The notes: a model not told the origin generated them from the letters alone. DNA of 25,773 nucleotides from Promethearchaeota archaeon (GCA_004524535.1 SDNY01000048.1:1-25773); one strand, 5' to 3'. Shown: positions 1 to 25,773, counted from the first letter of the stretch. Translations and numbers: made by a program.

Positions 1-41
1 AATGATATTAATTATTCATTAAAATTAAAATGAGTTAATTT

Positions 42-1343
42 ATGACAAAGAAAGAAAAAATTGTATTAATTGGAGCGGGTTCTTTACAATTTGGATTAGG
101 CTCTGTTGGAGATATTTTAAAAAGAGAGGCATTAGAAGGGTCGACAATTTGCCTTCATGATATTAACGCAGAAGCCTTAGACCTAGCGTATCAAGCGTGT
201 AAAGCCGCGATTGAAACCAGAAAGCTAAATTTTGACATAGAATCGACTACTAATAGACCAGATGCTTTGAAAAATGCTACATTTATCATTAATTCTATAG
301 AAATAACGCCACGATTCGAGCTATGGGATCAAGATTACGAAGTTCCACGCAAATTTGGGAATAAACAGATTTTTGGTGAAAATGGTGGTCCTGGAGGAAT
401 GTTTCACTCTATGAGAATTATACCTCCAATTCTCGAAATTTGCTCTGATGTTCAAAAAATATGTCCTAATGCTTTATTTATTAATTTCTCCAATCCTATG
501 AGTAGAATTTGCCTTGCTATTAAAAGAAAATTTCCCAATCTCAAATTCGTTGGTCTTTGTCACGAAATTTTGTTAGCTTTAATGGTACTTCCGAGAATGC
601 TTGATACACCCTTATCCAATATTGAATTTAAAGCTGGAGGATTAAACCACTTTGGGGTTATTTTAGAAGCTAAATACCTTGATACTGGTAAAGATGCTTA
701 TCCTGATATTCGCAAAAATGCTCGTGAAGCATTTATAAAGATGAAAACTATGTTTGAATATGATCTTACTGAATATATCTTTAATAAATATGGATATTTT
801 CCTTATACATCTGACTCACATTATGGGGAATATATACATTGGGCATGGGAAAAAGCTGATTTGGAAGGGGCAGATCGATTCAAAGAAAATTACAAGAAAT
901 TAACATTAAGTAAGGGTAAAAAAATTATGCGTCTTATCAATAAAGGTAAGGGAGCTAACCTTGTAAGACCAGGGGGTGAAAGTGCCGCCCCAATCATTGA
1001 AGGGATCATAACCGATTCAAACCATAGAGAGCACTCAGTGAACCTCCCTAATGACGATATTATTACAAATCTACCAAAGGATCTCGTAGTAGAGTGCCCA
1101 GCAATCGTAAATAAAGACGGAGTTCATGGGATAAAACTCGGTGAATATCCTAAAGGATTGGCCGCGCTTTTACGCATCGAAGCATCAGTACAAGACCTCG
1201 TGGTTGAAGCAATTATTAAAAAATCTAAAGAAATTGCGTTGCAAGCGCTACTTGCGAGCCCTATTGTTGATAGCGCAACTCAAGCTGAGCAAATCTTAGA
1301 TGAAATGTTAAAAGTCCAAGGGAAATACATCCAATTAGAATAA
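42..1343 (+). CDS. Family 4 glycoside hydrolase (NAD+/Mn2+-dependent alpha-galactosidase/alpha-glucosidase, MelA-like)
   Basis: N-terminal Rossmann motif KIVLIGAGS; GENGGPGG..HSMRIIP; INFSNPM; metal-binding GLCH and GLNH; C-terminal VNLPN..I.NLP...VVECPA typical of GH4. Confidence 0.93.
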   Translation: MTKKEKIVLIGAGSLQFGLGSVGDILKREALEGSTICLHDINAEALDLAYQACKAAIETRKLNFDIESTTNRPDALKNATFIINSIEITPRFELWDQDYEVPRKFGNKQIFGENGGPGGMFHSMRIIPPILEICSDVQKICPNALFINFSNPMSRICLAIKRKFPNLKFVGLCHEILLALMVLPRMLDTPLSNIEFKAGGLNHFGVILEAKYLDTGKDAYPDIRKNAREAFIKMKTMFEYDLTEYIFNKYGYFPYTSDSHYGEYIHWAWEKADLEGADRFKENYKKLTLSKGKKIMRLINKGKGANLVRPGGESAAPIIEGIITDSNHREHSVNLPNDDIITNLPKDLVVECPAIVNKDGVHGIKLGEYPKGLAALLRIEASVQDLVVEAIIKKSKEIALQALLASPIVDSATQAEQILDEMLKVQGKYIQLE

Positions 1344-1405
1344 TACGTGCATTATTTTTTTTCACGATATTTCATAAAATTAGCACAATATTGATATTGA
1401 TAAAT

Positions 1406-2419
1406 ATGTTAGATGCAGACGAGGGATTAGTGTTTCAGATTCAGAAAATGTCCACGGAGGACGGGCCGGGCATTAGAACAACTGTGTTTTTTAAACAATG
1501 TCCTTTAAAATGTTTGTGGTGTCATAATCCTGAATCTATACTTAAAACACCCCAACTTGAATGGTTGGAACACAAATGCATCGGTTGCAAGACCTGCATA
1601 GAAACATGTCAATTAAAAGCCTTGTCGTTCGACAAGAAGGGCATTCATATTGATAGAGAAAAATGTACAAGCTGTGGAGAATGTGCAGAAGCTTGTCCAA
1701 GCACAGCATTGAACATGATCGGAAAATTATGGACGTTAAAAGATCTCTTCTATGACGTAGAAAAAGACAAGGTTTATTATACTAAATCTAATGGAGGAGT
1801 AACCGTTTCTGGTGGCGAACCCACACAGCAACCTGATTTTGTAGCTGAATTCTTAAAAATATGTAAAGAAAATGGAATTTCAACTGCGTTAGATACATGT
1901 GGTTATGCTTCTAAGAGTGTTTATGAAAAAATTTTGCCATATGTGGATCTTGTGCTTTTAGATATAAAACTTATTAATTCTGAGAAACATAAAGAATATA
2001 CTGGGGTTCCTATTGAGACAATACTGGAAAATGCCATTTGGATATCTAATTATATTGAAAAAAATGGTAAAGAAATATGGATTAGGACTCCTATGATCCC
2101 CAAATATACTGCTACCGATGAAAATATAAGGGGAATCGGCGAATTTATTGTAGAAAAACTTAGCAATATCCCTACCCGTTGGGATTTGTTAGCTTTTAAT
2201 AACCTATGTACTTCGAAATATGAGCGATTAGGCATGGATTGGCCCTTAAAGGATGAACCATTGATGAAAAAAGAGGAAATGGAGCATTTTTTAGAAATTG
2301 CTAAAAATACGGGTGTTAAAAATGTGAAATGGTCTGGAATGACAAAAAGACTTGAAAATAGCGATAGTGAGGTTGAAAAAGCGAAAGAACCTAAATTAAA
2401 ATCTTGCTATAATACATAA
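1406..2419 (+). CDS. Glycyl-radical enzyme activating enzyme (radical SAM, with 2x[4Fe-4S] ferredoxin insertion)
   Basis: DGPGIRTTVFFKQCPLKCLWCHNPES (CxxxCxxC); insert CIGCKTCIETC / CTSCGECAEACP; GGVTVSGGEP; DTCGY. ATG at 1406 preferred over TTG at 1391. Confidence 0.93.
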   Translation: MLDADEGLVFQIQKMSTEDGPGIRTTVFFKQCPLKCLWCHNPESILKTPQLEWLEHKCIGCKTCIETCQLKALSFDKKGIHIDREKCTSCGECAEACPSTALNMIGKLWTLKDLFYDVEKDKVYYTKSNGGVTVSGGEPTQQPDFVAEFLKICKENGISTALDTCGYASKSVYEKILPYVDLVLLDIKLINSEKHKEYTGVPIETILENAIWISNYIEKNGKEIWIRTPMIPKYTATDENIRGIGEFIVEKLSNIPTRWDLLAFNNLCTSKYERLGMDWPLKDEPLMKKEEMEHFLEIAKNTGVKNVKWSGMTKRLENSDSEVEKAKEPKLKSCYNT

Positions 2420-2461
2420 TTAAATAAGATAAAGTTTAAGTGATAATATTTGTGAATAAAA

Positions 2462-3340
2462 ATGGTTGAGAAGGAAGAATTACCTGAGTGGACTGCCGAA
2501 CTTTCAGAAGAAGCCATGAAATTTACGCAACCAGAAATCATGGCAAAATTAATAGCTACAGTAGATCCTCGTGGTTGGCCACATATAACGTTGATTTCAA
2601 GCAATCGAGCTATAAGTAAAAACCAAATAGTCTGGGGGCAATTTTCTAAAGGATCAAGCAAAGAGTATGTGCAAAAGAATCCGAAACAAGGTATTTTCTA
2701 CATGACTGCGGAAGCCCCGTTTAAATTCATCCAAATAAAGGCAGATTTTAGCCATACAAAAGAGGAAGGAGAAGATATAGAATATTTTAACAAGTCAGAC
2801 TTTATGCGGTATTTCACGTATATAAACATCTACAGAGTATATTATAACCACATCGTAGCAGCTACTCCAATTAGAAATTTACCGTTTGGTGGTATTTCAG
2901 GTAAAATTGCAAAACAGATTGTAAAATCTGCGAAAACCGAGCTTGAAGAGAAGCGATTAAACGTAATTGGATATAAACTGTTAACGAATAAAATCGGTGT
3001 TAGAGTCATTGCCTATATTGATCCATCAGATGGTTATCCGATTATAATCCCACATCTTCAACTTCAGGCCGTTGATCATAATAGACTCTTTTTTCCACTA
3101 ACTGCGTTAAAAGAGGATTTATTACAAATTCCTGTGGACTCTAAAGTTGCTGTTTTTGCCGCAAATTTCGATATGGCAAGCCAAGTAGTAAAAGGAACAT
3201 TCACTGGTTTTCAAAAGCTTGAAGATTTAGACTTTGGATTGATAGATATTGAGGAAATATACAATAGCTCTCCACCTTTAGTAGGAAAGATTTATCCTGA
3301 AATCGATACAAGAAAAAAAGTAAACAAATTTCATTTGTAA
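2462..3340 (+). CDS. Pyridoxamine 5'-phosphate oxidase-like (split-barrel) protein, probably two tandem barrels
   Basis: KLIATVDPRGWPHITLISS ... SKEYVQKNPK matches the PNPOx-like N-terminal pattern; a second related segment VIAYIDPSDGYPIIIP lies in the C-terminal half. Confidence 0.7.
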   Translation: MVEKEELPEWTAELSEEAMKFTQPEIMAKLIATVDPRGWPHITLISSNRAISKNQIVWGQFSKGSSKEYVQKNPKQGIFYMTAEAPFKFIQIKADFSHTKEEGEDIEYFNKSDFMRYFTYINIYRVYYNHIVAATPIRNLPFGGISGKIAKQIVKSAKTELEEKRLNVIGYKLLTNKIGVRVIAYIDPSDGYPIIIPHLQLQAVDHNRLFFPLTALKEDLLQIPVDSKVAVFAANFDMASQVVKGTFTGFQKLEDLDFGLIDIEEIYNSSPPLVGKIYPEIDTRKKVNKFHL

Positions 3341-3376
3341 AATCATTACAGAATTAATAATAATCTTTTTTCAATG

Positions 3377-3970
3377 CTAATTGTCATTATCAAATAATTT
3401 ATTTTTTAAACTATCAATATATTGATTATCAGTAGCTTTTATAGTATCTTTAAGTGTTTTCAATACGGAATCAGATTTTTCATTATCAATTACCCATTCT
3501 ATTAATTTCACTCCATCTTTAGGAAAGAGATTTAAAATTGTTTTTATTACAGCATTTTTCACTTCAATATTTTGATCCGAAACTAAAATACTTTCGAGAA
3601 TCTTGAAAACTCGCTTATTTTTAAGAGATAATTTGTCTAAAAGGGCTATAGATTCAACTCTGATTTGTACATCATCACTAAGTTCAATTATAGCTATTAA
3701 GAATTCTATAGCATCAGATTTATTTATTATCTTGTTCTTTGCTCCAATATAAATTTCTTCAGGTGTTAATATTTCACTTAGTTGATCAGTTCCTTTTTGA
3801 TAAAGTTGTGTTTTTCTCGAAATTAACCCTTTTCTTTCCTTGCGACTTGTCATAAAGATACATTTGTGATTCTCGGGTAACCTATGTTTCAAGCAATATA
3901 ACATGTCGCACCATTTACATTTAAACAAGAAATAATGAAATTCACCACCACAATATTGACAAATTGGCAT
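3377..3970 (-). CDS. AN1-type zinc finger fused to a HEAT-like helical repeat domain
   Basis: C4-x2-C7-x10-C18-x2-C21-x4-C26-x2-H29-x5-H35-x-C37 fits the AN1 consensus; the C-terminal half has HEAT-like repeats (DDVQIRVESIALL, DQNIEVKNAVIKTI). Confidence 0.85.
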   Translation of the reverse strand: MPICQYCGGEFHYFLFKCKWCDMLYCLKHRLPENHKCIFMTSRKERKGLISRKTQLYQKGTDQLSEILTPEEIYIGAKNKIINKSDAIEFLIAIIELSDDVQIRVESIALLDKLSLKNKRVFKILESILVSDQNIEVKNAVIKTILNLFPKDGVKLIEWVIDNEKSDSVLKTLKDTIKATDNQYIDSLKNKLFDNDN

Positions 3971-4121
3971 TGATTTTTTAATTTTTTAAAATGTCTTTGT
4001 ATAATTCCAATTAATTTTTTATTTTTAAGCTTAAAAAATTGTATGGTTTTAGTTAAAATTTATTAGATTTTAGATAATTTCTTAAGTAGATTTGATTTGA
4101 TAAATTAGAATTTCAATAATA

Positions 4122-4817
4122 ATGTTTAATTACAAAGATTTCGGGCTGGAAAAAGGAAATTTATATGAAATTTTGGCCATAACTTTTTCAAGAGCCAATA
4201 AAGAGGATATTATTGAGCCTAATGCAGCATGTATGGGGATTAAAGTAAACGAGAAGAATATAATTCAAATTACTCCTTTTCATAATACTACCACTTATAG
4301 AAATTTAAAAGAAAATGGTTATTTAGTCATAAATTTTGTCAATGATATATATCTATATGCTCTTGCAGCATTAAAGCCCCCAGAATATTCAAGTGAATTT
4401 CTATTAAATCATTTGATATATTTGAGTCTTAAAAAAAGAGGAAGAAATAAATTCCGAAGTTTTCCTGTATTAAAGAGCTCATGGGGGATTCTTATAGGGG
4501 AAACAACCAAGGAAATTGAAAATATTAAAAAAGATAATTACGGTGAGTCATCAAGTTCTACTTTTGAAATAAAAATATTTTATAGCGAGAAAAATAAAGA
4601 GTCATTTAAACTGTTTAATAGAGCGGAAAATTTAGCACTTGAAGCTATTATATTAGCAACAAAATTAAAAGTTGCGAAGAATTCGAATAATAATGAACTT
4701 TATGAGAAGTTAATAAAACAGATTCAATCCTACATGGAAACAATTAGAAGAATTGGAAAAAATCAGAATGCCTTAAAAGCGATTGAACTAGTAGGCAAAT
4801 ATATCGATAAAAATTAA
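4122..4817 (+). CDS. DUF447 family protein (split-barrel plus helical domain; associated with methanopterin gene clusters)
   Basis: YEILAIT..PNAACMGI, TTTYRNL, VINFVND, and C-terminal FNRAENLALEAIILATK typical of DUF447; adjacent to mptD/mptG. Confidence 0.8.
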   Translation: MFNYKDFGLEKGNLYEILAITFSRANKEDIIEPNAACMGIKVNEKNIIQITPFHNTTTYRNLKENGYLVINFVNDIYLYALAALKPPEYSSEFLLNHLIYLSLKKRGRNKFRSFPVLKSSWGILIGETTKEIENIKKDNYGESSSSTFEIKIFYSEKNKESFKLFNRAENLALEAIILATKLKVAKNSNNNELYEKLIKQIQSYMETIRRIGKNQNALKAIELVGKYIDKN

Positions 4818-4820
4818 AGT

Positions 4821-5207
4821 TTATTTTATTTTTTCAATAAACATTAGGGGAAATTGCATATTTCCAATCCATTCGACTTTTGCCAAGATTTCCACGGATT
4901 CATATTCAATTATTAACTCAGCTCGGATAATTTTTCCTGTAATTTCATCATAATCAAATTGATTTGATTTATCTCCTAAAATTTTTCCCCTATCTAAATT
5001 GATTTTTACAGATTTTACAAAGGGTTGACAAGAAATAGAAGATTCAATTCCTTTCTCTATATTTTTTAGAATATTCTCATCATTTGAGATAGGAATACCA
5101 CATAGAATATGATAAAGTGCACCAATTTTAATGCCCGATTCAAAACAAGCTCGTTCTCTATCAGTTAAATCAGGTGAAAAATAGATTTTTTCGTTATTTT
5201 TTGACAT
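4821..5207 (-). CDS. mptD: Archaeal dihydroneopterin aldolase
   Basis: TDRERACFESGIKIGALYH, IESSISCQPFV, FDYDEITG and C-terminal FPLMFI match the MptD (MJ0408-type) family; starts 6 bp downstream of mptG. Confidence 0.88.
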   Translation of the reverse strand: MSKNNEKIYFSPDLTDRERACFESGIKIGALYHILCGIPISNDENILKNIEKGIESSISCQPFVKSVKINLDRGKILGDKSNQFDYDEITGKIIRAELIIEYESVEILAKVEWIGNMQFPLMFIEKIK

Positions 5208-5213
5208 TCAAAA

Positions 5214-6221
5214 TCAATTATCCAATATTTCTATTTTTGCCCCTGTGTTATTGGGTTTACAAATGAAAAAATGTCCACCTATTTCATTTATGAAATCTTC
5301 AACAGTATTTTTTAATTTTTCTGCCTCTTCATCCGATTCTGTAATACCTATAATACTTGGGCCGAAAGAAGACATACCATAAGCTTTTACGCCATAATCT
5401 TCAAAAAATTTTAATAAATCTCTTACAACTTGGTTCTGTAAACTAATTTCTATTGCTTTAAAACCAATACTTTGAATTCTTTTCAATCCTTCACCAAAGC
5501 AGCTAAGATCATTTTTCAGTATACCTGGTAAGACTTTCATAATAATTTGATGTGAAACCTCATTGACCTCATCCCTTGGAATTGGAGTATGCTTCTTAAA
5601 AATTTTAATTTCTTCTTTTCCATTAGCTCCAGGTCTTACATCAGGAATTACTAATACAAAGCGCCAATTTTCTGGTATGTCATACCTAGATATGGTTAAT
5701 GCCGGATTTGCCAATGTTGAGGCGGAGGAAGGTGAAAAGTTTTCTTTTTCTTTTCCTATTCCATAATCATGCCCCCCGTCTAATATAAATCCACCAGTTT
5801 CAAACCCACGCCATCCAATTCCAGAGGTGCCACCGCGTTCAACCATCGAGGTAATTTCTTCAATTGGAATTTCTATGTTTTTAATTTGTGATATTGCTGT
5901 ACCAATTGCTAAACTTAGTTGAGTTTTTGAGCCTAATCCAACGTGGCTAGGATAATATCTTTTTAAATTGAAATGAAAATTTTTATTGCTTATGTGAAAA
6001 AGTTTGAAAATCCTTGATGCTTTTTGGTTAATTACTTGGACAGATTCTCTATAATATCTATTACATTCAATGGTAAATTTATCTGCATGATTGGAAACTT
6101 CTAAAACTACATTCGGTTTGTCAATCATAAGACCAATTCCGCCATCAACTCTACCAGTGTACCCATTCTCATCAATCAATGATAAATGTATTCTACAAGG
6201 TGTTGTTATTCTAACTTTCAT
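5214..6221 (-). CDS. mptG: Beta-ribofuranosylaminobenzene 5'-phosphate (RFA-P) synthase, GHMP kinase fold
   Basis: TPCRIHLSLID..GRVDGGIG; PSHVGLGSKTQL; RGGTSGIG; GGFILDGGH; GMSSFGP; PNNTGA. Confidence 0.93.
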   Translation of the reverse strand: MKVRITTPCRIHLSLIDENGYTGRVDGGIGLMIDKPNVVLEVSNHADKFTIECNRYYRESVQVINQKASRIFKLFHISNKNFHFNLKRYYPSHVGLGSKTQLSLAIGTAISQIKNIEIPIEEITSMVERGGTSGIGWRGFETGGFILDGGHDYGIGKEKENFSPSSASTLANPALTISRYDIPENWRFVLVIPDVRPGANGKEEIKIFKKHTPIPRDEVNEVSHQIIMKVLPGILKNDLSCFGEGLKRIQSIGFKAIEISLQNQVVRDLLKFFEDYGVKAYGMSSFGPSIIGITESDEEAEKLKNTVEDFINEIGGHFFICKPNNTGAKIEILDN

Positions 6222-6319
6222 TATAGTGCATTTTAAAGGAAATTATCCTATGAAGAAGAAGTTTTAAAATAATTTAAACTTGATAAAATTCTTTTTTTTA
6301 GTGAAAATAGAAGGATTTT

Positions 6320-7534
6320 TTATATATATAGTTCCAATTTAGAAGAAGAGGAGTTCTTAATTCCCATAACTTTATTGATTGCGTTAATAAAATCATCTTT
6401 TAGAATCTCATCAGCATTTCTTCTTATTGCAAACATACCAGCTTCAACACATATCCCTTTTAAATCTGCTCCAGTTGCATTCTCAGTCATTTGAACTAAC
6501 ATTTTTAAATCTATTTGTTCCCCAATATTTAAAGGTTTCATGTGAATTTTAAATATCATTTGTCTTGCTTCGAGATTAGGGAGTGGAAATTCCACAATTC
6601 TATCAAATCGACCAGCTCTTAACAAAGCGGGATCTAAAATATCAATTCTATTTGTAGCACCAATAAATTTGACATCGCCTCTTTCGTCGAATCCATCAAG
6701 TTCACTTAGTAATTGCATTAAGGTTCTTTGTACTTCTCTATCTCCTGATGTACTATCTTCCATTCTGACTGCTGCTATAGCATCCAATTCGTCGAGAAAC
6801 AAAATGGTTGGTGCTTTTTTTCTTGCTAATTGAAAAATTTCTCTTACATAGCGAGCACCCTCACCAATGAACTTCTGAACTAATTCAGAACCGATAACTC
6901 TAATGAATGTTGCATTAGTTTCATGAGCAACTACTTTTGCCATTAAGGTTTTACCTGTTCCAGGAGGGCCATGGAATAATATACCTTTAGGAGGGGTTAT
7001 ACCGATTTTTTTAAATAAATCTGGTTTTAATAAGGGAAGTTCAACAGTCTCTCTAACTTCCAATATTTGCTGATCAAGTCCTCCAATATCATCATAAGTT
7101 ATATCAGGAATATTATCAATTAATTCCATCCCTTTAATAAATGGATCTAAATTTGAAGGTAATATTTCAACGATATTAAAAGTACCTTGATTTAATGCAA
7201 CATCCATTCCAGCTTGTATATTCTCAGGTTTTACGGTTCTACTAAGAGCTACCACAAAATCAGGACCACTTGAACTTTTGACGATTGCTCTGATACCATC
7301 ATCCTTTAATATATCTATAACTGTTGCATGAATTAATGGAGGTTCTCGTAATAGATCAATTTCACTTCTTAAAATATTTAATTCCTGTTTTAATCTAAGT
7401 CTCTCACCTTCTACAATTTGCTTTTCTGTTTCAAGAGCTCGGAGTTTTTTCTCAAGATGTTGAATATATACTGTTAGATAATTTTCATCTTTAATATCCC
7501 TCTCTCTATTGCTATCTTCTGTTGCAGCTGGCAT
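6320..7534 (-). CDS. pan: Proteasome-activating nucleotidase (AAA+ ATPase)
   Basis: N-terminal coiled coil ending REPPL; OB domain (VKSSSGP); DIGGL; Walker A GPPGTGKT; pore loop KFIGEG; Walker B FLDELD; [13 protein letters not shown]; SRH ATNR..LDPALLR.GRFDR; C-terminal HbYX motif LYI. Confidence 0.96.
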
Positions 7535-7556
7535 AGTTTATTTTTTTATTCTTTTT

Positions 7557-7813
7557 TAAAATCGTTAAGTGTATAATAACACTACTTATATTTATCGTTA
7601 TTCAAATTATTTTCAAAAGAGTAAGATTTATAAATAAGTATTTAGGTTTTAAACATCTAAAAAAATTTATGGATTGTATAGGAGCTAATTGATAATTTAT
7701 TAGATAATTTAATATCTATTTTATAAGCACAACAAATACTTTTAACTTTAAGTTTAGATATGAACAAAGAATTTTTCTTATAATTATTGCTATTTAACTT
7801 AATAAAATCGTTA
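7557..7813. repeat. Exact 11-bp direct repeat TAAAATCGTTA (7557-7567, 7803-7813) plus a third ATCGTTA core (7594-7600) in the divergent pan/AIR-synthase intergenic region
   Basis: Read directly from the sequence. One full copy lies near each divergent start codon. Function unknown. Confidence 0.4.
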
Positions 7814-7839
7814 TTATATTATTGAATAAATAGAATAAT

Positions 7840-7844
7840 AGGAG
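7840..7844 (+). promoter_or_regulatory. Shine-Dalgarno-like site for the TTG start at 7853
   Basis: AGGAG ends 8 nt upstream of the TTG. Confidence 0.55.
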
Positions 7845-7852
7845 TTATATAA

Positions 7853-9241
7853 TTGAGCGATTTAGAAGGATTAACGAGAAGATTAATAAGCAAAGGGTAT
7901 TCTCAGGATGAAATCATTGAAAGATTAGTCCAAGAATATCTCGATTTTAAAGATATAGATAAATCATTAGCTTATTCATTAGCTAAAGCAGTCTATGAGG
8001 AATGCAAAAAAAGTGATATATCCACTATTTCAATTCCTTTCATAAAGGATTTATTAAAAATTTTTATGGCTAATGTAAGTTCAGGAAAGCAAGGAGTAGG
8101 ATGTCGAGGTGCGGGAGATTTTTTCGTACATAAATTAATTTCAGAACTATCAGAAACTAAGAATAAAGCGTTTTTATCTCCTAGTTCTTTGGATGATGCG
8201 GGAGCAGTTCGATTGAATGACATAACTGGATTTAGAGGAGAACCTTTTGACAAAAATAATTTAATGATAGTGTCAAAAATGGAAGGGATTCATTCTCGAT
8301 TGAGTGATTTTCCGTTTATTTGTGGATTTCACGTTACTCGGGCCGCTTTAAGGGATTTATACGTAAAAGGTTCAAAACCAATTTCGATTATGATTGATGT
8401 GCATTTAGGAGACGATGCAGATGTTGGAAAGCTATTCGATTTCATGGCGGGAATTTCAACTATTTCCGATCTAGCGAAAGTTCCAATAACAGCAGGATCA
8501 ACCTTGAGGATTGGGGGAGATATGGTAATTGGGAATCGGTTGGTTGGTGGTGTTGCGGCTGTAGGTCTTGCTAGTAATAATCTATTGGCACGAAGGAATA
8601 TAAAAGTGGGAGATAAAATATTAATGACTGAAGGTGCAGGGGGAGGAACAATTACCACGACAGCAATATATTCTGGCAATCACGAAGTTATAAAAGAGAC
8701 ATTGAACATTAAATTCCTCGAAGCGTGTGAAATAATATTAAAATCAGATTATATAGATGAAATTCATGCCATGTGCGATGTAACAAATGGAGGCCTTAGA
8801 GGAGATTTATACGAGATTAATTATGAGGCGAAATGTGGGGTCGTAATTTATGAAAATGAAGTTCGAAAACTAGTTAATCCAACGGTTTTAAAGTTATTAG
8901 AAAAAGTTGGTGTTGATTATTTAGGAGTATCACTAGATGCATTACTTATTTATTGTTCAGAGAATGTATCAGAAAGAATAATATCAGATTTATCTAAAAA
9001 TAATGTCAAATGTGCTGAGATCGGAAATGTTGATGATTCAAATCAAATTTCTATGATTTTTGAAAATGAAGAAAAAAGAGAGATATTACCGCGATTTCGA
9101 GAATCTGCTTATACAAAAATAAAACAGGAAATTGGTGAACAAACTCCAGAATTAATCAACGAAATGGAAAAAAAAATTGAAAAATCGGCAATTAAAGCAT
9201 TAAATAAGAGAAAAAAAGTTATCGAATTCCTTAAGAGATAA
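7853..9241 (+). CDS. AIR synthase (PurM)-fold ATPase, archaeal HypE-related family, function unknown
   Basis: MSDLEG start; GVGCRGAGDFFVH; LDDAGAV; EGIHSRLSDFPF..GFHVTRAALRD; MTEGAGGG; PurM-fold DxTxGG motif MCDVTNGG; FRESAYT. It lacks the HypE C-terminal PRIC. Confidence 0.8.
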   Translation: MSDLEGLTRRLISKGYSQDEIIERLVQEYLDFKDIDKSLAYSLAKAVYEECKKSDISTISIPFIKDLLKIFMANVSSGKQGVGCRGAGDFFVHKLISELSETKNKAFLSPSSLDDAGAVRLNDITGFRGEPFDKNNLMIVSKMEGIHSRLSDFPFICGFHVTRAALRDLYVKGSKPISIMIDVHLGDDADVGKLFDFMAGISTISDLAKVPITAGSTLRIGGDMVIGNRLVGGVAAVGLASNNLLARRNIKVGDKILMTEGAGGGTITTTAIYSGNHEVIKETLNIKFLEACEIILKSDYIDEIHAMCDVTNGGLRGDLYEINYEAKCGVVIYENEVRKLVNPTVLKLLEKVGVDYLGVSLDALLIYCSENVSERIISDLSKNNVKCAEIGNVDDSNQISMIFENEEKREILPRFRESAYTKIKQEIGEQTPELINEMEKKIEKSAIKALNKRKKVIEFLKR

Positions 9242-10078
9242 TCAGAATGTTTTTTCATTTTTTTTAATTGATAGATTCATGGATCCACTACGAAAGCCTT
9301 CAATATCAATGGTAATATAATTAAAGCCAAGATCTTTGAATTTATTTTTGATTTTTTGTAGATTTTCCTTGGATAAAATTTCTGGTAAATCAGATTTTAG
9401 GAATTCAATGCGTGCTAGACTTTCATCGTGAATTCTTACTCTCAATTGCTTTAAATTAAAGGTTTGCTTTAAAAATCTTTCACCTTCTCTAATTAAATTT
9501 AATTTTCTCTCGTTTATGACTTGATTGTAAGGGATTCGAGAAGAGAAACATGCCATTGAAGGTTTGGATTGGACATCTAAATTATAATATTTACAAATCT
9601 CTCTTATTTCTTGTTTATTAATGTTATATTCGATATATGGTGTAAAAATATCTAATTCTTTTAAGGCTTGAAGTCCTGGCCTGAAATCTTGAAGATCATC
9701 AATATTTGAACCATCCAAAATTATATCAAAATCAAAATCATCTCTAATTTCGATTATCTCGTTATATAATCCTTTTTTGCATATGTAACAACGATTTATT
9801 GGATTTAATTTAAAATCTTCATCATCTAAAGGATTTCGTTCAAGAATAATTTGAGATATATCATACTTTAGGGCAAATTGGCTTGATAACTCAATTTCTT
9901 CTTCAGGGTAAAGAATAGAATGCTCAGTAATAAGTAAAGTATCTTTTGCATATTTTTTTGAAAGAAAAGCTAAAAGTGTACTATCCACGCCTCCTGAGAA
10001 GGCTACTATCACTTTTTTATTTTTTAGAGAGGATATAAGCCTTTCAAGTTTACCTTCAAGATTTTTTGACAAATTCAT
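9242..10078 (-). CDS. larE: ATP-dependent sulfur transferase LarE (PP-loop)
   Basis: PP-loop SGGVDS; NPINRCYICK; DGSNIDD..DFRPG; KPSMACFSSRIPY; QLRVRIH; GFRSGSMN. Confidence 0.93.
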   Translation of the reverse strand: MNLSKNLEGKLERLISSLKNKKVIVAFSGGVDSTLLAFLSKKYAKDTLLITEHSILYPEEEIELSSQFALKYDISQIILERNPLDDEDFKLNPINRCYICKKGLYNEIIEIRDDFDFDIILDGSNIDDLQDFRPGLQALKELDIFTPYIEYNINKQEIREICKYYNLDVQSKPSMACFSSRIPYNQVINERKLNLIREGERFLKQTFNLKQLRVRIHDESLARIEFLKSDLPEILSKENLQKIKNKFKDLGFNYITIDIEGFRSGSMNLSIKKNEKTF

Positions 10079-10278
10079 CTATATTCTATTGAATATAATT
10101 GGTTTTAAGTTAAAAAAATTTGAGATTATATAAATTAAAAAAGAATATAATTAGTGATTTAACATATTATTGAAAAAATTTTTATTTATATAATATATAT
10201 TCTGTAAAAAAAAGCAATAAAATTAGCTTTTTATCTCGTAGAATACTTGAAATAAAAAAGAGATTTATTTTTATATAT

Positions 10279-11715
10279 ATGGTTAAAAAAAGCAAATTAA
10301 ATATAGATAAAAAAGCTCGACGAGCTTTAGGCGTTCATTTAACTTCGGTTGATATTTTTTTAAGATATATTTTTCCAGAAATAAAAGATAAATTGAAGGA
10401 GTATATCTGGATTGATTTATATGCTGGAGAGGGAAATTTACTTTTACCTATTTTAAACGAAATATCACCAGAAGAAAGAGTAAATTTTTTTGAAAATCAT
10501 ATTTATCTATTTGATGTTCAGGCTGAGATGGTACATAAGTGTGTTAAAAACGCTAATTCATACGGGATCCCTATTGAAATAGCAAAAAAAAATATAAAAA
10601 TCCGAGATAACTTGGAAAACTTTCCTGAATTTCTGAAAAATAATGAACTTCCTATTTTCCACATTACAAATCCTCCTTATTTATATTTAGGATATATTAG
10701 GAAGCATAAAGAAACTCAAAAATATCTTAAATACTTCAAAGCTGATAATGATGGTTATCAGGATTTATATCAAATTGCCATGATTAATGATTTAAGAAAT
10801 AACATTGAAAACCTAATATATATTATTCCCTCTAACTTTTTATTTGGAGCGTCAGTATCTAATAAATTTCGACAAGATTTTTTGAAATATTATAAAATTC
10901 TTAAAATGGTTATATTTGAAACAAAAATATTCGAATTCACAGGAACGAATATTTGTATTGGCTTTTTTAAAAGAAAAAAAGATCCCAAAGTTGAGCCAAT
11001 AGAATTTAACGGAGTAAAAATTAAAAATAAAGAAGATTTAATATCTAAAAATTATATATTAAATCCAAAATTCAAATATCGTGCTGGTTCTGAATTTGAA
11101 GAGTTCCTTGAGAATTATCGAACACGTAATCCATTAAAAGTAAAATATTATTTATTAAAAGAAGAAGTGGCAAAAAATAAAGGAACTAATCAAATTGCTG
11201 TTATTGATGCAAATAAATATAGAAATAACCAATATAAAAGGCTAAATCTCCAAGTAGAGGATATTTTAAAAGAAAAAATCGAATCAAATATATTGTATGT
11301 TCAAACTGTAGATAAAGGTTCAATTGAAGGTCGAGTTGGGCTTGGTATAATAGCAGAAGATTTTGATGTAAAAGGGATTTATGTGTCCTCTAATACTTAT
11401 CGTACACATCCTATACAAATTTTTTTAGAGCCTCAAATTTCAATTGAAGATCAAATGCTATTAAAGGACTATTTTAATTTTACGTTAGAATATTTTAGAA
11501 AAGAATTAGACAGTGAATTTTTAACAACCTATAAATATTCCAGTGCTGTATACACTAGAAAGTATCTAGGTTTGACTCAAGTAAGAGGATTAATTGAAAC
11601 TTTTCCAATTTCAATAATTAAAAGAGATTTAAAAATTAAAAAAAGCTTTAAATCTGCTATCAATAGACATGAATTTAATGAGATTTTAAAGATTTTAACG
11701 GTTTTAAGTAATTAA
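10279..11715 (+). CDS. Amino (probably N6-adenine) DNA methyltransferase, gamma motif order, apparently orphan
   Basis: Motif X (GVHLT), motif I (DLYAGEGNLL) then motif IV (ITNPPY), DLYQIA, IYIIPSNF, FEFTGTNICI; long C-terminal putative target-recognition region. Confidence 0.85.
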   Translation: MVKKSKLNIDKKARRALGVHLTSVDIFLRYIFPEIKDKLKEYIWIDLYAGEGNLLLPILNEISPEERVNFFENHIYLFDVQAEMVHKCVKNANSYGIPIEIAKKNIKIRDNLENFPEFLKNNELPIFHITNPPYLYLGYIRKHKETQKYLKYFKADNDGYQDLYQIAMINDLRNNIENLIYIIPSNFLFGASVSNKFRQDFLKYYKILKMVIFETKIFEFTGTNICIGFFKRKKDPKVEPIEFNGVKIKNKEDLISKNYILNPKFKYRAGSEFEEFLENYRTRNPLKVKYYLLKEEVAKNKGTNQIAVIDANKYRNNQYKRLNLQVEDILKEKIESNILYVQTVDKGSIEGRVGLGIIAEDFDVKGIYVSSNTYRTHPIQIFLEPQISIEDQMLLKDYFNFTLEYFRKELDSEFLTTYKYSSAVYTRKYLGLTQVRGLIETFPISIIKRDLKIKKSFKSAINRHEFNEILKILTVLSN

Positions 11716-12591
11716 GTCAGTCTTTGCAATTCTTTTTGCTTCTGGAAGTCCTTTATGTAAATATTTAAATTTCCCCGTAGTAAGACCATACACAATATAT
11801 GCCGGAATAGAAACAACTATGTTAATTGCTGGTATCAGCATTACTGTGATAACATCTGAAGCTCTTCCTTCAAAACCCATGAAATACACCAACATTGTAA
11901 TTAAAAATACGATTGAAGAAATACCGGCATAACCTTTTAAATAACTGTTATATCGTAAATGTATAGGTTCAATTTCAAATAGCCGATCTAAACGCTCACT
12001 TTGACCTTCTAAGCCAGAATAATGAATTAATCCGGAATCTTCAAGAGTCCACCCTATTGACCATAGTCCAATAACAATTGGCAATATAAAAATAACTGTG
12101 ATTGACATTATCACCGTAGTGACGAACCTAAGATCAAGTCCTTCACTCTCATAAATATGAACTAAATTAGTATTAATAAACATTTTAGCTGCACTCTCTG
12201 GTAGAAGAGGTAAAATAAAAGCAAGAAAACCCAATGTCAAGAGAAAAATGTATATTCCTCGTTTGAGGAATTTTTTTGGTGAATAAATAATTGGCACCGT
12301 TTCAATGTATGCATTTTCAAATTTTTTGTATATGGCTTTTTTTCCTTTTAAAAAAATGGGAGTAAATATACGAGGAAAAAGAAGAACTGTAGTTATTGTT
12401 AAGATCGTCGGTAAAATAAAAAAAATCAAGAACATATGAATAGTTTCGGGAAGGCCAGTTAAGGGTACAACCCCTGCCTCTCTTGATGATGTGAATATTC
12501 TAATAGACATAGTAATAAATAAGATTATACAAATAATGAGAAGTACTAGGATGAATTTCTTTTCTTTTTTCTCTAAGTTCATTTTAATCAT
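11704..12591 (-). CDS. Hypothetical integral membrane protein (about 6 TM segments)
   Basis: Long ORF with repeated hydrophobic stretches and a polar loop WTLEDSGLIHY...IEPIH..YNSYLKGYAGIS. Start uncertain (TTG 12594, ATG 12591 or 12582). Confidence 0.7.
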   Translation of the reverse strand: MIKMNLEKKEKKFILVLLIICIILFITMSIRIFTSSREAGVVPLTGLPETIHMFLIFFILPTILTITTVLLFPRIFTPIFLKGKKAIYKKFENAYIETVPIIYSPKKFLKRGIYIFLLTLGFLAFILPLLPESAAKMFINTNLVHIYESEGLDLRFVTTVIMSITVIFILPIVIGLWSIGWTLEDSGLIHYSGLEGQSERLDRLFEIEPIHLRYNSYLKGYAGISSIVFLITMLVYFMGFEGRASDVITVMLIPAINIVVSIPAYIVYGLTTGKFKYLHKGLPEAKRIAKTDLIT

Positions 12592-12708
12592 CAATTTAAG
12601 GTTTTAATATAATAATTTAATTTTGTTTTGAATATTATATAATTCTTTAGTTATTTGATTAAAAATGTTGTTCTAAATAATTTCGAATTATTTGAATTTA
12701 GCATATAT

Positions 12709-13614
12709 TCACGATAAACTCGCAAAAATAAAGGCTATTAATCCAAGAAACGCCCCAACTTTTAAAATTAAACTGATTTTTTTAAAATCTTTTCTTTCTA
12801 AATTTTTGCGCAACGAGAGAATTATCGCAAAAATTATGGCTATTAGTCCAAAACTCATGAAAATAATGAATAAAGTTGGATTTATAATATTTGTAAACAG
12901 AGGCAAAATAAAAAAGACAACTGCTAAAATTTCAAACAATAAAGAAAAAATGATTGCTTTTTTAGTTCCAAGTTTAATTGCTAATGTTTTAACATCCTTA
13001 GTCTTATCGCCTTCAATATCCTCGCAACCCTTAACAATTTCACGAGAGAGTAATAAGAAAAATGAAGTCAAAAAGAAGAAATAGATATAAATAGGAATAG
13101 CTAAACCATTTAAGACTGCTCCATAAATAAGCCCTATAGAAAATGAAATGCTAACGATTATATTGCCAATAAAACCTTGTTTCTTTCCCCAAGCGGAATA
13201 AAGCCATCCAATAAAACCAAAGAAGAGTGCCAATATTATGTTAACAATGCCTAACGAAAATATTAAACTGTGAATAATCGATATCATTATGCCTATACCA
13301 AGCGTTAAAAAGAATAATATCTTGGCTTGTGTTAAGCTTACAGAGTCACTCGGGATTGGTCTATCAGGTCGATTTATATTGTCAATTTCAACATCGTAGA
13401 TGTCATTAATGATCATTCCAGAGCCGGCAATAAAAAAATATGTTAACAAGCCCAAAATAATGTTTATTAATAAAATGTCACATGGAATTCCTGTGCGGGT
13501 GTTTAAAAGACCTATTAGGACAGTAAGAGAACCCATAAGACAATTTACTGGTCTCATTATTATAATACTGCCAGCTAAGAAGCTTTTTTTTGGTTTAATT
13601 GTTGAATTTTCCAT
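12709..13614 (-). CDS. Digeranylgeranylglyceryl phosphate (DGGGP) synthase, UbiA prenyltransferase family
   Basis: MRPVNCLM; first Asp-rich motif INDIYDVEIDNINRPDRPIPS; YSAWGKK; GNIIVS; second motif REIVKGCEDIEGD; directly downstream of GGGP synthase. Confidence 0.9.
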   Translation of the reverse strand: MENSTIKPKKSFLAGSIIIMRPVNCLMGSLTVLIGLLNTRTGIPCDILLINIILGLLTYFFIAGSGMIINDIYDVEIDNINRPDRPIPSDSVSLTQAKILFFLTLGIGIMISIIHSLIFSLGIVNIILALFFGFIGWLYSAWGKKQGFIGNIIVSISFSIGLIYGAVLNGLAIPIYIYFFFLTSFFLLLSREIVKGCEDIEGDKTKDVKTLAIKLGTKKAIIFSLLFEILAVVFFILPLFTNIINPTLFIIFMSFGLIAIIFAIILSLRKNLERKDFKKISLILKVGAFLGLIAFIFASLS

Positions 13615-13716
13615 GAGTAAATTAATGAAAATTTGCTATATTTTAATTATTTCGATTCAATCAAATTTCAAATAATAGAAATAAAGAGAGCTTTATTTAA
13701 AAATGAATGATCTCTC

Positions 13717-14535
13717 TTATTTTTTGAAATTCTTTTTAGAAGAAACTCTTTTGCCCTCGTCTTTAATTGCATCAATTATTACTTTTAAAGACGCTCCATT
13801 ATCGTTTAAAATATTAGTTTCTAAGAAAGTTCCCATAACAATAATATCAGCACCCGCTTTGACTAATCTTCTTGCGTCTTCTTTACTTTGAATGCCTCCA
13901 CCAGCAATAATAGGAATCTTTATAACTTTTTTGCATAATTTTAAGATTTCGGGAGGAATACTCTCACTGCCAGACCCAGCTTCCAAATAAATTAATTTAA
14001 AACCAAACATTTGTGCAGCTAAAGAGTAAGCGGCAGTTAATTTTGGCTTTTTTCTAGGTAATAATTTCGCATTACTGATCCACCCTGCGGTTCCACCAGG
14101 CTCGATTATTAAATAACCAGTTGATATGTATTCAAGATTTGCCAGCTTAACAGTATAAGAACCAATAGCTTGCTGACCTATTATAAAATAGGGATCTGTT
14201 GAGTTTAATAAAGACATAAAAAGGATAGCATCAGCTTTTGGTGATACGTTAGCAATACCTCCAGGAAAGATAATAATTGGTACATCTACTTTATTTTTAA
14301 TTGCTGAAATTGTATCTTCAACAAATCTTTGATCGAAAGCAGTACTTCCTCCGATTAATATTGCGTCTGTCCCAGCATCTACAGCAAGCTTCGCCATTTT
14401 TGCTGCGTCAATAGGACCTTGTCGGATTGGATCTGGATCAATTAAGGAAAAATGAAGAGCCCCATCATTATTTAGTTTATTTATGATATACTCGTAGGTG
14501 TTTGTTGAGGTTTCATCCAGTAAGATATTAACCAT
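13717..14535 (-). CDS. Geranylgeranylglyceryl phosphate (GGGP) synthase, group II
   Basis: HFSLIDPD; AILIGGS; IIFPG; FMSLLNS; GYLIIEPG; YLEAGSG; AGGGI; GADIIVMGT. Confidence 0.95.
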   Translation of the reverse strand: MVNILLDETSTNTYEYIINKLNNDGALHFSLIDPDPIRQGPIDAAKMAKLAVDAGTDAILIGGSTAFDQRFVEDTISAIKNKVDVPIIIFPGGIANVSPKADAILFMSLLNSTDPYFIIGQQAIGSYTVKLANLEYISTGYLIIEPGGTAGWISNAKLLPRKKPKLTAAYSLAAQMFGFKLIYLEAGSGSESIPPEILKLCKKVIKIPIIAGGGIQSKEDARRLVKAGADIIVMGTFLETNILNDNGASLKVIIDAIKDEGKRVSSKKNFKK

Positions 14536-14548
14536 AAATTACACGTTT

Positions 14549-15967
14549 TTAAATATTTTTATTTTCTTTATGTATACTCTTCCCAAATGATGTAAATTTA
14601 ATTTTATTATAAATATTTTTAGTATATTCTTTCCAAGCGTCAAATTCACTAATTTCTTCAATATTTTTTGGAAAGTTTTTATAATGGCTTCGGAGATCGT
14701 TCATTTTAATACGAAGATAATTTAAATCTAATAATAATTTTGGATTGGAAATACCTTTAATGGCTTTCGTTAGCATATCCATAATAGATAATTTAATACC
14801 CCCGGTTGCAGCAATTTCTAATATCTCATCACCAGATAATAAATCTTTTTCTAATCCAAAATTTAAAGACTTATTTGAAAGTTTTTGTAAGGCAATCCTT
14901 AATAAATCGAGAGAAGCAAACTCAGCTCCAAAACTATTAATAATCTTACAATTATATTCCCACAATTTCTTTAAAGAATAATCTTCATTTTGAATTGCAT
15001 CTAAGGCTGTCAAAGCAGCATAGTAGCCCGCTCTCATTGAAGGATCTATCCCTCCACCATGAAGAGGATTGACATGGCAAGCAGCATCCCCTACAAACAT
15101 GATCCCATTGTCAGCGGACGACCAAATTGGTCTTCTTACGGACACAACACCCCCTCCTGTGGAAATTACTTCATATTTCTTAGTCTTTATAAACTCATTA
15201 AACACATTTTTTTGATAGTATTCTTTTACTTGACCTTTATAATCCATAAACATACCTAGACCTATATTGACTGAAGATTCGTTCCTAGGAAAATACCAAA
15301 TATATCCACCTGGTGCTTTTTCTTGATCCATTATAATTGTAATGTAGTCAGGATCGTTAACTTGTTGATCTTGGGGATTAAATTTCACAATTTCTCGATA
15401 ACATAAGATACAATCTTCTTTTGAAATTTCTTTTTCGATAATTGAGCTTTTTATTTCTTTTCTTAAAGGAGAATAGAATCCACTTGCATCTATTATTATC
15501 TTAGAGTTAAGATCTATTTTTTCACCATTTTTCACTCGTATTTTTAAACCCGAGACAGAATTATCTTTGTAAAGTAAATCTAAAGCGATAGTGTTATCTA
15601 AAAATTGTTTAACCCCAGCATCGAGAGCTTCATTTAATAATCTTTGCCCAAATTCTAACCTATTTATTTCATAACCAGCTTGCTTAGGGTCAGTTAAGGT
15701 TATACATTTATTTAGATTGGGAGAATATAATTTTGCTCCCTTTATATGACAAGAGAGCTCATCTTCCTTAGGATGGTTTATATTTAAAATGTCAAAAATC
15801 TCAGTGCCAACAGCATCACCGCATATTTTATTCCCGATCTGACTTCTTTCTTTTCTATCAATAAGACAAACATCTAATCCTTTTTGAGCAGTAAATCTCG
15901 CAGCAGTAGTTCCTCCGGTACCGGCTCCAACAACGATTACATCAAAAGATTTTTGAAAACTTTCCAT
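14549..15967 (-). CDS. Geranylgeranyl reductase (digeranylgeranylglycerophospholipid reductase family)
   Basis: FAD motif DVIVVGAGTGG; GNKICGDA; IDASG; PxxYxWxFP signature APGGYIWYFP; VGDAACHVNPLHGGGI. Start moved to ATG 15967 (MESFQ), which removes the overlap with the upstream gene. Confidence 0.92.
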   Translation of the reverse strand: MESFQKSFDVIVVGAGTGGTTAARFTAQKGLDVCLIDRKERSQIGNKICGDAVGTEIFDILNINHPKEDELSCHIKGAKLYSPNLNKCITLTDPKQAGYEINRLEFGQRLLNEALDAGVKQFLDNTIALDLLYKDNSVSGLKIRVKNGEKIDLNSKIIIDASGFYSPLRKEIKSSIIEKEISKEDCILCYREIVKFNPQDQQVNDPDYITIIMDQEKAPGGYIWYFPRNESSVNIGLGMFMDYKGQVKEYYQKNVFNEFIKTKKYEVISTGGGVVSVRRPIWSSADNGIMFVGDAACHVNPLHGGGIDPSMRAGYYAALTALDAIQNEDYSLKKLWEYNCKIINSFGAEFASLDLLRIALQKLSNKSLNFGLEKDLLSGDEILEIAATGGIKLSIMDMLTKAIKGISNPKLLLDLNYLRIKMNDLRSHYKNFPKNIEEISEFDAWKEYTKNIYNKIKFTSFGKSIHKENKNI

Positions 15968-15983
15968 ATTCTTGTTAATAATT

Positions 15984-15998
15984 AAAAAATAAAAAAAA
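15984..15998 (-). terminator. Possible oligo(U) terminator/attenuator between the kinase and GGR genes
   Basis: Minus strand reads T8-A-T6, starting 7 nt after the kinase stop. Archaeal terminators are U-tracts, but the background is very AT-rich. Confidence 0.35.
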
Positions 15999-16005
15999 TT
16001 AGAAT

Positions 16006-16791
16006 TTACAAATAGTATATTAAAGTTAAAAGGTAAATTATTATAGTTGTACAAATTGGGACAGTTAAATCATCTAAAGTGCTTGGCGAGATTAATTCAA
16101 TTATTGTAGCTAATAAAGCGGTTATAACCGAGTATAGTATTATAATATTCCAAGTTAATGGTTTCTGGTGTAGTGTCATAAAAATACCAAAATACCAAAA
16201 CGACCCAAGACATAATAAAAATGCTGAACCGAACATAGTTGCTGAACCTAATACAGTTCTTGCAGAAGTCCATGGGAGTTTAATTTTAATTCTACCCCAA
16301 TTTTTTCCTACTATTGAAGCAAGTGTATCAGCAACAATCATTATTAGAATTCCTGCAATTGGAAAATATAGTTGATGAGGAGAAAGCAAAACAAAAACTA
16401 AAATCAATACTGTTATTGAAATACAATAATTCAATGGTCCCATTAAGCGTCCACTCTTCTCCTCAGCTTCCTCGCCAATACTTTCATATAATTCTCTTAA
16501 CTGTTTAACACTACTTTCTTTCGAACTAAAATAAACCAATAGAGTTAAGCTTAAAGCGATAAAAATAGCATATATCGGCCAAATGAAAAAGGGTACAAAC
16601 AATACAACTAAACCCGCAAATAAATGAACCATTTTCCTTGCAGTAAATTTTGAAATTTTATCTTTCTTTTTTAGCGCAACGGGGATAAGAATCGTCATGA
16701 ATACGTATATGTAGCAGACTGCTATCATTAACATATCAAATAAAAAATCTGATATAACGTAATTTTTGGGCGGCAATACCTGTAATATCAT
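16006..16791 (-). CDS. CTP-dependent polyprenol/diacylglycerol kinase (Sec59/Dgk1/Vte5 family), membrane protein
   Basis: RKMVHLFAG (RKxxH); GPLNY; ADTLASIVGKNWG; RTVLGS at the K[S/T]xEGS position; IELISP..LDDLTVP at the DNLxxP position; multiple TM helices. ATG 16791 or TTG 16800. Confidence 0.85.
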   Translation of the reverse strand: MILQVLPPKNYVISDFLFDMLMIAVCYIYVFMTILIPVALKKKDKISKFTARKMVHLFAGLVVLFVPFFIWPIYAIFIALSLTLLVYFSSKESSVKQLRELYESIGEEAEEKSGRLMGPLNYCISITVLILVFVLLSPHQLYFPIAGILIMIVADTLASIVGKNWGRIKIKLPWTSARTVLGSATMFGSAFLLCLGSFWYFGIFMTLHQKPLTWNIIILYSVITALLATIIELISPSTLDDLTVPICTTIIIYLLTLIYYL

Positions 16792-16895
16792 TAAGATCAA
16801 TTATTTCTTTAATAAAATTTGCAATAATTATAGGTAATAAAAATGTTTTATTAATTTTTTTAAAAGGTTTCAATAATTCGAGGAAAGAATAATTT

Positions 16896-18101
16896 TTAAG
16901 CATTCATTGGTGGTGTCGGTGGGACCTCATTATCAATCCACACATCTTTGATTGGATGTGTCCACCAATGGTTGGGTATATTCGCATAAGTTCCATATTT
17001 TTCAAGCCCCCTTTCAAATGCTTGGATATTTTCACTAGACACTCGAATATGATCTTCTTGTGGGTAAAAATATGCACCAAAACCACCATTTGGGGTACCA
17101 AGATTACGCATCATATGCCATACTTCACGCTCACAATCTTCAGGACTAGCAAGAGGATATATTCTCTGGATATCCAAACATGCGAAAAAAGCGATCTTAC
17201 CCCTATATTTTGCTAAATCATTATATCCAGTCATTCTAGGGCTGTCTAGTTCAAGAGCATCCAAACCCCATTCTATAAATATTGGAATTAGGGGATCTAT
17301 TTGTCCACAACAATGGAGCATAAAATCACATCCTAAGTCATGCGCAGTATCAATTAATTTCTTATAAATTGGCTCATAAAATTCTTTAAAGACTTTTGGA
17401 GACCAATAGGGTCCTTTTTGTGTTCCCAAGTCGTCATATAATAGGAATCCATGAGGTTCAAGCCCATAATTTACAAAGGATTTTTCGAATTTAATATATT
17501 GGTTAGTTATATATTTTAATAATTGCTTGAGATCATTTTTACGACGATAATGATCGATTAAATAAGTATCGAACCCTCGCATTTGACCGGTCATTTGGGA
17601 TGGACCTAATTCAAGATTTGCCATACGATATTTTTTTTGTCCTAATCTGTTTTTTAGATCCAAATAAAAGGAATAACTACTCTCATCATCATAAATGGGT
17701 GTGTAATGTGAAAGGTACTCATCCATATCTTTATAATCAAGAAGTCTCGGTTCGCCCGGATGACCCATAGTATCTATTCCAGCTCTCTTCCATATGTTTC
17801 CCCATTCGTCAATTTCTTCTCTTTCTATCTTTAGCCAATTATTTCTTTTATATATGGGATTATCCTTAGCCCAATCGGGCATATCCCATTTCCATAGACC
17901 GGATTTAATTATAAGTTCATGCACAACATGAGGAAATAATCCATTTTCAGATTCGTGATGTCCAGGTTGCCATTGAGGAGGTGGAATTCTTGCCATCATG
18001 AAAACATCACTTTTGCCAAAAAACTTCATAACAGGCACTCTATCTGGATTCTCAAATTTAAGGGCTGCTTTAACCCGTTCTATAGAATTAATATTTATCA
18101 C
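16896..18101 (-). CDS. UroD/MtaA-CmuA superfamily TIM-barrel protein
   Basis: SIERVKAALKFENPDRVPV; DEWG; MRGFD; YDDLGTQKGPYWSP..FKEFYEP; LHCCG; GGFG. GTG start. Confidence 0.85.
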   Translation of the reverse strand: MININSIERVKAALKFENPDRVPVMKFFGKSDVFMMARIPPPQWQPGHHESENGLFPHVVHELIIKSGLWKWDMPDWAKDNPIYKRNNWLKIEREEIDEWGNIWKRAGIDTMGHPGEPRLLDYKDMDEYLSHYTPIYDDESSYSFYLDLKNRLGQKKYRMANLELGPSQMTGQMRGFDTYLIDHYRRKNDLKQLLKYITNQYIKFEKSFVNYGLEPHGFLLYDDLGTQKGPYWSPKVFKEFYEPIYKKLIDTAHDLGCDFMLHCCGQIDPLIPIFIEWGLDALELDSPRMTGYNDLAKYRGKIAFFACLDIQRIYPLASPEDCEREVWHMMRNLGTPNGGFGAYFYPQEDHIRVSSENIQAFERGLEKYGTYANIPNHWWTHPIKDVWIDNEVPPTPPMNA

Positions 18102-18241
18102 TCTTTGAAAAGATTTATAGTTCCTTTATATTATAATCATTAAAAATTATTTTATTTTCGTAAAATTATTTATAATTTTTATTTTAATAAATCTATAGCT
18201 GGAAATTTAAATAAATAAAATAACGAGAAAAAAATCTTATT

Positions 18242-19693
18242 ATGAAAATATTTTTAATTATATTCGATACTTTGAGAAAAGATTATGCAGGTAAAACTTA
18301 CGGCAATTCTTGGATAAAAACCCCCTACTTTGACGAGTTTGCTAAAGATTCACTTGTATTTGATAACGCATATCCGGAGTCTTTACCTACAATCCCGGTT
18401 CGAAGAGCAATACATACAGGAATTCGTACTTTTCCTTTTAATCATAAAAGACCTCAACTTAGAACTGATGATGTAGTTACAATTCCGGGATGGCACCCAA
18501 TACCTCCACATCAGACCCATTTAGCGGAATACATGAGAAAATTTACTTTCGTTACTTCTTTTATAACTAGCACGTACCACCAATTTAAACCAGGAATGAA
18601 TTTCCATCTTGGATTTCACCAATGGAACTGGATTAGAGGGCATGAAAAAGATAAATTAAGGGCAAGATACAGGGAAGGGGGAGCGAAACTAAAGAAGAAA
18701 ATGAAAGAATTTATTGCGGATCAAAATCCAATGGCCAAAGCATATCAAACATTTTTCTTAAAAACCTACTTTAGTAATATGCAACATAGAAAGAGTGAAG
18801 AGGATTATTTTCCTGCCCAAACTTTTAAAAAGACAGTCGAATTTGTTAAGGATACTAAAAAAGATAAAAATGTAATGGCTGTTGTTGACGAGTTTGACCC
18901 GCACGAGGTCTGGGATCCTCCTGAGAAATATCTTGATTTATACGTTGATAAGAATTATACAGGCAAAAAAGTAGTTCAACCTGCTTATAGTGAGACGATT
19001 GATTATCTTACCGAGGGAGAGTTAAAATATATGAGAGCTTCTTATGCTGGAGAAGTTTCTATGTGCGATAATTGGTTTGGCTATTTCATTGAAGAATTAA
19101 AAAATTTGGGTTTATACGATGACTCTTTAATTATTTTAATTTCCGACCACGGACATAGTATTGGAGATCATAATGCTACGGGTAAGATTCCAATGTTTAT
19201 GTATCCAGAACTTGTAGATATCCCTTTTATGATTAAGCCCCCAGGTAATTTAAATGGTCCAAAAAGAATTAAAAAATCTTATGTCTACAATCATGACATT
19301 TTACCTACTATTTTCGGCTTTTTGAAGAAAGAGAAGCCGGAAGTGTTCGACGGCGTAGATCTTTCAATCTTTCTTGATGATGGGGATCAATTAATAGAGG
19401 ATCGTGATTATATTACATGTGGATTTAGTATTTGTACTTTGTATAAAGACGATCGCTACGCACTAATCACTACAAATGATAAATCTTATCAGAAATTATT
19501 TGATTTATCTAAAGATCCAGAATGGAATGTTAATATAGCAAAAGATAATCCAGATATTTGTGATGAGCTATTTGAAAAAATCGAAAGAGATGCAAAAGGG
19601 GATCTTCTTTTAGAAGATAAACATGCAGAGGAACTTCAAAAACTCATAGATCAATTAAAGAATTGGTATGGACAAGATAAAGACACTGATTAA
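18242..19693 (+). CDS. Sulfatase/alkaline-phosphatase superfamily hydrolase with Thr at the nucleophile position
   Basis: IIFDTLRKD; IKTPYFD; YPESLP-TIPVR-RAIHTG at the [C/S]xPxR site; FDPHEVWDPP; YAGEV; ISDHG; DILPTI; LFDLSKDP. Confidence 0.88.
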   Translation: MKIFLIIFDTLRKDYAGKTYGNSWIKTPYFDEFAKDSLVFDNAYPESLPTIPVRRAIHTGIRTFPFNHKRPQLRTDDVVTIPGWHPIPPHQTHLAEYMRKFTFVTSFITSTYHQFKPGMNFHLGFHQWNWIRGHEKDKLRARYREGGAKLKKKMKEFIADQNPMAKAYQTFFLKTYFSNMQHRKSEEDYFPAQTFKKTVEFVKDTKKDKNVMAVVDEFDPHEVWDPPEKYLDLYVDKNYTGKKVVQPAYSETIDYLTEGELKYMRASYAGEVSMCDNWFGYFIEELKNLGLYDDSLIILISDHGHSIGDHNATGKIPMFMYPELVDIPFMIKPPGNLNGPKRIKKSYVYNHDILPTIFGFLKKEKPEVFDGVDLSIFLDDGDQLIEDRDYITCGFSICTLYKDDRYALITTNDKSYQKLFDLSKDPEWNVNIAKDNPDICDELFEKIERDAKGDLLLEDKHAEELQKLIDQLKNWYGQDKDTD

Positions 19694-19715
19694 TGTATAA
19701 AAATTAAACAGATTA

Positions 19716-20810
19716 ATGATAAAATTAGAAATGGACGCGCAAGAACGAGTTTTAACCACAGTAAATCATGAAGAACCTGATAGGGTTCCCGCCTTCGAAA
19801 GTGCTTTTACAAATAATACAATTGTAAAGCATTATGGGTGTGATCCTGGTCGATTAGGAAATTATAAAAGTATTTACGAGTTTTCTCGTAGAGTTGGATT
19901 AGATTTAGTTCTAAGTTATGTTAGTAATTATCCTAGAGAATTATTTAAGGGTGAGAGAGGATTCATAGATGAATATGGAAAGATAATGAAATTGGAGCCA
20001 TGGAAAGATGGAACGCAAATATTGGCATATCATGGCGGATCTTTCAAAAACTTTGAAGATTATGAGAGTTTCAAGCAGCCAGATCCCAATTTAAAAACAC
20101 GCATGGATAATTTCTTATTAGGGCGAAAAATCCAAAAAGAGATGAACAATGAAGTATTCTCAATTCCCGCAACCGGTTCTTTAATGGAATGTGCATGGGA
20201 GGGATTTGGATTAGAAGTATTTTCTAGGATATTGGCTCGACCCAAACAAGCAAAAAAAGTATTTGATGATCGAGGTAAATTTACGCTTGAAATGGTAAAA
20301 ATTTTAGCTGAAAATGACGCAAAGATTGTCCTCTTATGGGATGATTATGGTTGGAAAGGAGGCTTATTTATGAGCCCCAGAAATTATAGAAAGTACGTGT
20401 TCCCGTGGATAAAACAAATATGTGATGCAGCTCATAAACGCGATTGCAAAATATTATTACATTCTGACGGGGATTTAATGGAAATTTTCGAGGATATTAT
20501 AAAAAGTGGTGTTGACATCTTAAATCCTATAGAATCTACAACTGCTAATCCTGAATACGATATTTTCAAATTAAACGAGAAATATGGGGATAAACTAACT
20601 TTTGCGGGTAATTTAAGCCCAATAATGTTAGCAATGGGAGAGATTTCTGAAATTGAAGCTTACGCAAAAAGATTAATTCGTGAGTTAGCTCCGGGAGGAG
20701 GATACATTTTTAGTTCTGGACATAGCATTAATCCCGCTGTTACAGTTGACCGATTTGAAGCAATGCACAATATTAGGAGAAAATTCGGAAATTATCCAAT
20801 CAAAATATAA
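19716..20810 (+). CDS. UroD/MtaA-CmuA superfamily TIM-barrel protein
   Basis: ERVLTTVNHEEPDRVP; DEYG; WDDYG..GLFMSP; LHSDGD; LNPIE; AGNL; PGGGYIFSSGHSI. Alternative start at ATG 19731. Confidence 0.88.
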   Translation: MIKLEMDAQERVLTTVNHEEPDRVPAFESAFTNNTIVKHYGCDPGRLGNYKSIYEFSRRVGLDLVLSYVSNYPRELFKGERGFIDEYGKIMKLEPWKDGTQILAYHGGSFKNFEDYESFKQPDPNLKTRMDNFLLGRKIQKEMNNEVFSIPATGSLMECAWEGFGLEVFSRILARPKQAKKVFDDRGKFTLEMVKILAENDAKIVLLWDDYGWKGGLFMSPRNYRKYVFPWIKQICDAAHKRDCKILLHSDGDLMEIFEDIIKSGVDILNPIESTTANPEYDIFKLNEKYGDKLTFAGNLSPIMLAMGEISEIEAYAKRLIRELAPGGGYIFSSGHSINPAVTVDRFEAMHNIRRKFGNYPIKI

Positions 20811-20830
20811 AAAATTTTTTGAATTAAAAA

Positions 20831-20860
20831 ATGTTGAGAGTTGGGATAATAGAAAATTGA
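20831..20860 (+). other. 9-codon upstream ORF (MLRVGIIEN*) whose TGA overlaps the TTG start of the downstream oxidoreductase
   Basis: ATG TTG AGA GTT GGG ATA ATA GAA AAT TGA; the TTGA at 20857-20860 holds both the stop and the downstream TTG. Confidence 0.6.
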
Positions 20861-20875
20861 GAGTTGGCATAATAG
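20834..20875 (+). repeat. Imperfect tandem duplication with 23-bp period at the oxidoreductase 5' end
   Basis: TTGAGAGTTGGGATAATAG (20834-20852) and TTGAGAGTTGGCATAATAG (20857-20875), 18/19 identical, separated by AAAA. Confidence 0.9.
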
Positions 20876-22113
20876 GTACGGGTATAATATCAGATCTGAA
20901 TTATTTAGGATATTATTATTCTGACGACGCAGAAATAGTTTCTGTTGCAAATATCGATAAAAATGAGGCAATTGAAAAATTAAAGAAGTGGAATTTAAGA
21001 AAGGTAAGAGTTTACACAGATTATAAAAAAATGGTTGATAAAGAAGACTTAGATATTATTGAAATTTTAACTCCTCATCACCTTCACTACTCTATGACAG
21101 AATATTGTGCTAATGCGGGTGTGCCCGGTATATCAGTTCAAAAGCCAATGGCACACACGATTACCGATTGCGTAAAAATGATTGAGATTTGCAAAGAACA
21201 AAATGTAAAACTAAAAATATTTGAGAATTTCAGGTTTTATCCAGTATATGTGAGAGCAAAAGAGTTATTGGATCAGGGAATAATAGGTGAACGTTTGAAC
21301 TTTAGAATAAATACCATCGGAACCGGAGGTCCGAGTTGGCCTGTTGGGTTAGATTCTTATCTATGGCGAATAAATATTGATATGTGCGGTGGCGGTCCAT
21401 GGATTTATGATGACGGACAACATAAATTTTCAGTGGCACTCTGGTTAATGGATGAGGAAAGAGTTGAAAAAGTCTATAGTTGGATAGATTATTTTACAGG
21501 TGTCATGGATGTACCAGCAAATATTTTCTGGAAATATCCAAGTAAAAATTCAGATGACCCTCCCAAGTATGGCACAATGGAATTTTCTTTAGCTCCCAAT
21601 GTGTATTATCCTTCAAATTATTACGGCTGTGATGAATTTATTGAGATATCCGGTACAAGGGGAATAATGTGGATAAATCAAAGTAATTCTGGTGGTAATT
21701 TTGTATCTAAATCACCTCAATATCCTCCAATTGTAGTTTATGCTAACGGGGAGGTTAAAACTTATGGCGAGGATTTACCAAGAGATTGGAAATATAGCTT
21801 TATTAATTCTACCGAACATTTCATCGAATTAATTAAAAGCGGGAAGGGTGAACCAATATATACTGGAGAACAAGGAAAGAATTTATGTATTTTTGCGAAA
21901 ATGCCATATATTTCAGACCAACGCAGAGAAATCGTTTACTGGGAAGAGATAACCGCAGAAAATGAAGAAAAGGGTTTTTGTACTGTTGAAAAATCTGAAG
22001 ACGCAGACGAGAGCGGATTATCTAAATATGGCAGAAGAATCAGGAAAGACTTAAGAAAAGGGATAAAACAAGGGTTAAAACATAAAAAATTTATATATGA
22101 ATTTGAGCAATAA
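20857..22113 (+). CDS. Gfo/Idh/MocA family NAD(P)-dependent oxidoreductase (paralog A)
   Basis: RVGIIGTG; ILTPHHLH; SVQKPMA (EKP variant); ENFRF; YDDGQH. Start placed at TTG 20857 by comparison with paralog B (MLKVGIIGTG). Confidence 0.88.
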   Translation: MRVGIIGTGIISDLNYLGYYYSDDAEIVSVANIDKNEAIEKLKKWNLRKVRVYTDYKKMVDKEDLDIIEILTPHHLHYSMTEYCANAGVPGISVQKPMAHTITDCVKMIEICKEQNVKLKIFENFRFYPVYVRAKELLDQGIIGERLNFRINTIGTGGPSWPVGLDSYLWRINIDMCGGGPWIYDDGQHKFSVALWLMDEERVEKVYSWIDYFTGVMDVPANIFWKYPSKNSDDPPKYGTMEFSLAPNVYYPSNYYGCDEFIEISGTRGIMWINQSNSGGNFVSKSPQYPPIVVYANGEVKTYGEDLPRDWKYSFINSTEHFIELIKSGKGEPIYTGEQGKNLCIFAKMPYISDQRREIVYWEEITAENEEKGFCTVEKSEDADESGLSKYGRRIRKDLRKGIKQGLKHKKFIYEFEQ

Positions 22114-22119
22114 TTTAGT

Positions 22120-22641
22120 ATGTTTAGTAAGAAAGAGTTAAAAATAAAGCCAATAACTAAAAAATACTACGAGGAAAATTTAACTCTCTTAAATTCAGTT
22201 ATCAGAGAATCTCATTTTTTAGCTCGAAAAAAAGAAATTTCATATGAAGATAGCAAACAATTTCTTGATACATATCTTTACCACCCAAATACAATATATT
22301 TAATTGCCTTGTATAAGCGTAAATTAATTGGTCATATATCTTCTCTCCCGCGTTTAGAAGATTTATTAAGCCATATTGTTAATATTGGATATATTGTGCA
22401 TTCTGATTATAGAAAAAAAGGGGTAGCGTCAAGGCTAATGGAGAATTTAATTATTGAAGCAAGAAAAAAAGAGAATACTATTAGAATATTGGTTGCTGAA
22501 GTTGCCGCAGATAATATAGCTAGTATTAGTTTGTTGAAAAAATATGGTTTTAAAGAATTTGGACGCTTAATTAATGGTTTCATGAAAAAAGAAGATAAAT
22601 TTGTTGATTTTCTGCATTTTTCAAAACATTTATTCGATTAA
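22120..22641 (+). CDS. GNAT family N-acetyltransferase
   Basis: Acetyl-CoA motif A VHSDYRKKGVASRLM; motif B DNIASISLLKKYGF. Confidence 0.9.
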   Translation: MFSKKELKIKPITKKYYEENLTLLNSVIRESHFLARKKEISYEDSKQFLDTYLYHPNTIYLIALYKRKLIGHISSLPRLEDLLSHIVNIGYIVHSDYRKKGVASRLMENLIIEARKKENTIRILVAEVAADNIASISLLKKYGFKEFGRLINGFMKKEDKFVDFLHFSKHLFD

Positions 22642-22656
22642 AATTTAAGATTATTA

Positions 22657-23772
22657 CTAATTCATATCATCAAGATATATATCTTTACCTAGTTCAGCTG
22701 ATTTAATCGCTGCTAAATTAAATTTTAGGATATATTTTGCTTGTTCTCCAGATAAAATTGGTTCTCTATTATTTTTTACAGCATCAATAAAATATCTAGT
22801 TGAGTTAATAAAGCTATATTTCCAATCTTTCTCAAAATCAGTAAATGTTTCCACCTCACCGTCTCTAATGATTACTATTGGAGCAAAAATTTCGGATTCG
22901 GACATTTTGTTTCCTATAGCAGTCCCTTGGTTTATTTTCATGATGCCTCGACTTCCTATAATTTCAATAAATTCATCAGTATTATAATAATTCGAAGGAA
23001 TTATCATTTCTGGCATTAAGGAAAATTCCATATTGCCATACTGTGGGACGATATGCTCTCGTTCTTTATTTTCTTTACAATTCCACATTACATAAGCTGG
23101 AGCATCAATCCCGTGGTATTCATCTGTCCAAGCAAATACTTTTTCAATTTCTTCCTCGAAAAACCACCACCCAAGGGTAAATGCATGCCATCCATTATCT
23201 AAGAGCACCGGTGAACCACGAGAAGTAGAACCACCTACTTGTTTTGGGTCTTTTCTCCATATATTAGCACTTTCTGGGATATCCCAGCCACCTTTAGAGC
23301 CCATTGCCACTTTAATTCTTACAGACGATAAATCACCTATATAATCTTGGTCTATAAGTTCCTTTGCTTTCATAATATGAGGGATAAACATAAAATTCTC
23401 GAAAATCGAGAGGAGTGATCCTGAATTATTGCATGCCTCAATCATTTTATCAGCTTCTTCTAATGATAATGCCATAGGCTTCTGAACAGAGATTCCTTTT
23501 ATTCCTTTATTAGCGGCATAAATGGTTGCTTCTGCATGAAGATTATGTGGTAGAAGAATTTCGACTATGTCTAATTCTTCCTTATCTAACATTTTTTTAT
23601 AGTCAGAATAAACTGGAATTGATTCATTTATATTAAATTTCTTAATCTTTTGTTTTGCTTTTTCGATCGTTCGATTACATAAACATGTAATTTCTATATC
23701 ATCGTTATTCAAATAACCCAGCACATTCAGGTCAAAAATTCTCCCTGTCCCAATTATTCCAACTTTTAACAT
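22657..23772 (-). CDS. Gfo/Idh/MocA family NAD(P)-dependent oxidoreductase (paralog B)
   Basis: MLKVGIIGTG; ILLPHNLH; SVQKPMA; LDNGWH; shares MEFSL..PSNYY..DEFIEI.G.RGIM.INQ and DWKYSFINST with paralog A. Confidence 0.92.
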   Translation of the reverse strand: MLKVGIIGTGRIFDLNVLGYLNNDDIEITCLCNRTIEKAKQKIKKFNINESIPVYSDYKKMLDKEELDIVEILLPHNLHAEATIYAANKGIKGISVQKPMALSLEEADKMIEACNNSGSLLSIFENFMFIPHIMKAKELIDQDYIGDLSSVRIKVAMGSKGGWDIPESANIWRKDPKQVGGSTSRGSPVLLDNGWHAFTLGWWFFEEEIEKVFAWTDEYHGIDAPAYVMWNCKENKEREHIVPQYGNMEFSLMPEMIIPSNYYNTDEFIEIIGSRGIMKINQGTAIGNKMSESEIFAPIVIIRDGEVETFTDFEKDWKYSFINSTRYFIDAVKNNREPILSGEQAKYILKFNLAAIKSAELGKDIYLDDMN

Positions 23773-23856
23773 AGAAATAAAGAAAATTTGATTGTTAATT
23801 AAAGTTTTACATTATTATTAATATAAATTCTTGATCGAAGTCTTAAGAAAATTTTT

Positions 23857-23891
23857 AAATATTATAACAATAATGTATTGTAATAATATTT
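23857..23891. promoter_or_regulatory. 35-bp near-perfect inverted repeat in a divergent intergenic region (candidate operator)
   Basis: AAATATTATAACAATA-ATG-TATTGTAATAATATTT; the 16-bp arms pair at 15/16 positions. Confidence 0.55.
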
Positions 23892-23926
23892 TTAAGGATA
23901 ATCTCAATTTATAAAAGGTTTTAAAT

Positions 23927-25165
23927 TTGAAACGAATTTACGCATTAGATATTTTTCGAGGCATTGCAATAATGTTAGTTGTGGTTTTCCACAGATTTTT
24001 ATATGATTGGCAAGGGATTGAAGGTTTCTTTTTTTCAGAAGAACCATGGAATGACTATCCATGGCTTACATTATTTATGATATTTGTAGCTATGGGATCT
24101 ATTTTTACTCTTATAACAGGAATCGTATCAGCATTTTCAATTTATAATCGAGTTTCATCTGGCCGATCTACAATGAAACCAATAATATTAGGATCAATTA
24201 TTATGATGGTATTTTTATTATTTTGGGCTTTTTTGGTAAGATTTTTTTTTGCTCCGAGAGCTTTTATCAGAGGAAAATATTATTATGGTGTATTATCAGG
24301 TTCAATTCGATTCAAATCATTACATTTTCCATCTTTGGGACTAATGATATTGATTACTGGCACATTAGGAATTATTGGAATCTCAGGATTCATTCTTACT
24401 CTTATATTAGTCATTTTATTTCGAAATGGTGGGATGGAAAAAATAGGTCGTAATAAAATCGTCCTTGGTGTTATTGGAGTTTTAATTCTTATTCTATCAG
24501 TTATTTTATCGTTTATTCTTCAACCTATAATTTACGATGCATTCGATAATGGTAATTATCTCTTAGCACTCATCTTAGCACTTTTAGTTGCGGATAGTTT
24601 TCCTATTTTTCCTATCCTTGGTTTTGCGTTTTTTGGGGCGATCTTGGGGATTCAACTTGCTAAAGGAGAAGATGAGAAAAAAATTATAAAATCTTGGACA
24701 AAATTTGCTTTATTAATATTGATTACTGGATTCGTTTTATTAATGGTTTTCGGATCACAAGGCTATTTCAATATGAATTTTATTAGGTTTATACAACTTG
24801 GCTTTTATTTTTTTATTATCATAATCTTATTAAAAGTAGTTGATTTCAAACCAGAAGAGAAGCAAGAAAAAATTTTGAGTAGGACGAAATCTATTTTTCG
24901 ATTCAGTAGAGTATCGCTTACGATTTATGTTTTTGAAAGCGCAATAGCGGTAATATTTCACTTTTTCCTCGATTATATGATTCCAGGATGGAACAACGAT
25001 ATATTAAATATTTTATTATTCGGTGTATTTAATTTAGTTTTATGGTGGATAATATTGATATTCTGGGAAAAAAAGGACTTTAAAGGTTCTATCGAATGGA
25101 TGGGTGCGCAATTGATGCAGAAATTATCAGGAAAGTCTAAAGATAAAAGTATTAAATCTATTTAA
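23927..25165 (+). CDS. Multi-pass membrane acyltransferase-like protein (HGSNAT/DUF1624-acyltransferase-3 N-terminus, DUF418-like C-terminus)
   Basis: RIYALDIFRGIAIMLVVVFH; F..ITG; FPIFP; SLTIYVFE; KGSIEW; about 10-11 hydrophobic helices. TTG start. Confidence 0.75.
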   Translation: MKRIYALDIFRGIAIMLVVVFHRFLYDWQGIEGFFFSEEPWNDYPWLTLFMIFVAMGSIFTLITGIVSAFSIYNRVSSGRSTMKPIILGSIIMMVFLLFWAFLVRFFFAPRAFIRGKYYYGVLSGSIRFKSLHFPSLGLMILITGTLGIIGISGFILTLILVILFRNGGMEKIGRNKIVLGVIGVLILILSVILSFILQPIIYDAFDNGNYLLALILALLVADSFPIFPILGFAFFGAILGIQLAKGEDEKKIIKSWTKFALLILITGFVLLMVFGSQGYFNMNFIRFIQLGFYFFIIIILLKVVDFKPEEKQEKILSRTKSIFRFSRVSLTIYVFESAIAVIFHFFLDYMIPGWNNDILNILLFGVFNLVLWWIILIFWEKKDFKGSIEWMGAQLMQKLSGKSKDKSIKSI

Positions 25166-25206
25166 TGAGTTTGAAAAATTTAAACATTATTTAGTTTTTC
25201 TTAGAT

Positions 25207-25773
25207 TTATTTACTTAACCCATATATTAATTTATCTAAATGGATTGGTTGTATTTTTTCTTCCCAACGAGGCTTATTTTCTTTTATCCATGCTTCATAC
25301 CTTCTTCGATCAATATTTTTAATTTCAGTATAAAATATCTCTTTTAATCTTTCAACAAGATATTGAATAGCATCGTTGAAAAAGTTACTGTCTCCTTCTA
25401 AGGCATCGATAAATTCATTTAAATAGCGCATTCTCTTTTTGGGAACAAATAATTGAATTATCATTTTAATGGTTTTATCTAAAAACTTTTCTTTTGGCAA
25501 TTCATCAAAATTAAGAGTAAATGTGCTTAGGGATCTTTTAATTTCAGCAATTTTATGAGGATCTATAAACATCTCATTTGAACAGAACTCCACACAACGA
25601 TAGCATAAATAGCATTCCCCTTTCTTACTTTTTCTAAATCCTTGTAGTGTAGGGCAAATTTTTTCACATAACCCGCAATCTAAGCATGCATCAGTTCGTC
25701 TTATTTTTATTATATTAAACCTGCCTAATAAACTCACTATTGCCCCAAATGGACAGATATATCGACAAAAAGG
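25207..25773 (-). CDS. 3' part of a NapH/NosR-like 4Fe-4S binding (polyferredoxin) protein, truncated by the window edge
   Basis: The frame stays open to 25773 and reads PFCRYICPFGAIVSLLGR (CxxxCP motif), then CLDCGLCEKICP and ECYLCYRCVEFC. The GTG at 25737 is an internal Val. Confidence 0.85.
   Translation of the reverse strand, partial: PFCRYICPFGAIVSLLGRFNIIKIRRTDACLDCGLCEKICPTLQGFRKSKKGECYLCYRCVEFCSNEMFIDPHKIAEIKRSLSTFTLNFDELPKEKFLDKTIKMIIQLFVPKKRMRYLNEFIDALEGDSNFFNDAIQYLVERLKEIFYTEIKNIDRRRYEAWIKENKPRWEEKIQPIHLDKLIYGLSK

Follow-up and report, generated by a model that had tools for sequence, protein, structure and literature searches.

A putative isoprenoid-alcohol kinase gene beside the sole core ether-lipid genes of a Lokiarchaeon

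In yeast, the CTP-dependent diacylglycerol kinase Dgk1 makes a product that goes to a CDP-lipid synthase in one step, and in the plant VTE5, ChlP, and VTE2/ChlG set a prenol kinase stands upstream of UbiA-type prenyltransferases, alongside a geranylgeranyl reductase (GGR). The Plasmodium enzyme PfPolK is described as a CTP-dependent farnesol/geranylgeraniol kinase with 8 transmembrane (TM) helices and a modelled Arg-Lys-His clamp (PMC10849223), and DOLK as a protein of about 15 TM helices whose CTP site carries the motif DxxAxxxGxxxG-x8-KKTxEG (PMC13586052). For archaea, Makarova et al. 2015 describe fusions of COG0170 and COG1836 (Sec59-like plus DUF92, e.g., Mbar_A3310), place the archaeal COG0170-like domains closest to Sec59, and find that DUF92, fused or as a partner, has uppS next to it in a conserved arrangement; this links the family to long-chain polyprenols and not to C20 chains (PMC5898192). 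COG1836/pfam01940 is itself described as the VTE6 phytyl-phosphate family (PMC9782597, PMC3223725, PMC5898192). Finally, geranylgeraniol kinase and GGP kinase activities are on record for Sulfolobus (Ohnuma 1996, as cited in PMC9385802).

The locus and the lipid genes of its genome

The window analysed here is a stretch of 25,773 nt from Promethearchaeota archaeon (a Lokiarchaeon; GCA_004524535.1 SDNY01000048.1:1-25773). An earlier note on this DNA had read four co-oriented genes with gaps of 38, 13, and 102 bp, and the ORF coordinates agree exactly: on the minus strand, the putative kinase gene, here called KIN, is followed by GGR, GGGPS, and a DGGGPS-type UbiA gene (Table 1). The KIN ORF spans 16006-16800 from a TTG start, with an ATG at 16791 that gives the 261-aa product. 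The GGR ORF spans 14549-16054, with an internal ATG at 15967 that gives 472 aa; counted from this ATG, residues 7-455 align with positions 1-442 of NF041080. The other genes of the window bear no relation to the lipid cluster.

Table 1. Features of the KIN cluster, in window coordinates
Feature	Position	Strand	Description
KIN	16006..16791	(-)	261-aa polytopic membrane protein; alternative TTG start 16800
KIN-GGR spacer	15968..16005	(-)	38 nt with T8 and T6 runs
GGR	14549..15967	(-)	digeranylgeranylglycerophospholipid / geranylgeranyl reductase, FAD-dependent, 472 aa; PF22578 1e-17
GGGPS	13717..14535	(-)	phosphoglycerol geranylgeranyltransferase, 272 aa; PF01884 6.3e-55
DGGGPS-type UbiA prenyltransferase	12709..13614	(-)	301 aa; PF01040 1.9e-36

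All three genes of the core ether-lipid set (GGGPS, DGGGPS-type UbiA, and GGR) are present and adjacent. GGR scores 202.5 bits with TIGR02032 (cut-off 158.8) and 408 bits with NF041080, below the cut-off of 580; GGGPS scores 244.7 bits with TIGR01769 (cut-off 161.55) and 302 bits with NF003198, above its cut-off; and the best NCBIfam models for the UbiA gene, NF009523 (189 bits) and NF009521 (DGGGPS, 158.7 bits), both stay below their equivalog cut-offs. In a search of the own genome GGGPS is the sole PcrB-family gene, the only other matches reaching 26.5 and 22.7 bits. Since the cluster holds the only GGGPS of the genome, it is the core operon and not a spare or dedicated salvage set, and in this respect the candidate salvage pathway of the earlier note was overstated. 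CarS, the polyprenyl (GGPP) synthase, and G1PDH do lie outside the window, as the same note had it: CarS is on contig C101 (PF01864 3.2e-36; NF003114 148.1 bits against a cut-off of 148), the sole polyprenyl synthase of the genome is on contig C34, and a search of the whole genome for egsA returned no canonical copy (best NF002022 score 28 bits against a cut-off of 413).

The U-tract reported behind the kinase gene is real, with T8 and then T6 directly after the KIN stop codon. Among 37 linked loci, with a median spacer of 50 nt, a T-run of at least 5 occurs in 30 and of at least 6 in 20; no bacterial-type hairpin terminator was found in the KIN-GGR spacer. Judged from sequence, these runs could terminate transcription as archaeal oligo-T signals, supply GGR with an A/T-rich promoter element, or do both. 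KIN through DGGGPS are presumably co-transcribed, and the T-runs may argue for at least partial uncoupling of KIN from GGR.

KIN, its relatives, and its neighbours across lineages

Searched at E<=10, KIN itself matches nothing in Pfam or NCBIfam, and its assignment therefore depends on family-level evidence. PF01148 is matched by 10 of 68 representatives of its family (best E-value 1.8e-7), and the source names of orthologues include “diacylglycerol/polyprenol kinase family,” “dolichol kinase,” and “phytol kinase.” Residues R52, H56, D155, G182, E232, and D240 are invariant across 68 sequences. The N-terminal RKxxH motif reads R52-K53-M-V-H56, and the first part of the nucleotide-site motif, DxxAxxxGxxxG, is present (D155, A158, G162, G166). 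In the downstream motif, ARTVLGS, the R, T, and G are kept but Glu is replaced by Leu, at a spacing of x10 versus x8 in the DOLK motif; 34 other KIN orthologues keep R(T/S)xEGS, whereas the window's genus has Leu for the Glu of T-x-E-G. The AF2 model (pLDDT 94.7) has 8 long helices and, compared with the description in PMC10849223, KIN shows both the Arg-Lys-x-x-His clamp and the 8-TM core of a short prenol kinase. Among its top fold matches, lipid enzymes are limited to TmCdsA (4q2e; Z 8.6 over 190 residues, a value within the range attained by unrelated helical bundles) and CarS (5guf; Z 7.1 over 109 residues), and Foldseek returns a weak match (E 1e-2, TM 0.30). The nearest ESM Atlas cluster is auto-named “cytidylyltransferase family,” and KIN does not match PF01864, the CarS profile. 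Family-level matches, motifs, and the weak fold match together support KIN as a short-form member of the CTP-transferase/polyprenol-DAG kinase superfamily; the superfamily to which the earlier note assigned this gene thus stands at that level, and a direct Pfam match does not back it.

In the tree, KIN groups (99*) with Asgard homologues of about 250-290 aa and with the N-terminal half of KIN-DUF92 fusions, a grouping that leaves out the long paralogues of its own genome. By this placement KIN is orthologous to the KIN domain that other Asgard families fuse to or pair with DUF92 (VTE6 family). In the fusion, PF01940 covers residues 264-519 (4e-49), and the two halves share one frame of 523-557 aa in at least 16 of 21 genomes of family f5. 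DUF92 is present in 38/43 genomes of family f7, 17/19 of f12, and 20/21 of f5. In the window's order, by contrast, 43 genomes (40 of the window's family, f1, and 3 of the sister family, f2) hold no real match: the lone f1 match listed (1/40) is KIN, whose 25.8 bits fall short of the cut-off. DUF92 is also absent from the own genome (99% complete).

Downstream of KIN and on the same strand, GGR is found in 38 of 41 archaeal-type loci, GGGPS in 36, and all three genes in 34, with a DGGGPS-type UbiA gene downstream of GGGPS in 34 of the 41. One sister-family genome (G162) keeps the same four genes reordered as GGGPS-DGGGPS-KIN-GGR. Within the window's family and order, then, the linkage is conserved (all four genes at 34/41 loci, 1 genome rearranged), and the refuting condition set in the earlier note, a linkage that is not conserved, does not count against its proposal inside this clade. 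The linkage is missing, however, in 16/16 loci examined from other Asgard families, in 2/3 f2 loci, and at two loci of the window's own family (L055 and L056). Its absence from all 16 other-family loci marks it as a lineage-specific arrangement and no Asgard trait, and no special tie was found to eukaryotic Dgk1 or Vte5, with which the earlier note had drawn a parallel.

Genus g3 is instructive. There GGR-GGGPS-DGGGPS is kept with no KIN upstream in 4/4 genomes (89-100% complete), and none of the 4 has a KIN match at E<=1e-10. KIN is therefore accessory and dispensable for the GGR-GGGPS-DGGGPS trio, which agrees with the earlier view that the de novo route is independent of the kinase. Outside the archaea, 12 bacterial loci form a clade nested inside the archaeal KIN clade. 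In 9 of these 12 the neighbour of KIN is a DGGGPS-like UbiA gene in convergent orientation, PcrB is found elsewhere in 3/5 genomes of the clade, and DUF92 in none of 5 bacterial recipient genomes.

Readings of KIN function

Our preferred reading, offered tentatively, is that KIN, whose gene lies beside the sole core ether-lipid genes, is an isoprenoid-alcohol kinase of the short 8-helix type (VTE5, FOLK, PolK), accessory in role and probably dependent on CTP. That it phosphorylates lipid alcohols and works in concert with ether-lipid synthesis seems to us somewhat probable, the kinase activity and the use of CTP as phosphate donor both being presumed; that its substrate is a C20 prenol is a guess that may well prove wrong, with archaeol and dolichol as the alternatives. 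KIN would phosphorylate a free membrane C20 prenol (geranylgeraniol or phytol) to the monophosphate, and a second kinase would presumably convert this to the diphosphate; GGGPS and DGGGPS would then join the chain to glycerol phosphate, and GGR would saturate it. The grouping of KIN with fusion halves joined to the phytyl-phosphate family would favour a prenol kinase, and the 34/41 loci, the rearranged sister-family genome, and the bacterial pairing of KIN with a DGGGPS-like UbiA gene would favour coupling to ether lipids.

Several observations stand against the prenol-kinase reading. The second kinase needed for GGPP is missing: DUF92 was found neither in the own genome nor in the 43 genomes of the order nor in the 5 bacteria, and IPK was not detected above its cut-off (51.6 versus 120 bits). 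The geranylgeraniol/phytol salvage route of the earlier note is thus left without the VTE6-type step in the window's order. Moreover, KIN has no direct profile match, its fold matches are weak, and the Glu of T-x-E-G is Leu; the linkage is lost at the other-family, f2, L055, and L056 loci noted above; the T-runs behind KIN may mean that it is transcribed separately; and the DUF92-uppS link, as Makarova et al. 2015 present it, points to long-chain polyprenols (PMC5898192). The conserved position of KIN before the only core ether-lipid set makes it, all the same, a testable candidate for the re-use of free isoprenoid alcohols in membranes.

A one-step reaction would fit the absence of VTE6/DUF92 from the operon's order (0 real matches in 43 genomes, against its frequency in other Asgard families). 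KIN could, though we consider it unlikely, be a Dgk1-like core-lipid kinase that acts on archaeol, digeranylgeranylglycerol, or geranylgeranylglycerol by adding phosphate to the free hydroxyl of the glycerol; the product, archaetidic acid (DGGGP) or GGGP, would be a direct substrate for CarS or DGGGPS, and core lipids that had been scavenged or had lost their head groups would return to synthesis with no second kinase. Dgk1 shows that a diradylglycerol is accepted within the superfamily. The own genome also encodes three longer KIN paralogues (317-369 aa, with N-terminal extensions), of which the 359-aa one follows, after 341 nt and on the same strand, a gene for a Tes-like tetraether synthase (NF045702 442 bits against a cut-off of 450). 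Such a pair, same strand and 0.35-2.5 kb apart, is kept in 22/27 f1 genomes, which suggests a family acting on assembled core lipids. Yet the literature searched holds no archaeal member with such activity, the would-be consumer CarS is unlinked on C101, the bacterial module has KIN with a prenyl-diphosphate-using UbiA enzyme and not CarS, and the domains orthologous to KIN occur in fusion with the phytyl-phosphate-kinase family. A bolder and rather improbable proposal is that two paralogous CTP-type lipid kinases are wired to two stages of membrane assembly, KIN with the diether genes and the 359-aa paralogue with Tes, for a core-lipid re-activation of prenols, archaeol, and GDGT cores that needs no VTE6-type kinase. 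If true, scavenged or head-group-stripped lipids would re-enter synthesis by that route, and the sedimentary lipid-recycling hypothesis would gain a genetic basis.

It is likewise improbable that KIN is a Sec59/DOLK-like dolichol/polyprenol kinase that supplies N-glycosylation with dolichyl or polyprenyl phosphate, its place among the lipid genes reflecting shared isoprenoid metabolism (e.g., GGR saturating dolichol) or inherited synteny. Several orthologues are named “dolichol kinase,” one homologue (L077) adjoins two GT4 glycosyltransferase genes, and the ether-lipid linkage is missing at every other-family locus; KIN has the DxxAxxxGxxxG part of the CTP-site motif defined for DOLK (PMC13586052), and COG0170-like domains are placed near Sec59, with uppS beside DUF92, in Makarova et al. 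2015 (PMC5898192). But KIN is lost from all 4 g3 genomes, the three longer paralogues could fill the dolichol-kinase role, and KIN has the short 8-helix prenol-kinase form as opposed to the roughly 15 TM helices of DOLK. Nor would N-glycosylation readily account for four genes that stay together through the rearrangement in the sister family, or for a KIN gene still accompanied by a DGGGPS-like UbiA gene after transfer to bacteria.

Finally, it is very improbable that KIN is no kinase but a divergent CdsA/CarS-kind cytidylyltransferase that activates a particular (e.g., saturated) archaetidic acid to CDP-archaeol and so completes the pathway of an operon without CarS, since, although its top solved-structure matches are CdsA and CarS and both its Pfam link (PF01148) and its nearest ESM Atlas cluster bear the cytidylyltransferase name, the genome already has a canonical CarS, KIN does not match PF01864, its N-terminal RKxxH clamp is as described for the kinase PfPolK, and genus g3 does without it.

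KIN beside the described systems

With the lipid kinase Dgk1, KIN would share superfamily and kind of activity, and one-step supply would suit the missing second kinase; unlike Dgk1, it would act on an isoprenoid diether, and its gene is not linked to CarS. Sec59/DOLK belongs to the same superfamily, shares the DxxAxxxGxxxG part of its CTP-site motif with KIN, and lends its “dolichol kinase” name to some orthologues, but DOLK has about 15 TM helices against the 8 long helices of the 261-aa KIN, which is dispensable in one genus and is linked to C20 ether-lipid genes and not to glycosylation genes. Prenol phosphorylation in Sulfolobus, as reported second-hand, is a biochemical precedent for archaeal prenol salvage, from a different phylum and with no gene assigned. 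The archaeal COG0170-COG1836 fusion recurs in Asgard family f5 (at least 16/21 genomes), where its N-terminal half groups with KIN, whereas in the window's lineage the first half occurs alone, with no DUF92, and has moved beside GGR, GGGPS, and DGGGPS.

The plant and cyanobacterial phytol kinase VTE5, Arabidopsis FOLK, and Plasmodium PfPolK are, like KIN and as far as their descriptions go, small polytopic proteins of about 8 TM helices with Arg-Lys-x-x-His and DxxAxxxG. Their acceptor pathway is tocopherol or prenylation, whereas that proposed for KIN is archaeal ether lipid, and the VTE6/DUF92 partner of VTE5 is missing in KIN's order, the likeness to VTE5 being one drawn from descriptions. 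In its setting, KIN would parallel the plant VTE5 set, working upstream of a UbiA-type prenyltransferase and alongside a GGR.

The lipid gene cluster and its conservation

Sequence models securely place three of the four lipid genes of the window at the level of family: GGR (geranylgeranyl reductase), GGGPS (PcrB family) and a UbiA prenyltransferase of the DGGGPS type. The fourth encodes KIN, a predicted membrane protein of the CTP-transferase/polyprenol kinase superfamily. The genes are co-oriented with gaps of 38, 13 and 102 bp in the ORF listing, as the earlier note described, and CarS (CDP-archaeol synthase), the polyprenyl synthase (only one in the genome) and any G1P dehydrogenase indeed lie outside the window. 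The source genome (3.66 Mb, 99% complete, 4.4% contaminated) has a single PcrB-family gene in a search of its own sequence, and the nearest named relatives of the window's genes are Promethearchaeota (Lokiarchaeia-type) MAGs. Since that sole GGGPS sits in the cluster, this is the main backbone-assembly locus and not a duplicate set dedicated to salvage; the earlier note had read the cluster as a candidate salvage pathway. A canonical G1P dehydrogenase (egsA) was not found in the whole genome, the best score against NF002022 being 28 bits versus a cut-off of 413; five Fe-ADH paralogues considered as egsA were rejected, none being G1P dehydrogenase-like beyond that ~28 bits. Divergent genes for this enzyme are reported for all Loki genomes by Manoharan et al. 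(2019, PMC6737245).

Coordinates of the lipid cluster, its neighbors in the window, and a paralogue of KIN elsewhere in the genome
Feature	Contig	Position	Strand	Remarks
KIN	window	16006-16791	minus	ATG start, 261 aa; alternative TTG 3 codons upstream at 16800
GGR	window	14549-15967	minus	family-level identity; GGR superfamily model over NCBIfam cut-off
GGGPS	window	13717-14535	minus	family-level identity; over NCBIfam cut-offs
DGGGPS-type UbiA gene	window	12709-13614	minus	best NCBIfam models DGGGPS-type, score under equivalog cut-offs
Multi-pass membrane protein, 296 aa	window	11704-12594	minus	between DGGGPS and methylase-like gene; 12-nt overlap with the latter
Methylase-like protein, 478 aa	window	10279-11715	plus	weak N6-DNA-methylase match (PF02384, 1.9e-5); no NCBIfam match
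Two URO-D/MtaA-like genes (401, 364 aa) and sulfatase-family gene (483 aa)	window	16896-20810		upstream of KIN
DUF447, archaeal dihydroneopterin aldolase and GHMP-kinase-family genes	window	4122-6221		grouped
KIN paralogue, 359 aa	C106 (locus L100)	9300-10379	minus	341 nt downstream of Tes-like gene
Tes-like radical-SAM gene, 529 aa	C106 (locus L100)	10721-12310	minus	NF045702 match

Related loci, 53 in all and one per species genome, were sorted by tblastn with the window's proteins into 41 archaeal-type and 12 bacterial loci. Downstream of KIN on the same strand, the archaeal-type loci have GGR in 38 of 41, GGGPS as well in 36, and all three genes in 34. Among the incomplete ones, L045 and L051 meet a contig edge, KIN of L060 is cut by a contig end, and L009 and L020 are without only DGGGPS nearby; at L055 and L056, KIN is truly unlinked to lipid genes. 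The complete Lokiarchaeial cluster, KIN-GGR-GGGPS-DGGGPS, also occurs at L022, on a contig whose label is "Candidatus Nanopelagicaceae bacterium" (Actinomycetota). Its position in the tree nearly coincides with that of L023 ("uncultured archaeon"), and the contig has probably been binned or labelled wrongly.

Of 201 genomes sampled across the phylum, 149 encode a homologue of KIN (E ≤ 1e-10). Twenty regions of ~18 kb around such homologues were inspected for ether-lipid genes, and only two showed linkage, one in a genome of the same genus and one in G162, a genome of the sister family. The G162 order is GGGPS-DGGGPS-KIN-GGR, and keeping the same four genes despite rearrangement argues for selection on the association and not mere inheritance. 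No linkage within ~9 kb was seen in the other 2 loci of the sister family or in any of the 16 from other families. Conservation of the linkage, which the earlier note had set as a test, thus holds for the window's family and G162 and fails at the loci from other families. In one genus of the window's family, 4 of 4 genomes (89-100% complete) have no KIN match. The GGR-GGGPS-DGGGPS trio is intact in all four, and the 3-7.8 kb ahead of GGR contain no KIN; the gene is thus dispensable. Two further family genomes seemingly without KIN have contigs that simply end at GGR, and one more is without the whole locus.

The U-tract that had been remarked on after the KIN gene is present: in the 38-nt spacer before GGR the stop codon is followed by T8, then T6, and T-runs of at least 5 occur in this spacer at 30 of 37 linked loci (at least 6 at 20 of 37). 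Transcription in archaea is terminated at oligo-T tracts, and an A/T-rich box situated 25-30 nt before a start codon serves as a promoter; from this perspective the transcription of KIN may be in part separate from that of GGR, GGGPS and DGGGPS, and "conserved cluster" is a safer name than "operon." A scan not designed for archaea gave 25 sigma-70 promoter-like sites, at chance (25.9 expected), and 0 hairpin terminators.

The flanks differ in how well they are kept. The methylase-like gene, convergent with the last gene of the lipid cluster, is retained there in 29 of 41 archaeal-type loci at 61-92% identity, and the 296-aa membrane protein, having no family match and no counterpart among the 53 related loci, looks like an insertion specific to the window's genome. 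On the other side, the sulfatase is common only to the closest relatives (L008, L009, L058), which puts KIN's upstream flank outside the conserved cluster. The DUF447 group resembles a set of pterin-cofactor genes and has no apparent relation to the lipid cluster. Around KIN homologues unlinked to lipid genes, an HD/HDIG phosphohydrolase (~190 aa) adjoins the homologue or is one gene away at 7 of 16 Asgard loci (L078-L080, L082-L084, L086), belonging to the TIGR00295 family in 2 of 4 scanned, and one is two genes from KIN at the bacterial locus L012; these neighbors gave no functional lead in the other Asgards. At L083, a GGPP-synthase-like gene is convergent on the homologue. Radical-SAM neighbors of the unlinked KIN genes of the sister family were considered as tetraether synthase (Tes) and ruled out, being B12-binding types.

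KIN as a probable member of the kinase superfamily

The identity of KIN is the least secure part of the observation, its superfamily assignment resting on five lines of family-level evidence. The protein itself has no match in Pfam or NCBIfam, even at E ≤ 10, and no sequence match in the PDB, by sequence or by family profile. Relatives are abundant, with 497 found, several of them named "diacylglycerol/polyprenol kinase family," "dolichol kinase" or "phytol kinase" at source, and 821 cluster representatives at E ≤ 0.001 in an exhaustive search. Of the 68 full-length representatives aligned out of these 821, 10 match PF01148 and 1 matches DUF92 (PF01940). R52, H56, D155, G182, E232 and D240 (KIN numbering) are invariant in this alignment. 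KIN has two motifs of note: R-K-x-x-H corresponds to the Arg-Lys-His clamp modelled in PfPolK, a CTP-dependent farnesol/geranylgeraniol kinase (PMC10849223), and D-x-x-A-x-x-x-G-x-x-x-G corresponds to the core of the CTP-site motif that PMC13586052 gives for DOLK. At residues ~176-184, the window, L008, L009 and protein P0124, with the two closest orthologues among them, read RTVLGS, 34 other orthologues read R(T/S)xEGS, and L055 and L056 have Ile in the Glu position; in the predicted proteins of the window's genus, the Glu of the T-x-E-G motif is replaced by Leu.

An AlphaFold model from the 68-sequence alignment has eight long helices (pLDDT 94.7, pTM 0.90), and the only lipid enzymes near the top of its solved-structure matches are TmCdsA and CarS. 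The Foldseek probability for TmCdsA is 0.98, but with E 1e-2 and TM 0.30; Z is 8.6 for TmCdsA (rmsd 6.0, 190 residues) and 7.1 for CarS (rmsd 3.7, 109 residues), values in the range reached by unrelated helical bundles, so that the fold serves as corroboration only.

The genome also has three longer paralogues (359, 369 and 317 aa), and one of these ties the kinase family to membrane-lipid enzymes of archaea a second time, independently of KIN. The 529-aa radical-SAM protein encoded beside the 359-aa paralogue matches the Tes model NF045702 almost end to end, at 442 bits (cut-off 450) and E 2.4e-132. By coordinates from two order-wide searches (Tes-like protein at ≥75% identity, paralogue at ≥47%), the two genes share contig and strand, at a distance of 0.35-2.5 kb, in 22 of the 27 genomes sampled from the window's family. 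No such linkage was seen in two genomes outside the family that have both genes (G201, G214), and the neighborhood of the two paralogues on contig C87 held no informative genes.

The DUF92 partner and the bacterial loci

Another Asgard family (f5) has the KIN homologue fused to DUF92 (4e-49) in a protein of ~530 aa, with the homologue as the N-terminal and DUF92 as the C-terminal half, and by comparison of coordinates both halves share one frame of 523-557 aa in at least 16 of 21 genomes. Makarova et al. (2015, PMC5898192) had already reported this fusion in Methanosarcina, and the phytyl-phosphate kinase VTE6 belongs to COG1836/pfam01940 according to PMC9782597 and PMC3223725. A 57-row tree groups KIN with the fused domain and the remaining short Asgard homologues (SH-aLRT 99), and the longer paralogues of the window's genome fall outside this clade. 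DUF92 occurs widely in the other Asgard families (f7 38/43, f12 17/19, f13 3/3, f14 7/7, f19 6/6, f22 9/10) and was not found in the window's own family, where the single match in 40 genomes, at 25.8 bits, is to the KIN gene, or in the sister family (0/3). The lineage in which KIN has moved into the lipid cluster is the lineage without the usual second kinase. As a substitute, IPK scores at best 51.6 bits against NF040647 (cut-off 120). Three explanations remain: an unrecognized enzyme does the second phosphorylation, the product of KIN is used as the monophosphate, or the substrate is a glycerol-bearing core lipid for which one phosphate is enough.

The 12 bacterial-labelled loci (L010-L019, L024, L028), from Syntrophomonadaceae and Atribacterota, encode KIN proteins 54-64% identical to the window's amid bacterial neighbors (RecC, a sigma-54 activator, a histidine kinase). 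A convergent UbiA gene faces KIN in 9 of 12, its best NCBIfam models again of the DGGGPS type (NF009523, 216 bits; NF009521, 186 bits), and 2 of 12 have a GGR-like gene upstream as well. The 12 rows form one clade in a 97-row tree (SH-aLRT 99), nested in a 98-supported and otherwise Promethearchaeota-type clade. A transfer of KIN from archaea to bacteria is likely from this topology, and the loci look like archaeal-type lipid genes acquired by bacteria. Five recipients were checked: 3 have a PcrB-family gene and none has DUF92.

Candidate substrates and significance

Taken together, the comparative sequence evidence supports KIN as a candidate kinase of lipid alcohols in the Sec59/VTE5/Dgk1 superfamily, non-essential and with a functional tie to ether-lipid synthesis. 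Our preferred reading of its substrate, decidedly tentative, is a C20 prenol (geranylgeraniol or phytol), because of the short 8-helix architecture, the orthology to the DUF92-fused domains, and the pairing with a UbiA enzyme that uses prenyl diphosphates, which persists in the bacteria that received KIN. For this reading the missing second kinase is a real problem; the same absence, which extends over the window's order, would fit a Dgk1-like archaeol kinase, a less likely alternative. A role as dolichol kinase is a further, less likely alternative: most Asgard homologues are unlinked to lipid genes, and Makarova et al. (PMC5898192) link the partner family DUF92 to uppS.

The earlier note also saw a parallel to eukaryotic Dgk1/Vte5 and a bearing on Asgard membrane evolution. 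For the origin of eukaryotes the arrangement has little to tell: it is confined to a single order, and the kinase family occurs widely in both archaea and bacteria, so the cluster bears more on lipid recycling in sediments than on eukaryogenesis. Archaeal prenol kinase activities were reported in 1996 (as cited in PMC9385802), and since 2010 it has been argued that archaea in sediments recycle relict isoprenoid chains (as cited in preprint 10.64898/2026.05.15.725266). The literature searched, with subscription papers and bioRxiv supplements outside reach, yielded no archaeal gene tied to either, and no relevant report on an Asgard GGGPS-DGGGPS gene cluster, an Asgard phytol kinase or an archaeal phytyl-phosphate kinase VTE6. 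KIN is a concrete and cheap-to-test candidate for such a gene, because it is kept beside the sole ether-lipid cluster of sediment Lokiarchaeia, is dispensable in one genus, and was apparently exported to bacteria together with a DGGGPS-like gene. Should phytol or geranylgeraniol be the substrate of KIN, estimates of growth derived from isotopes in archaeal lipids would have to be corrected; should it be archaeol, KIN would be the first counterpart of Dgk1 in archaea.
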